Shown here: positions 1 to 33,649 of the stretch, piece after piece | How positions within the stretch are numbered: position 1 is the first letter of the stretch | How the letters are laid out: each line of letters opens with the position of its first letter | Assembly: GCF_003334255.1 (NCBI RefSeq) | Contig: NZ_QOWU01000057.1 | Source: Escherichia coli | Lineage (GTDB): Bacteria; Pseudomonadota; Gammaproteobacteria; Enterobacterales; Enterobacteriaceae | DNA: 33,649 nucleotides | Strand: one strand, 5' to 3' | Program-made: the position numbers and the translations under genes | Notes under the pieces: generated by a model | The model's database searches: none | What the model was told of the DNA's origin: nothing | What the model saw: only the letters and a program-made list of their open reading frames with translations

Positions 1-1288
<1,288 letters not shown>

Positions 1289-1293
1289 AATAA

Positions 1294-2025
<732 letters not shown>

Positions 2026-2038
2026 GCTGAAGAAATAA

Positions 2039-2722
<684 letters not shown>

Positions 2723-3196
2723 TTAACTTAAAGAGTCTGTTTCAGGACATGAAATATCCAATCCGGGCAGACGGGTAATGATTCTGCTCATCACCACACC
2801 TGCCAGCAATGCAGGAATGATGCGGACAACGAGACTGTCACCAGAAAGAATGTTTTCAAACAACTCCGAGGAAGCCATGCCCTTAATATGTACAATAACT
2901 GCACAATAGATCTCGGTGATAACGACGCCACCTATGCCACCAGCCAGACAACGATAATTTTTCTGTGACCCGATCTTTTCCGGCAGACAGGCGACCATCA
3001 CGCCGGTTAACAATGCAGGAATAGCTCCCGTAGTAATCGACAATAAGAGAAACAATGGAAGTACCTGTATTATTACCAAAAGAACCAGCGGTTCTTTTGC
3101 GAAGAATATGTAGAGGACAAGAAACAGAACACCAATTAACGGTCCTAAAACCGCAAAATAAAGTCCGTGATGTATTACCCGACGTGAAACAGACAT
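2723..3196 (-). CDS. cbrB: CbrB (YieI), small inner-membrane protein (157 aa)
   Basis: ORF 2723..3229 trimmed to ATG at 3196 (MSVSRRVIHHGLYFAVLGPLIG…); strongly hydrophobic, several predicted transmembrane segments. Confidence 0.8.
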   Translation of the reverse strand: MSVSRRVIHHGLYFAVLGPLIGVLFLVLYIFFAKEPLVLLVIIQVLPLFLLLSITTGAIPALLTGVMVACLPEKIGSQKNYRCLAGGIGGVVITEIYCAVIVHIKGMASSELFENILSGDSLVVRIIPALLAGVVMSRIITRLPGLDISCPETDSLS

Positions 3197-3262
3197 ATCA
3201 AACACCCTTAACTTACCTTTGAGCGCCAATTTAAGCGGGGTAAGTGAAGGGAGTGTGAAGAA

Positions 3263-3928
3263 CTATGCCGTAATATCCCAACCACGCGCTTTCCACAGTT
3301 CCGGTAACTGCGAAAGATGGGTAAAGGTGGTGACTTTCGGGTGAACGATCGGCTTATTGTGCGGGTCGGCGCAGAAGTAGAACACTTCCATACCTGCGTC
3401 GATACCAGATTGCGCACCGGCAACTGAGTCATCAACCAGAATGCAGTTTTCTACATTTACATTCATCGCTTTTGCCGCATGGAACATTAACGCCGGGTCT
3501 GGCTTCCAGCGCTGAATATCGTAGCCGCTGAACAGTTTATCCGGGAAGTAGTGCAACATATTCAGCTTGCCCATAGAATGCTGCATTTTGTTATTTGGGC
3601 CGTTAGATACCACACACATTGGCGCAGTGATCGCTGACAGGAGCGCTCCAGCCCCTTCGATGGCTTCCAGTTCTGAATCGAACAGCCGAGCGACTTCTGC
3701 ACGGTAAACGTGTTCAGCTTCTGTTTTCGCTAACGTAACACCATGTTCAAGGGAAACAATATCGATAATTTCGTACAGTTTTACACCTTTGAAACGTTTG
3801 AATACCTCTTCAGGATCGAGCGTAATACCAAATTCCTGAAACATCGTTACATATGCGCGGGAGCAAATGACTTCACTGTCGACCAGCGTACCGTCGCAGT
3901 CGAAAAATACCGCTTCTATCTGGGACAT
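3263..3928 (-). CDS. yieH: YieH, HAD-superfamily phosphatase (6-phosphogluconate phosphatase) (221 aa)
   Basis: N-terminal HAD motif VFFDCDGTLVDS; 221 aa; K-12 synteny. Confidence 0.9.
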   Translation of the reverse strand: MSQIEAVFFDCDGTLVDSEVICSRAYVTMFQEFGITLDPEEVFKRFKGVKLYEIIDIVSLEHGVTLAKTEAEHVYRAEVARLFDSELEAIEGAGALLSAITAPMCVVSNGPNNKMQHSMGKLNMLHYFPDKLFSGYDIQRWKPDPALMFHAAKAMNVNVENCILVDDSVAGAQSGIDAGMEVFYFCADPHNKPIVHPKVTTFTHLSQLPELWKARGWDITA

Positions 3929-4094
3929 GTCTTTCCTTTATCGTTAGTTTAACGTTTTCGTCATGCCAATTCGCATGACGCAATCGTTGCCGTATAAGCA
4001 AATACAATGAAAAAAAGTTATCTTCAGCCGTCCATATTGTCTCATTTTGGTATACGATAGCGACGGATTTTCCCTCCTTGTTCGGAAATAGATA

Positions 4095-5432
4095 ATGAGT
4101 CAACAACACACAACCCAGGCTTCTGGCCAGGGGATGCTGGAACGCGTGTTTAAACTGCGCGAACATGGCACGACGGCACGGACCGAAGTGATCGCCGGTT
4201 TTACCACCTTCCTGACGATGGTTTACATCGTTTTTGTTAACCCGCAAATTCTTGGCGTTGCTGGCATGGATACCAGCGCCGTCTTCGTTACTACCTGTCT
4301 GATTGCTGCATTCGGCAGTATTATGATGGGACTGTTTGCTAACCTGCCAGTTGCACTGGCACCCGCTATGGGCCTGAATGCGTTCTTCGCTTTTGTGGTT
4401 GTGCAGGCGATGGGCTTGCCGTGGCAAGTCGGGATGGGCGCAATCTTCTGGGGTGCGATTGGTCTGCTGTTACTGACGATTTTCCGCGTTCGCTACTGGA
4501 TGATTGCCAACATTCCGGTAAGTCTGCGTGTGGGCATCACCAGCGGTATCGGTCTGTTCATTGGTATGATGGGACTGAAGAATGCAGGTGTGATTGTCGC
4601 TAACCCGGAAACGCTGGTCAGCATCGGTAACCTGACTTCTCACAGCGTGCTGCTGGGGATCCTCGGCTTCTTCATCATCGCTATTCTGGCCTCGCGCAAC
4701 ATTCACGCGGCGGTGCTGGTTTCCATCGTGGTGACAACGCTGCTGGGCTGGATGCTGGGTGATGTCCACTACAATGGCATCGTTTCTGCGCCGCCGAGCG
4801 TAATGACTGTCGTGGGCCATGTAGATTTAGCCGGGTCGTTTAACCTCGGGCTGGCAGGGGTGATTTTCTCTTTCATGCTGGTCAACCTGTTTGACTCCTC
4901 CGGTACGCTGATTGGCGTGACCGATAAAGCAGGCCTGGCGGATGAGAAGGGTAAATTCCCGCGCATGAAGCAGGCGCTGTATGTCGACAGTATCTCTTCC
5001 GTGACCGGTTCGTTTATCGGTACTTCTTCCGTTACGGCTTATATTGAGTCCTCTTCCGGCGTATCGGTTGGCGGTCGTACCGGTCTGACGGCAGTGGTTG
5101 TTGGTCTGCTGTTCCTGCTGGTTATCTTTCTGTCGCCGCTGGCGGGAATGGTGCCAGGCTACGCTGCAGCTGGCGCGTTGATCTACGTTGGCGTGTTGAT
5201 GACCTCAAGTCTTGCTCGCGTGAACTGGCAGGATCTTACTGAATCTGTTCCGGCGTTTATTACCGCCGTGATGATGCCGTTCAGCTTTTCGATTACCGAA
5301 GGTATTGCGCTGGGCTTTATCTCCTACTGCGTGATGAAGATTGGTACCGGGCGTCTGCGTGACCTTAGCCCGTGCGTAATCATCGTTGCGCTGATGTTTA
5401 TCCTGAAGATTGTATTTATCGACGCTCATTAA
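4095..5432 (+). CDS. adeP: AdeP (YieG/PurP), adenine permease, NCS2 family (445 aa)
   Basis: 445-aa polytopic membrane ORF; divergent from yieH as in K-12. Confidence 0.9.
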   Translation: MSQQHTTQASGQGMLERVFKLREHGTTARTEVIAGFTTFLTMVYIVFVNPQILGVAGMDTSAVFVTTCLIAAFGSIMMGLFANLPVALAPAMGLNAFFAFVVVQAMGLPWQVGMGAIFWGAIGLLLLTIFRVRYWMIANIPVSLRVGITSGIGLFIGMMGLKNAGVIVANPETLVSIGNLTSHSVLLGILGFFIIAILASRNIHAAVLVSIVVTTLLGWMLGDVHYNGIVSAPPSVMTVVGHVDLAGSFNLGLAGVIFSFMLVNLFDSSGTLIGVTDKAGLADEKGKFPRMKQALYVDSISSVTGSFIGTSSVTAYIESSSGVSVGGRTGLTAVVVGLLFLLVIFLSPLAGMVPGYAAAGALIYVGVLMTSSLARVNWQDLTESVPAFITAVMMPFSFSITEGIALGFISYCVMKIGTGRLRDLSPCVIIVALMFILKIVFIDAH

Positions 5433-5452
5433 AATCGATAGCGCATTAAAAA

Positions 5453-5489
5453 CCTGCCATGCATGATTACTGGCGGGTTTTTTATTTAG
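5453..5489. terminator. Candidate bidirectional intrinsic terminator between convergent adeP and chrR
   Basis: Hairpin CCTGCCA…TGGCGGG (7 bp, one G-U pair) followed by TTTTTTATTT on + strand and preceded by an A-run (serves the - strand). Confidence 0.5.
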
Positions 5490-6052
5490 ATCTTAACTCG
5501 CTGAATAAACTCACCAAATGCGGTCAATTGCCCGGTCAGGTGGTCCAGCGTACCCTGATCAATCACTTCTCCGGTTTGCGGATCAACTTTGTTCTGAATC
5601 ACGCCGCCCATAAATTCCGGCTTGTTCATCACCATTGCATCGAGGAAAACCAGAATCTGGCGCAGGTGATACTGACAGCGCGCGCCGCCAATCACGCCCA
5701 TTGAGCTGGTCTGAATCAACACCGGTTTACCTGCCAGCGGTTGATCCGGCAGGCGGGAAAGCCAGTCGATGGCATTTTTCAGCCCACCCGGTACCGAGTA
5801 GTTATATTCCGGCGTGACGATCACCACACCGTCAGCCTGACGGATCTGTTCCGCCAGAGCTTCAACCGTTGCTGGAAAACCGTCTTCCTGCTGTACGTCA
5901 GCGTCATACAGAGGAATGTCGGCAATGGAAGGTAACGCATTGACTTCCATGCTTGCCGGAGCAATTTTCGGCAGGGTACGTGCAACCATGCCATTAAATG
6001 AGCCTTTGCGCAGGCTCCCCAGTAACGTAACCACCTGCAATTTTTCAGACAT
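5486..6052 (-). CDS. chrR: ChrR (YieF), NAD(P)H-dependent FMN reductase / chromate-quinone reductase (188 aa)
   Basis: 188-aa ORF, ATG at 6052; flavodoxin-like NADPH-dependent FMN reductase sequence (MSEKLQVVTLLGSLRKGSFN…). Confidence 0.9.
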   Translation of the reverse strand: MSEKLQVVTLLGSLRKGSFNGMVARTLPKIAPASMEVNALPSIADIPLYDADVQQEDGFPATVEALAEQIRQADGVVIVTPEYNYSVPGGLKNAIDWLSRLPDQPLAGKPVLIQTSSMGVIGGARCQYHLRQILVFLDAMVMNKPEFMGGVIQNKVDPQTGEVIDQGTLDHLTGQLTAFGEFIQRVKI

Positions 6053-6073
6053 GATGACTCCTGTGGTTGTCTA

Positions 6074-6823
6074 TCAATTTGGCGAAAAAGCCTTCACGGT
6101 AGAGAGCTGGGCAAAACGCATCATCCGGCTGGTAGGATTGTTGGCGCGGCTGTGAATATCCGGCAGGCTTTTCCAGCCGTGTTTGCCATCGAACTCCCAG
6201 ACACTGAGCTTTTCAATCGTGGGCGTGACCGCCACGGACCACACCAGCACGTCCTCCGCGTCGCATAACGCTTCTACATGATTTACATGAGCACATTTCA
6301 GGCGTCCGGCAATGGGCAGCAGCTGCAGATCGCGCGGATCGTCATTCAAAACATCACCGGTTAGTTTTAGCACGCTTCGGCGCAGCGTGATGAGCTGCGC
6401 CCGCGCTTCGTTAGGATCGTTTTGTTTACTGATCCATAGCGATTCATTGCTGGAAAAGGTGTGGTTATCGGGCGCGTGTGGGCTATGAAACCCGCGCGTC
6501 GCACGCTGTAGTTCCATATCGAGACCACATTCACCTTCGGTTGTTAACGCCACGCCAACCATATTCCCGGCATAGGAAATAGAAAACGAAGGCAAATTTT
6601 TATCACTGAAAACCGGTTTACCTTTCGGCAGGGTGACGATTTCCGGCAATTCGCCAATGCCATACAGCATGAACATCAGTTCTGCGAGTAAACCTCTAGA
6701 CGCCAGAAAACGGCTTTGACGATGAGGGGGAATGTTTCGGGCTTCTTGATGACACTGGGAGGGGAGACGAACAGAAATCAGATGTCCTTCCGTTAAAATC
6801 CCTCGGGCAAAGTGAGTCGCCAT
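6074..6823 (-). CDS. yieE: YieE, 4'-phosphopantetheinyl transferase family protein (249 aa)
   Basis: ORF 6074..6835 trimmed to ATG at 6823 (MATHFARGIL…); immediately upstream of chrR in the same orientation. Confidence 0.8.
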   Translation of the reverse strand: MATHFARGILTEGHLISVRLPSQCHQEARNIPPHRQSRFLASRGLLAELMFMLYGIGELPEIVTLPKGKPVFSDKNLPSFSISYAGNMVGVALTTEGECGLDMELQRATRGFHSPHAPDNHTFSSNESLWISKQNDPNEARAQLITLRRSVLKLTGDVLNDDPRDLQLLPIAGRLKCAHVNHVEALCDAEDVLVWSVAVTPTIEKLSVWEFDGKHGWKSLPDIHSRANNPTSRMMRFAQLSTVKAFSPN

Positions 6824-6979
6824 TTTTCGCTCCATGCTTAATGGTCCATTATGAATACAAGAGTAATCATTTACTGGAATGATGGACAGACTAAAGCGGC
6901 TAAAAGTTCGATTCAGACAAGCTTATTACAACTTTTTTACATTTTATTGTGAAATTGGGTCGCGTTTCATACGATTCGG

Positions 6980-7939
6980 TTATGCCATCGACGCGTAAAG
7001 GTTTTTAATGGTTTCCCGTAACCAGACGATCTTCGGATTATGGCTGTTCCGTTTATGCCACAGCAGGGTAAAAGGAACTTCCAGCTTTTTTTGCTGGCTT
7101 TCGTCAAACGGGAGAGGAAGAGCAACCAACGGCAGTTGATGGAGTTGATTGTAGTACTGACAGTAGCGCGGCGCGGTCGCCAGTAGCAGATTGTCGGGTT
7201 GCGCTGCCATAAACAGTGACTGCTCAAATTCCGGCAGGCTCATAGCAATCGTGCGTTCGCGCCCCAGCTCCTGTAACACATTGTCCAGCGCCCAGGTGTC
7301 GCTCTGTTCCCAGCAAATGCTGATATGCGGATAACGTAAAAAGGTGTCCAGATTCCACGTTTCATGCAGTGCCGGATGATCTTTGCGTAACCAGACGCAG
7401 GGTACATCACTAAACAGCACTTCATAATCAATGGCTAACGGTAGCGAGCTTAACAGCTCCCGCGAGCGAGGATGGCTTTCGCGACCGGAAAAACCAATAT
7501 CCACTTCACCACGAGTAATGGCATCTAAGGAATCGTAATCCCAGTTACGTAGTTTGATGGTCGCCTGCGGGTAACGTTGGTAGATCCGTTTCGACAGCGC
7601 ATTAAGCATGATCATCATCAGCGGCGATTCCGCCGCCAACTCAAACTTCAGGCCGCGCGGTGTCTGGTGGTGCGGTTTATCCAGCAGCAGATTGCTCATT
7701 TGCATCCATTCCGCCAGATTTTGCTCCATGCTGACCATTAGCGGTGTGGGCGACAGCCCCAGCGGTGAGTTCACAAAGAGCGGGTCGTCAAACCACGCTC
7801 TTAACTTTGCCAGCGACTTACTCACCGCTGAAGGGGTCACGTTCATCCGCTTCGCCGCTTTGGTCACGCTGCGCTCCTGCATCAGCAGTTGCAGACAGAG
7901 CAGCAGATTGAGATCAAGCGTGGTGATGGATTTCTTCAT
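6980..7939 (-). CDS. yidZ: YidZ, LysR-family transcriptional regulator (319 aa)
   Basis: ORF trimmed to ATG at 7939 ([43 protein letters not shown]… = LysR-type HTH); overlaps mdtL 3' end by 26 nt. Confidence 0.85.
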
Positions 7940-9089
7940 GAGCGGCAACGGGGCGTCCAGGCGCGACGAACATAATCAGCAACAGGCTCACTATGCTACA
8001 GGCAATCAGAATCCCGATCAGCATATTCCATGCGCCGATACCAACCACCGCTGCCAGCCAAATCCACAGTGACGAACCGCAAACCTGCGCAATACCTAAG
8101 GTCGAGCTGGCTACGCCCGCGCGTAATGAAAACGGCCCTAACGCCTGACTCATCGCCACACCAAAACCTACCGAGAAACCGGCGCAAATCAGCGTGATAC
8201 CAAACAGAGAAACCGCATGGGAAGGTGAAACGGCAAGAGTGATCCCCGCCGCCAGGAATAACACCTGCGAGGTGATCATCAACGTACGTGGCTTAAAAAT
8301 TCCCAGCGCAAATGGCGTGGAGAATGAAACGGTCATGCTGACGCCAGCGGTCAGCGCCATAATGGTGGCGTATTCACCGCGCTCAAACCCCATGATTTCC
8401 ATCAGCAATACCGGTGACGTGTTGACGAAAGTGAGGATCACCGAAACGCTGAGGGTGGTGATAACAACACGGCTGAGGAAAAAACGGTTAAGCAGCGACT
8501 CGCTATTTTCTCGTGGTTTATCCGAAGCTGCGGGGGCCGCTGGGCGCGTTTCTTTTAAAATAAACAAAGACAACATCAGTACCGCGATGCCCATCATTGC
8601 CATCGCCCAGAACAGACTCTGCCACGGGAATTTAAGCATAATCAGATGTCCGAGCACTGGCGCTAACACCGGAATGATGCAGGTAATACCGTTGAGTAAT
8701 GACAGCACTTTAGCCCGACGTCGATCATCCAGCGTGTCGCGCAAAATAGCGAACGCCACTACGTAACAACAGCCTGCGCCCAACCCCTGTAGAAATCGGC
8801 CTGCAAGAAATAACGTGCTGGTTTCAGCCAGTGAACAGAACACCGAGGCAATAATAAATAGCGCCGCGCCGGGTATGGCGACCGGCTTTCTCCCTGAACG
8901 ATCGGCCACTTTACCGGCAAATAACATCGCAGCTGCCATCCCCGCCAGATATACGGAGAACGCAATATGCAACTGCGCTTCGCTGGCATTGAGATCGGCG
9001 GCGATGCGCGGTAAACCAACGAGGTACATATCAATCCCGGCGGGATAAAGTAAAACCAGGGCAAAACTACAAATCAAAAAGCGGGACAT
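7914..9089 (-). CDS. mdtL: MdtL, major-facilitator-superfamily multidrug efflux transporter (391 aa)
   Basis: 391-aa polytopic membrane ORF, ATG at 9089; K-12 synteny downstream of tnaB. Confidence 0.9.
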
Positions 9090-9185
9090 GGGCTAAAGCG
9101 TCCTGATAGTAAGGTGACGCAAAGCATACGTGGTGAAGGAGGATCAGGCGAGTTGCCATTTGGACATAAGTGATTTCCTGAGAGG

Positions 9186-9214
9186 CAAGAAGCCAGCGAA
9201 TGGCTGGCTTCTTG
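9186..9214 (-). terminator. Strong hairpin immediately downstream of the tnaB stop; candidate tna operon terminator (no U-tract)
   Basis: Perfect 12-bp stem CAAGAAGCCAGC / GCTGGCTTCTTG with 5-nt loop, 7 nt after the tnaB stop; no T-run on either strand. Confidence 0.45.
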
Positions 9215-9220
9215 AAGGAT

Positions 9221-10468
9221 TTAGCCAAATTTAGGTAACACGTTAAAGACGTTGCCGAACCAGCACAAAATCACGGTTATACCAAAGAGAATGACAATCG
9301 CCGGAATAAGATTGCCGCCCCAGACCGTGAACATCTGATTGGGAAACTTCTTGCGAGCTTTGATTGCAAGCACTGCGGGAATAATGACCGCCCAGATGGT
9401 GGCGCACAGCCCGGCACCGCCGATCCCGTAAATAAAGCCGTTCGGGAAGATCAGATACAACAACGCAGGTGGCAGGAAGGTTAACAGCACGGTTTTGAAA
9501 CGCCCGCCGTGGGAGTTATCAATCTTAAACAGGTCCGCCAGATAATCGAACAACCCCAGCGTGACACCAAAGAACGAACTGGCAACAGCTAAGTTAGAGA
9601 ACACCAGCAGGCAAAACTCGATAATGCCGTGCTGTTTGGTGCCGAGGAACGATTTCACCAGCGAATCAACGTTGCCGCCTGAGGAGATTATCGCCTTAAA
9701 GCTTTCGCGCGGAATATTCCCCATCGTGCAATAGAGCCAGAAGAGATAAATCACCAGCGCCAGCAGCGAACCAAATACCACGCTTTTGATTAACTTATCT
9801 TTGCGTTTTCCATAGCAAATAATCAGGCTGGGAATATTGCCGTGGAAACCAAATGACGCCAGACACACCGGCAAAGCCATAAAGATATACGGGAAGTAAG
9901 ACGTTCCCGCAGTGGTGCTGGTGGCATCGCGCAGGATGGAGTAATCGACCTGGAAGAAGAAAGAACCAAACACGATCACAAAGGAGATAATCTTCAGCCC
10001 GAGGAACAATGAGGTAATGCGACTGGCGGCTAACGAACTTATCCACAATACGCTGGCAACGAAAATGGCTGTGCAGATCCCGACAATACGTGGATTAGCG
10101 TGATAGCCCAAATTCATTGATATCGTTTCACTAATGATCGCACCATTAGCAGAGATATAGGCATAAGTGAGGATATAGAGAACGAAGGCAACGGTAATAC
10201 CGCTGATAATGTTCCAGGTGTTACCGATTAAATCTTTGGTGATGGTGTTAAAACTGGAGCCGACAGGATAATTTAAATTTGCTTCTAATAACAATAACCC
10301 GGAATGAAGCATTGAAAACCAGGCAATGATAAGGATAAAGGCACCCCAGAAAAACCAGGCACCGGCAAGATCAACAGGTAAAGCAAACATACCTCCACCA
10401 ATTACTGTACCTGCTATAACCATAACACCCCAAAATGCAGAGTGCTTTTTTTCAGCTTGATCAGTCAT
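9221..10468 (-). CDS. tnaB: TnaB, low-affinity tryptophan permease (415 aa)
   Basis: 415-aa membrane ORF, ATG at 10468; directly downstream of tnaA. Confidence 0.93.
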   Translation of the reverse strand: MTDQAEKKHSAFWGVMVIAGTVIGGGMFALPVDLAGAWFFWGAFILIIAWFSMLHSGLLLLEANLNYPVGSSFNTITKDLIGNTWNIISGITVAFVLYILTYAYISANGAIISETISMNLGYHANPRIVGICTAIFVASVLWISSLAASRITSLFLGLKIISFVIVFGSFFFQVDYSILRDATSTTAGTSYFPYIFMALPVCLASFGFHGNIPSLIICYGKRKDKLIKSVVFGSLLALVIYLFWLYCTMGNIPRESFKAIISSGGNVDSLVKSFLGTKQHGIIEFCLLVFSNLAVASSFFGVTLGLFDYLADLFKIDNSHGGRFKTVLLTFLPPALLYLIFPNGFIYGIGGAGLCATIWAVIIPAVLAIKARKKFPNQMFTVWGGNLIPAIVILFGITVILCWFGNVFNVLPKFG

Positions 10469-10558
10469 GATGCCACCTTTAGAGGAAGGCTATTTTTGTT
10501 ATTGAGGATGTAGGGTAAGAGAGTGGCTAACATCCTTATAGCCACTCTGTAGTATTAA

Positions 10559-11974
10559 TTAAACTTCTTTCAGTTTTGCGGTGAAGTGACGCAATACTTT
10601 TGGTTCGTAGGTAAAGGTTAATCCTTTAATATTCGCCGCGTTCTCTTTCACATGTTTAAAGGCTTCAATAATGAAGTCCATATGTGTTTGAGTATATGTT
10701 GCGCGCGGAATGGTTAAACGCAGCAGTTCAGCCGGGCATGGCAGTTGTTTACCGGTTTTCGGATCGCGGCCTAACAGGAAAGAGCCAATTTCTACCGCAC
10801 GGATACCGGCGACTTTATACAGCTCGCACGCCAGCGCCTGTGCCGGGAACTGGTCTGCCGGGATATGCGGCAGCAGTTTACCGGCATCAACGAATGCCGC
10901 GTGACCGCCTGCCTGCTGGCAGACAACGCCAATCTCTTCCAGACCATCGACCAGATACTGTACCTGCGCGATACGATAAGCCAGCCAGTCGAGATTCATG
11001 CCGTCATACAGACCTACCGCCAGACGCTCCATCGCGCCGCCTTCCAGGCCGCCATATGTCGGGAAGCCTTCCTGCACCACGCAAAGGGTTCTGCACTCGG
11101 TGTACACATCAAAGAAGCTGTCGTCTTTCATGCACAGCAGGCCGCCCATCGGCACCATCGCATCTTTCTTGGCGGACATCGCCAGCATATCGGCATATTT
11201 GTAGGTTTCGCGGGTGATCTGCTCGATGGTCCAGTCTTTGTATTCTGCTTCACGCTGCTTGATGAAATAGGCGTTTTCAGCAAAGCGCGCGGAGTCCATT
11301 ACCACCGGAATATCGTATTTCTTCGCGATGCTGTACATCGCTTTTAAGTTTGCCAGTGAAACCGGCTGACCACCTGCAGAGTTACTGGTGATGGTTGCAA
11401 CGATATACGGCACGTTATTCGGACCAACTTCTTCAATACCGCGTTCTAATCCCTCAAGGTCAAAGTTGCCTTTAAAGTCGTAACGCACGCCCGTATCGAA
11501 GGCTTCTTTGATATAGACGTTACGCACGGTACAGCCGTTGATCTGGCTATGGCCCTGCGTGGTATCAAAGAAATAGTTAGAGAACGCCACCATTTTGCTG
11601 CGATCCAGGCCTTTTTCCTGCTCGCGTTTTTTAATCAGTACCGGAATATAGATTTGCTCTGCGCCACGGCCCTGGTGAGTCGGAATGGTGTATTGATAAC
11701 CAAAGATATTTTTCACTGACTCGGCTAACGCATAGTAGCTACGACTGCCGCTGTAAGCTTCGTCGCCGCGCATCATCGCAGCCTGCATGCTCTGCGTCAC
11801 CGCCCCGGTGCCGCTGTCGGTCAGTAAATCGATAAACACATCTTCGCTATCCAGCAGGAACGGGTTCATACCGGATTTAATAATTGCCTCTTCACGATAA
11901 GCGCGAGTGGTACGTTTTACTGGCTCAATAACACGAATGCGGAACGGTTCAGGGAGATGTTTAAAGTTTTCCAT
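10559..11974 (-). CDS. tnaA: TnaA, tryptophanase (tryptophan indole-lyase), PLP-dependent (471 aa)
   Basis: ORF 10559..11989 trimmed to ATG at 11974 ([18 protein letters not shown]…), AAGGAT Shine-Dalgarno upstream; PLP-lysine region [12 protein letters not shown] present. Confidence 0.96.
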
Positions 11975-12194
11975 TACATAATCCTTCATTTATTTTAATT
12001 ACAGTGATCCCTGTGAATATTACATCTGCTATACCGATTAATTCGCCAGATATATATGCAAGCACCATCATTTACTAAAACAAGTAAATAAACGAGAGAT
12101 GACCTTTGCAAAAGGCAAAATTAAGATATAGCAAACAAATAGATCACATTGAATCTAATCGGTTTGGCTCTGGTGATGGCTACAGAAGGGCAAA

Positions 12195-12269
12195 TCAAGG
12201 GCGGTGATCGACAATTTTGTTGTCAATATTGAACCATTTTGAGGTCACACATATATGTAAGATATTCAT
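12195..12269 (-). CDS. tnaC: TnaC (TnaL), 24-residue tryptophanase leader peptide MNILHICVTSKWFNIDNKIVDHRP
   Basis: Reverse complement of 12195..12269 translated by hand gives the 24-aa leader with Trp12 and C-terminal Pro24 followed by TGA; about 220-nt spacer to tnaA. Confidence 0.9.
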   Translation of the reverse strand: MNILHICVTSKWFNIDNKIVDHRP

Positions 12270-12344
12270 AATGCACTTATCCTCGCAAGACACGAGGCTA
12301 CATTATTACACTCAGAGTTTTTGTCTATTCTGAAATTGTTTAAA

Positions 12345-12360
12345 TGTGAATCGAATCACA
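12345..12360. promoter_or_regulatory. cAMP-CRP binding site of the tna promoter (TGTGA-N6-TCACA)
   Basis: Perfect TGTGAatcgaaTCACA palindrome about 80 bp upstream of the tnaC start, consistent with a class I CRP site for catabolite-repressed tna. Confidence 0.65.
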
Positions 12361-12511
12361 ATCGTTCGGGGAGCAATATTAAATGCTTTTTTTAAAGATT
12401 ATAAATTACGTAAGAATTTTAATGTTTAAAAAAAGGGTTGAGGAATAACAGGAGTGGTAACAATGAAGCGAAGCCGCATCTGACAGTCAGAATGCGGCTT
12501 CGTAAGCGCGG

Positions 12512-13876
12512 TTACTTACCAATACAGAAGCTGGAGAAAATCCGCCCCAGCAGGTCGTCTGAAGTAAATTCCCCGGTGATTTCGCTTAAGTTCTGCTGTG
12601 CCAGACGCAACTCTTCCGCCAGCAGTTCACCTGCCCAGGCTCCCAACAGTTGCGCTTTGCCCTGTTGTAGATGTTCCGCTGCCTGTTCCAGCGCCTGTAG
12701 GTGGCGACGACGCGCCAGGAAGCCGCCTTCCATGTTGGTGTCAAAGCCCATGCTCTGTTTGAGATGGTTACGCAGCACGTCCACGCCTTCACCAGTCCTT
12801 GCCGAGAGACGAATTAACGCGTGACCGTTCACTTCACTCATTCCCAGCGTTTCGCCGGTGATATCGGCTTTATTGCGCACCACGGTGATCGGCAGTTTCG
12901 CTGGCAGACGGGCAATAAATTCCGGCCAGATCTCTGCCGGATCCACGGCGTCTGTTGTGGTGCCATCGACCATAAACAGCACGCGGTCGGCCTGTTCAAT
13001 TTCCTGCCACGCGCGCTCGATACCAATACGTTCTACTTCGTCACTGGCTTCACGTAGCCCGGCGGTATCGATGATATGCAGCGGCATTCCGTCAATGTGG
13101 ATATGCTCACGCAGCACGTCACGCGTAGTTCCGGCGATATCGGTTACGATTGCCGCTTCACGCCCCGCCAGCGCGTTTAACAGGCTCGATTTACCGGCGT
13201 TAGGACGTCCGGCAATCACCACTTTCATCCCTTCGCGCAACAAACTACCCTGACGTGCTTCAGCACGCACTGCATCAAGATCGGCAATAACGTCATTGAG
13301 CTGGGCTTCAATTTTTCCGTCGGAGAGGAAATCGATCTCTTCATCGGGGAAATCAATTGCCGCTTCGACGTAAATGCGCAAGTGGGTGAGGGCTTCTACC
13401 AGATGATTAACCCGTGCGGAGAATGCGCCTTGCAGCGAGTTAAGTGCCGAACGGGCCGCCTGTTCCGAACTGGCGTCGATAAGATCGGCAATCGCCTCGG
13501 CCTGGGCTAAGTCAAGTTTATCGTTAAGAAACGCGCGTTCGGAAAACTCACCAGGGCGAGCAATCCGCAGGCCGGGAATGGTCAGAATGCGTTTTAACAG
13601 CAGGTCGAGGATCACCGGACCGCCATGACCTTGCAGTTCCAGCACATCTTCGCCGGTGAACGAGTTCGGGCCAGGGAACCATAGCGCAATCCCCTGATCG
13701 AGCACGCTGCCGTCGGCGTCTTTAAACGGAAGATAATCGGCGTAGCGCGGCTTAGGCAGTTTACCCAGCACGGTTTCGGCAACTTCACGGGCTTTGAAGC
13801 CGGAGATGCGCAGGATGCCAACGCCGCCACGTCCCGGAGGCGTGGCCTGGGCTACGATAGTGTCATTATCGCTCAT
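12512..13876 (-). CDS. mnmE: MnmE (TrmE), tRNA modification GTPase (454 aa)
   Basis: 454-aa ORF, ATG at 13876; G1 motif [12 protein letters not shown]; C-terminal CIGK; K-12 synteny downstream of yidC. Confidence 0.95.
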
Positions 13877-13930
13877 GATGTTCCTGTTGCTTTGTGTGGC
13901 GGATGCGCGGTGCTTATCCGCCCTACGAAA

Positions 13931-13956
13931 AGAAAAAAGGCGGTCAACTGACCGCC
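13931..13956 (-). terminator. Candidate intrinsic terminator or attenuator downstream of yidC (upstream of mnmE)
   Basis: Hairpin GGCGGTCA…TGACCGCC at 13939..13956 with a T-run on the - strand (A-run 13933..13938 on + strand), 26 nt after the yidC stop. Confidence 0.45.
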
Positions 13957-13981
13957 CTTATTTTAGCGAAAACTCACCGAA

Positions 13982-15628
13982 TCAGGATTTTTTCTTCTCG
14001 CGGCTATGCAGGCCACGTTTTTCCAGACCACGGTAAATCAGCTGCTGCTGAATAATGGTTACCAGGTTGCTGACGATATAGTACAGCACCAGACCTGACG
14101 GGAACCACAGGAAGAACACGGTGAAGATGACCGGCATAAAGGTCATGATCTTCTGCTGCATCGGGTCGGTCACTGTGGTCGGCGACATCTTCTGAATGAA
14201 GAACATCGTTACGCCCATCAGGATCGGCAGGATGTAGTACGGGTCCTGTGCCGACAGGTCGTGGATCCACAGTGCAAACGGTGCCTGACGCAGTTCAACG
14301 GAACCCATCAGCATGTAGTACAACGCCAGGAAGATTGGCATCTGGATCAGCAGCGGGAAGCAGCCGCCCAGCGGGTTAACCTTCTCAGCTTTGTACAGCG
14401 CCATCATTTCCTGGCTGATACGCTGTTTGTCATCGCCCAGACGCTCACGCATTGCCTGAATCTTCGGCTGCAACATACGCATCTTCGCCATGGAGGTGTA
14501 CTGCGCTTTGGTCAGCGGGTACATGATGCCACGAACGATAAAGGTGATGATGATAATGGAGAAGCCCCAGTTACCCACAAAGCTATGGATCCATTTCAGC
14601 AGTTTGAACAGCGGCTGAGAGATGAACCACAACCAACCGTAATCAACGGTCAGATCCAGGTGCGGAGCAACAGCTGCCATTTTGTCCTGGATTTCCGGGC
14701 CAACCCACAGGGTGCTGTTCATCGCGCCAGTCTGACCAGGCTGAACCAGTACCGGCTGAGATTTATAGCCGATAGCGGCGATGCCGTTACCCAGATTAGC
14801 GGTATAGAAGTTGTTGGTACCGTCGTTATGCGGGATCCACGCCGTCGCGAAATACTGTTGCAGCATCGCCACCCAACCACCTTTCGAAGAGATGTTCAGG
14901 TTTTCGTTATCGGCAATGGTATCGAACTTGTATTTCTCATACTTCTCGTCAGGCGTGGAGTACGCCGCGCCACGGAAGGTGTGCAGTGCGAAGTTGCTGC
15001 TTCCGGTATCGAGATGCGGTGGCAGAGTGATGGATTGCTTCAACTGACCAAACGAGGAGATTTCCAGCGGTTTCTCGCCAGCGTTCTGCACGTTGTAGTT
15101 GACGTTGACAGCGTAATCACCACGTTTCAGGACAAACGTTTTGGTAAACGTGTTGCCTGCCGCGTCGGTATACGTCATCGGCACCTGCAGTTCGTTTTGA
15201 CCTTCAGCCAGCACATAAGCGTCTTTTTCAACGTTATACAGCGGACGCGGGCCGTTAGCCGGGTTATCCGGGCCATCACGACCGGTCAGACCGCTCTGTG
15301 CCTGATAAATAAACTGCGGTGAAGTTTCCAACAGCTGGAACGGCTGGGTAGAGTTCAGCTCTTTCGGGTAAGCAGGCAGCAGAGCTTGCTCAACATCACC
15401 ACCACGGGTGTTGATGGTCAGATCAAGCACGTCGGTCTTAACCGAGATCAGTTTCCCCTGGCCACTGGCCGGTACGCCCTGGTCGGCGGCGCTACCCGCT
15501 GCGGTGGTCGTTGTCTGCGTGGTCTGTTGGGCCTGAGGTTGCGGGTTTTTATCCTGCTCCCAGGCTTGCCAGATCATGAAAGACACGAACAGCAAAGCGA
15601 TGACTAAAAGATTGCGTTGCGAATCCAT
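13982..15628 (-). CDS. yidC: YidC, membrane protein insertase (Oxa1/Alb3 family) (548 aa)
   Basis: 548-aa ORF, ATG at 15628; N-terminal TM, large periplasmic domain, C-terminal multi-TM core ending in basic tail. Confidence 0.96.
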
Positions 15629-15630
15629 CG

Positions 15631-15888
15631 TTAGTGTTCTCTGGTATCAAATGGTCCGGGCGGGACGGGATCGTCACCACCAGGGTGTAAAGGGTGGCAT
15701 TTTAATACGCGTTTCACCGTCAACCAACTGCCTTTTATCACTCCAAACCTGCGCAATGCCTCAATTCCGTAGCTTGAACAGGTTGGAGTGAAACGACAAT
15801 GCGGCCCGAGTAGCGGACTAATCAGGCGTTGATAGACCCGAATGAGGGCTATCAGGACCCGCGAGCCAGGCGACAGTGGCGGCGCCAT
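15631..15888 (-). CDS. yidD: YidD, membrane protein insertion efficiency factor (85 aa)
   Basis: 85-aa ORF between rnpA and yidC; start overlaps the rnpA 3' end by 37 nt. Confidence 0.85.
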
Positions 15889-16211
15889 AATTTTTCCAAC
15901 GCTTCCGAGAGAGCACGGTTATCGAGGTCGGCAACCCCTTTTTTCGCCACCACCACGAAATCCATAGCCGGGAGTTCATGTTGGCGCAGACGGAAGCTTT
16001 CACGCGTCAGACGTTTAATCCGATTGCGTTCATGGGCGCGTCGAACGTTTTTCTTGGCGACTGTAAGACCGATACGGGGATGCCCCAGCGAATTCAGGCG
16101 GCCGAGAATGGTAATTTGCGGCGTGCCAGCCCGTTGTGGCTGCTGGAAGACGAATGTGAATTGACTGGGAGTTAACAAGCGTAACTCCCTGGGAAATGCG
16201 AGCTTAACCAC
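15852..16211 (-). CDS. rnpA: RnpA, RNase P protein component (119 aa)
   Basis: 119-aa basic ORF with GTG start ([22 protein letters not shown]…); 16 nt downstream of rpmH. Confidence 0.95.
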
Positions 16212-16227
16212 TCAGGGGTTAGCTTTA

Positions 16228-16380
<153 letters not shown>

Positions 16381-16756
16381 CTAAACTTGAATAAATTCAA
16401 TGGCTTTATTGGATATCCGCCGAAAAATGAAACGATGGACACCGAAGCCATGGGTGATTAAAGAGGCCGGATTGTAATAATTGTACACTCCGGAGTCAAT
16501 TCTCTTTCCTTATTTACCGCGCTTTTCCGCACCTTTTCGCAGGGAAAATGTACGACCTCACACCAGTGGAAACCAGCATGGCGCGCCGGGTGGAGGATTA
16601 TACGGGCTGATGGGTAAAGCGCAAGGATCGTCCTGGATCTTTATTAGATCGATTAAGCCAATTTTTGTCTATGGTCATTAAATTTTCCAATATGCGGCGT
16701 AAATCGTGCCCGCCTCGCGGCAGGATCGTTTACACTTAGCGAGTTCTGGAAAGTCC

Positions 16757-16765
16757 TGTGGATAA
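16757..16765 (-). promoter_or_regulatory. DnaA box (TTATCCACA) in the dnaA promoter region (autoregulation site between dnaA promoters)
   Basis: Plus-strand TGTGGATAA at 16757..16765 is the reverse complement of consensus TTATCCACA; about 210 bp upstream of the dnaA GTG start. Confidence 0.75.
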
Positions 16766-16791
16766 ATCGGGAAAATCTGTGAGAAACAGAA

Positions 16792-16851
16792 GATCTCTTG
16801 CGCAGTTTAGGCTATGATCCGCGGTCCCGATCGTTTTGCAGGATCTTGATC
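16792..16851. promoter_or_regulatory. GATC (Dam methylation / SeqA sequestration) cluster in the dnaA promoter region
   Basis: Five GATC sites within 60 bp (16792, 16816, 16829, 16842, 16848), seen directly. Confidence 0.7.
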
Positions 16852-16974
16852 GGGCATATAACCGCAGACAGCGGTTCGTGCGTCACCCTCAAGCAGGGTC
16901 TTTTCGACGTACGTCAACAATCATGAATGTTTCAGCCTTAGTCATTATCGACTTTTGTTCGAGTGGAGTCCGCC

Positions 16975-18378
16975 GTGTCACTTTCGCTTTGGCAGCAGTG
17001 TCTTGCCCGATTGCAGGATGAGTTACCAGCCACAGAATTCAGTATGTGGATACGCCCATTGCAGGCGGAACTGAGCGATAACACGCTGGCCCTGTACGCG
17101 CCAAACCGTTTTGTCCTCGATTGGGTACGGGACAAGTACCTTAATAATATCAATGGACTGCTAACCAGTTTCTGCGGAGCGGATGCCCCACAGCTGCGTT
17201 TTGAAGTCGGCACCAAACCGGTGACGCAAACGCCACAAGCGGCAGTGACGAGCAACGTCGCGGCCCCTGCACAGGTGGCGCAAACGCAGCCGCAACGTGC
17301 TGCGCCTTCTACGCGCTCAGGTTGGGATAACGTCCCGGCCCCGGCAGAACCGACCTATCGTTCTAACGTAAACGTCAAACACACGTTTGATAACTTCGTT
17401 GAAGGTAAATCTAACCAACTGGCGCGCGCGGCGGCTCGCCAGGTGGCGGATAACCCTGGCGGTGCCTATAACCCGTTGTTCCTTTATGGCGGCACGGGTC
17501 TGGGTAAAACTCACCTGCTGCATGCGGTGGGTAACGGCATTATGGCGCGCAAGCCGAATGCCAAAGTGGTTTATATGCACTCCGAGCGCTTTGTTCAGGA
17601 CATGGTTAAAGCCCTGCAAAACAACGCGATCGAAGAGTTTAAACGCTACTACCGTTCCGTAGATGCACTGCTGATCGACGATATTCAGTTTTTTGCTAAT
17701 AAAGAACGATCTCAGGAAGAGTTTTTCCACACCTTCAACGCCCTGCTGGAAGGTAATCAACAGATCATTCTCACCTCGGATCGCTATCCGAAAGAGATCA
17801 ACGGCGTTGAGGATCGTTTGAAATCCCGCTTCGGTTGGGGACTGACTGTGGCGATCGAACCGCCAGAGCTGGAAACCCGTGTGGCGATCCTGATGAAAAA
17901 GGCCGACGAAAACGACATTCGTTTGCCGGGCGAAGTGGCGTTCTTTATCGCCAAGCGTCTACGATCTAACGTACGTGAGCTGGAAGGGGCGCTGAACCGC
18001 GTCATTGCCAATGCCAACTTTACCGGACGGGCGATCACCATCGACTTCGTGCGTGAGGCGCTGCGCGACTTGCTGGCATTGCAGGAAAAACTGGTCACCA
18101 TCGACAATATTCAGAAGACGGTGGCGGAGTACTACAAGATCAAAGTCGCGGATCTCCTTTCCAAGCGTCGATCCCGCTCGGTGGCGCGTCCGCGCCAGAT
18201 GGCGATGGCGCTGGCGAAAGAGCTGACTAACCACAGTCTGCCGGAGATTGGCGATGCGTTTGGTGGCCGTGACCACACGACGGTGCTTCATGCCTGCCGT
18301 AAGATCGAGCAGTTGCGTGAAGAGAGCCACGATATCAAAGAAGATTTTTCAAATTTAATCAGAACATTGTCATCGTAA
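16975..18378 (+). CDS. dnaA: DnaA, chromosomal replication initiator protein (467 aa)
   Basis: ORF 16963..18378 trimmed to the GTG at 16975 ([17 protein letters not shown]…); Walker [12 protein letters not shown]; C-terminal DnaA-box-binding domain. Confidence 0.97.
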
Positions 18379-18382
18379 ACCT

Positions 18383-19482
18383 ATGAAATTTACCGTAGAA
18401 CGTGAGCATTTATTAAAACCGCTACAACAGGTGAGCGGTCCGTTAGGTGGTCGTCCTACGCTACCGATTCTCGGTAATCTGCTGTTACAGGTTGCTGACG
18501 GTACGTTGTCGCTGACCGGTACTGATCTCGAGATGGAAATGGTGGCACGTGTTGCGCTGGTTCAGCCACACGAGCCAGGAGCGACGACCGTTCCGGCGCG
18601 CAAATTCTTTGATATCTGCCGTGGTCTGCCTGAAGGCGCGGAAATTGCCGTGCAGCTGGAAGGTGAACGGATGCTGGTACGCTCCGGGCGTAGCCGTTTT
18701 TCGCTGTCTACCCTGCCAGCGGCGGATTTCCCGAACCTCGATGACTGGCAGAGTGAAGTCGAATTTACCCTGCCGCAGGCAACGATGAAGCGTCTGATTG
18801 AAGCGACCCAGTTTTCTATGGCGCATCAGGACGTTCGCTATTACTTAAATGGTATGCTGTTTGAAACCGAAGGTGAAGAACTGCGCACCGTGGCAACCGA
18901 CGGCCACCGTCTGGCGGTCTGTTCAATGCCAATTGGTCAATCTTTGCCAAGCCATTCGGTGATCGTACCGCGTAAAGGCGTGATTGAACTGATGCGTATG
19001 CTCGACGGCGGCGACAATCCGCTGCGCGTACAGATTGGCAGCAACAACATTCGCGCCCACGTTGGCGACTTTATCTTCACCTCCAAACTGGTGGATGGTC
19101 GCTTCCCGGATTATCGCCGCGTTCTGCCGAAGAACCCGGACAAACATCTGGAAGCTGGCTGCGATCTGCTCAAGCAGGCGTTTGCTCGCGCGGCGATTCT
19201 CTCTAACGAGAAATTCCGCGGCGTACGTCTTTATGTCAGCGAAAACCAGCTGAAAATCACCGCCAACAACCCGGAACAGGAAGAAGCGGAAGAGATCCTC
19301 GACGTTACCTATAGCGGTGCGGAGATGGAAATCGGCTTCAACGTCAGTTATGTGCTGGATGTTCTGAACGCGCTGAAATGCGAAAACGTCCGCATGATGC
19401 TGACCGATTCGGTTTCCAGCGTGCAGATTGAAGATGCGGCCAGCCAGAGCGCGGCTTATGTTGTCATGCCAATGAGACTGTA

Positions 19483-19483
<1 letters not shown>
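18383..19483 (+). CDS. dnaN: DnaN, DNA polymerase III beta sliding clamp (366 aa)
   Basis: 366-aa ORF starting [17 protein letters not shown]…, ending …VVMPMRL; 4 nt after dnaA. Confidence 0.97.
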
Positions 19484-22999
<3,516 letters not shown>

Positions 23000-23020
23000 T
23001 GGCGCTAACCATGCGAGCGT

Positions 23021-23049
23021 GCCTGATGCGCTACGCTTATCAGGCCTAC
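23021..23049. repeat. REP (repetitive extragenic palindromic) element, first of a BIME-like pair downstream of gyrB
   Basis: GCCTGATGCGCTACGCTTATCAGGCCTAC is an imperfect palindrome matching the E. coli REP family consensus as I recall it. Confidence 0.65.
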
Positions 23050-23084
23050 GAAAATCTTGCAATGTATTGAATTTTCATGATTTT

Positions 23085-23118
23085 GTAGGCCGGATAAGGC
23101 GTTCACGCCGCATCCGGC
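23085..23118. repeat. REP element, second of the pair, opposite orientation
   Basis: GTAGGCCGGATAAGGCGTTCACGCCGCATCCGGC is the reverse complement of the canonical REP GCCGGATGCGGCGTGAACGCCTTATCCGGCCTAC. Confidence 0.7.
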
Positions 23119-23134
23119 AAGAAGCTATAAGAAA

Positions 23135-23166
23135 AGGGCGGAGATCATCTCCGCCCTTTTTATTTC
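23135..23166 (+). terminator. Rho-independent terminator downstream of gyrB
   Basis: Hairpin AGGGCGGAG-atcat-CTCCGCCCT followed by TTTTTATTT; an upstream A-run makes it potentially bidirectional. Confidence 0.65.
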
Positions 23167-23238
23167 TGCAATCCGCAATTATCATCCCGCAAATCTATAC
23201 TTTTTGGGTCAACACGTAACGCTTTACAGGTGATTATC

Positions 23239-23637
23239 ATGGGGCTTTTTGATGAAGTTGTCGGTGCCTTTCTGAAAGGCGATGCGGGGAAATATCAGGC
23301 TATTTTAAGTTGGGTTGAGGAGCAGGGCGGCATTCAGGTGCTGCTGGAAAAACTGCAAAGTGGCGGCTTAGGGGCCATTCTCTCAACCTGGCTGAGTAAT
23401 CAACAGGGCAATCAATCGGTTAGTGGCGAGCAACTGGAATCGGCGCTCGGCACAAATGCGGTGTCCGATCTCGGGCAAAAACTTGGCGTGGATACCAGTA
23501 CAGCTTCCAGTTTACTGGCAGAACAATTGCCGAAGATTATTGATGCGCTCTCACCGCAAGGTGAAGTGTCACCACAAGCCAATAACGATCTGCTTTCCGC
23601 AGGCATGGAACTGCTGAAAGGGAAACTCTTCCGCTAA
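23239..23637 (+). CDS. yidB: YidB, DUF937-family protein of unknown function (132 aa)
   Basis: ORF 23230..23637 trimmed to ATG at 23239 (MGLFDEVVGAFLKGD…); Gly/Ser/Gln-rich low-complexity protein; K-12 synteny. Confidence 0.8.
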   Translation: MGLFDEVVGAFLKGDAGKYQAILSWVEEQGGIQVLLEKLQSGGLGAILSTWLSNQQGNQSVSGEQLESALGTNAVSDLGQKLGVDTSTASSLLAEQLPKIIDALSPQGEVSPQANNDLLSAGMELLKGKLFR

Positions 23638-23751
23638 GCAAAAAGGGAGCACGCAACGCGCGTTGCATCCCCCTTTTCCCTCGGGTGTTGTACTGATTTT
23701 TGAGCGGAATCGCGTTAGCATGGGTCAGGAACCAATCTACCTGGGGAACTC

Positions 23752-24564
23752 ATGGCTATTAAACTCATTGCTATCGATATGGATGGCACCCTTCTGCTGC
23801 CCGATCACACCATTTCACCCGCCGTTAAAAATGCGATTGCCGCAGCTCGCGCCCGTGGCGTGAATGTCGTGCTAACGACGGGTCGCCCGTATGCAGGTGT
23901 GCACAACTACCTGAAAGAGCTGCATATGGAACAGCCGGGCGACTACTGCATTACTTATAACGGCGCGCTGGTACAGAAGGCCGCTGATGGTAGCACCGTG
24001 GCGCAAACTGCTCTCAGCTATGACGACTATCGTTTCCTGGAAAAACTCTCTCGCGAAGTCGGTTCTCATTTCCACGCCCTGGACCGCACCACGCTGTACA
24101 CCGCCAACCGTGATATCAGCTACTACACGGTGCATGAATCCTTCGTTGCCACCATTCCGCTGGTGTTCTGCGAAGCGGAGAAAATGGACCCCAATACCCA
24201 GTTCCTGAAAGTGATGATGATTGATGAACCCGCCATCCTCGACCAGGCTATCGCGCGTATTCCGCAGGAAGTGAAAGAGAAATATACCGTGCTGAAAAGT
24301 GCGCCGTACTTCCTCGAAATCCTCGATAAACGCGTTAACAAAGGTACGGGGGTGAAATCACTGGCCGACGTGTTAGGTATTAAACCGGAAGAAATCATGG
24401 CGATTGGCGATCAGGAAAACGATATCGCAATGATTGAATATGCAGGCGTCGGTGTGGCGATGGATAACGCTATTCCTTCAGTGAAAGAAGTGGCGAACTT
24501 TGTCACCAAATCTAACCTTGAAGATGGCGTGGCGTTTGCTATTGAGAAGTATGTGCTGAATTAA
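23752..24564 (+). CDS. yidA: YidA, Cof-type HAD sugar-phosphate phosphatase (270 aa)
   Basis: HAD motif I IAIDMDGTLL at N-terminus; C-terminal GDQENDIAM motif; 270 aa. Confidence 0.93.
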   Translation: MAIKLIAIDMDGTLLLPDHTISPAVKNAIAAARARGVNVVLTTGRPYAGVHNYLKELHMEQPGDYCITYNGALVQKAADGSTVAQTALSYDDYRFLEKLSREVGSHFHALDRTTLYTANRDISYYTVHESFVATIPLVFCEAEKMDPNTQFLKVMMIDEPAILDQAIARIPQEVKEKYTVLKSAPYFLEILDKRVNKGTGVKSLADVLGIKPEEIMAIGDQENDIAMIEYAGVGVAMDNAIPSVKEVANFVTKSNLEDGVAFAIEKYVLN

Positions 24565-24571
24565 TCTGTGG

Positions 24572-24602
24572 GCGGGCAAACAGCATAAACGCGTTTGCCC
24601 GC
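24572..24602. terminator. Candidate bidirectional terminator hairpin between convergent yidA and yidX
   Basis: Perfect 10-bp stem GCGGGCAAAC / GTTTGCCCGC with 11-nt loop, located between the yidA stop (24564) and yidX stop (24610); weak U-tract. Confidence 0.45.
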
Positions 24603-24609
24603 TTACTGA

Positions 24610-25266
24610 TTATTGGTTTACTGCATATACAACCAGAAATTGCAGCGGTGCAGTAATGATGTCCAGCGTAACAGTCACTGGCAGTAATGCTGCGGAAACA
24701 CCATCCGGAATGCCTCTGGGTGAATAGTATTCATAAAATCGCACTTTAAATGGATGGTAGAACGCCATCACCTTTGAGTAATCCATGTTTTTATTTTTCT
24801 CATGGATTGTGCCTTTTAGGTTTTCCAGTGACCTGGTACAGTGTTGAACACCACAGGCAAAACCATAATGCGTTGCCAGTGCCTTTTCTTCTTCGTTATT
24901 CCAGTAGTAGTAAAGCGATATTGTGCCGGTAAATTTCTTTTTCCCCGCATTTAAAACAAATCTTGCGTCATCGGCAACCTGAATATTGTGCCGGTTAAGT
25001 GCTGGATCATTGAGCATCTTAACGATGTCATCGGCACCATCAGTGATAAGGTAATCCAGCGATTCCCCTACAAAAACATAGCCTTTTGTTCCATTACTAT
25101 CTTTTGCCTGCGATAGCCCAGTGATGGTGTCTGACTGCGATTGATACTTTCCTGAACTACCCTTTGCGGTATGGGAAACCAGAGCATACGAGATACAGCC
25201 TGAAAGCATCAGCGCCAGTGGGAATAAACCGGCAGCCTTAAAAAATCCCTTAAAATTCAACTTCAT
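24610..25266 (-). CDS. yidX: YidX, predicted lipoprotein (218 aa)
   Basis: ORF 24610..25383 trimmed to ATG at 25266 ([24 protein letters not shown]… = signal peptide with lipobox LSGC). Confidence 0.8.
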
Positions 25267-25403
25267 GATTAATCCTTTAAACGAGTAGCTAAGCCGTTGA
25301 AAGCATACTCTTCTTTCCCTCCTGTTTAGCGCCTGATATCCCTTTTCAGATTTCTGCCCGACGCATGTCATTTTTTTATGCATTGTTCTTTTTGTGATCT
25401 AAA

Positions 25404-25434
25404 TTGTAGTACAACAATATAAGTTTGTACTACA
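25404..25434. promoter_or_regulatory. Candidate DgoR operator: inverted GntR/FadR-type repeats TTGTAGTACAA and TTGTACTACA in the dgo promoter (third half-site GTACTACA at 25470..25477)
   Basis: Two copies of a T-GTA-N-TAC-A motif in inverted orientation 11 bp apart, about 110-140 bp upstream of the dgoR start, plus a third copy 40 bp downstream; GntR-family operators typically have this form. Confidence 0.6.
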
Positions 25435-25543
25435 TTACACGCACGGCAAACGCGAACGTCATCACGCTGGTACTACAAAGTTGCCGCGTTATGCATCGAT
25501 CGGGGTAAAGTAGAGAAGAACATACAGAGCACAAGGACTCTCC

Positions 25544-26233
25544 ATGACTCTCAATAAAACCGATCGCATTGTCATTACGCTGGGTAAACAGATCGTTCAC
25601 GGCAAATACGTGCCAGGCTCGCCGCTTCCGGCTGAGGCGGAACTCTGTGAGGAGTTTGCAACCTCGCGCAACATCATCCGTGAGGTGTTCCGTTCGCTGA
25701 TGGCGAAGCGGCTGATTGAAATGAAACGTTATCGCGGGGCGTTTGTGGCACCGCGTAACCAGTGGAATTACCTCGACACTGACGTACTGCAATGGGTGCT
25801 GGAAAATGACTACGACCCACGGCTTATCAGTGCCATGAGCGAAGTGCGAAATCTGGTGGAACCGGCGATTGCCCGTTGGGCAGCAGAGCGCGCGACTTCC
25901 AGCGATCTGGCGCAGATTGAATCGGCGCTGAACGAGATGATTGCCAACAATCAGGACCGCGAAGCGTTTAACGAAGCGGATATTCGCTACCACGAGGCGG
26001 TGCTGCAGTCGGTGCATAACCCGGTGTTACAGCAACTTAGCATTGCGATCAGTTCGCTGCAGCGGGCGGTTTTTGAACGAACCTGGATGGGCGATGAGGC
26101 CAACATGCCGCAAACGCTCCAGGAACATAAGGCGCTGTTCGATGCGATACGACATCAGGACGGCGATGCGGCAGAGCAGGCGGCGCTTACCATGATCGCC
26201 AGCTCGACACGAAGGTTAAAGGAAATCACATGA
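25544..26233 (+). CDS. dgoR: DgoR, GntR/FadR-family repressor of the D-galactonate operon (229 aa)
   Basis: N-terminal GntR-type HTH, FadR-like C-terminal domain; first gene of the dgoRKADT cluster. Confidence 0.93.
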   Translation: MTLNKTDRIVITLGKQIVHGKYVPGSPLPAEAELCEEFATSRNIIREVFRSLMAKRLIEMKRYRGAFVAPRNQWNYLDTDVLQWVLENDYDPRLISAMSEVRNLVEPAIARWAAERATSSDLAQIESALNEMIANNQDREAFNEADIRYHEAVLQSVHNPVLQQLSIAISSLQRAVFERTWMGDEANMPQTLQEHKALFDAIRHQDGDAAEQAALTMIASSTRRLKEIT

Positions 26234-27108
26234 CAGCTCGCTACATCGCAATTGACTGGGGATCGACCAATCTGCGCGCCTGGCTTTATCAGGGCGACCA
26301 CTGCCTGGAGAGCAGGCAATCAGAAGCAGGCGTCACGCGCCTGAACGGAAAATCTCCGGCTGCGGTGTTAGCAGAAGTCACGACCGACTGGCGTGAAGAG
26401 AAAACGCCAGTGGTAATGGCAGGAATGGTTGGCAGCAACGTCGGCTGGAAAGTTGCACCGTATTTATCTGTTCCTGCCTGTTTTTCGTCTATTGGCGAAC
26501 AATTAACGTCAGTTGGCGACAATATCTGGATTATTCCCGGATTATGTGTCTCTCATGACGATAACCACAATGTGATGCGCGGCGAAGAAACACAATTGAT
26601 CGGCGCGCGAGCTCTGGCTCCTTCCTCTCTTTATGTCATGCCCGGAACCCATTGCAAATGGGTGCAGGCCGATAGCCAGCAAATCAACGATTTTCGCACC
26701 GTGATGACCGGTGAATTACATCATTTACTGTTAAATCACTCATTGATTGGCGCAGGTTTGCCGCCGCAGGAAAACTCTGCCGATGCCTTCACAGCTGGCC
26801 TTGAGCGTGGTCTTAATACGCCTGCCATATTGCCGCAGCTTTTTGAAGTTCGCGCCTCGCATGTGCTGGGAACACTTCCCCGCGAACAGGTCAGCGAATT
26901 TCTCTCTGGTTTGTTGATTGGCGCAGAGGTCGCCAGTATGCGCGACTATGTGGCCCATCAACACGCCATCACCCTTGTCGCCGGAACATCGCTGACCGCG
27001 CGCTACCAGCAAGCCTTTCAGGCGATGGGTTGCGACGTGACGGCGGTGGCGGGCGACACGGCATTTCAGGCTGGTATAAGGAGCATCGCTCATGCAGTGG
27101 CAAACTAA
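26230..27108 (+). CDS. dgoK: DgoK, 2-dehydro-3-deoxygalactonokinase (292 aa)
   Basis: Start overlaps dgoR stop (ATGA); 292 aa; operon context. Confidence 0.93.
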   Translation: MTARYIAIDWGSTNLRAWLYQGDHCLESRQSEAGVTRLNGKSPAAVLAEVTTDWREEKTPVVMAGMVGSNVGWKVAPYLSVPACFSSIGEQLTSVGDNIWIIPGLCVSHDDNHNVMRGEETQLIGARALAPSSLYVMPGTHCKWVQADSQQINDFRTVMTGELHHLLLNHSLIGAGLPPQENSADAFTAGLERGLNTPAILPQLFEVRASHVLGTLPREQVSEFLSGLLIGAEVASMRDYVAHQHAITLVAGTSLTARYQQAFQAMGCDVTAVAGDTAFQAGIRSIAHAVAN

Positions 27109-27709
27109 ACTCCCGCTGATCGCCATTTTGCGCGGTATTACGCCCGACGAGGCGCTGGCGCATGTTGGCGCGGTGATTGACGCCGGGTTCGACGCGGTTG
27201 AAATCCCGCTGAATTCCCCACAATGGGAGCAAAGCATTCCCGCCATCGTTGATGCGTACGGCGACAAGGCGTTGATTGGCGCAGGTACGGTACTGAAACC
27301 TGAACAGGTCGATGCGCTCGCCAGGATGGGCTGTCAGCTCATCGTTACGCCCAATATCCATAGTGAAGTGATCCGCCGTGCGGTGGGCTACGGCATGACC
27401 GTCTGCCCCGGCTGCGCGACGGCGACCGAAGCCTTTACCGCGCTCGAAGCGGGCGCGCAGGCGCTGAAAATATTTCCGTCATCGGCTTTTGGTCCGCAAT
27501 ACATCAAAGCGTTAAAAGCGGTATTGCCATCGGACATCGCAGTCTTTGCCGTTGGCGGCGTGACGCCAGAAAACCTGGCGCAGTGGATAGACGCAGGTTG
27601 TGCAGGGGCGGGCTTAGGCAGCGATCTCTATCGCGCCGGGCAATCCGTAGAGCGCACCGCGCAGCAGGCAGCAGCATTTGTTAAGGCGTATCGAGAGGCA
27701 GTGCAATGA
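27092..27709 (+). CDS. dgoA: DgoA, 2-dehydro-3-deoxy-6-phosphogalactonate aldolase (205 aa)
   Basis: Overlaps dgoK 3' end by 17 nt; KDPG/KDPGal aldolase-like TIM-barrel sequence. Confidence 0.93.
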
Positions 27710-28854
27710 AAATCACCAAAATTACCACGTATCGTTTACCTCCCCGCTGGATGTTCCTGAAAATTGAAACCGATGAAGGCGTGGTCGGTTGGGGCGAGCC
27801 CGTGATCGAAGGCCGCGCCCGTACGGTGGAAGCGGCAGTTCACGAGCTGGGTGACTATTTGATTGGTCAGGATCCATCGCGCATCAATGACTTATGGCAA
27901 GTGATGTATCGCGCCGGATTCTATCGCGGCGGTCCGATCCTGATGAGCGCCATCGCCGGGATTGACCAGGCGTTATGGGATATCAAAGGTAAAGTGCTGA
28001 ATGCGCCGGTCTGGCAACTGATGGGCGGCCTGGTTCGCGACAAAATTAAAGCCTACAGTTGGGTTGGCGGCGATCGTCCGGCGGATGTTATCGACGGCAT
28101 TAAAACGCTACGCGAAATCGGCTTCGATACCTTCAAACTGAACGGTTGTGAAGAACTGGGGCTAATTGATAACTCCCGCGCGGTAGATGCGGCGGTTAAC
28201 ACCGTGGCACAAATTCGTGAAGCTTTTGGCAATCAGATTGAGTTTGGTCTTGATTTCCACGGTCGCGTCAGCGCGCCGATGGCGAAAGTGCTGATTAAAG
28301 AACTGGAGCCGTATCGCCCGCTGTTTATTGAGGAGCCGGTGCTGGCGGAACAAGCCGAATACTACCCGAAACTGGCGGCACAAACGCATATTCCACTGGC
28401 GGCGGGTGAACGCATGTTCTCACGCTTCGATTTTAAACGCGTGCTGGAGGCAGGTGGTATTTCGATTCTGCAACCGGATCTCTCCCACGCGGGCGGTATT
28501 ACCGAATGCTACAAAATCGCCGGAATGGCAGAAGCCTATGACGTGACCCTTGCGCCGCACTGTCCGCTCGGACCGATTGCACTGGCGGCTTGCCTGCATA
28601 TCGACTTTGTTTCCTATAACGCCGTACTTCAGGAACAAAGTATGGGAATTCATTACAACAAAGGCGCGGAGTTACTCGACTTTGTGAAAAACAAAGAAGA
28701 CTTCAGCATGGTCGGCGGCTTCTTTAAACCGTTAACGAAACCGGGCTTAGGCGTGGAAATCGACGAAGCTAAAGTGATTGAGTTCAGTAAAAATGCCCCG
28801 GACTGGCGTAATCCGCTCTGGCGTCATGAAGATAACAGCGTAGCAGAGTGGTAA
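27706..28854 (+). CDS. dgoD: DgoD, D-galactonate dehydratase (enolase superfamily) (382 aa)
   Basis: Start overlaps dgoA stop (ATGA); 382 aa; enolase-superfamily sequence. Confidence 0.95.
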
Positions 28855-28973
28855 TTCCTGCCACGTAAGCCCCTCATCGGGCACTAAAACAGCAATACAA
28901 AAATATAACCCTCTGTAAATTACAGGGCATGGTGAGCGGCTTCGCTATGCCCAAAATCTGGAGAAAGCTCGCT

Positions 28974-30266
28974 ATGGATATTCCCGTTAATGCAGCAAAG
29001 CCGGGGCGTCGGCGTTATCTGACGCTGGTGATGATCTTTATTACGGTAGTCATTTGTTATGTCGACCGCGCCAACCTGGCCGTGGCTTCCGCCCATATTC
29101 AGGAAGAGTTCGGCATTACCAAAGCGGAAATGGGCTATGTATTTTCGGCCTTCGCCTGGCTTTATACGCTATGTCAGATCCCCGGCGGTTGGTTTTTAGA
29201 TCGCGTAGGTTCTCGCGTGACTTATTTTATTGCGATATTTGGCTGGTCAGTGGCGACTTTATTCCAGGGCTTTGCCACGGGCTTAATGTCATTAATTGGT
29301 CTGCGCGCGATAACCGGTATTTTCGAAGCGCCTGCTTTCCCGACCAATAACCGGATGGTGACCAGCTGGTTCCCGGAACATGAACGCGCTTCTGCCGTTG
29401 GTTTTTATACGTCTGGTCAGTTTGTCGGTCTGGCGTTTCTGACGCCGCTGCTGATCTGGATTCAGGAGATGTTGAGCTGGCACTGGGTGTTCATTGTCAC
29501 TGGTGGTATCGGCATTATCTGGTCGCTGATTTGGTTTAAGGTTTATCAGCCGCCGCGCCTGACCAAAGGTATCAGCAAAGCTGAACTGGATTACATTCGT
29601 GATGGCGGCGGTCTGGTGGATGGTGATGCGCCGGTGAAGAAAGAGGCGCGTCAGCCGTTAACAGCCAAAGACTGGAAACTGGTGTTCCATCGTAAACTGA
29701 TCGGCGTTTATCTTGGGCAATTTGCGGTGGCTTCTACACTGTGGTTTTTCTTAACCTGGTTCCCGAACTATTTAACCCAGGAAAAAGGAATCACGGCGCT
29801 GAAAGCAGGCTTTATGACCACGGTGCCATTCCTCGCGGCGTTTGTCGGCGTCCTGCTCTCTGGCTGGGTAGCGGATCTGCTGGTACGTAAGGGCTTTTCA
29901 CTGGGCTTTGCGCGTAAAACGCCGATTATCTGCGGCTTGCTGATCTCCACCTGCATTATGGGCGCTAACTACACTAACGATCCGATGATGATTATGTGCC
30001 TGATGGCGCTGGCATTCTTCGGTAACGGTTTTGCTTCGATTACCTGGTCGCTGGTTTCTTCTCTGGCACCGATGCGCCTGATTGGTTTAACCGGCGGCGT
30101 GTTTAACTTCGCCGGTGGTCTGGGCGGCATCACCGTTCCGCTGGTGGTGGGGTACCTGGCGCAGGGTTACGGTTTCGCACCTGCACTGGTTTATATCTCC
30201 GCCGTCGCGTTGATTGGCGCGCTCTCTTATATCCTGCTGGTGGGCGATGTGAAGCGCGTTGGCTAA
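28974..30266 (+). CDS. dgoT: DgoT, D-galactonate:H+ symporter, MFS (430 aa)
   Basis: ORF 28929..30266 trimmed to ATG at 28974 ([22 protein letters not shown]…), GGAGA Shine-Dalgarno upstream; polytopic MFS transporter. Confidence 0.9.
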
Positions 30267-31327
30267 TCCTTCAACTGTGGAATATGTGCCACACCACTGC
30301 GCATAATCCACTTTCTTAAAGCCGGTGCGGTCAGGCATCGGCTTTTTACTATCTTGCCGAAGAGTTTTAAACGCAGTTTGCGGGTGGCGCGCCAGTAAGC
30401 GGTATTGAGCTTCTCTGGCTGCTTCAGTAACACCGAACGCAGAATGTCTGTGCTATCCAGCGCATAGCTAATCCCCTCCAGCGAGCTGGCGCTGATAAAT
30501 CCCGCCGCTTCACCAATCAGAAAGGCGTTGTCCTTACCGCAGACAAAATCCTGCCAGCGCGAGGGAAACAGCACCGTGCATTTTTCGCTTTTCACCGTCT
30601 TACCAAACTGGAACTGAAAGGCGCTCATTTTCTCTTTCAGCGTCGTGAAACGCGTCTGACCGTCTTTCATTGGATAGGCACCGCCAAAGATAAAATAACC
30701 GTCTTTGCTGATACTCCATGAATAACAGTTAGTTATCGAATTATCAAAGATGCAGGAGTAGAACGGCACCGGATGTTTCTCCGCGAACCACTGCTGGATA
30801 GCGACATATTTACGGATTTGATGATCCGGGTAGAGATGTCGCCGCACCATCGAGTTTGCGCCATCGGCACCGACCAGATAGCGGGCGGTAATATGTTGCT
30901 CCCAGCCGTCTGCACGAAAAATGACATGCCATTTATCATCCTCACGCCAGATTTTTCGGCACAGGCTGTCGTGATAAACCTCAACGCTGGCGGGGATCAG
31001 CGATTTCATCCACAAGTCGAAAGCATGGCGATTAATATTGATATAGCTTCGCTGGTAGTTACGCGTGAGCGATGCGGCGACGTCGACGGTTTTGACGCTG
31101 AAAATCTGCGGATTAGCGATCACATCGACAGGAAGCGTCAGCCCATCGCGAATAAAAGATCGCTGCGCGTCCGGTGCCAGCAGACCGCCGCAGGGTTTGC
31201 TGAAACCTTCAGTACCACACTGGTGCTTTTTATCCAGCGCGATCACCTGCATTTTGCCTGCTAACTTTCGTGCCAACGCCGATCCTGCCGGGCCGAGGCC
31301 AATAATCGCCACGTCGAAATGTTCCAT
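30263..31327 (-). CDS. cbrA: CbrA (YidS), FAD-dependent oxidoreductase, geranylgeranyl-reductase-like (354 aa)
   Basis: ORF trimmed to ATG at 31327 ([22 protein letters not shown]… = Rossmann GxGxxG FAD-binding motif); stop codon overlaps the dgoT stop. Confidence 0.85.
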
Positions 31328-31394
31328 CTTTTCACTCACATTCATCACGATGGCAAAAGACTATTGTCTGAAAGTGAAGTCCTTGTGAAGTATG

Positions 31395-32642
31395 ATGGCG
31401 GGACCCGTTTTGTATCAGGACCGCGCCATGAAACAGATAACCTTTGCTCCCCGTAATCACCTGCTCACCAATACCAATACCTGGACGCCCGACAGCCAGT
31501 GGCTGGTATTTGACGTGCGTCCTTCTGGCGCGTCGTTTACCGGCGAGACCATTGAGCGTGTGAATATCCATACCGGCGAGGTCGAGGTTATCTATCGCGC
31601 GTCACAGGGCGCACACGTCGGCGTGGTGACCGTTCATCCGAAGTCAGAGAAATATGTTTTCATCCACGGCCCGGAAAATCCTGATGAAACATGGCATTAC
31701 GACTTCCATCATCGGCGCGGAGTGATTGTTGAAGGCGGCAAGATGAGTAACCTTGATGCGATGGATATTACCGCGCCGTATACGCCAGGAGTGCTGCGCG
31801 GCGGCAGCCATGTGCATGTCTTTAGCCCGAACGGTGAAAGGGTGAGCTTTACCTATAACGACCATGTAATGCATGAACTCGATCCGGCGCTGGATTTGCG
31901 AAACGTCGGTGTTGCTGCGCCGTTTGGCCCGGTCAACGTACAAAAGCAGCATCCGCGTGAATACAGCGGTAGCCACTGGTGCGTGCTGGTGAGCAAAACC
32001 ACGCCCACGCCACAGCCTGGCAGTGATGAAATCAATCGTGCTTATGAAGAAGGATGGGTAGGAAATCACGCGCTGGCATTTATTGGCGACACACTTTCGC
32101 CAAAGGGCGAGAAAGTGCCGGAGCTGTTTATCGTTGAGTTACCGCAAGATGAAGCTGGCTGGAAAGCGGCAGGTGATGCGCCGTTAAGCGGAACGGAAAC
32201 AACCCTGCCCGCGCCACCGCGTGGCGTCGTGCAGCGACGTTTAACCTTTACCCACCATCGGGCTTATCCGGGGTTAGTCAACGTCCCGCGCCACTGGGTG
32301 CGCTGTAATCCGCAGGGTACACAAATCGCGTTTTTAATGCGAGATGATAACGGCATTGTGCAACTGTGGCTTATCTCGCCACAGGGCGGCGAGCCGCGCC
32401 AGTTAACCCATAACAAAACGGATATTCAGTCTGCATTTAACTGGCATCCGTCAGGAGAATGGTTGGGCTTTGTGCTGGATAATCGAATTGCTTGTGCCCA
32501 TGCGCAAAGCGGCGAGGTTGAGTATTTAACCGAACACCACGCCAATTCACCTTCTGCGGACGCCGTGGTCTTCTCGCCGGATGGTCAGTGGCTGGCGTGG
32601 ATGGAAGGCGGCCAGCTGTGGATCACCGAAACTGATCGCTAA
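31395..32642 (+). CDS. yidR: YidR, uncharacterised protein, DUF3748 / TolB-like beta-propeller (about 415 aa; start could be ATG 31392, 31395 or 31428)
   Basis: 416-aa ORF diverging from cbrA; WD40/TolB-like repeats (…VFSPDGQWLAW…); exact start not resolvable by eye. Confidence 0.8.
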   Translation: MAGPVLYQDRAMKQITFAPRNHLLTNTNTWTPDSQWLVFDVRPSGASFTGETIERVNIHTGEVEVIYRASQGAHVGVVTVHPKSEKYVFIHGPENPDETWHYDFHHRRGVIVEGGKMSNLDAMDITAPYTPGVLRGGSHVHVFSPNGERVSFTYNDHVMHELDPALDLRNVGVAAPFGPVNVQKQHPREYSGSHWCVLVSKTTPTPQPGSDEINRAYEEGWVGNHALAFIGDTLSPKGEKVPELFIVELPQDEAGWKAAGDAPLSGTETTLPAPPRGVVQRRLTFTHHRAYPGLVNVPRHWVRCNPQGTQIAFLMRDDNGIVQLWLISPQGGEPRQLTHNKTDIQSAFNWHPSGEWLGFVLDNRIACAHAQSGEVEYLTEHHANSPSADAVVFSPDGQWLAWMEGGQLWITETDR

Positions 32643-32643
32643 A

Positions 32644-32976
32644 TCAGTTATCAGGCATTCTGGCCGGTGGAATAACCGCATTGGTGGCTTGCGCGTTGGC
32701 TTCGCTTTTTTCAACGCGCGAGCGCACCGAGCTGTCTTTGCGGAACACATCCCACGGCAGTAAAAGCGTGTCCATCACAGCGGTAAACGGCATATCGAGA
32801 ATCGCCAGCGACTTAGTGCCCCAGTTGGTTTCATCGTCGCCAATCATGGTTGCGCTGGCGCGGGTGCCGGGATACGTTCCTTCTTTCCCTCCGGTATGGG
32901 ACATCACGCTGGAGCATCCTCCGAGTAATGTCATTCCGCTGCATATCATGAACGCTAACAACACATTTCTTATCAT
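32644..32976 (-). CDS. yidQ: YidQ, DUF1375-family outer-membrane lipoprotein (110 aa)
   Basis: ORF 32644..33051 trimmed to ATG at 32976 (MIRNVLLAFMICSGMTLLGGCSS… = signal peptide with lipobox LGGC); convergent with yidR, 1-nt gap. Confidence 0.8.
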   Translation of the reverse strand: MIRNVLLAFMICSGMTLLGGCSSVMSHTGGKEGTYPGTRASATMIGDDETNWGTKSLAILDMPFTAVMDTLLLPWDVFRKDSSVRSRVEKSEANAQATNAVIPPARMPDN

Positions 32977-33149
32977 AATAAATTCATCTGTTGATCGTGG
33001 GTGTTGGCCTGATGAGTTATAGCGATCCCTTGCTGAAAATAACATCATCATTACGTCGCACTGTGGCGGCTATCGCACTTTAACGTTTCGTGCTGCCCCC
33101 TCAGTCTATGCAATAGACCATAAACTGCAAAAAAAGTCCGCTGATAAGG

Positions 33150-33178
33150 CTTGAAAAGTTCATTTCCAGACCCATTTT
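33150..33178 (+). promoter_or_regulatory. Sigma-32 (heat-shock) promoter of ibpA
   Basis: -35 CTTGAAA (33150..33156) and -10 CCCATTTT (33171..33178) with 14-bp spacer, matching the sigma-32 consensus CTTGAAA-N13-15-CCCCATNT; about 100 nt 5' UTR follows (ibpA UTR is a known ROSE-type RNA thermometer). Confidence 0.65.
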
Positions 33179-33280
33179 TACATCGTAGCCGATGAGGACG
33201 CGCCTGATGGGTGTTCTGGCTACCTGACCTGTCCATTGTGGAAGGTCTTACATTCTCGCTGATTTCAGGAGCTATTGATT

Positions 33281-33577
33281 ATGCGTAACTTTGATTTATC
33301 CCCGCTTTACCGTTCTGCTATTGGATTTGACCGTTTGTTTAACCACTTAGAAAACAACCAGAGCCAGAGTAATGGCGGCTACCCTCCGTATAACGTTGAA
33401 CTGGTAGACGAAAACCATTACCGCATTGCTATCGCTGTGGCTGGTTTTGCTGAGAGCGAACTGGAAATTACCGCCCAGGATAATCTGCTGGTGGTGAAAG
33501 GTGCTCACGCCGACGAACAAAAAGAGCGCACCTATCTGTACCAGGGCATCGCTGAACGCAACTTTGAACGCAGGTAA
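33281..33577 (+). pseudogene. ibpA: ibpA (small heat-shock protein IbpA) truncated after codon 97 of 137 by IS1; fused reading frame adds Arg and stops at TAA 33575..33577 inside the IS1 end
   Basis: N-terminus [68 protein letters not shown]… matches IbpA up to …GIAERNFER, then the sequence switches to the IS1 terminus GGTAATGACTCC at 33573. Confidence 0.85.
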
Positions 33578-33649
33578 TGACTCCAACTTATTGATAGTGT
33601 TTTATGTTCAGATAATGCCCGATGACTTTGTCATGCAGCTCCACCGATT
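33573..33649 (-). mobile_element. insB: IS1 right-end fragment in inverted orientation (terminal inverted repeat at 33573..33595, insB 3' end on - strand 33588..33649); element body lies to the right of the window
   Basis: Exact reverse complement of window positions 1..77; begins GGTAATGACTCCAACTTATTGAT (IS1 terminal repeat as I recall it). Confidence 0.85.

Follow-up and report, generated by a model that had tools for sequence, protein, structure and literature searches.

A 12-bp hairpin past tnaB lies at the 3′ end of the tnaCAB transcript and is probably part of a Rho-dependent operon end

The locus analyzed here lies in a stretch of 33,649 nucleotides of Escherichia coli DNA (contig NZ_QOWU01000057.1; hereafter called the window), in which tnaA, tnaB, and mdtL are read in this order from the minus strand (Table 1). 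In this region, the window has the same sequence as E. coli K-12 MG1655, and the MG1655 coordinate is obtained as 3900704 minus the window position. The tnaB gene ends in a UAA stop codon (9223-9221), followed by the 6 nt AUCCUU and by a hairpin of which the first stem base is at 9214; 96 nt separate the stem from the mdtL ATG (9089). In 5424 of the 5426 complete E. coli genomes, 301 bases around the hairpin match annotated tnaB and mdtL. Some E. coli contigs encode predicted TnaB-MdtL fusions of 653 aa (P0016-P0018) that join the Trp/Tyr permease and MFS domains and cover 88% of MdtL, and that would point to natural deletions of the tnaB end, the hairpin, the spacer, and the mdtL start.

Table 1. 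Features of the tnaA-tnaB-mdtL region, in window coordinates
Feature	Position	Strand	Details
tnaA	10559-11989	-	ORF; name from RefSeq annotation of identical sequence
tnaB, low-affinity tryptophan permease	9221-10468	-	ORF, translation, RefSeq annotation of identical sequence
Hairpin as transcribed	9186-9214	-	MG1655 3891490-3891518
5′ arm of hairpin	9214-9203	-	CAAGAAGCCAGC
Loop of hairpin	9202-9198	-	CAUUC
3′ arm of hairpin	9197-9186	-	GCUGGCUUCUUG
Steady-state 3′ terminus of the tnaB (tnaCAB) transcript	9176-9187	-	Peak MG1655 3891517-3891528
C-rich, G-poor untranslated stretch, candidate Rho-loading (rut) region	9108-9185	-	C 27, G 11 of 78 nt
Position of top Rho score	9087-9087	-	MG1655 3891617, third base of the mdtL start codon
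mdtL	7914-9089	-	ORF and RefSeq annotation

The hairpin had been described in an original prediction, made from the plus strand, as a perfect 12-bp stem at 9186-9214 that begins 7 nt past the tnaB stop. An inverted-repeat search returned the same element, with two arms of 12 nt (9186-9197 and 9203-9214) that are 100% complementary and 5 nt apart; the sequence agrees with that quoted, and the first stem base is the seventh nucleotide after UAA. Since both neighboring genes are transcribed from the minus strand, the transcribed hairpin is the reverse complement, in which the arms are unchanged and the loop reads CAUUC, not GAAUG. The RNA at the end of tnaB reads UAA-AUCCUU-CAAGAAGCCAGC-CAUUC-GCUGGCUUCUUG, followed by CCUCUC or, with a longer 3′ flank, by CCUCUCAGGAAAUCAC. 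A folding-energy calculation, proposed as a check with the original prediction, gave -20.2 kcal/mol for the hairpin (z = -6.9 relative to dinucleotide shuffles, with 0 of 200 shuffles being equally stable). The whole window was shuffled 300 times with its dinucleotides preserved; perfect 12-bp stems enclosing a loop of 3-10 nt occurred at a mean of only 0.027 per window, and the post-tnaB hairpin is therefore not a chance palindrome. The real window contains two distinct perfect 12-bp hairpins, namely the post-tnaB hairpin and a terminator at 23132-23160. The latter (AAAAGGGCGGAGAU-c-AUCUCCGCCCUUUU, 14 bp, A/U-tracts on both sides) is a textbook bidirectional intrinsic terminator, and the window has no further perfect hairpin of 12 bp or more. 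The covariance models of Rfam 15 gave no match with E up to 1 on either strand of window positions 7800-12800.

According to the original prediction, the hairpin lacks the T-run of an intrinsic terminator. This holds for the sequence past the full stem, where the next 8 nt, CCUCUCAG, contain two U, and a consensus terminator scan (at least five T in eight required) did not call the hairpin; it does not hold for the stem itself, since a degenerate U-tract is hidden inside the 3′ arm. The last bases of this arm, UUCUUG, pair with CAAGAA at the start of the 5′ arm, the U-run being interrupted by a C that is paired to G. When the stem is cut back to its G+C core, GCCAGC/GCUGGC, the tail becomes UUCUUGCC, with four U in eight and a C at the third position. 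The layout is that of an intrinsic terminator with an A-tract paired to a U-tract, except for the broken U-run. The 12-bp stem and the 5-nt loop fall within the range of canonical terminators (G+C-rich, about 5-14 bp, loop of 3-8 nt), whereas the U-tract of about 7-8 nt that should come right after such a stem is missing. We also calculated an approximate d'Aubenton-Carafa score, using modern energies: the post-tnaB hairpin scores 5.6, just above the threshold, compared with 47-58 for the canonical terminators in the same window. Judged by its sequence, the hairpin would be a marginal intrinsic terminator at best.

Published transcript data bear on the position of the RNA end. Supplementary Data 2 of Bar et al. 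2023 (PMC10687069) contains a 3′ terminus classed as "Primary tnaB", with MG1655 3891521 as the dominant position and a signal of 0.914, significant in three term-seq replicates (adjusted p of 3e-91, 5e-61, and 2e-41); the sheet, identified by its header and continuous coordinates, represents TRS applied to the term-seq libraries of Dar and Sorek. In the Northern blots of Singh et al. 2020 (PMC7186457), a 3.1-kb transcript was seen with tnaC, tnaA, and tnaB probes, and a 1.9-kb transcript with tnaC and tnaA probes. Position 3891521 corresponds to window position 9183, that is, 3 nt past the last stem base and 9 nt beyond the G+C core stem GCUGGC, with the RNA ending in ...GCUGGCUUCUUGCCU; this terminus answers the refuting condition of the original prediction, a lack of 3′ ends at the hairpin. 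The two transcript sizes fit ends at 3891521 and, in the tnaA-tnaB spacer, 3890188, if transcription starts about 319 nt upstream of tnaA, which we take to be the length of the leader. The curated Term-seq lists of Adams et al. 2021 (PMC7815308), covering three growth conditions, contain ends at 3888521, 3888703, 3890188, and 3891174 and none at the post-tnaB hairpin; hence, the 3′ end at the hairpin is backed by one dataset and missing from another. The TERMITe supplements contain no entry for tnaB, tnaA, mdtL, or the coordinate, and a literature search on tnaB-mdtL, tnaB terminators, and bicyclomycin found no paper discussing the post-tnaB hairpin specifically.

Termination between tnaB and mdtL is sensitive to inhibition of Rho. 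In Supplementary file 2 of PMC7815308, a Rho termination region is listed with its top position at MG1655 3891617 and a Rho score of 4.19 (p 8e-32), a score of coarse resolution, as it compares 800-nt windows in cells treated with bicyclomycin for 15 min. The DirectRNA-seq reads upstream and downstream in the same table are 381 and 70 for untreated cells and 1297 and 999 with bicyclomycin; the column order was settled by arithmetic on the reads, which reproduces the listed Rho score and matches the described method. From these reads, the downstream-to-upstream ratio rises from 0.18 in untreated cells to 0.77 with Rho inhibited, the latter value being approximate because bicyclomycin de-represses the tna leader (upstream reads go up 3.4-fold) and because activity of an mdtL promoter would inflate the downstream count. 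A ratio this high under bicyclomycin indicates that most termination between tnaB and mdtL needs Rho, in support of the original suggestion that the hairpin is a Rho-assisted element dividing the tna operon from mdtL. The composition of the spacer is in keeping with a Rho-loading site at 9108-9185: the 78 nt past the stem form the window of that size with the highest C-minus-G on the minus strand across tnaCAB-mdtL, and they lie at the 99.5th percentile of C-minus-G for the whole window on both strands. A promoter scan found none on the minus strand within the tnaB-mdtL spacer.

Seven of the 12 stem pairs are invariant within Escherichia. One pair is changed on both sides, from G:C to A:U, in SCPM-O-B-8794, which is named "E. 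coli" and is a separate species-level genome. Three further changes are one-sided; each of them gives a G.U pair in the sense RNA, would leave an A.C mismatch in an antisense transcript, and breaks the DNA dyad; the loop is 5, 6, or 8 nt long. Pairing is thus kept in the sense RNA only, which would argue for selection on the sense RNA; the covariation comes from 10 closely related sequences with one compensatory pair, for which shuffle controls were not decisive, and its statistics are weak, given that homologs of the hairpin are confined to Escherichia. Among complete E. coli genomes, exact matches to the K-12 allele (as a 51-mer) were found in 2404, to a 6-nt-loop allele in 601, and to a G.U allele in 465. 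The allele of SCPM-O-B-8794 (locus L008, 3748-3790) is CAAAAAGCCAGC-GGUCAUUC-GCUGGCUUUUUG, and its compensated change turns the interrupted U-tract into U5, yielding a canonical-looking intrinsic terminator with a score of 33 by the same approximate formula. This U5 allele is absent from the 5426 complete E. coli genomes.

Larger rearrangements were also seen at or near the hairpin. Escherichia whittamii (locus L040, 3755-3935) and Escherichia sp. E1V33 (L038) carry a REP-containing segment of about 130 bp inside the hairpin region, leaving one hairpin copy before it, AAGAAGUCAGC-GGUCAUUC-GCUGGCUU, and another after it, GAAGCCAGC-CAUUUC-GCUGGCUUCUUG; the hairpin appears to have served as an insertion or recombination point in these two genomes. 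In E. coli 22AH104 (L006, 2700-5214), ISEcp1 with blaCTX-M-14 is inserted about 80 nt past the tnaB stop, just beyond the hairpin and the conserved block described below, where the remainder of the spacer and the mdtL start would be. This strain also has a C-to-A change that breaks one stem pair.

A scan for relatives of TnaB yielded 44 loci, and in most of them a stable hairpin follows the stop codon within about 30 nt. Citrobacter, Silvania, and Leclercia share the tnaB-mdtL arrangement and have unrelated, U-poor hairpins at this place, followed by C-rich, G-poor sequence. That the position and structure of the hairpin are kept, and its sequence is not, points to an RNA-structural role at the end of the operon. 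Directly past the hairpin, a block, CAGGAAATCACTTATGTCCAAATGGCAACTCGCC (window 9147-9180, minus strand, continuing to about 9120), is almost invariant in Escherichia, Citrobacter, Silvania, and Leclercia. The block also lies upstream of mdtL in Salmonella, Citrobacter koseri, and Klebsiella pneumoniae, where there is no tna operon and no post-tnaB hairpin. We therefore rejected the idea that the block is part of a tna terminator; it belongs to mdtL, and the hairpin travels with tnaB. The block contains a dyad, which reads ATTTCCT-N3-AGGAAAT in most genera and CTTGCCTCTCAGGAAAT in E. coli, where it overlaps the last hairpin bases, as well as a partial dyad, TTGTCC-AAA-TGGCAA. A conserved TAT(G/T)CT is located about 45 nt before the mdtL ATG. 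This layout looks like a putative operator of the LysR type (perhaps for YidZ) together with an mdtL promoter. In Salmonella enterica and C. koseri (L051 and L052, about 1820-1950), REP-like palindromes, GCCGGATAAGGCG...CATCCGGC, come after mnmE and immediately precede the block; because mnmE adjoins these palindromes and the block where tna is absent, tnaCAB with its terminal hairpin appears to have been inserted between mnmE and the control region of mdtL.

Taking together the data on the hairpin, the mapped 3′ end, the bicyclomycin-sensitive read-through, the composition of the spacer, and the pattern of conservation, we think it probable that the hairpin sets the 3′ end of the tnaCAB mRNA and protects it, that Rho terminates transcription mostly near the mdtL start, and that exonucleases trim the transcript back to the stem. 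In this scheme, RNA polymerase would pass the tnaB stop codon, and the 12-bp stem would fold once the terminating ribosome has departed. A minority of polymerases may stop at the hairpin, since the G+C core GCCAGC/GCUGGC is followed by the degenerate U-tract UUCUUGCCU, and a small share of intrinsic release there is possible. Most polymerases would go on into the 96-nt untranslated, C-rich and G-poor spacer, where Rho would load and free the transcript around the mdtL start. The tail would then be trimmed by 3′-to-5′ exonucleases until these are blocked by the stem, giving the stable end 3 nt past it, and the stem would protect the 3.1-kb operon mRNA. The primary tnaB terminus supports the original suggestion of an mRNA 3′-stabilizing stem as far as the position of the end is concerned; both the trimming at tnaB-mdtL and the stabilizing effect are inferred.

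Since the mapped end, 9 nt past the core, would also be the release point of a weak terminator, its position alone cannot tell trimming from intrinsic release. The hairpin could accordingly be read as a weak but genuine intrinsic terminator, in which the core and a few A:U pairs, with UUCUUGCCU as the U-tract and CAAGAA as the A-tract, cause release at 3891521, and Rho mops up the read-through. The usual release distance of intrinsic terminators covers 9 nt past the core stem, the approximate score is just above the threshold, and the U5 variant of the sister lineage scores 33. Mixed or transitional cases are, moreover, treated explicitly by Dar and Sorek (PMC6061677). We nevertheless regard this reading as unlikely. 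With Rho inhibited, the approximate ratio of 0.77 leaves at most about a quarter of the transcripts to stop without Rho; only half of the eight bases past the core stem are U, with the third being C; the consensus scan made no call at the site; and, going by known ribosome footprints, the 5′ arm would be covered by a ribosome terminating at UAA, which ends 6 nt before the stem.

The remaining readings place the function outside the operon-end structure, and we consider both very improbable. In one of them, which takes up the "protein-bound element" of the original prediction, the palindrome acts as DNA, as the binding site of a dimeric protein such as a regulator of mdtL-yidZ or of the tna operon, and the RNA hairpin is incidental. 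The perfect 29-bp dyad does adjoin the operator-like conserved block upstream of mdtL, and the last hairpin bases (TTG) overlap the left half of the TTCC-N-GGAA dyad of this block. A dimeric site would, however, poorly tolerate the arm spacings of 5, 6, and 8 bp found in Escherichia, and the three one-sided substitutions disrupt DNA symmetry while retaining G.U pairs in the sense RNA; we therefore rejected a DNA operator as the main reading. It is also at odds with the other genera, which retain a hairpin at this position and not its sequence, with the occurrence of the mdtL block without a hairpin where tna is absent, and with a 3′ end that maps to the hairpin. The other reading takes the hairpin for a site of endonucleolytic processing by RNase III or RNase E, or for a dispersed, REP/BIME-like repeat. 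Cleavage could in principle create the mapped 3′ end, and REP elements are indeed found at the corresponding place in Salmonella and C. koseri, as well as in the segment inserted into the hairpin region of E. whittamii. RNase III normally needs roughly two helical turns, and the 12-bp stem is shorter than that. The published RNase III site of the operon is inside tnaA, at 3889207, which together with the short stem led us to reject an RNase III site here. A dispersed repeat was rejected because the element is single copy: queries of 301 nt and of 51 nt found a median of one place per E. coli genome. There is, in addition, no match in Rfam, and the sequence is unlike the REP consensus seen at the E. 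whittamii, Salmonella, and C. koseri loci.

The SCPM-O-B-8794 variant suggests that the element may descend from, or can become, a canonical terminator. A more far-reaching version of this idea is that the element is a decaying or switching terminator, toggled by the compensated pair (UUCUU with G:C in E. coli and E. albertii vs UUUUU with A:U in the sister lineage), and that leakage couples tna and indole to MdtL when Rho is limiting. Coupling of tna transcription, and hence of indole production, to the efflux pump MdtL is conceivable because the E. coli element would let polymerase through when Rho does not act, and the hairpin directly adjoins the conserved upstream control region of mdtL; taken as a whole, we find this idea rather doubtful.

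In practical terms, the element is an ordinary operon end; its class (Dar and Sorek 2018) and the tnaB 3′ end are already contained in genome-wide tables in the literature. Its value lies in annotation: it documents the end of the tnaCAB mRNA and explains why the very strong transcription of the tryptophanase operon does not normally spread into mdtL, which is thereby protected from tna read-through. As a general rule, E. coli mRNAs terminated by Rho have hairpins that resemble those of terminators and lack a U-tract, and the tnaB end illustrates this rule cleanly. The U-interrupted, Rho-dependent allele and the naturally occurring U5 allele are one compensated pair apart, and they make a convenient pair with which to study how readily intrinsic and Rho-dependent ends interconvert.

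Compared with the canonical terminators after yidC (13933-13962) and at 23132-23160, the post-tnaB hairpin has the same arrangement of a G+C core, a short loop, and paired A/U flanks just past a stop codon. It differs from them in its U-tract (UUCUUG vs U6 and U5), in its far lower approximate score, and in that termination is mostly Rho-dependent. A closer relative is found in the tnaA-tnaB spacer, at about 10521-10549 of the window (minus strand), where AGAGUGGCUA-uaaggaugu-UAGCCACUCU forms a hairpin without a U-tract. Its 3′ end is at MG1655 3890188/9 (window 10515-10516), about 4 nt past the stem, and C-rich sequence comes next; this end has 51162 reads in one list of PMC7815308 and a TRS signal of 0.98 (PMC10687069). 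Both hairpins are U-tract-less stem-loops soon after a stop codon, with a mapped 3′ end and C-rich sequence behind them, whereas the tnaA-tnaB hairpin is internal to the operon, has a much stronger 3′-end signal, and has an approximate terminator score of -12. The latter hairpin corresponds to the abundant 1.9-kb tnaC-tnaA transcript, and the ratio of TnaA to TnaB expression is probably determined by it.

The class that the post-tnaB hairpin resembles most was described by Dar and Sorek 2018 (PMC6061677), who found that Rho-dependent transcripts end just past stable stem-loops without U-tracts, and that such ends are made by PNPase and RNase II trimming after diffuse downstream termination, with C enriched over G after the stem. 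Like members of this class, the tnaB stem-loop is directly upstream of a precise 3′ end, has no U-rich tract past the stem, is followed at once by sequence rich in C over G, and shows bicyclomycin-sensitive read-through. The hairpin thus has four of the five defining features, the fifth being exonuclease dependence. Unlike the class, in which A-tracts are atypical (PMC6061677), it has an A-rich arm, CAAGAA, paired to the degenerate U-rich arm UUCUUG, and for this reason the tnaB hairpin looks like a decayed or transitional intrinsic terminator.

Follow-up and report, generated by a model that had tools for sequence, protein, structure and literature searches.

Sequence identity to K-12 points to a canonical regulatory leader of the tnaCAB (tryptophanase) operon in an IS1-bounded Escherichia coli contig

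The genes of the tnaCAB operon and their control elements are all read on the minus strand of the window, by which we mean the whole stretch of 33,649 nucleotides of Escherichia coli DNA that was analysed. On the reverse complement of positions 11900-12520 the elements follow one another in the order end of mnmE, imperfect hairpin, AT-rich region, CRP palindrome, tnaC, spacer, tnaA and tnaB, and the interval on which this study is focused, 11975-12360, begins with the first spacer base adjoining tnaA and ends where the CRP site ends on its outer side. The GC content of the tna intergenic region is 35%, as compared with 51.5% for the window. The features of the locus are listed below from upstream to downstream in the direction of transcription.

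12512: mnmE stop, the upstream limit of the intergenic region
12342-12363, minus strand: 22-mer around the CRP site, GATTGTGATTCGATTCACATTT
12345-12360, minus strand: CRP-cAMP binding site TGTGATTCGATTCACA (TGTGA-TTCGAT-TCACA), a perfect TGTGA-N6-TCACA
12322-12327, minus strand: -35 element TAGACA, placed from the published start site
12300-12305, minus strand: -10 element TAATGT, placed from the published start site
12293, minus strand: transcription start +1 (G), at -24 from the tnaC ATG (12269) according to PMC2760140, +/-1 by counting convention
12281-12284, minus strand: Shine-Dalgarno sequence of tnaC, GAGG
12195-12269, minus strand: tnaC, 24 codons plus TGA, product MNILHICVTSKWFNIDNKIVDHRP
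12234-12236, minus strand: Trp12 codon TGG
12222-12224, minus strand: Asp16 codon GAC
12213-12215, minus strand: Ile19 codon ATT
12198-12200, minus strand: Pro24 codon CCT, followed directly by TGA
12195-12197, minus strand: tnaC stop codon TGA
12195-12203, minus strand: boxA-like CGCCCTTGA, overlapping tnaC codons 23-24 and the stop codon
12165-12213, minus strand: C-rich, G-poor tract, predicted rut region, covering the tnaC end and the first ~30 nt of the spacer
12156-12169, minus strand: predicted Spot 42 pairing site AGCCAAACCGATTA
11975-12194, minus strand: spacer between the tnaC stop and the tnaA ATG, 220 nt in length
11982-11986, minus strand: ribosome-binding site of tnaA, AAGGA
10559-11974, minus strand: tnaA, tryptophanase, 471 aa, intact, start codon ATG 11972-11974
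9221-10468, minus strand: tnaB, low-affinity tryptophan permease, 415 aa, intact

A reading of the DNA letters with their open reading frames, made without database searches and referred to here as the sequence-only reading, had proposed a 24-codon tnaC with Trp12 and a terminal Pro24-TGA, and exactly such a frame was found at 12195-12269. Its product scored 44.3 bits (E = 1.1e-11) against TIGR02616 (tnaC_leader), for which the cut-off is 23.55 bits; the curated NCBIfam equivalog cut-offs were exceeded by tnaC, tnaA and tnaB alike. The peptide has the same sequence as the full-length TnaC chain in PDB 6i0y, and its residues 5-24 match 4uy8 query-wide, both entries being structures of stalled ribosomes with the TnaC peptide. 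Residues W12, D16, I19 and P24 are critical for the tryptophan-dependent arrest, which also requires an unchanged spacing from Trp to Pro and Pro as the last codon (PMC3299997, PMC10941005). All residues required of a tnaC-type leader, namely Trp12, Asp16, Ile19 and Pro24, were found in place, with Pro as the last residue before the stop.

The perfect CRP site proposed from the letters is likewise present, and it is the single occurrence of TGTGA-N6-TCACA in the 33.6-kb window. Dinucleotide-preserving shuffles were used to estimate the chance rate of the pattern; 0.02 occurrences were expected, and any match at all was obtained in 2 of 100 shuffles. For the start site of tnaC, PMC2760140 gives -24 from the start codon, both after Deeley 1982 and by its own mapping, and from this +1 the leader transcript before the tnaA ATG measures 319 nt. 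The -35 and -10 elements are separated by 16 nt. A generic promoter and terminator scan reported nothing on the minus strand and missed the tna promoter because its -10 agrees with the consensus at only 3 of 6 positions, a poor fit that is consistent with an activator-dependent promoter. The scan gave one match on the plus strand, which was discarded as below chance (1 found, 2.8 expected). By our count the centre of the CRP site lies ~59.5 bp upstream of +1, 2 bp away from the -61.5 typical of class I promoters; the offset may be due to the start-site convention. The tnaC promoter has been given as an example of a class I Crp promoter (PMC5957442), and activation by cAMP-CRP together with glucose repression of tna has been described (PMC8429421).

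Just past the mnmE stop, an imperfect 32-nt palindrome without a T-run, GAAGCCGCATTCTGACTGTCAGATGCGGCTTC, was observed at 12469-12500 on the minus strand. Possible readings are a terminator of mnmE or a REP-like element.

The spacer between tnaC and tnaA, which the sequence-only reading had put at roughly 220 nt, is exactly 220 nt long and 100% identical to that of K-12, so that the long untranslated spacer required of such a leader is there. The stretch CGCCCTTGA at 12195-12203, which we take to be the one named boxA after Konan & Yanofsky 2000 (J Bacteriol 182:3981), is also identical to its K-12 counterpart. The predicted rut tract stands out by base composition, with C:G = 11:5 per 30-nt window at 12165-12213, compared with 1-5 C and 5-8 G farther downstream. 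Published work places the rut site next to the tnaC stop codon (PMC8429421, PMC10941005), and the position of the C-rich tract, as judged from composition, matches it; the predicted rut tract and the boxA-like sequence lie at the tnaC stop in a stretch that is the same as in K-12, where rut was mapped (PMC8429421). A ribosome stalled on the stop codon would be predicted to cover this tract.

The spacer also contains a predicted pairing site for the small RNA Spot 42. The Spot 42 sequence used was 100% identical to the annotated spot 42 RNA gene, and the pairing of AGCCAAACCGATTA with 15 of its nucleotides, TAATCGGATTTGGCT, gave -18.6 kcal/mol, a value equalled by 1 of 1000 shuffled leaders; this 15-nt segment is the one needed for repression (PMC5748587). 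An unconstrained duplex of full-length Spot 42 with the leader was set aside as uninformative, as 54 of 300 shuffles were as good as its -53 kcal/mol.

Both structural genes downstream of the leader are intact. Against TIGR02617, tnaA scored 1010 bits (cut-off 825.8), and against NF007235, tnaB scored 926.7 bits (cut-off 497). The amino-acid sequence of TnaA is that of K-12, its 8 nucleotide differences being synonymous, and TnaB differs from K-12 by two conservative substitutions only (L143I and S185T), the tnaB nucleotide sequence being identical to tnaB as annotated in many E. coli. The program-made list of open reading frames starts tnaA at an in-frame ATG at 11989 (476 aa), which differs from the annotated start. 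An overlooked frameshift or premature stop in tnaA or tnaB had been named as what would speak against a functional operon; both frames are full-length without indels relative to K-12, and neither the open reading frames nor the K-12 alignment revealed a frameshift, stop or insertion anywhere in tnaCAB.

The alignment of the leader to K-12 that had been suggested as a check was carried out with megablast, and 621 of 621 bases, from the mnmE stop through the promoter, tnaC and the spacer to the start of tnaA, were identical to E. coli K-12 MG1655. The same 621-base region is present in 5420 of 5426 complete E. coli genomes and is also 100.0% identical in C600, ATCC 8739 and many other E. coli. 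When 8.6 kb were compared directly with MG1655, the two sequences differed by 19 substitutions, without a single indel; every one of these falls within tnaA or tnaB, and the leader is free of them. With the K-12 tnaCAB leader the window shares the TnaC peptide, the CRP site, the 220-nt spacer, the Spot 42 site and the boxA-like sequence, and it departs from K-12 tnaCAB only by those substitutions. Many E. coli genomes that carry annotations for tnaC, tnaA and tnaB share the 3421 bases of tnaCAB at 100% identity, and in the closest genome, E. coli B-1109, none of the three genes bears a pseudogene flag. [quoted passage not shown] Nothing in the sequence speaks against this reading. The element is already known and sequence-identical to the type example of the tnaC leader family, and the proposal that it is the complete leader of an inducible, catabolite-repressed indole operon is supported, as far as sequence allows, by the K-12 identity and the intact tnaCAB.

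Natural variation was analysed in an alignment of ten leaders, consisting of the window and nine E. coli leaders taken at descending ranks of identity (100% to 94.5%). None of the 16 positions of the CRP site is variable. Of the 75 positions of the promoter and 5' UTR, 12 vary, sparing the whole -35 and T1, A2 and T6 of the -10. In tnaC 6 of 75 positions vary and none of these changes the peptide, since the same protein accession, WP_001364348.1, is common to all nine comparison genomes. A single variable position was found in the first 50 nt of the spacer, and none in the last 47 nt before tnaA; over the whole spacer the count is 27 of 220, with a cluster at 12022-12143, and no variation touches the Spot 42 site. 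The pattern agrees with the functional map of the leader, the distal spacer varying most. Leaders from other E. coli lineages (O157:H7, O111 and phylogroup B2/D-type alleles) have the same TnaC, CRP site and architecture, with 94.5-97% identity over 621 bases; their differences concern the surroundings of the -10, the distal part of the spacer and synonymous positions of tnaC. The tnaC stop is TAA and not TGA (position 12196) in four of the ten leaders. Both release factor 1 and release factor 2 recognise UAA. According to a title cited in PMC10941005, TnaC arrest preferentially inhibits RF2.

In approximately 790 of the 5420 E. coli genomes, including O157:H7, a gene for a type III effector of the ShET2/EspL2 family lies between mnmE and tna; it is absent from the window, and in the O157:H7 example it is frameshifted. 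In the genomes with this island, homology to the window restarts within 0-2 bp of the CRP site on its outer side (insertion point ~12361), and the island is thus a natural deletion analysis that marks the upstream boundary of the control region. The palindrome at 12469-12500 is kept in the genomes of the ten-leader alignment that are without the island.

The attenuation mechanism of tna has been described (PMC12360218, PMC8429421, PMC3299997, PMC10941005), and by way of the sequence identity we infer from this K-12 work how the present leader would operate. CRP-cAMP bound at 12345-12360, ~60 bp upstream of +1 at 12293, would activate the promoter with its weak -10, and because initiation would depend on CRP-cAMP, the operon would be off in glucose. 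The 319-nt leader transcript would then be translated to yield the 24-residue TnaC. When free tryptophan is lacking, release factor 2 would end translation at the UGA and the ribosome would depart, leaving rut and boxA exposed, so that Rho could load and terminate transcription within the 220-nt spacer before tnaA. When tryptophan is present, the nascent TnaC, with Trp12, Asp16, Ile19 and Pro24, would form a tryptophan-binding pocket in the exit tunnel, and tryptophan-bound TnaC would block hydrolysis of TnaC-tRNA(Pro), stalling the ribosome at the stop codon; the stalled ribosome would mask the rut site, and RNA polymerase would read on into tnaA and tnaB. A third and minor layer would be added by Spot 42, which may pair with the spacer to give a catabolite-linked post-transcriptional repression (PMC5748587).

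The ornithine-sensing speF leader (speFL), mgtL and the corA leader are likewise Rho attenuators that depend on an upstream ORF (PMC12360218). In the literature, the logic shared with speFL-type leaders is that a small molecule stalls the ribosome on the leader ORF and thereby controls the access of Rho to rut (PMC12360218), whereas the speFL, mgtL and corA leaders differ from tna in peptide, ligand and downstream genes.

From this locus one would expect an indole-positive strain in which tryptophan induces and glucose represses in the normal way, a predicted phenotype that is of use in biochemical typing and in the reading of indole signalling in the strain. In K-12, tryptophan induces about 20-fold (PMC3299997). 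Beyond annotation, the significance of the intact leader is small.

The ends of the window concern the identity of the host. The same IS1 terminus (GGTAATGACTCCAACTTATTGAT...) occupies positions 1-77 and 33573-33649, the two copies being inverted relative to each other, which looks like the pattern usually left when a short-read assembly breaks at a repeat. The 33.5-kb segment bracketed by the inverted IS1 copies runs from yieL to a truncated ibpA and includes dnaA (near the replication origin). Judged against B-1109, the left-hand IS1 is inserted 15 nt short of the bglH end (window 78-92), and the right-hand IS1 cuts ibpA to leave a 98-residue product. Neither insertion is present in B-1109, the closest complete relative. 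Together with the lack of the ibpA junction in the complete E. coli genomes, this indicates that IS1 is active in the lineage, and other genes may be disrupted.

The sequence-only reading had raised a Shigella-like, IS1-rich host, in which tna is often lost. The IS1 part of this suggestion stood, with termini at both ends of the window, and the Shigella part was not borne out. A Shigella or enteroinvasive lineage with tna unusually retained is improbable, although several observations lend it some weight: none of the 5426 complete E. coli genomes has the ibpA::IS1 junction, an IbpA truncated in exactly this way is found on only 4 contigs in a large assembly collection (including GCA_965136505.1 and SRR10357257), and insertion-sequence damage to tna in indole-negative Shigella has been documented (Rezwan et al. 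2004, cited in PMC8795385 and PMC8537960). However, window 78-25000 aligned with the human isolate E. coli B-1109 at 46014 bits, from which only ~2-3 mismatches in 24.9 kb were estimated, with ZF31 and ZF34, both from swine, almost as similar. An ancestral insertion of a major Shigella clone would also be expected on far more than 4 contigs, and the window contains no virulence-plasmid or Shigella marker. If such a host were true, the intact tna leader would be a notable retention. By these comparisons, in which the comparison genomes are all E. coli, the host looks like an ordinary E. coli with active IS1 and not a classical Shigella clone. Tentatively, it might further be an ordinary lineage in early IS1 expansion, with private insertions in ibpA and the end of bglH and with tna untouched so far, a view that we regard as possible but doubtful.

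For an ordinary E. coli host with a canonical leader, an intact locus could nevertheless be silent, the strain being indole-negative or misregulated through defects elsewhere (e.g. in crp, cya, rho or tryptophan uptake) or through rearrangement of the 33.5-kb segment. The trans-acting genes crp, cya, rho, prfB and nusB are located outside the window, and the inverted IS1 pair could mediate inversion of the segment that it brackets; the inverted termini at the window ends and the two insertions missing from the closest complete relative both favour this explanation. Against it, no feature within the 33.6 kb affects tna, the closest IS1 ends being >9 kb and >21 kb distant, and otherwise the window seems to be collinear with ordinary E. 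coli at ~99.99% identity, as estimated from the bit score. Global regulators such as crp or rho are, in addition, rarely lost, and their loss is costly. A silent locus is thus considered highly improbable.

That chance alone, and no function, accounts for the short ORF and the palindrome in this AT-rich stretch between genes was rejected as a practically negligible alternative, because, although short ORFs are frequent in sequence of 35% GC and the promoter scan was blank on the minus strand, the region is base for base the experimentally dissected K-12 leader, the ORF lies above the curated tnaC cut-off, the CRP pattern is rare (0.02 expected), and E. coli variation spares exactly the CRP site and the TnaC peptide.

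In other E. coli genomes, IS1 was observed at no fewer than four, that is at least 4, different sites in the tna control region, which is untouched in the window. IS1 lies 52 nt before the tnaA ATG in strain E70 (equivalent to window 12026), 26 nt upstream of the CRP site in strain S171-1 (equivalent to 12386) and 53 nt upstream of it in strain 162.2 (equivalent to 12413); in K-12 AB1157 it lies in tnaA codon 4 (equivalent to 11964), with tnaA and the 5' part of tnaB deleted. The exact E70-type spacer junction was found in E70 alone, in a search output consisting mostly of generic IS1 matches. The AT-rich tna control region (35% GC) appears to be a recurrent IS1 target.

An Rfam scan of the whole window yielded three matches, AsdA, ROSE_2 and ES036, none of them inside 11975-12360. 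Ahead of ibpA lies an intact ROSE_2 RNA thermometer (100.4 bits; feature block 33215-33577). AsdA, the antisense RNA of the dnaA mRNA, lies at 17485-17565 on the minus strand (101.9 bits), and the small RNA ES036 at 23042-23084 on the minus strand (44.8 bits), both above the gathering score; these two are expected for the corresponding E. coli region.

Follow-up and report, generated by a model that had tools for sequence, protein, structure and literature searches.

What is the near-perfect palindrome that lies between mnmE and tnaC in Escherichia coli, and on which strand does it act? The element was noticed in a stretch of 33,649 nucleotides of E. coli DNA, referred to here as the window, and a preliminary description took it for a candidate terminator stem or protein-binding palindrome that insulates mnmE from the tna promoter. 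The window is K-12-like. Several E. coli chromosomes match the 321 bases that surround the site with 100% identity, and a 48-mer that includes the hairpin is identical in MG1655, where the hairpin occupies positions 3888202-3888235. The spacer between mnmE and tnaC carries no annotation at all in NC_000913.3.

The hairpin and its setting

The palindromic string was quoted exactly at 12471-12500, and the full inverted repeat proves to be 2 bp longer on each side, spanning 12469-12502. Its placement downstream of mnmE is right only as read on the minus strand, on which mnmE is encoded with its stop codon at 12512-12514. In the mnmE orientation the hairpin starts 9 nt past this stop codon; the distance had been given as 12 nt, and even to the end of the shorter repeat it is 11 nt. 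The tna CRP site, which had been placed about 170 bp away, is 110 bp from the palindrome when measured between their edges and ~133 bp when measured between their centres. No gene converges on mnmE at the hairpin, the next gene being tnaC, which has its own CRP-dependent promoter (Table 1).

Table 1. Features and alleles at the mnmE-tnaC junction, in window coordinates.
Feature	Position	Strand	Remarks
yidC	13982-15628	-	
mnmE	12512-13876	-	Coding sequence, 454 aa; its transcript would end at the hairpin
Spacer between mnmE stop codon and stem	12503..12511	-	9 nt; 12503 is polymorphic
Stem-loop of the mnmE 3' UTR	12469..12502	-	Folding; identity in E. albertii; homologues in at least 12 species
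5' arm, CGAAGCCGCAU	12502->12492	-	
Bulged U	12491	-	
Upper stem, CUGA/UCAG	12490-12487 with 12483-12480	-	
Loop, CUG	12486-12484	-	
3' arm, AUGCGGCUUCG	12479->12469	-	
Tail 3' of the stem	12434..12468	-	Degenerate U-tract, then a C-rich stretch
CRP-type site TGTGA-N6-TCACA of the tna promoter, TGTGAATCGAATCACA	12345-12360		Conserved in E. albertii
tnaC	12195-12269	-	
tnaA	10559-11989	-	
K-12 allele			1510 genomes; perfect 11-bp outer stem
G->A allele	12494	+	1905 genomes; C->U in the 5' arm of the sense RNA, giving a U.G wobble
T->C allele	12503	+	1217 genomes; A->G in the sense RNA, giving an extra G-C closing pair with 12468

The perfect 11-nt arms (CGAAGCCGCAT at 12469-12479 and ATGCGGCTTCG at 12492-12502) enclose the palindrome CTGAC-A-GTCAG (12480-12490) and a single unpaired base at 12491. 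As RNA, the element folds into a stem of 11+4 bp (15 bp) closed by a 3-nt loop; the 34-nt hairpin has a Delta G of -22.8 kcal/mol whichever strand is folded. Placed in a 61-nt context, it has a z-score of -5.3 on the minus strand and -5.1 on the plus strand, with none of 200 shuffles equally stable, and it ranks in the top three or four by stability among the 40-nt hairpins on either strand of the 33.6-kb window. Inverted repeats with perfect arms of at least 11 bp and a spacer of no more than 12 nt occur at three loci in the window, compared with a mean of 0.14 in dinucleotide shuffles, and the remaining two loci are gene-end hairpins too. A blastn search (word size 11, E up to 10) of 5426 complete E. 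coli genomes found the 48-mer in 4652 of them, as a single locus per genome (median 1, maximum 2). No Rfam family matched positions 11900-12700 at E up to 10, and none reached its gathering score in seven orthologous loci.

A consensus terminator scan, which admits no bulged stems, did not call the site and called two weaker hairpins in the coding end of mnmE instead. On the minus strand, the last mnmE codons contain a terminator-like hairpin (GCTGGGGCGGATTTTCTCCAGC, 12520-12551) with 7 pairs and a T-rich tail (TTCTGTATTG), which terminates a few bases ahead of the mnmE stop codon. Translation probably masks this hairpin, which may be due to chance, as the region contains two such sites against 0.9 expected. 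Elsewhere in the window, further very stable gene-end hairpins are found at 23123-23170, 23639-23678 and 24567-24607; one of them is symmetric with A/T-tracts on both sides (AAAAGGGCGGAGAT...ATCTCCGCCCTTTT) and looks like a bidirectional intrinsic terminator.

The mnmE hairpin shares with canonical intrinsic terminators, such as that of E. albertii mnmE, a stable RNA stem-loop that is rich in G+C, formed by the sense strand and located right after the stop codon of the last gene of a transcription unit and in the same orientation. It differs from them in that its 15-bp stem is of unusual length and strength, no A-tract stands upstream of it, and the tract of ~7-9 nt, mostly U, that directly follows the stem of such a terminator is missing in E. 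coli. The earlier statement that there is no T-tract on either strand is correct in the strict sense, no T run being longer than 2, but the mnmE-sense tail CTTCATTGTT does have T at 6 of 10 positions. In place of an uninterrupted U-tract there is a degenerate one, CUUCAUUGUU (12468->12459), with a T-tail score of 1.47 compared with 3.8-4.8 in most orthologues, and then a pyrimidine-rich, C-rich and G-poor stretch that looks like a rut site, the 35 nt 3' of the stem containing 13 C and 2 G. Within this C-rich tail, CTGTTATTCC (12442-12451, minus strand) resembles the TorR 'tor box' reported for the tna promoter region, CTGTTCATAT; a literature search for TorR and the tor box found nothing.

Orthologous hairpins and variation within E. 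coli

Eighty mnmE loci, one genome per species, were compared over the 140 nt that follow each stop codon. A homologous CCGCAT...ATGCGG hairpin with compensatory base changes stands 3' of mnmE in at least 12 species of Enterobacterales, and the conservation that the preliminary description had named as a check is clearly present. In E. albertii the arms are identical (ACGAAGCCGCAT...ATGCGGCTTCGT) and are followed by TTTTTTGTATG (TTTTTTG). Pairwise alignment of E. coli with E. albertii shows the arms invariant amid a diverged 5' spacer, loop, upper stem and tail, with ~15 extra C-rich bases in the E. coli tail. Ten more loci have the core hairpin CCGCAT...(CTGTTA)...ATGCGG 10-36 nt 3' of mnmE (Escherichia sp. 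ESNIH1, Leclercia, Pseudocitrobacter, Pluralibacter gergoviae, strain RIT691, Brenneria, Erwinia psidii, Acerihabitans, Serratia silvae and an Enterobacterales MAG), several of them with flanking sequence in common. The element is real, non-random and conserved.

A covariance model (R1) built from 12 mnmE 3' hairpins matched on the mnmE strand, ~5-35 nt past the mnmE stop codon, and recovered E. coli, E. albertii and the core-hairpin loci, together with a few weak off-target matches. MAFFT, applied to 12 sense-strand sequences without regard to structure, gave an alignment that is partly out of register in the hairpin and has compensatory changes in 6 of the 11 pairs, as for example a G-C pair in Escherichia and Leclercia that is C-G in the AACCCGC group. 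In a second alignment (A3) the register was corrected by the covariance model; being fitted to the model, this alignment favours the structure, and a few off-target or reverse-strand matches are among its sequences. Double changes were seen in 7 of its 11 pairs, and 92.5% of its cells are paired, compared with at most 47% when the partners are slid. The sole distant exception among the R1 matches is in Mangrovibacter yixingensis (L061 5639-5689, 35.5 bits), ~1.8 kb downstream of mnmE, where a DNA insertion may have separated mnmE from its ancestral terminator.

The T-tail score is 3.8-4.8 in 8 of the 11 non-E. coli orthologues, and a d'Aubenton-Carafa-type score d is +27 for E. albertii and -25 for E. 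coli. No other stem of the orthologous set is as strong as that of E. coli (-22.8 kcal/mol). Across genera, the loop or spacer measures between 3 and about 10 nt. At least 18 others of the 80 loci, among them Vibrio and Aeromonas, have their most stable hairpin within 60 nt past mnmE, with T at 6 or more of 10 positions behind it; the transcription unit that mnmE closes therefore commonly has an intrinsic terminator at its end. The orthologous hairpins adjoin mnmE whether or not tna is the neighbour. On these sequence comparisons we read the E. coli hairpin as an orthologue, and a descendant, of the canonical intrinsic terminator that follows mnmE in Enterobacterales, with whose full T-tract representatives it is homologous by sequence, position and covariation.

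Of the 4652 E. coli genomes that have the hairpin, 4632 carry one of three alleles. The commonest, G->A at 12494, alters one arm and breaks the symmetry of the DNA but keeps a G.U pair in the RNA; its stability is -20.8 kcal/mol in the sense strand compared with -16.7 kcal/mol in the antisense strand, where an A.C mismatch results. The T->C allele at 12503 reaches -26.2 kcal/mol with flanks. Across species, G.U pairs number seven in the sense strand and two in the antisense strand. The pattern of alleles and G.U pairs fits an RNA acting in the mnmE direction, and not a symmetric protein-binding DNA site.

The hairpin is missing in ~774 of the 5426 complete E. coli genomes (~14%). In these genomes positions 12363-12510 (148 bp, comprising the hairpin together with AT-rich DNA on the upstream side of the tna CRP site) are swapped for ~2.6 kb of DNA (L003 2365-2501; L005 566-3176) that contains a type III effector gene of the ShET2/EspL2 family, convergent with mnmE. 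The junctions of this replacement lie at the mnmE stop codon and at 12362/12363, beside the CRP site. Between the stop codons of mnmE and the effector gene, the replacement strains have a different, 13-bp hairpin (CTGTTCCGTTCTG...CAGAACGGAACAG), which could equally be the effector gene's own terminator. The segment missing from the effector-insertion strains also includes, at 12386-12404 / 12417-12435, an imperfect inverted repeat that is AT-rich and separates the hairpin from the CRP site of tna, with 19-nt arms that are 89% complementary, a 12-nt spacer and T7/A7 runs on the flanks.

Several other features of these loci deserve mention. In Citrobacter and Pluralibacter (L008, L019, L031), REP-like palindromes (GCCCGGTGGCGCGATGCTTGCCGGGC, GCCGGATAAGGCG...) replace the CCGCAT-type terminator hairpin. 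A Leclercia MAG (L012, about 3960-3975) has a perfect CRP-type site, TGTGATTACAATCACA, ~75 nt past the mnmE terminator, and no tnaC-like coding pattern was found in this locus. In the window, a perfect 12-bp hairpin (CAAGAAGCCAGC/GCTGGCTTCTTG; 9149-9179, minus strand) follows tnaB, and the motif AGGAAATCAC..TGTCCAAATGGCAACTCG (9186-9214, minus strand) lies between that hairpin and mdtL, upstream of mdtL. The same motif stands directly 3' of mnmE in Enterobacter, Citrobacter, Pluralibacter and RIT691 (L010, L016, L019, L022, L031, L008, L072), often within an ATTTCC-N5-GGAAAT hairpin; no tnaC pattern was found in these loci, and in the one Enterobacter cloacae locus checked the gene next after mnmE looks like mdtL. 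This suggests that an insertion placed tnaCAB between the terminator of mnmE and the region upstream of mdtL.

Transcript ends and competing explanations

Mapped transcript ends, the other check that the preliminary description had named, did not come to its aid. The Term-seq tables of Adams et al. list, for three conditions, no 3' end at MG1655 38882xx, and their table of Rho regions has no Rho-termination region at the mnmE end (Adams et al., 2021; PMC7815308); the entries leave a gap from 3885151, in yidC, to 3888521/3888562, at tnaC and the tna leader. mnmE is likewise absent from the TERMITe and SMRT-Cappable-seq supplementary tables, and its expression may be too weak to clear the thresholds of these data sets. 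A literature search found no paper combining mnmE, tnaC and a terminator, the sole paper found on mnmE and tnaC having EF-P as its topic. The entry at MG1655 3885151, inside yidC at roughly window position 15550, is a significant Rho-termination region in supplementary file 2 of the same study (Adams et al., 2021); being internal to yidC and just upstream of mnmE, this region could reduce the transcription that arrives at the mnmE end.

There is a published precedent for U-poor stem-loops at transcript ends. The steady-state 3' ends of Rho-dependent E. coli transcripts were found just past stable stem-loops that have reduced U, no upstream A-tract and a downstream bias of C over G, and that protect from PNPase and RNase II (Dar and Sorek, 2018; PMC6061677). 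The E. coli mnmE hairpin fits this description of a protective 3' stem-loop, with its stable stem, its low U content, its lack of an A-tract and the 13 C to 2 G in the 35 nt downstream. It differs from these stem-loops in that it derives from an intrinsic terminator and in that the tables of Adams et al. (2021) show neither a bicyclomycin-dependent read-through nor a 3' end for it.

We consider that the palindrome is an RNA 3'-end element of the mnmE (yidC-mnmE) transcript, acting on the minus strand, and give this role, taken as a whole, a probability of roughly 0.75. Within this RNA 3'-end role, a mostly intrinsic mode of termination and a mostly Rho-dependent one with subsequent trimming share the probability about evenly.

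The hairpin might instead be an evolutionary relic, an ancestral mnmE terminator that has had no role in E. coli since the loss of its U-tract, with transcripts ending elsewhere or reading through. The degenerate U-tract, the lack of a mapped 3' end in the tables of Adams et al. (2021) and the ~774 of 5426 genomes that manage without the hairpin are all consistent with such a relic, yet E. coli and E. albertii have kept the same arms amid diverged neighbouring bases, both common E. coli polymorphisms keep or lengthen the sense-strand pairing, the E. coli stem is, as noted above, the strongest of its orthologous set, and the strains that lost the hairpin show another one after mnmE. We therefore hold a relic to be unlikely. 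A DNA site for a dimeric protein, serving as an operator or insulator for the tna promoter or for mnmE, is a far more doubtful proposition. What recommends it is a near-perfect intergenic palindrome 110 bp from the tna CRP site, with arms of identical sequence in E. coli and E. albertii; across genera, however, the arms vary in sequence while their pairing is kept and the loop or spacer ranges from 3 to about 10 nt, rather than the half-site being conserved over the pairing at a fixed spacing, as in an operator. In addition, the most frequent E. coli allele (1905 genomes) alters one arm, breaking the DNA symmetry and leaving a G.U pair in the sense RNA, and the orthologues lie 3' of mnmE regardless of the tna neighbour. 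Of the two possibilities raised in the preliminary description, the protein-binding palindrome thus has little left in its favour, and the terminator stem is upheld by the homologous T-tract hairpins after mnmE in many Enterobacterales, by the covarying pairs and by the pairing-preserving E. coli polymorphisms.

It is scarcely credible that the hairpin belongs to, or is a remnant of, a repeated or mobile element, whether a REP/BIME-like repeat or an attachment or junction site of the ShET2/EspL2 insertion. Like REP/BIME elements, it is an intergenic, G+C-rich, imperfect palindrome past a gene end and could lend stability to the mRNA upstream of it, and GATGCGGC in its 3' arm resembles part of the REP consensus; moreover, the insertion in ~14% of strains replaces exactly 12363-12510. 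In contrast to a repeat family, the hairpin is present in a single copy per genome across 4652 genomes, has no Rfam match and is unlike the true REP-like sequences at the equivalent position in Citrobacter and Pluralibacter. It is also shared by E. albertii and by distant genera that lack the insertion, and is therefore older than the insertion. Membership in the REP/BIME family was ruled out by the lack of dispersed copies (median 1, maximum 2 per genome), and an island attachment site by the junctions at the mnmE stop codon and 12362/12363, which lie away from the palindrome.

The end of the mnmE transcript and the tna promoter

What the hairpin does in E. coli itself we infer from its match to the stem-loops described by Dar and Sorek (2018; PMC6061677), which points to a leaky intrinsic terminator with Rho as a backup and a hairpin-protected 3' end. 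The hairpin would still end the mnmE transcript as a weakened intrinsic terminator, and polymerases that read through it would probably be released by Rho loaded on the C-rich tract. The 3' exonucleases would then trim the RNA back to the hairpin, by which the 3' end of the mRNA would be both fixed and protected. The net effect would be to keep yidC-mnmE transcription out of the CRP-dependent tna promoter and the tnaC leader; insulation of the tna promoter against transcription from upstream, as the preliminary description proposed, is to be expected of any such element.

A more far-reaching possibility, which we consider rather improbable, is that the loss of the U-tract and the gain of the C-rich tract in the E. 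coli lineage turned an intrinsic terminator into a Rho-dependent or leaky end, through which upstream transcription reaches the tna control region. If this were true, transcription from yidC-mnmE would arrive at the tna promoter and tnaC leader under the control of Rho, and there would be CRP-independent basal transcription of tna, or a coupling of tna to upstream expression. The locus would then also represent a natural switch of terminator type between sister species, E. albertii having retained the canonical form.

As an RNA 3'-end element, the hairpin would delimit the E. coli mnmE transcription unit at its 3' end and would account for the shielding of the tna promoter from upstream transcription. 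Beyond annotation its importance is small, and the element is an ordinary one. The mildly interesting point is an evolutionary one, in that the stem is conserved across Enterobacterales and the U-tract is present in E. albertii but not in E. coli. The two species thus offer a compact natural pair in which to ask what a U-tract contributes in the presence of a very strong stem, and whether or not Rho takes over when it is lost.

Follow-up and report, generated by a model that had tools for sequence, protein, structure and literature searches.

In the 33.6-kb window, by which the whole stretch of DNA analysed is meant, gyrB is followed on the same strand by yidB, with an intergenic region of 239 nt between the gyrB stop codon and the yidB ATG at 23239. 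The region is equal in length in E. coli K-12 MG1655 and base-for-base identical to it, while the whole window aligns to the same genome with 99.4% identity over 33.5 kb; its source is by this comparison a close K-12 relative and not MG1655 itself. Between the two genes are located a pair of REPs, which together form a BIME, and directly downstream an intrinsic terminator. The K-12 RefSeq annotation holds only CDS features in the gyrB-yidB region, and the missing REP feature is thus uninformative. The 3' UTR of gyrB is strongly structured, with a z-score of -5.55 for folding against shuffles. The features of the region, with the evidence for each in brackets, are as follows.

22997..22999 (+): gyrB stop codon TAA (ORF 20582-22999 aligned to the K-12 gyrB 3' end)
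23000..23020 (+): spacer of 21 nt from the stop codon to the first REP
23021..23118 (+): single-copy BIME-1 (RIP/RIB-type) of 98 bp (consensus match to 12 other copies; row of the published BIME-1 list)
23021..23049 (+): REP 1, short z type (z1 by the BIME-1 definition), 29 nt, GCCTGATGCGCTACGCTTATCAGGCCTAC, with the CTAC end at 23046-23049 (REP pattern)
23050..23084 (no strand assigned): L linker of 35 nt (conserved core and Rfam ES036)
23060..23072 (-): IHF-type core ATTCAATACATTG (one mismatch to WATCAANNNNTTR)
23085..23118 (+): REP 2, y type, 34 nt, GTAGGCCGGATAAGGCGTTCACGCCGCATCCGGC, with the GTAG start at 23085-23088 (REP pattern on the - strand; inverted repeat I3)
23119..23135 (+): spacer of 17 nt, whose last four nucleotides, the A-tract AAAA (23132-23135), give the terminator its symmetry
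23136..23165 (+): intrinsic terminator of gyrB, stem GGGCGGAGA/TCTCCGCCC with loop TCA, then TTTTTATTT (folding, scan, conservation)
23196-23201 (+): TATACT, probable -10 element of a yidB promoter (conserved motif)
23239..23637 (+): yidB coding sequence, the downstream neighbour (translation and K-12 annotation)

A BIME-1 and an intrinsic terminator behind gyrB

The REP pattern used, GATGCG-N3-25-CTTATCMGGCCTAC, has two exact matches in the 33.6-kb window, at 23025-23049 (+) and 23085-23114 (-), compared with 0.00 expected from 100 dinucleotide shuffles, and the two opposed REPs that the original prediction had placed at 23021..23049 and 23085..23118 are thereby established. Both REPs fold as imperfect palindromes into stem-loops with internal mismatches in the stems, the RNA hairpin of REP 1 reaching -15.0 kcal/mol and that of REP 2, which is 86% complementary as inverted repeat I3, -20.9 kcal/mol. 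Both carry the REP foot, CTAC in the first and GTAG in the second, and both are extragenic and belong to a highly repeated sequence: a 551-nt query finds a median of at least 40 places per E. coli genome. Elsewhere in the window, at 13913-13926 (+), the REP-tail-like sequence CTTATCCGCCCTAC differs by one mismatch from CTTATCMGGCCTAC and is either a degenerate REP remnant or a chance match.

BIMEs are divided into BIME-1, composed of a z1 and a y REP with a long conserved L linker that often contains an IHF site and present as a single copy, and BIME-2, composed of z2 and y REPs with short linkers in tandem arrays (PMC3333891). At gyrB, a z1 and a y REP, inverted relative to each other, flank a linker of 35 nt, with no other REP in the whole window. 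Compared with the consensus of 12 other BIME-1 copies of K-12 W3110 (coordinates from the supplementary table of Sutormin et al.), the z REP is identical in 29/29 and the y REP in 34/34 positions, so that the match to a REP consensus on which the prediction depended is complete, and the L linker is identical in 28/35 positions with its core TGCAAT.TATTGAATTT kept. By its sequence, the REP pair after gyrB represents a canonical BIME-1 (synonyms RIP and RIB) in a single copy; BIME-1 is the class associated with IHF.

The IHF consensus of the long conserved linker of about 35 nt is represented by ATTCAATACATTG, which is the linker core read on the opposite strand. The motif alone occurs near chance in the window (36 found versus 26.7 expected), and it gains weight from its constant position within the conserved L linker and from the frequency with which L carries an IHF site (PMC3333891). 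By analogy with the class, IHF probably binds at the linker of the gyrB copy; the text of Prieto et al. (2012) on IHF does not mention REPs.

The terminator following the BIME is built on a perfect 14-nt inverted repeat (23132-23145 / 23147-23160), of which the G+C core hairpin (23136-23156) has a free energy of -16.7 kcal/mol that falls to -23.3 kcal/mol with the A:U extension, and the T-tract TTTTTATTT stands directly after it at 23157-23165, 73 nt ahead of the yidB ATG. A G+C-rich hairpin is thus located immediately before a U-tract 3' of the stop codon, as had been predicted from the first reading of the DNA, and it is conserved at the same place in relatives. A strict terminator scan (hairpin of -14 kcal/mol or below, T4 directly after it and at least 6 T in 9) gives only three matches on both strands of the whole window, versus 0.15 in 60 dinucleotide shuffles. 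The gyrB terminator hairpin accounts for two of them, one per strand. The third, a second strong terminator with GCCGGTGCGGTCAGGCATCGGC then TTTTTACTA at 30321-30351 (+), is located about 55 nt past the dgoT stop codon, which argues that the scan is specific for gene ends. The gyrB hairpin is not listed on either strand by the built-in consensus promoter and terminator scan, a limit of that scan which possibly stems from the 1-nt centre of the perfect palindrome and no evidence against the hairpin.

The end of the gyrB transcript is predicted at the U-tract, at about 23161-23166. Among published RNA 3' ends, the supplements of Adams et al. hold no gyrB, yidB or coordinate match and the TERMITe supplements no match. 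On the - strand, the hairpin precedes TTTTCTTAT, and with AAAA before and TTTT after it the structure could also stop a weak antisense transcript.

Downstream of the terminator, TATACT (23196-23201) is embedded in CTATACTT about 38 nt 5' of the yidB ATG, a motif common to Escherichia, Kluyvera, Cedecea and Pseudocitrobacter. It is not called by the consensus promoter scan. Its conservation suggests that it is probably the -10 element of yidB, which would then possess its own promoter. In E. coli DS26-1, an insertion of ISEc47, a member of the IS66 family, separates the gyrB terminator from the promoter region of yidB (L004, ~3250-5860, corresponding to window position ~23185), and in NZ_CP082327 yidB is interrupted by IS1. 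A mechanical open reading frame of 66 codons (23019-23219, +) spans BIME and terminator; a few strains have a 'hypothetical protein' annotated beneath 23019-23219 (matches H17 and H43), possibly this frame, in which case the call is probably spurious.

Alleles and relatives of the gyrB 3' region

Of 5,426 complete E. coli genomes, 4,625 show the BIME-containing form of the region, while about 780-800 (~15%), an O25:H4 strain for example, possess a short BIME-less allele in which 36 unrelated nucleotides stand in place of 132 nt, namely the BIME with two 17-nt flanks (window 23004-23135). In the short allele, no change affects the stop codon, the terminator stem or the sequence downstream of it. 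The 36-nt segment, TTTTTGTTGCTGATAAAATGACTTAGTCGTCAGTCC (L001 454-489, E. coli O25:H4 18044), is single-copy, and its source was not found by exact search or short-word BLAST in the 134 fetched loci. A BIME-1 occupies the equivalent position in E. albertii and in E69, a divergent strain with the label E. coli, where it has acquired a small insertion or several substitutions that disable it, and its occurrence there indicates that the BIME at gyrB is old. The short allele is most simply read as a later replacement of the BIME, which, as far as natural alleles tell, is dispensable in nature.

Most variation within E. coli falls into the linker and the 5' flank. The terminator hairpin is identical or nearly so in all examined E. 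coli alleles, with BIME and without, in E. albertii and in E69. In Kluyvera, Pluralibacter, Cedecea, Mixta and Franconibacter, a non-homologous hairpin with a T-run occupies the same place. In a sample of 120 Enterobacterales gyrB 3' ends, yidB directly follows gyrB in 18 loci, 13 of which display an intergenic hairpin and T-run with unrelated stem sequences. Across genera, a hairpin with a T-run is found within 300 nt of the gyrB stop codon in 71 of 113 loci, at a median of 46 nt; the T-run of K-12-type E. coli starts 157 nt past the stop codon because the BIME is wedged in between. Cedecea davisae and Enterobacter sp. Ag1 (L083 and L012), with a gyrB-yidB intergenic region of 264 nt, have an insertion of about 160 nt between two copies of the terminator hairpin (GCCGCGCTTTTAGCGCGGC), an arrangement suggestive of a small mobile element that inserted into the terminator or duplicated it.

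REPs of the E. coli type also follow gyrB in nine loci of other genera (Salmonella, Citrobacter, Pluralibacter, Superficieibacter and Pseudocitrobacter). In Salmonella L121 and Citrobacter L029, L062 and L075, gyrB is followed by a y REP, a short linker, a z REP, a terminator and yidA, with yidB absent, while Pseudocitrobacter has a partial REP and a y REP ahead of a Kluyvera-type terminator. The first ~130 nt past the gyrB stop codon carry REPs in Salmonella arizonae, Citrobacter, Pluralibacter and Superficieibacter (L121, L029, L062, L075, L040 and L065) in the order y, short linker, z where both REPs are detected, opposite to E. coli, again with terminator and yidA following and yidB absent; the terminator behind the REPs of Salmonella and Citrobacter reads AAAAGGGGAATC..GATTCCCCTTTTTAT. 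Neither REPs nor the native 3' region of gyrB are treated in a paper on a Salmonella gyrBA operon. As the arrangements differ between Escherichia (z-L-y), Salmonella, Citrobacter, Pluralibacter and Superficieibacter (y-short-z) and Pseudocitrobacter, separate insertions of REPs after gyrB are indicated. Since REPs are common in 3' UTRs, this recurrence across genera is suggestive at most, and that selection rather than chance keeps REPs in the gyrB 3' UTR seems highly improbable. Were it true that the REPs tune the fate of gyrB mRNA or local DNA structure in a supercoiling-dependent way, the ~15% of E. coli without the BIME would be expected to differ systematically in gyrase homeostasis.

A probable passenger upstream of an old terminator

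With respect to function, the best overall explanation, which we hold to be very probable, is that an old, strong terminator ends the gyrB transcript and that the BIME-1 is an unrelated passenger with a small effect on gyrB and no gyrase cleavage site. A BIME-1, a non-autonomous member of the REP family, would have inserted between stop codon and terminator before the lineages of E. coli and E. albertii separated. RNA polymerase engaged on gyrB would transcribe through the BIME and terminate at the U-tract at about 23161-23166, and the terminator would most likely shield the weakly expressed yidB from read-through. As the BIME is located upstream of the terminator, it is expected to be transcribed as part of the gyrB mRNA, where the REP hairpins, or a long z:y duplex, would probably be a further obstacle to 3'-to-5' exonucleases that have passed the terminator hairpin, in line with the established action of REPs against 3' exonucleases (PMC3333891). 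On the DNA, IHF would probably bind the linker, as described for other BIME-1 copies, and bend it. Since natural strains can do without it, the BIME probably affects gyrB only slightly.

REPs are described as mRNA stabilisers, terminators and protein-binding sites (PMC3333891), and tandem gene pairs containing REPs show upstream-biased expression, with higher upstream/downstream ratios. In a genome-wide analysis, half-lives of mRNAs with terminal REPs were not longer, and the effect of REPs is context-dependent. By analogy, mRNA stabilisation by the REPs at gyrB is plausible, and any protection they give may be negligible, given the lack of a genome-wide gain in half-life and a terminator hairpin that already caps the transcript. 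An effect of the REPs on translation termination of gyrB was considered and rejected: the first REP starts 21 nt past the stop codon, and according to the summary of Liang et al. (2015) in PMC7967276 such effects reach no farther than 15 nt.

A more active role, in which the BIME partly attenuates transcription in a Rho-dependent manner before the intrinsic terminator is reached and is also what chiefly stabilises gyrB mRNA, as described for REP325 in yjdMN, is in line with the stability of the REP hairpins (-15.0 and -20.9 kcal/mol), with REP325 being terminator and stabiliser at once and with the expression bias of REP-containing tandem pairs, and BIMEs can attenuate transcription (Espeli et al., 2001, as referred to in PMC3333891). 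However, only 17 nt separate the BIME from a strong terminator that is conserved irrespective of the BIME, and many strains naturally lack the element; we regard such a role as unlikely at gyrB.

The linker also matches an RNA family. Rfam ES036 (RF02751) is found at 23042-23084 (-) over model positions 1-43 of 43 with 44.8 bits, above its gathering score of 37.6, while the BIME-2-like naRNA4 (RF02564), with 47.1 bits, remains under its gathering score of 59.5; both results back the BIME-1 assignment independently of the alignment. CssrF, which is part of the ES036 family name, is an RNA detected at dacB/yhbZ in Shigella. The 43 nt matched by the model consist of the repeated BIME-1 linker and a REP foot, and as they recur in other BIME-1 copies, the match represents a copy of the repeat and not an orthologous RNA gene. 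An sRNA gene called from the ES036 match was rejected on these grounds. That the region nevertheless encodes an sRNA, either ES036/CssrF-like on the - strand or as an antisense transcript starting in the 5' region of yidB, could draw, besides the score above threshold, on a reported antisense start of transcription in the yidB-gyrB interval, directed towards the REPs (PMC7967276), and on the symmetric terminator hairpin, which could stop such a transcript. Yet CssrF is defined at another locus, the ES036 match reflects membership in a repeat, the reported antisense expression is weak and condition-specific (PMC7967276), and the consensus scan finds no promoter-like site on the - strand next to the element, which leaves an sRNA at this place with a very low probability. 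ES036 matches of this kind should be read as copies of the BIME-1 linker and not as sRNA genes. Elsewhere in the window, Rfam AsdA (antisense RNA of dnaA mRNA) matches in full length at 17485-17565 (-) with 101.9 bits and the RNA thermometer ROSE_2 at 33215-33287 (+), in the ibpA leader, with 100.4 bits.

The expression of gyrB responds to supercoiling, and a REP pair next to gyrB invites the reading, raised as a notable juxtaposition by the original prediction, of a gyrase-binding site. Gyrase cleavage mapped at single-nucleotide resolution is enriched in tandem BIME-2 elements, while the BIME-1 class is depleted, with 3 cleavage sites in ciprofloxacin versus 9.0 expected (P = 0.02; PMC6379681, table DS3). 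The coordinates of table DS3 equal those of W3110 plus a constant of 1121, an offset checked at the sucB-sucC BIME-2, and its BIMEs1 row 3763853-3763950 consequently corresponds to W3110 3762732-3762829 and exactly to window 23021-23118. This row lists 0/0/0/0 sites in ciprofloxacin, rifampicin plus ciprofloxacin, microcin B17 and oxolinic acid (PMC6379681), so that no gyrase cleavage is detected at the gyrB BIME-1 in published Topo-seq data, for which repeats can be hard to map with short reads. Neither the in vivo cleavage nor the structure of a BIME-2 is thus found here: the linker is a 35-nt L linker and not a short S linker, the z REP is short and not z2, and the unit is single and not in tandem. 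With no cleavage site at the element in four conditions, the idea of a gyrase site next to gyrB lacks functional support.

A gyrase-binding site placed purposely by gyrB, through which gyrase occupancy or supercoiling would feed back locally on gyrB expression, is a reading to which we assign next to no chance. It can point to the reported binding of gyrase to REPs in vitro (Yang and Ames, 1988, as cited in PMC6379681) and to E. coli-type REPs after gyrB in 11 of 116 Enterobacterales loci, including other genera and varied arrangements, but is already largely refuted by the Topo-seq zeros and further opposed by the depletion of cleavage in the BIME-1 class to which the element belongs, as distinct from the gyrase-cleaved BIME-2 type, by the ~15% of E. 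coli genomes without the BIME, by the decay of the BIME copies of E. albertii and E69, and by the presence of REPs in many 3' UTRs, which makes recurrence after one gene weak evidence.

Of the original interpretation, the REP pair or BIME and the intrinsic terminator were thus right, while its functional gloss mixes properties of different BIME classes. That the arrangement is known in K-12 was likewise correct: the locus is identical there, has its row in the published BIME-1 list and has served as a figure example of a REP intergenic region (PMC7967276). Beyond correct annotation, the locus is of little importance. The idea of a gyrase repeat by a gyrase gene can be set aside at gyrB on published cleavage data, and the BIME-1 and BIME-less alleles, which share the same terminator, provide a clean natural contrast for the effect of a BIME-1 on an essential, supercoiling-regulated gene.

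Comparison with known REP and terminator systems

The preferred reading, a passenger BIME-1 ahead of an old terminator, can be set against several known systems. In the cases in which REPs affect translation, the repeats lie within 15 nt of the stop codon, a range outside of which the gyrB REPs, at 21 nt, are located. With Rfam ES036/CssrF (RF02751), the gyrB linker has the full-length match above threshold in common, while the RNA of the family name was detected at dacB/yhbZ in Shigella and the gyrB match, which lies antisense to gyrB, represents a paralogous copy of the repeat.

The hairpin behind the BIME resembles canonical symmetric or bidirectional intrinsic terminators in its 9-bp G+C stem extended to 13-14 bp by A:U pairs, its 3-nt loop, its U-rich tail and its position between two genes. 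It differs from them in that the upstream A-tract at gyrB belongs to the flank of the BIME allele and is absent from the BIME-less allele. As in the REP stabilisers, such as the 3'-end protection at malE-malF and REP325, terminator and stabiliser at yjdM-yjdN, REP hairpins would be transcribed at the 3' end of the upstream gene of a tandem pair; in contrast to these, the gyrB REPs precede a strong intrinsic terminator that would already give a protected 3' end.

With BIME-2 elements, for example those at sucB-sucC and eco-mqo, the gyrB element shares the y REP and the general REP palindrome, but it is distinguished by its long L linker, short z REP and single unit, by the absence of detected gyrase cleavage and by a naRNA4 score under threshold. 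With BIME-1 (RIP/RIB), on the other hand, it agrees in the z-L-y architecture, in REP orientation, linker core and single copy, and in its location at the 3' end of a transcription unit. Its length of 98 bp compares with mostly 96-98 bp for the published BIME-1 copies, and there is no structural difference, the linker of the gyrB copy deviating from the consensus at 7/35 positions and thereby staying inside the spread of the family.

Follow-up and report, generated by a model that had tools for sequence, protein, structure and literature searches.

A conserved third palindrome beside the known DgoR operators and CRP site in the control region of the Escherichia coli dgoRKADT operon: a candidate auxiliary operator

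The dgo control region

The window analysed here, by which we mean the whole stretch of 33,649 nucleotides from Escherichia coli (contig NZ_QOWU01000057.1), carries the dgoRKADT operon together with its control region. The first gene of the operon, dgoR, is a 100% match on the DNA level to the RefSeq entry 'D-galactonate utilization transcriptional regulator DgoR' (WP_000174305.1), and it is followed by open reading frames of the sizes expected for dgoK, dgoA, dgoD and dgoT. On its upstream side, dgoR is preceded by yidX, which lies on the opposite strand, and the three repeats at issue fall into the yidX-dgoR intergenic region. They are found 66-140 bp upstream of the dgoR start codon, that is, in the promoter of the cognate regulator's own operon. 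The control region is 100% identical to that of E. coli K-12 MG1655, where it is found on the reverse strand of the database record. Its features, with distances counted from the ATG of dgoR, are as follows.

25393..25408: cAMP-CRP site TGTGATCTAAATTGTA, centred at 25400.5; left half perfect, right half 2/5, in total 7/10 matches to TGTGA-N6-TCACA
25404..25414: IR1, TTGTAGTACAA, at -140..-130; perfect 11-bp palindrome and primary DgoR operator, the same as the published IR1 (PMC11705089)
25408-25413, plus strand: weak -35-like hexamer AGTACA of the inducible promoter P1, inside IR1
25425..25435: IR2, TTGTACTACAT, at -119..-109; palindrome with one mismatch and second DgoR operator, overlapping the -10 hexamer of P1
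25431..25436, plus strand: -10 hexamer TACATT of P1, at -113..-108, within IR2; published as a non-optimal wild-type -10 (PMC6003448)
25468..25478: IR3, TGGTACTACAA, at -76..-66, centred at 25473; candidate weak or auxiliary DgoR operator
25481..25511, plus strand: putative promoter P2, with a -35-like TTGCCG (25481-25486), a 19-bp spacer and a -10-like TAAAGT (25506-25511)
25544..26233, plus strand: open reading frame of dgoR, encoding a GntR/FadR-family repressor; ATG at 25544
26230-30266: open reading frames of dgoK, dgoA, dgoD and dgoT, downstream of dgoR

The surroundings of this region vary among strains. In EDL933 (E. coli O157:H7), cbrA directly follows yidX, and the whole dgoRKADT operon is deleted together with its operator. 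When a 501-bp query spanning the promoter was compared with 5,426 complete E. coli genomes, matches were confined to its yidX portion in about 400 of them. In E. coli HB101, an IS2 insertion precedes the dgo control region by a few hundred bp and the operator is intact; we considered this insertion as a disruption of the operator and rejected the idea, because it sits within yidX.

Data and methods

For the comparative analyses, dgoR loci were retrieved from 80 distinct Enterobacterales species, and 79 upstream regions, including that of the window, were analysed. They cover the genera Escherichia, Salmonella, Citrobacter, Klebsiella, Enterobacter, Buttiauxella, Cedecea, Pantoea, Mixta and Tatumella, among others. 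IR1 and IR2 of the 78 other species, with the window excluded, served to derive a weight matrix for DgoR, on which the positions of the window were scored. Promoters were sought in 25200-25650 with a standard scan, which admits spacers of 16-18 bp only and hexamer pairs with at least 9/12 matches, and the region was also searched with a relaxed scan. Published positions relative to the ATG were converted to window coordinates.

Two established DgoR operators

The first-pass annotation of this DNA had described three GTA(G/C)TAC half-sites upstream of dgoR. On checking the sequence, we found all coordinates to be exact (TTGTAGTACAA at 25404-25414, TTGTACTACA at 25425-25434 and GTACTACA at 25470-25477, next to TGTGATCTAAATTGTA at 25393-25408), but none of the three is a half-site. 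As GTA(G/C)TAC is itself palindromic, each repeat constitutes a whole inverted repeat, in which the 5-bp half-sites TTGTA and TACAA flank a central G or C, and is fit for one repressor dimer. The form of these repeats had been assigned to the GntR/FadR type, and this assignment fits the consensus of the FadR subfamily, TKGT/ACMA with three nucleotides between GT and AC, in a study that names DgoR among the regulators (Suvorova et al. 2015, PMC4494728). Read as FadR boxes, IR1 is TTGT-AGT-ACAA, IR2 is TTGT-ACT-ACAT with one mismatch, and IR3 is TGGT-ACT-ACAA, which matches TKGTASTACMA with no mismatch.

For IR1 and IR2, the role of these repeats has been established experimentally. The IR1 sequence printed by the Chaba laboratory, 5'-CTAAATTGTAGTACAACAATAT-3' (PMC11705089), corresponds exactly to positions 25399-25420 of the window, and the same publication describes IR1 as perfect and IR2 as carrying one mismatch. 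These inverted repeats, located close to each other and overlapping the dgo promoter, are bound by DgoR dimers, which are released by D-galactonate (PMC11705089; PMC12288454; PMC7674646); the published model has two operators and D-galactonate as the effector, and electrophoretic mobility shift assays (EMSA) gave dissociation constants of ~0.5 uM (PMC11705089; PMC12288454). Independently, Belliveau et al. (2018 PNAS, PMC6003448) used Sort-Seq to locate a repressor region at -140..-110, which converts to 25404-25434 and hence begins with the first base of IR1 and stops one base short of the end of IR2. In the same study, DgoR was the most enriched transcription factor in DNA affinity chromatography coupled to mass spectrometry, and the repressive signal, visible as a positive expression shift, was gone in a dgoR deletion strain as well as in galactonate (PMC6003448).

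The annotation had placed a DgoR operator over the dgo promoter and had recommended comparison with published operator mapping. In this comparison, the repressor region coincides with IR1-IR2, and a location of DgoR elsewhere is excluded by the published data. The operator assignment thus stands for IR1 and IR2. The third repeat, a candidate site, lies off the inducible promoter, downstream of its inferred start and adjoining the second promoter. The autoregulated, galactonate-inducible expression that had been expected for dgoRKADT agrees with published experiments on the identical sequence.

Short palindromes of this kind can arise by chance, and one might suspect a functionless cluster of an A/T-rich motif. 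In favour of this, four GTASTAC matches are found elsewhere in the window, at 7151, 14234, 14315 and 18129, all within coding sequence, and a site in the yidC open reading frame (13982-15628, minus strand), ATGTAGTACAA at 14313-14323, scores 18.1 bits with the DgoR matrix, which equals the score of IR2. However, the window contains seven GTASTAC where 1.27 are expected, a number reached by just one of 100 shuffles, and three of the seven are clustered within 71 bp of the yidX-dgoR region. When one mismatch to TKGTASTACMA is allowed, four matches are found against 1.03 expected, three of them in the dgoR promoter. Together with the matrix scores and the conservation described below, where three sites persist over 79 species amid spacers that are near saturated with substitutions, these counts disfavour chance; for IR1 and IR2, it is refuted by the published binding and mutational data (PMC11705089; PMC6003448). 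As an account of the cluster as a whole, we regard it as scarcely credible.

The yidC matches deserve a comment of their own. Those at 14234 and 14315, and a further one-mismatch copy, TATAGTACA at 14077, fall on Tyr-Tyr codons of the minus-strand reading frame, and the two weaker matrix matches among them (14233-14241 and 14077-14085) lie less than 250 bp from 14313-14323. We rejected them as unrelated to the dgo system; they are probably a codon-driven coincidence, although ChIP of DgoR could yield an off-target peak at 14313-14323.

Across the 79 Enterobacterales promoters, the 11-mer of IR1 is identical in 73 species, and mean column entropies amount to 0.06 bits in IR1 and 0.24 bits in IR2, as compared to 1.37 bits in the spacer between them. 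The distance between their centres is 21 bp, or two helical turns, in every one of the 79 promoters.

CRP site and promoters

Upstream of and partially overlapping with IR1 lies the cAMP-CRP site, which had been annotated as a 'weak CRP-like half-site'. It is indeed a CRP element, but more than a weak half-site: Sort-Seq demonstrated a functional class II CRP site here, with TGTGA at -160..-140 from the ATG, and its cAMP-CRP dependence was established in a cyaA cpdA strain with 500 uM cAMP, for which a CRP-RNA polymerase interaction energy of -7.3 kBT was inferred (PMC6003448). In window coordinates, this region converts to 25384-25404, and the TGTGA half occupies 25393-25397. While three windows within 25364-25543 match TGTGA-N6-TCACA at 7/10, a perfect TGTGA half is present solely in 25393-25408. 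The right half of the site is at the same time the left half of IR1, such that five base pairs (TTGTA) are common to both, and the CRP half-site with the adjoining T-run (25389-25399) has a mean entropy of 0.19 bits across the 79 species.

The -10 hexamer of P1 is joined with the weak -35-like hexamer to AGTACA-N17-TACATT by the relaxed scan. From this arrangement, transcription would start at about 25442-25443, ~7 nt past the -10; no mapped start was found in the literature. Reckoned from the start so placed, the centre of the CRP site would be at -41.5 to -42.5, the class II position.

The CRP half-site includes a GATC (TGTGATC) at 25396-25399, whose adenine is at -147 from the ATG; a second GATC is present at 25498-25501. 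In Salmonella, a hemimethylated GATC at -147 of dgoR, in a putative CRP site, has been described, with bistable and Dam-dependent expression (PMC7708049). The adenine in the window thus has the same -147 position, and TGTGATC is conserved across genera. Another of the CRP-like matches, CGCGAACGTCATCACG (25451-25466, 7/10), was not adopted, as only its TCACG half (25462-25466) is moderately conserved, with a top-base frequency of 0.70. Its centre, 25458.5, would be ~-60 from the putative P2 start, predicted at about 25518, which may mean nothing.

For the second promoter, Sort-Seq revealed an RNA polymerase site in glucose at -70..-30 from the ATG (PMC6003448), which converts to 25474-25514 and coincides with P2. 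TTGCCG-N19-TAAAGT is the best hexamer pair that the relaxed scan returned in this region, with 8/12 matches, and its 19-bp spacer is unusually long. The -10-like hexamer is part of GGTAAAGTA (25503-25511), which, with a mean entropy of 0.30 bits over 79 species, is as conserved as the operators. The standard scan of 25200-25650 found no promoter, which is explained by its limits of 16-18 bp spacers and 9/12 matches; the relaxed scan recovered the published RNA polymerase sites.

A third palindrome between P1 and dgoR

The published model of DgoR, up to 2025, comprises two operators (PMC11705089; PMC12288454). IR3 is mentioned in none of the papers that we read; searches by sequence and by name gave nothing relevant, and a literature search for ChIP-exo, SELEX or footprint data on DgoR gave nothing usable.

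In the species comparison, IR3 is present in 77 of the 79 promoters, within two mismatches of the palindrome consensus, and missing in two. Its distance from IR2 is 43 bp in 69 species, 42 bp in six and 44 bp in two. With a mean entropy of 0.38 bits, it forms a low-entropy island between flanking spacers of 1.65 bits (25437-25461) and 1.12 bits (25487-25502). Three of its columns vary, namely position 8 and the two that the FadR-family motif leaves free, which are position 2 (a K in the motif) and the central S. Within E. coli, five divergent alleles (96-99% identical in this region) have all their substitutions outside of the three palindromes and of TGTGATC.

Despite this conservation, a perfect IR3 palindrome was found in no species examined. 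In Escherichia, Salmonella, most Citrobacter and several Klebsiella, the right half is perfect and the left half reads T[G/A]GTA, while in most other genera TTGTA is perfect and the right half reads T[G/T]CAA. In most species, the right half thereby deviates from TACAA at a base that never varies in IR1 and IR2, which speaks for a low affinity. That IR3 is always imperfect suggests that an intermediate affinity may be selected for.

The resemblance to the established operators extends to their weights and their geometry. On the matrix derived from other species, IR1, IR2 and IR3 score 20.2, 18.1 and 14.9 bits and rank first, second (tied) and fourth among 33,639 positions of the window. Only one position outside of the dgoR promoter reaches 14.9 bits, so that ~0.003 such sites would be expected by chance in the 108 bp from IR2 to the ATG. 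The centres of the three palindromes, at 25409, 25430 and 25473, are 21, 43 and 64 bp apart, corresponding to ~2, 4 and 6 helical turns; these spacings are conserved and place all three centres on one face of the helix. Relative to the start inferred for P1, IR3 is located at ~+31, and 2 bp separate the end of its core from the -35-like hexamer of P2 downstream. On balance, we favour the view that IR3 is a weaker, auxiliary DgoR operator.

Several published observations count against such a role. No repressor signal at -76..-66 was reported from Sort-Seq, which resolves single bases (PMC6003448), nor from Reg-Seq, whose authors see reason to believe that dgoR has no undiscovered sites. Furthermore, P2 is visibly active in glucose, with DgoR bound (PMC6003448), and IR3 can therefore not be a strong repressor site for P2. 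DgoR is also described as a dimer (PMC11705089), which argues against a bridging of distant sites. The published EMSA probes are 55 nt in length and do not include IR3 (PMC12288454).

In the main rival explanation, the operators are IR1 and IR2 only, and IR3 is conserved as a part of P2 or as the site of another protein, resembling a DgoR site by descent or by chance. As a part of P2, the block could serve as an upstream contact of the alpha subunit or as a contact of sigma region 4. This would agree not only with the missing repressor signal in Sort-Seq and Reg-Seq, but also with the position of IR3, which ends 2 bp before TTGCCG and whose right half is overlapped by the RNA polymerase region at -70..-30. 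Moreover, the adjoining TTG and GGTAAAGTA are conserved too, indicating that the whole P2 region is under constraint. The details of the conservation fit this explanation less well. The letters retained are those of the DgoR palindrome (T.GTA.T.CAA) rather than those of an A/T-rich UP element, and two of the three varying columns are free positions of the FadR motif. Likewise, the block keeps its distance of 42-44 bp to IR2 in all 77 species that have it, in each of them with at most two mismatches to the consensus, and it scores 14.9 bits on a matrix made from the IR1 and IR2 sites of other species alone. We therefore consider a role restricted to P2 or to another protein the less likely reading, if worth keeping in mind.

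Since a P1 start near 25442 would put 25468-25478 at ~+27 to +37 of a leader of ~100 nt, the block could also act as RNA, if the P1 transcript had a folded 5' leader with an influence on translation or stability of the dgoR mRNA. An RNAalifold analysis of 24 diverse leaders, however, yielded zero consensus pairs and an energy of 0, and the E. coli leader, at -21.3 kcal/mol, is no more stable than its shuffled versions (-22.5 kcal/mol; z = 0.37), 127 of 200 of which fold at least as well. We rejected a leader structure, which shows neither consensus pairs nor excess stability, and deem an action as RNA highly improbable.

Discussion

With a probability of about 85%, this is the dgoRKADT control region as known from E. 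coli K-12, in which the published arrangement of IR1, IR2 and CRP site is complemented by the weaker palindrome IR3. The main finding as such adds nothing new: the reading of IR1, IR2 and the CRP site is correct, but has been known since 2018-2019. What is new is the third palindrome, conserved, phased, always imperfect and omitted from the published model.

The layout suggests how these elements would work together. As published, DgoR dimers repress from IR1 and IR2, and with dgoR as the first gene of the operon, this repression extends to dgoR itself. The dimer on IR1 would cover a part of the CRP core and the weak -35 of P1, and the dimer on IR2 would cover its -10. Given that IR1 and IR2 overlap the CRP site and both hexamers, a bound repressor would exclude activator and polymerase alike, a simultaneous occlusion that we infer from the geometry. 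Binding of D-galactonate frees the DNA of DgoR, again as published, whereupon CRP can recruit RNA polymerase. A dimer on IR3 may tighten repression in one or more ways, by crowding the -35 and upstream part of P2, by blocking polymerases that have escaped from P1, or by stabilizing the complex on IR1 and IR2. From these arrangements, a low-affinity auxiliary operator appears to be the most economical reading of IR3. The more specific proposal, that IR3 is a third DgoR operator missed by the two-site model, held in fixed phase and always imperfect, which determines how much DgoR and DgoT is made from P2 at the basal level or blocks read-through from P1, seems to us evenly balanced between true and false.

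Strong primary operators at a promoter that are accompanied by weaker, phased secondary sites, as proposed here for dgo, are familiar from the lac (O2, O3) and gal (OE, OI) systems, where the loss of a single secondary operator has small effects. These systems employ repressors of other families and depend on tetramerization or on looping assisted by HU, across distances of 90 bp or more, which is not known for DgoR. Another parallel is reportedly provided by LldR, a member of the same subfamily, at lldPRD, where Aguilera et al. (2008) are said to have placed two operators up- and downstream of the transcription start and to have proposed DNA looping. As in dgo with its IR3, an operator would thus lie downstream of the start; more than one site is reportedly required for repression. 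The spacing in dgo is far shorter, however, at 43-64 bp, DgoR is reported to be a dimer, and IR3 is a candidate only. As for dgo itself, the primary operator mapping is reportedly that of Singh et al. (2019, J Bacteriol), and Arya et al. (2021), from the same laboratory as the 2025 papers, are likewise said to have published on its cis-acting element.

Compared with the operators of the FadR subfamily in general, such as those of FadR, PdhR, LldR, GlcC and ExuR (PMC4494728), all three dgo sites share the form T-K-G-T-N3-A-C-M-A, but their core is specifically GTA-S-TAC, and they form a phased triplet instead of a single palindrome. The published K-12 element (Belliveau et al. 2018 PNAS; PMC11705089) is the same DNA, with IR1, IR2, TGTGA and TACATT at identical positions; the published model has two operators and, in the papers that we read, leaves out the palindrome at -76..-66.

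That the layout of operators and activator site could be rediscovered from the raw sequence makes this region a useful positive control for sequence scans. Beyond that, massively parallel reporter assays use dgoR as a 'gold standard' promoter, it is a model for GntR/FadR allostery, and dgoR variants matter in gut colonization. If IR3 is indeed a weak third operator, quantitative models of this promoter would have to be revised with regard to the basal level of the repressor, the induction threshold and bistability, and IR3 would help to set the threshold of dgo induction and how much it differs from cell to cell.

Follow-up and report, generated by a model that had tools for sequence, protein, structure and literature searches.

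The closest described relatives of the gene ends considered here are the convergent overlaps surveyed by Lillo & Krakauer in 2007, among which 4-bp overlaps with the sequence CTAA, TTAA, CTAG or TTAG constitute the modal class (PMC2174442). The number of convergent overlapping pairs in Escherichia coli has been put at 58 (PMC2174442) and at 75 (PMC4161906). A rho-independent terminator is located within the coding sequence of the partner for one gene in 19 of the 58 pairs and for both genes in 2 of the 58 (PMC2174442). A related group comprises the convergent excludons of strain MG1655, which are called when RNA-seq coverage overlaps in at least half of 58 transcriptomes (PMC12288877). Table 1 of that RNA-seq-based study contains 165 convergent excludons, 146 of them with predicted overlapping terminators, and names both dgoT/cbrA and yidR/yidQ (PMC12288877). 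Antisense read-through that is suppressed by Rho forms another class (Adams et al. 2021, PMC7815308). Furthermore, Wang et al. (bioRxiv 10.1101/2022.10.23.513370) described a collision model that depends on a stem-loop and has been put forward for many convergent pairs of E. coli.

We analyzed both gene pairs in a window of 33,649 nucleotides from E. coli (contig NZ_QOWU01000057.1), which is the whole stretch of DNA under study. The names of all four genes agree with the RefSeq annotation of K-12 MG1655. The features at the two junctions are as follows.

28929-30266, plus strand: dgoT, galactonate MFS transporter and last gene of dgoRKADT; TAA stop at 30264-30266 (ORF list, translation, RefSeq annotation).
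30263-31327, minus strand: cbrA, 354 aa from the RefSeq start; its TAG stop is the reverse complement of 30263-30265 (ORF list, RefSeq annotation).
30263-30266, no strand assigned: CTAA tetramer holding the dgoT and cbrA stop codons; 4-nt overlap of the coding sequences.
31374-31389, minus strand: exact cre-tag (TTCACnnnnnnTTCAC / TTCACAAGGACTTCAC) upstream of cbrA.
31428-32642, plus strand: yidR, DUF3748 protein, 404 aa from the RefSeq start; TAA stop at 32640-32642 (ORF list, RefSeq annotation).
32643, no strand assigned: the one base that separates the stops of yidR and yidQ.
32644-32976, minus strand: yidQ, YceK/YidQ family lipoprotein, 110 aa; its TGA stop is the reverse complement of 32644-32646 (ORF list, RefSeq annotation).

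An earlier note on this DNA had stated that the dgoT and cbrA stop codons share nucleotides and that those of yidR and yidQ are separated by 1 nt, and the coordinates bear out both statements. Positions 30264-30265 are common to the TAA of dgoT and the TAG of cbrA. Base 30263 has a double role: it is the third position of the last dgoT codon (GGC, Gly), and on the opposite strand its complement is the third position of the cbrA stop. With facing 3′ ends, two real genes with full-length homologues across genera, and a CTAA tetramer, dgoT/cbrA belongs to the 4-bp class of Lillo & Krakauer (PMC2174442) and exhibits no essential difference from it. In contrast, yidR/yidQ (TAA-a-TCA) falls outside this class because its stops are separated by a spacer rather than overlapping, and a TGA on the opposite strand (TCA) cannot make a 4-bp overlap. 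The exact cre-tag upstream of cbrA is consistent with control of this gene by CreBC, and another exact copy is present upstream of cbrB (3244-3259, minus strand).

Junctions this tight account for two of the four native convergent junctions in the window, the other two having gaps of 45 and 53 nt. The E. coli genome has an estimated 600 or so convergent junctions, and hence about one in ten overlaps. Judged from the published counts and the four junctions in the window, the ends of dgoT/cbrA and yidR/yidQ are no more than chance would provide, and they represent an ordinary, common and already catalogued arrangement. Their geometry is of a textbook class, and the published map of overlapping convergent transcripts already includes both pairs. 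A base-composition profile around the junctions gave no sign of foreign DNA, and no known RNA family was recognized at either one in an Rfam scan.

The earlier note had also argued that there is no room for terminators at these junctions. It is correct that the intergenic space is zero, but the argument fails because a terminator can be located inside the coding sequence of the partner gene. Two hairpins are relevant to the dgoT side.

30277-30311, plus strand: first hairpin of the dgoT 3′ UTR, dG about -14 kcal/mol, tail UUUCUUAA; 11 nt past the stop and within cbrA codons.
30318-30353, plus strand: intrinsic-terminator-like element of the dgo operon, with an 11-bp stem AAAGCCGGUGC/GCAUCGGCUUU, a 6-nt loop and a U-rich tail UUUUUACUAUC.

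The hairpin of the second element spans 30318-30345 and sits in cbrA codons ~328-337, among the last ~30 codons of that gene. Its stem base lies 51-52 nt after the dgoT stop, which is clear of a terminating ribosome, and a UUUUU run at 30343-30347 is followed by ACUAUCUU. The element folds with a dG of -18.4 on the plus strand, compared with only -13.5 and no U-tract on the cbrA-sense strand. For the whole 84-nt dgoT 3′ UTR the folding z-score is -5.97, and none of 200 shuffled sequences was equally stable. As expected of an intrinsic terminator, a G+C-rich stem-loop directly followed by a U-tract is therefore present shortly past the last dgo stop codon. A scan of the whole window returned eight compact strong hairpins with U-rich tails, six of which are intergenic at gene ends; the other two are this element and a hairpin that sits just past the AsdA antisense RNA in dnaA. 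The element belongs with the hairpins located just past the ends of yidC, gyrB, yidA and adeP. A scan with standard promoter and terminator patterns found nothing at either junction and missed the 30318 hairpin, which was revealed by folding and by our own scan; the miss may be due to the extension of the stem into the U-run.

Among the genomes compared, the 30318 hairpin reaches its greatest strength exactly in those whose short cbrA tail directly meets dgoT (four at -17 to -18, and E. albertii at -13.6), and it ranges from about -4 to -15 in the others, a comparison that involves few, phylogenetically related genomes. In E. sp. E1V33 and E. whittamii the synonymous changes are confined to the loop, and the stem is also kept through a G.U to A-U change in E. 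albertii and through a C-G to U.G change in E. coli MRY15-131. Thus, cbrA codon choices keep the stem of the likely dgo terminator. The first hairpin (30277-30311) is also retained in other Escherichia. Part of the 30318 hairpin could nevertheless be a by-product of the CbrA protein sequence, because its U-tract reads AAAAGC on the cbrA strand and encodes a conserved Lys-Ser, and because the peptide SRC...APA is partly palindromic at the DNA level.

Neither the data of Adams et al. (PMC7815308), whose 3′-end list skips from genome position 3868543 to 3881679 and covers cells in LB or glucose, where dgo is repressed, nor the TERMITe supplements contain a 3′-end entry for dgoT or cbrA. The structure of the element is evident from folding, and we infer from it a function as the dgo terminator. 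If working, it would hold the dgo antisense overlap of cbrA to ~85 nt. The claim about terminators is thus doubtful for dgoT, where the predicted hairpin and U-tract lie within cbrA, and it stands for the 3′ sides of cbrA and yidQ. Downstream of the stops of these latter two genes, we found no structure beyond that of shuffled sequences (z of -0.4 and 0.0, respectively) and no intrinsic terminator.

The remaining direction, past the yidR stop, and the RNA made in the yidQ direction involve two further features.

32678-32732, plus strand: long hairpin past the yidR stop, inside yidQ codons and without a U-tract; Escherichia-specific, z of -3.0.
31617-32643, minus strand: RNA antisense to yidR in the yidQ direction, known from published duplexes, a Term-seq 3′ end and a Rho peak.

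The hairpin at 32678-32732 has lost strength in E. sp. E1V33 and E. whittamii, and other genera lack it. A different hairpin, GGUUUCCGUCA/UGACGGAAACC, occurs at the yidR 3′ end, where 91% of cells are paired across 25 non-Escherichia genomes. A covariation test on the same 25 genomes gave no signal above shuffle controls, and despite the high pairing we make no claim of selection on this hairpin at the RNA level.

The earlier note had proposed that the convergent transcripts overlap the partner gene. This overlap is real. For dgoT/cbrA it rests on the published excludon list together with the predicted terminator position, and for yidR/yidQ the list (PMC12288877) is joined by published evidence for RNA antisense to yidR. 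In the rows listed from Table S3 of PMC7373196, at least two p19-captured RNase III duplexes are antisense to yidR, at 32438-32459 and 32245-32266, which is 185-399 nt past the yidQ stop. The duplex reads in those rows are near the detection threshold (1.3-3.8 RPM), and no duplex for dgoT or cbrA is among them. Term-seq places a 3′ end at ~32161, or +483 from the yidQ stop (PMC7815308), which by our folding falls 7 nt after a hairpin at 32209-32168. Bicyclomycin-sensitive, and hence Rho-dependent, termination occurs at ~31617, near +1027 from the yidQ stop, and corresponds to genome position 3869087(+) with a score of 7.19 and a p value of 1.4e-17 (PMC7815308, supplementary file 2). Reads across this site drop from 200 to 17 without bicyclomycin and from 260 to 159 with it (PMC7815308). 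Upstream of the Rho peak, 80-nt windows within 31803-31684 have C/G ratios of 1.6-1.65, values reached by only 6.7% of all windows. Both bicyclomycin read-through and a C-rich, G-poor upstream region are thus found for antisense yidR, as for a Rho-dependent terminator. The RNA, which may start at the yidQ promoter or at an internal promoter and is presumably untranslated, has no known difference from the class described by Adams et al. (PMC7815308), in which it makes up a single row beside hundreds of comparable antisense entries.

Read along the minus strand, yidQ is followed by antisense yidR and then by cbrA, and the antisense RNA heads toward cbrA, much as in a noncontiguous operon, where genes of one orientation are transcribed together across a gene on the opposite strand. 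However, under ordinary conditions Rho halts this RNA ~290 nt before the cbrA start codon, with 17 of 200 reads continuing. We do not assign yidQ-yidR-cbrA to the noncontiguous operons, given that in LB the RNA ends before cbrA and that bicyclomycin is needed for coverage to extend further. PMC12288877 lists three noncontiguous operons for E. coli, and this trio is not one of them.

The two junctions have different histories among related genomes. The stops of yidQ and yidR lie 0 or 1 nt apart in all but one of 31 genomes, which represent about ten genera, and this abutment is kept while the stop codons and the spacer base turn over. The dgoT/cbrA junction is labile, being a 4-nt overlap, a 40-nt overlap or a 62-nt spacer, and its geometry is polymorphic even within E. 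coli. In E. coli DG343-1, a change of the last dgoT codon from GGC to GGA turns the cbrA TAG into TAT and extends the overlap to 40 nt. Natural E. coli strains carry this synonymous change, by which CbrA gains 12 residues. The shared tetramer is TTAA in Citrobacter, Enterobacter and Phytobacter relatives, and in many Citrobacter genomes dgoT is absent beside cbrA. The 62-nt spacer of Buttiauxella contains a hairpin. Citrobacter-like genomes have a cbrA ORF that extends through such a GC-rich hairpin as far as the dgoT stop, and in Escherichia the 42-nt hairpin segment is missing. The core of CbrA is conserved to around residue 349, beyond which the tail varies.

We consider it likely that these are two ordinary, maximally compacted convergent gene ends and that each transcription unit ends within the coding sequence of its partner. 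RNA polymerase would pass the dgoT stop and make ~85 nt of RNA antisense to cbrA, and this 3′ RNA would fold into two hairpins, the second of which (30318-30345) would serve together with its U-tract as an intrinsic terminator. In the yidQ direction, ribosomes would leave at the stop codon, and the untranslated, C-rich RNA antisense to yidR would be ended by Rho ~1 kb on. This RNA would have a hairpin-protected 3′ end at +483 and would pair with yidR mRNA, with RNase III cutting the duplex. Published data show the Rho termination, the +483 end and the RNase III-cut duplex. In the cbrA direction, which has no terminator hairpin, base composition suggests that Rho-dependent termination may occur in antisense dgoT, and in the yidR direction the hairpin inside yidQ has no U-tract. 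The geometry itself could have originated through the loss of spacer DNA and the drift of stop codons. A zero-spacer state would be protected from additional shrinkage, since every deletion would remove a stop codon, and under the known bacterial deletion bias it could persist without selection for regulation. Mutual interference between the partners is possible, but it is needed to explain none of these observations.

The overlaps might instead have been selected as functional excludons, with polymerase collision and RNase III cleavage of the sense/antisense duplex allowing transcription of either gene to depress its partner. Induction of dgo would then lower cbrA, or CreBC-activated cbrA would lower dgoT, and yidQ would lower yidR. 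Both pairs are in the published excludome, and the class as a whole shows higher synteny and less single-cell co-expression than other neighbors (PMC12288877). The RNase III duplexes, the ~1 kb antisense RNA over yidR, and the persistence of the yidQ/yidR abutment despite changing stops and spacer base are also in line with such a role. However, mutually exclusive expression of either pair is only putative, and at zero intergenic distance any 3′ UTR satisfies the ExcludonFinder coverage criterion almost automatically. Moreover, the duplex reads are scarce in the listed rows, Rho-terminated antisense RNA past convergent genes is pervasive, with very many such rows in the Adams table (PMC7815308), and the dgoT/cbrA junction is unconserved. 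If the embedded terminator works, dgo transcripts also cover only a short stretch of cbrA. A literature search for dgoR or galactonate transcriptomes returned none reporting cbrA. We regard selected excludons as unlikely. It is a long shot that the yidQ/yidR abutment is a selected antisense switch whose reach is set by Rho and through which RNase III tunes yidR. At low Rho, transcription would read on into cbrA and create a conditional noncontiguous operon of yidQ and the CreBC-controlled, envelope-related cbrA.

Another proposal is that a stem-loop at the boundary positions head-on polymerases, which trailing polymerases then release; the 3′ ends of the two strands would be defined and would overlap, with neither Rho nor a canonical terminator required. 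Palindromic hairpins do occur at or beside both junctions in most genera, including the GC-rich cbrA-tail hairpin of Citrobacter and GGUUUCCGUCA/UGACGGAAACC at the yidR end. In E. coli, however, the boundary hairpins are lost (dgoT/cbrA) or weakened (yidR end), and the yidQ-direction RNA passes the boundary and runs 480-1030 nt in a Rho-dependent manner, which argues against a bidirectional terminator of this kind. The yidR-end hairpin, whose covariation is no higher than in shuffle controls, also speaks against it. Such collisions also require strong simultaneous transcription of both genes, but dgo is ordinarily kept repressed, and cultures in LB or glucose yielded no recorded dgoT or cbrA 3′ end (PMC7815308). 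Collision-type termination is highly improbable here. One might also ask whether an ORF end in each pair has been mis-called such that the genes do not truly abut, given that RefSeq and the longest ORFs place the start codons differently and that the CbrA tail beyond about residue 349 is unconserved. Nevertheless, the stops are unambiguous and the uncertainty is limited to the starts. Full-length homologues of all four proteins end at the same places across genera, which effectively refutes a mis-annotated stop in either pair and makes an artefact next to inconceivable.

Ordinary compaction gives this locus little discovery value but a modest use as a worked example. The lack of an intergenic spacer is not the lack of a terminator, since the likely terminator of the dgo operon lies in the cbrA coding sequence. 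One synonymous dgoT change removes the cbrA stop, and an abutting state can last long in evolution, possibly for neutral reasons. If interference proved true, galactonate use would be linked to a CreBC-controlled envelope function, although nothing yet points there. Perhaps the 0-1 nt abutment of yidQ and yidR across about ten genera reflects selection that a neutral account ignores.

The region dgoRKADT-cbrA-yidR-yidQ-ibpA holds two pairs of convergent genes, and both are best accounted for as ordinary, maximally compacted convergent gene ends. Positions 28800-33572 are 100% identical to E. coli K-12 MG1655, and checks of the ORFs and translations bore out all the coordinates that the earlier note had assigned to the two junctions, which comprise the following features.

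28929..30266, plus strand: dgoT ORF, with stop codon TAA at 30264-30266
30263-30265, minus strand: cbrA stop codon TAG (reverse complement)
32640-32642, plus strand: yidR stop codon TAA
32644-32646, minus strand: yidQ stop codon TGA (reverse complement)

The plus strand reads CTAA at 30263-30266, such that the dgoT and cbrA coding sequences overlap by 4 nt and two bases are common to both stop codons. A single spacer base (32643) lies between the yidR and yidQ stops. There are four native convergent junctions within the window, with gaps of 53, 45, -4, and +1 nt.

The E. coli genome has roughly 600 convergent junctions in total, and tight ends like those described here are not unusual. Lillo and Krakauer describe exactly the 4-nt overlap of the dgoT/cbrA type and count 58 convergent overlaps in E. 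coli (PMC2174442), and Huvet and Stumpf give 75 (PMC4161906). Furthermore, yidQ-yidR and cbrA-dgoT are both named among the 165 convergent excludons (convergent pairs with overlapping transcripts) of MG1655 in the ExcludonFinder list, which is defined by RNA-seq coverage that overlaps in at least half of 58 transcriptomes (PMC12288877). Thus, the central inference of the earlier note, that the convergent transcripts must overlap as antisense RNA, is already in the literature, and the finding is known both as a class and by name. The overlap is real, given the listing of both pairs and the measured RNA antisense to yidR.

At such junctions, termination would be shifted into the partner gene, by an embedded intrinsic terminator for dgo and by Rho for the others, and the 3′ UTRs would consequently overlap the coding region of the partner. 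The zero-spacer state may persist neutrally because deletions, which are favored in bacterial genomes, would destroy a stop codon, and insertions are rare.

It had also been claimed that there is no room for terminators. This is wrong for dgoT, for which a terminator composed of a hairpin and a U-tract is predicted within the cbrA coding sequence. Among the 58 convergent overlaps in E. coli, 21 have at least one gene with a predicted rho-independent terminator within the partner coding sequence (PMC2174442). The 84 nt past the dgoT stop fold with a free energy of -33.9 kcal/mol (z -5.97), and 0 of 200 shuffles are as stable. The hairpins found past the two plus-strand stops are listed here.

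30277-30311, plus strand: first hairpin past the dgoT stop, predicted by folding
30318-30345, plus strand: second hairpin past the dgoT stop, with an 11-bp stem (AAAGCCGGUGC / GCAUCGGCUUU), a 6-nt loop, and a U-rich tail
32678-32732, plus strand: hairpin past the yidR stop (z -3.0), with no U-tract and not conserved

The second hairpin starts 52 nt past the dgoT stop, clear of the terminating ribosome, and is embedded in cbrA codons ~328-337. Its tail consists of a UUUUU run (30343-30347) and then ACUAUCUU. This palindrome folds at -18.4 kcal/mol on the dgoT strand versus -13.5 kcal/mol on the cbrA-sense strand, because G·U pairs become A·C mismatches on the latter, where the palindrome is followed by UUUAAGAAAG and no U-tract. 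Across the whole window, a scan found a U-rich tail on only eight hairpins that are compact (no longer than 33 nt) and at least as stable as -13.9 kcal/mol. Six of them are intergenic and located at gene ends, among them the yidC terminator, with a 3′ end mapped by Adams et al. (PMC7815308), and hairpins just past gyrB, yidA, and adeP. The remaining two are one just downstream of the Rfam AsdA match inside dnaA and the 30318-30345 hairpin itself. The strand asymmetry and the specificity of this class support a putative terminator role for the latter. A simple pattern-based terminator scan of the window did not report the 30318-30345 hairpin, we think because the scan extends the stem into the U-run.

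Of 5426 complete E. coli genomes, 5386 carry the 131-nt junction segment, always under both dgoT and cbrA. In strain DG343-1, a synonymous GGC to GGA change in the last dgoT codon (equivalent to window position 30263) turns the cbrA TAG into TAT and abolishes the cbrA stop. CbrA of this strain has 366 residues in RefSeq, and the coding overlap grows from 4 to 40 nt, a longer-CbrA state that is common to E. albertii and E. whittamii. Strain MRY15-131 has a stem C-G pair changed to U·G, and its tail gains one U. Strain 00_3230 carries a 76-nt deletion (window 30269-30344) from 2 nt past the dgoT stop into the U-run, which takes both 3′-UTR hairpins and the last ~26 cbrA codons, and its cbrA is annotated as a pseudogene.

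For comparison, 54 loci that encode relatives of CbrA were retrieved, and the four genes were mapped within them. The dgoT/cbrA junction is labile across these genomes. CbrA has a conserved core up to about residue 349, followed by a tail that varies between genomes. Buttiauxella has a 62-nt spacer containing a hairpin, and many Citrobacter genomes have no dgoT beside cbrA. The cbrA gene is 11-14 codons longer in Citrobacter amalonaticus, C. youngae, C. sedlakii, Enterobacter sp. ENT03, and Phytobacter massiliensis, where the added stretch corresponds to a G+C-rich hairpin, AGCCCGCC...GGCGGGCT, and the ORF ends on the dgoT stop as TTAA. This element, seen just 3′ of the conserved CbrA core in Citrobacter, Enterobacter, and Phytobacter (loci L011, L013, L017, L018, L035, and others), resembles an intergenic terminator or REP-like stem that was later absorbed into the ORF. 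Escherichia lacks this ~42-nt hairpin segment. In E. albertii, E. whittamii, and Pseudocitrobacter vendiensis, cbrA extends 12 codons antisense into dgoT, giving the 40-nt overlap.

The 30318-30345 hairpin reaches its greatest stability in genomes with a short cbrA tail abutting dgoT (four at -17 to -18 kcal/mol, and E. albertii at -13.6 kcal/mol), and its equivalents in other genomes range from about -4 to -15 kcal/mol. The stem is kept within Escherichia. Relative to E. coli, E. sp. E1V33 and E. whittamii have three synonymous changes, all in the hairpin loop, and in E. albertii a G·U pair becomes A-U. The E. coli-labelled strain E69, with no adjacent dgoT, encodes the same peptide with a broken stem. 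As read from a few related genomes, these patterns would be consistent with selective maintenance of a terminator at junctions that lack another hairpin. However, the DNA that encodes the peptide SRC...APA is partly palindromic in its own right.

For the minus-strand genes, folding compared with shuffles revealed no RNA structure above chance past the cbrA and yidQ stops (z -0.4 and 0.0). Published sites were placed by sequence (window = 3900704 - genome position), with the yidC terminator as a check. Table S3 of Huang et al. includes sense/antisense duplexes of 22 nt that were cut by RNase III and carry 2-nt overhangs, at window 32438-32459 and 32245-32266 (PMC7373196), 185-399 nt beyond the yidQ stop. 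The Term-seq data of Adams et al. contain a 3′ end, labelled "antisense to yidR", at genome 3868543(+), or window ~32161 (PMC7815308). It lies 483 nt beyond the yidQ stop, and a hairpin at 32209-32168 precedes it by 7 nt. Their Rho termination region peaks at genome 3869087(+), or window ~31617, where reads fall from 200 to 17 without bicyclomycin and from 260 to 159 with it (score 7.19, p 1.4e-17; PMC7815308). This peak is 1027 nt beyond the yidQ stop, and C-rich, G-poor stretches are located just upstream (31803-31684). Together, the duplexes, the 3′ end, and the bicyclomycin data indicate that most of yidR is covered by an antisense RNA that pairs with the yidR mRNA and is terminated by Rho. 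This antisense RNA could start at the yidQ promoter or inside yidQ or yidR. Transcripts in the cbrA direction are probably Rho-terminated likewise, judging by base composition, with more C than G at 29942-29863, 29662-29583, and 29542-29423.

These data also bear on two other explanations. The overlaps, chiefly that of yidQ/yidR, might be regulatory in the manner proposed for excludons, and both the published listing and the duplexes could be read this way. However, the yidR duplex reads are near threshold, the Adams et al. table is full of such Rho-terminated antisense RNAs (PMC7815308), and an ExcludonFinder call follows almost automatically from a zero spacer, such that nothing specific to this locus supports regulation. 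Alternatively, the abutting ends might act as collision-type bidirectional terminators, but this does not fit the yidQ direction, in which RNA runs on for a kilobase and terminates Rho-dependently. Compacted gene ends remain the best account.

A 1-nt gap separates yidQ and yidR in 24 genomes, and the gap is 0 nt in 6 more, spanning Escherichia, Citrobacter, Pseudocitrobacter, Buttiauxella, Enterobacter, Phytobacter, Kosakonia, and others, with YidQ identity down to 55%. The stop codon of each gene may be TAA, TAG, or TGA, and neither the spacer base nor the final residues are constant. A true spacer (114 nt) occurs in Intestinirhabdus alone. In genera other than Escherichia, the eleven codons at the end of yidR (GFRQLWVTETG) form GGUUUCCGUCA-N8-UGACGGAAACC, 10-40 nt past the yidQ stop. 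Across 25 non-Escherichia genomes, 91% of cells are paired and the changes are one-sided wobbles. Covariation in these 25 genomes is not above shuffle controls (35/500 and 50/500 shuffles reach the observed values), and therefore protein conservation alone may explain this hairpin. Escherichia YidR lacks four codons (~32600-32625; ...AWMEGGQLW... versus ...AWMEDVxGFRQLW... in other genera), and one hairpin arm is gone as a result. Different, self-consistent replacement hairpins are present in E. albertii (GGTCAG/CTGACC) and E. sp. E1V33 (GGCCAG/CTGGCC), and the K-12 yidR end has a weak hairpin only.

The genes yidQ and cbrA are co-oriented, and transcription along the minus strand would pass through yidQ, then antisense through the intervening plus-strand gene yidR, and then cbrA. 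Rho-dependent termination of the antisense-yidR RNA falls ~290 nt short of the cbrA start codon (31617-31327), and coverage goes on toward cbrA when Rho is inhibited by bicyclomycin. It is tempting to speculate that this layout resembles a noncontiguous operon normally held off by Rho. The only two exact cre-tag matches (TTCACnnnnnnTTCAC) in the window are upstream of cbrA (31374-31389, minus strand) and cbrB (3244-3259, minus strand), as expected for CreBC-regulated genes.

Several other observations concern the wider window. AsdA antisense RNA (Rfam) matches within dnaA at 17485-17565 (minus strand), and a longer AsdA transcript could end at the strong hairpin with a U-rich tail located 39-70 nt farther downstream (17415-17446, minus strand). 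Other Rfam matches are a ROSE_2 RNA thermometer upstream of ibpA (33215-33287, plus strand) and the sRNA ES036 (CssrF) at 23042-23084 (minus strand), just downstream of gyrB on the opposite strand. Positions 1-77 and 33573-33649 are the same IS1 terminal sequence in inverted orientation, and thus the 33.5-kb segment cbrB-dnaA-gyrB-dgo operon-ibpA' is bracketed by inverted IS1 ends. The right copy disrupts ibpA, MG1655 identity ends at 33572, and strains matching the whole query carry an IS1A-family element at the ibpA break.

Follow-up and report, generated by a model that had tools for sequence, protein, structure and literature searches.

The question raised by this locus is whether the small heat shock gene ibpA has been broken by the insertion sequence IS1 and, if so, through what kind of event and with what consequences for the cell. 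The gene lies at the right-hand end of the stretch of Escherichia coli DNA that we analyzed in its entirety (33,649 nucleotides [nt], referred to here as the window). A sequence-only reading of this stretch had proposed that the IbpA frame is intact from a sigma-32 promoter and start codon, that it is interrupted by IS1 at codon 97 with insB antisense to ibpA, and that it stops two codons later, removing about 40 C-terminal residues that include the end of the alpha-crystallin domain and the tail used in oligomerization. Our results agree with this description at each of these points, and they extend to the far side of the insertion, which lies beyond the window.

IS1 interrupts ibpA. Using ibpA of E. 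coli strain H7 as the reference for a base-by-base comparison (the H7 and K-12 proteins are the same), we found that the gene starts with the ATG at 33281 and aligns with K-12 at 100% identity over 292 nt, after which IS1 begins (Table 1). Codon 98 is a hybrid, in which one ibpA base is joined by two IS1 bases to form AGG (Arg), and the frame reads ...GIAERNFER(97)-R(98)-stop. The truncated protein therefore has 98 amino acids (aa) instead of 137: native residues 99 to 137 (39 in all) are gone, and K98 has become R. The 137-aa reference protein does not naturally end at this position. On the other side of the junction, the 3' end of insB adjoins ibpA, such that the C terminus of InsB is encoded there and insA and insB are read from the minus strand, antisense to ibpA. 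The IS1 right-end sequence (GGTAATGACTCC...) at 33573 to 33649, and again at 1 to 77, corresponds exactly to the last 77 nt of the 768-bp IS1A. A complete IS1 is 768 bp long, with insA, insB, and a programmed frameshift; the window contains 77 nt of it at each end, and every contig that bears one of the junctions stops inside IS1.

Table 1. Coordinates of the ibpA locus and of the IS1 sequences at the two ends of the window.
Feature	Position	Strand	Basis or remark
Second IS1 copy, last 77 nt	1..77	+	Exact reverse complement of 33573-33649; right end faces yieL
Sigma-32-type promoter, CTTGAAA-N14-CCCATTT, intact	33150..33177	+	Pattern search; predicted promoter
ROSE_2 RNA thermometer in the ibpA 5' untranslated region, overlapping the Shine-Dalgarno sequence and start codon, intact	33215..33287	+	Rfam RF01832
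ibpA 5' part, 292 nt (codons 1-97 and first base of codon 98)	33281..33572	+	100% identical to ibpA of H7 and K-12, divergent afterwards
IS1 9-bp target TTGAACGCA (ibpA nt 284-292)	33564..33572		Second copy at the far junction in GCA_003334255.1
IS1 last 77 nt: right inverted repeat (IRR) and insB 3' end	33573..33649	-	Identical, as reverse complement, to the end of the 768-bp IS1A of H7; element runs off the window
TAA stop supplied by the IS1 terminus GGTAATG, ending the 98-aa IbpA	33575..33577	+	Sequence and list of open reading frames

The signals upstream of the gene are unbroken. A candidate sigma-32 promoter fits the pattern of CTTGAAA, a spacer of 13 to 15 nt, and a CCCCATNT-like -10 region. 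Its form, CTTGAAA-N14-CCCATTT, was matched once in the 33.6-kb window, compared with 0.00 matches expected by chance, while a pattern search with the stricter CCCCAT form of the -10 region returned no match. The RNA thermometer scored 100.4 bits (gathering score, 65) over the full model (positions 1 to 73), and the same ROSE_2 annotation is carried by RefSeq relatives. A scan of 32950 to 33649 for sigma-70-type promoters and intrinsic terminators found none.

What remains of the protein identifies the gene but falls short of a complete small heat shock protein. The family model for IbpA (NCBIfam NF008013) matched the 98-aa product over positions 1 to 98 of 137, supporting the original naming of the gene, with a score of 212.7 bits that lies just above the cut-off of 212; the full-length reference scored 295.5 bits over positions 1 to 137. 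Likewise, the Pfam HSP20 model (PF00011) was covered from position 3 to 60 of 102 in the truncated product, compared with 3 to 102 in the full protein, leaving model positions 61 to 102 missing. On these matches, the broken gene is to be regarded as ibpA by descent and not as a complete member of the IbpA family. The fragment retains the N-terminal domain and R93. It lacks approximately 40% of the alpha-crystallin domain, so that the beta-sandwich is incomplete, and it lacks the C-terminal IEI motif (residues 133 to 135), which belongs to the IXI/V class and is present in reference IbpA. In an AlphaFold model, R97 and K98 are located in strand beta7 (PMC10474464), and the break would thus fall within that strand and remove the rest of the sandwich. 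The IXI motif is reported to be critical for IbpA oligomerization, for chaperone activity, and for mRNA binding and self-repression (PMC10474464, PMC10410725). Given the loss of both the remaining beta-sandwich and the IEI motif, we infer that the allele is probably null in effect for IbpA, while the 98-aa fragment may have residual or dominant-negative activity.

Because the right-hand IS1 is the end of the contig, the sequence beyond it lies outside the window. The identical 77-nt overhangs into the repeat at both ends suggest that the window represents one complete contig from a short-read assembly of the k=77 de Bruijn type, stopping in IS1 on both sides. We built the product expected from a canonical insertion, consisting of the reverse complement of IS1, a 9-bp duplication, and the remainder of ibpA. 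At this predicted far junction, the ibpA frame extends backward through 29 codons of the IS1 left end without a stop; consequently, if a k=77 contig began in IS1, its edge would carry an open reading frame of 68 aa. By exact look-up, this predicted frame was found residue for residue at positions 1 to 208 of a 98.7-kb contig in assembly GCA_003334255.1. The IS1 left end (GGTGATGCTGCC...) makes up the first 77 nt of the contig and is followed by TTGAACGCA and then AATTCCAG... to the ibpA stop codon, beyond which the contig proceeds through the ibpA-ibpB spacer to an intact 142-aa ibpB, yidE, and yidP. Its nt 78 corresponds to ibpA nt 284, making the duplication exactly 9 bp. IS1 target duplications are 9 bp long and occasionally 8 bp. 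The sequence-only reading had pointed to the far side of IS1 as the place to look for a 9-bp duplication, for the 3' part of ibpA, and for ibpB, and all three are present in this contig, the duplicated target being the one that it predicted. These findings establish, at least in GCA_003334255.1, a canonical IS1 insertion with ibpB kept, not a deletion. Since two rare junctions match to the base and share the same 77-nt edge style, it is by far the most likely that the window and the far-junction contig have a common origin. Two protein variants gave no further link between the window and a single assembly: the 100-aa form that starts at the TTG has no entry on record, and the CbrB variant of the window occurs in 72,286 index blocks, too many to be informative.

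Two further features of the far-junction contig can be described. When inspected by eye for a hybrid outward promoter, the junction offered a TTGGCA in the IS1 left end without a convincing -10 partner. In addition, the contig is identical to H7 for 3.6 kb past ibpA, and between its positions 3700 and 5208, in a PTS gene downstream of yidP, it differs from H7 by 22 substitutions in approximately 1.5 kb, a local patch of recombination.

The allele is real, rare, and common to a few sequenced data sets. Among 5,426 complete E. coli genomes, the ibpA-IS1 junction was found in none (200-nt query across the junction, at least 80% coverage). In 5,418 of these genomes, the gene itself is unsplit, single, and chromosomal; 8 genomes lack it, and in none is it carried on a plasmid. 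An intact second copy, which the sequence-only reading had raised as a way for the disruption to be silent, is unlikely given that ibpA is strictly single copy in those 5,418 genomes. The 98-aa product has been deposited as CAM3150282.1 ("Hsp20 family protein [Escherichia coli]"), and a public contig index has it encoded on four contigs, making it rare among the 153 billion gene positions indexed; the index has no entry of the product for GCA_003334255.1. The reality of the allele and its sharing follow from two further occurrences of the same junction. One is on a 33,733-nt contig of GCA_965136505.1 that reaches 120 nt into IS1 and matches the window without a single difference over 10.4 kb. 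The other is on a Logan contig of sequencing run ERR1948968 that reaches 7 nt into IS1 and has 0 differences over 6.5 kb. Our search of the literature found no paper on an ibpA allele with an IS1 insertion, and none of the searchable papers mentions these accession numbers.

A second 98-aa IbpA fragment, ending in ...NFERK, was considered as a recurrent truncation at the adjacent codon and rejected, as the contigs that encode it merely end at ibpA nt 294 to 296 and the fragment reflects the edge of the assembly. It occurs on 30 or more contigs. Of these, at least 24, with index entries in 51 blocks and mostly short Logan or metagenome contigs, end within 3 nt of one another just past codon 98 and have GAACGC or GAACGT just upstream of the break. 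These breaks probably reflect strain polymorphism in mixed samples and not mutation.

The remainder of the window is intact. All 34 of the other annotated genes are unbroken, leaving ibpA as the sole exception, and gene order from yieL to ibpA is colinear with a K-12-type map that includes tnaAB, mnmE, yidC, rnpA, rpmH, dnaA, dnaN, recF, gyrB, and the dgo operon. Two small RNAs expected in this conserved region were recognized with Rfam models: the AsdA antisense RNA inside dnaA (17485 to 17565, minus strand, 101.9 bits) and the ES036/CssrF RNA between gyrB and yidB (23042 to 23084, minus strand, 44.8 bits). Over 25 kb, the window is 100% identical to chromosomes of commensal and livestock strains of the phylogroup A type, such as H7, 1409, and ZF34. 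These relatives are rich in IS1, each record having approximately 17 to 40 matches to the end of the element. Relative to H7, divergence is distributed unevenly along the window. From 78 to 3928 (yieL to yieH), there are 44 substitutions and an in-frame length difference of 6 nt in cbrB (474 versus 468 nt), while from 3929 to 33572 (adeP to ibpA) there are 2 substitutions in approximately 29.6 kb. This mosaic boundary probably marks a recombination breakpoint near 3.9 to 4.1 kb.

At the opposite end of the window, the left IS1 meets chromosomal sequence at a point 41 nt before the yieL start codon, and bglH, along with the rest of the bgl operon, is missing on this side. An identically oriented IS1 is found in 53 complete E. 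coli genomes within approximately 500 nt upstream of the position where the window's yieL-side junction falls. Among the matches listed, the distances range from approximately 91 to 447 nt and take at least six different values. The exact yieL-side junction of the window is in none of the matches listed, all of which (and, by extension, presumably all 53) are two-piece matches. The left flanks of the upstream IS1 also differ, with phoU found in H7 and a fragment of bglF in strain 81. From these comparisons, the bgl-yieL border looks like a series of nested deletions adjacent to IS1. With the copy at ibpA, the yieL-side element completes a pair of inverted IS1 copies whose right ends point inward and which flank 33.5 kb of DNA that includes dnaA and gyrB.

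This geometry makes it necessary to weigh an inversion. In such a scenario, replicative transposition of the yieL-side IS1 into ibpA, or later recombination between two IS1 copies in inverted orientation, would have flipped the 33.5-kb segment from yieL through dnaA and gyrB to the truncated ibpA. The gene would still be broken, with its 5' part and promoter placed 33 kb from the 3' part and ibpB and in the opposite orientation. The same IS1 end (IRR) does face inward at both ends of the window on opposite strands, as an intramolecular replicative inversion would predict, and the bgl-yieL border has experienced much IS1-associated rearrangement in this lineage. Furthermore, under a Shapiro-type model all four junctions and the 9-bp duplication would also result from an inversion, and short reads cannot separate this outcome from that of two independent simple insertions. 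Yet independent insertions would land in the same orientation 50% of the time, and the geometry consequently adds little. An inversion would also turn dnaA, gyrB, yidC, and rpmH relative to replication, with counterselection as a likely outcome, and no datum favors it over a simple insertion. IS1 mostly yields simple insertions, which are its usual and well-established outcome. Because orientation amounts to a coin flip and IS1 usually inserts in this simple manner, we consider the inversion to be decidedly unlikely.

An argument can also be made that, in the genome of the window, a deletion or some other rearrangement adjoins the IS1 in ibpA, that the 3' part of ibpA and ibpB are gone or located elsewhere, and that the contig of GCA_003334255.1 belongs to a different isolate. 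The window does stop 77 nt into IS1, and deletions adjacent to IS1 are clear at its other end, in the bgl region. Nevertheless, the near junction is one that none of the complete genomes contains and that is rare in the contig index. The far junction fits it base for base, showing both the canonical 9-bp duplication and a contig edge that is again 77 nt into IS1; two unrelated events with these properties would be very unlikely, and we regard this scenario as highly improbable. Finally, the join between ibpA and IS1 could be chimeric or could represent a minority subpopulation, with the true gene intact. Misjoins can occur where this junction is found, at a contig edge inside a repeat. But the same junction was recovered in three data sets whose contigs reach 77, 120, and 7 nt into IS1, and the reciprocal junction carries a perfect target duplication. 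In addition, the assembly shows no branch at nt 292 and continues into IS1 for all 77 nt, the pattern that would be expected where a wild-type allele is lacking. The chance of an artifact therefore appears to be exceedingly small.

A simple IS1 insertion, along with its expected consequences, is very probably the best explanation of the locus as a whole. According to this explanation, a 768-bp IS1 transposed into chromosomal ibpA after nt 292, in a phylogroup-A-like lineage with many copies of the element. The insertion is antisense to the gene and duplicates the 9-bp target TTGAACGCA, and it spares the promoter and the RNA thermometer. Translation ends two codons into IS1, and the resulting 98-aa fragment, which may be unstable, is predicted to be unable to fold, to oligomerize, to hold substrates, or to repress translation of the ibpA, ibpB, and rpoH mRNAs. 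Transcription from the sigma-32 promoter would enter IS1 and mostly terminate there. Because IS1 insertions are classically strongly polar, ibpB has probably been cut off from the heat shock promoter and would be left with its own minor sigma-54 promoter.

Previous studies provide a basis for anticipating how such a cell would behave. The ibpAB genes are transcribed by sigma-32, and ibpB is also transcribed by sigma-54 (PMC4370416). On its own, IbpB is a poor holdase, and approximately 90% of it is soluble in a strain lacking ibpA (PMC6834283). For this reason, the entire small heat shock protein system would be expected to be functionally down, even if IbpB were produced. In a delta-ibpAB strain, the levels of sigma-32, DnaK, and GroES are higher, the shutoff of sigma-32 is delayed from 10 to 30 min, and recovery after heat shock is slightly delayed, with published phenotypes being mild (PMC10410725). 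By analogy, the allele would lead to slower clearance of aggregates after heat shock, together with slightly raised sigma-32 and heat shock proteins and a slower shutoff. A heat shock phenotype is thus plausible and probably subtle. Broader claims can be made for the locus, namely, that intramolecular replicative transposition of IS1 inverted the 33.5-kb segment containing dnaA, dnaN, recF, gyrB, rpmH-rnpA-yidC, and mnmE or that the loss of IbpA was selected. Taken jointly, we view these claims as unlikely. If the loss had been selected, removal of the IbpA brake on rpoH translation could have raised basal chaperone levels in the lineage.

With 5,418 of 5,426 complete genomes keeping one unsplit copy of the gene, a natural ibpA null is a small curiosity. 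It might offer a test in nature of the recently proposed translational brake that IbpA exerts on sigma-32. Apart from that, the allele simply adds to the IS1 pseudogenes of a commensal lineage rich in IS1, and it is already available in public assemblies.

In its structure, the allele resembles classical cases of IS1 inactivation, including the polar gal and lac mutations and the IS1 pseudogenes of IS1-rich E. coli and Shigella, with which it shares the IS1 ends, the 9-bp duplication, a stop codon supplied by the element, an interrupted coding sequence, and the expectation of downstream polarity. It differs from them in its site, as an insertion at ibpA nt 284 to 292 was found neither among the complete genomes nor in the literature searched. 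In its outcome, the allele resembles the delta-ibpA and delta-ibpAB mutants made in the laboratory (Keio JW3664; BW25113 delta-ibpAB, PMC10410725). IbpA function would be lost in both cases, and we would expect sigma-32 and heat shock proteins to be raised, shutoff to be delayed, aggregate clearance to be slower, and IbpB to be mislocalized. Unlike those deletions, it is a natural allele that retains the promoter, the thermometer, and 97 codons, and thus the truncated fragment may be made; ibpB is intact, but it is separated from the promoter by IS1. A third resemblance is to the IEI-to-AEA and C-terminal truncation mutants of IbpA (Strozecka et al. 2012, as cited in PMC10474464), in which, as they are presented in the citing paper, the IXI motif is likewise lost. 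The loss is larger here in that strands beta7 to beta9 are also removed, which makes misfolding more likely than a defined dimeric species. Taken together, these comparisons place the locus within textbook IS1 insertional inactivation, an ordinary strain-specific knockout that introduces no new mechanism or question, and one whose target is unusual solely for being a gene that is almost never lost in E. coli.
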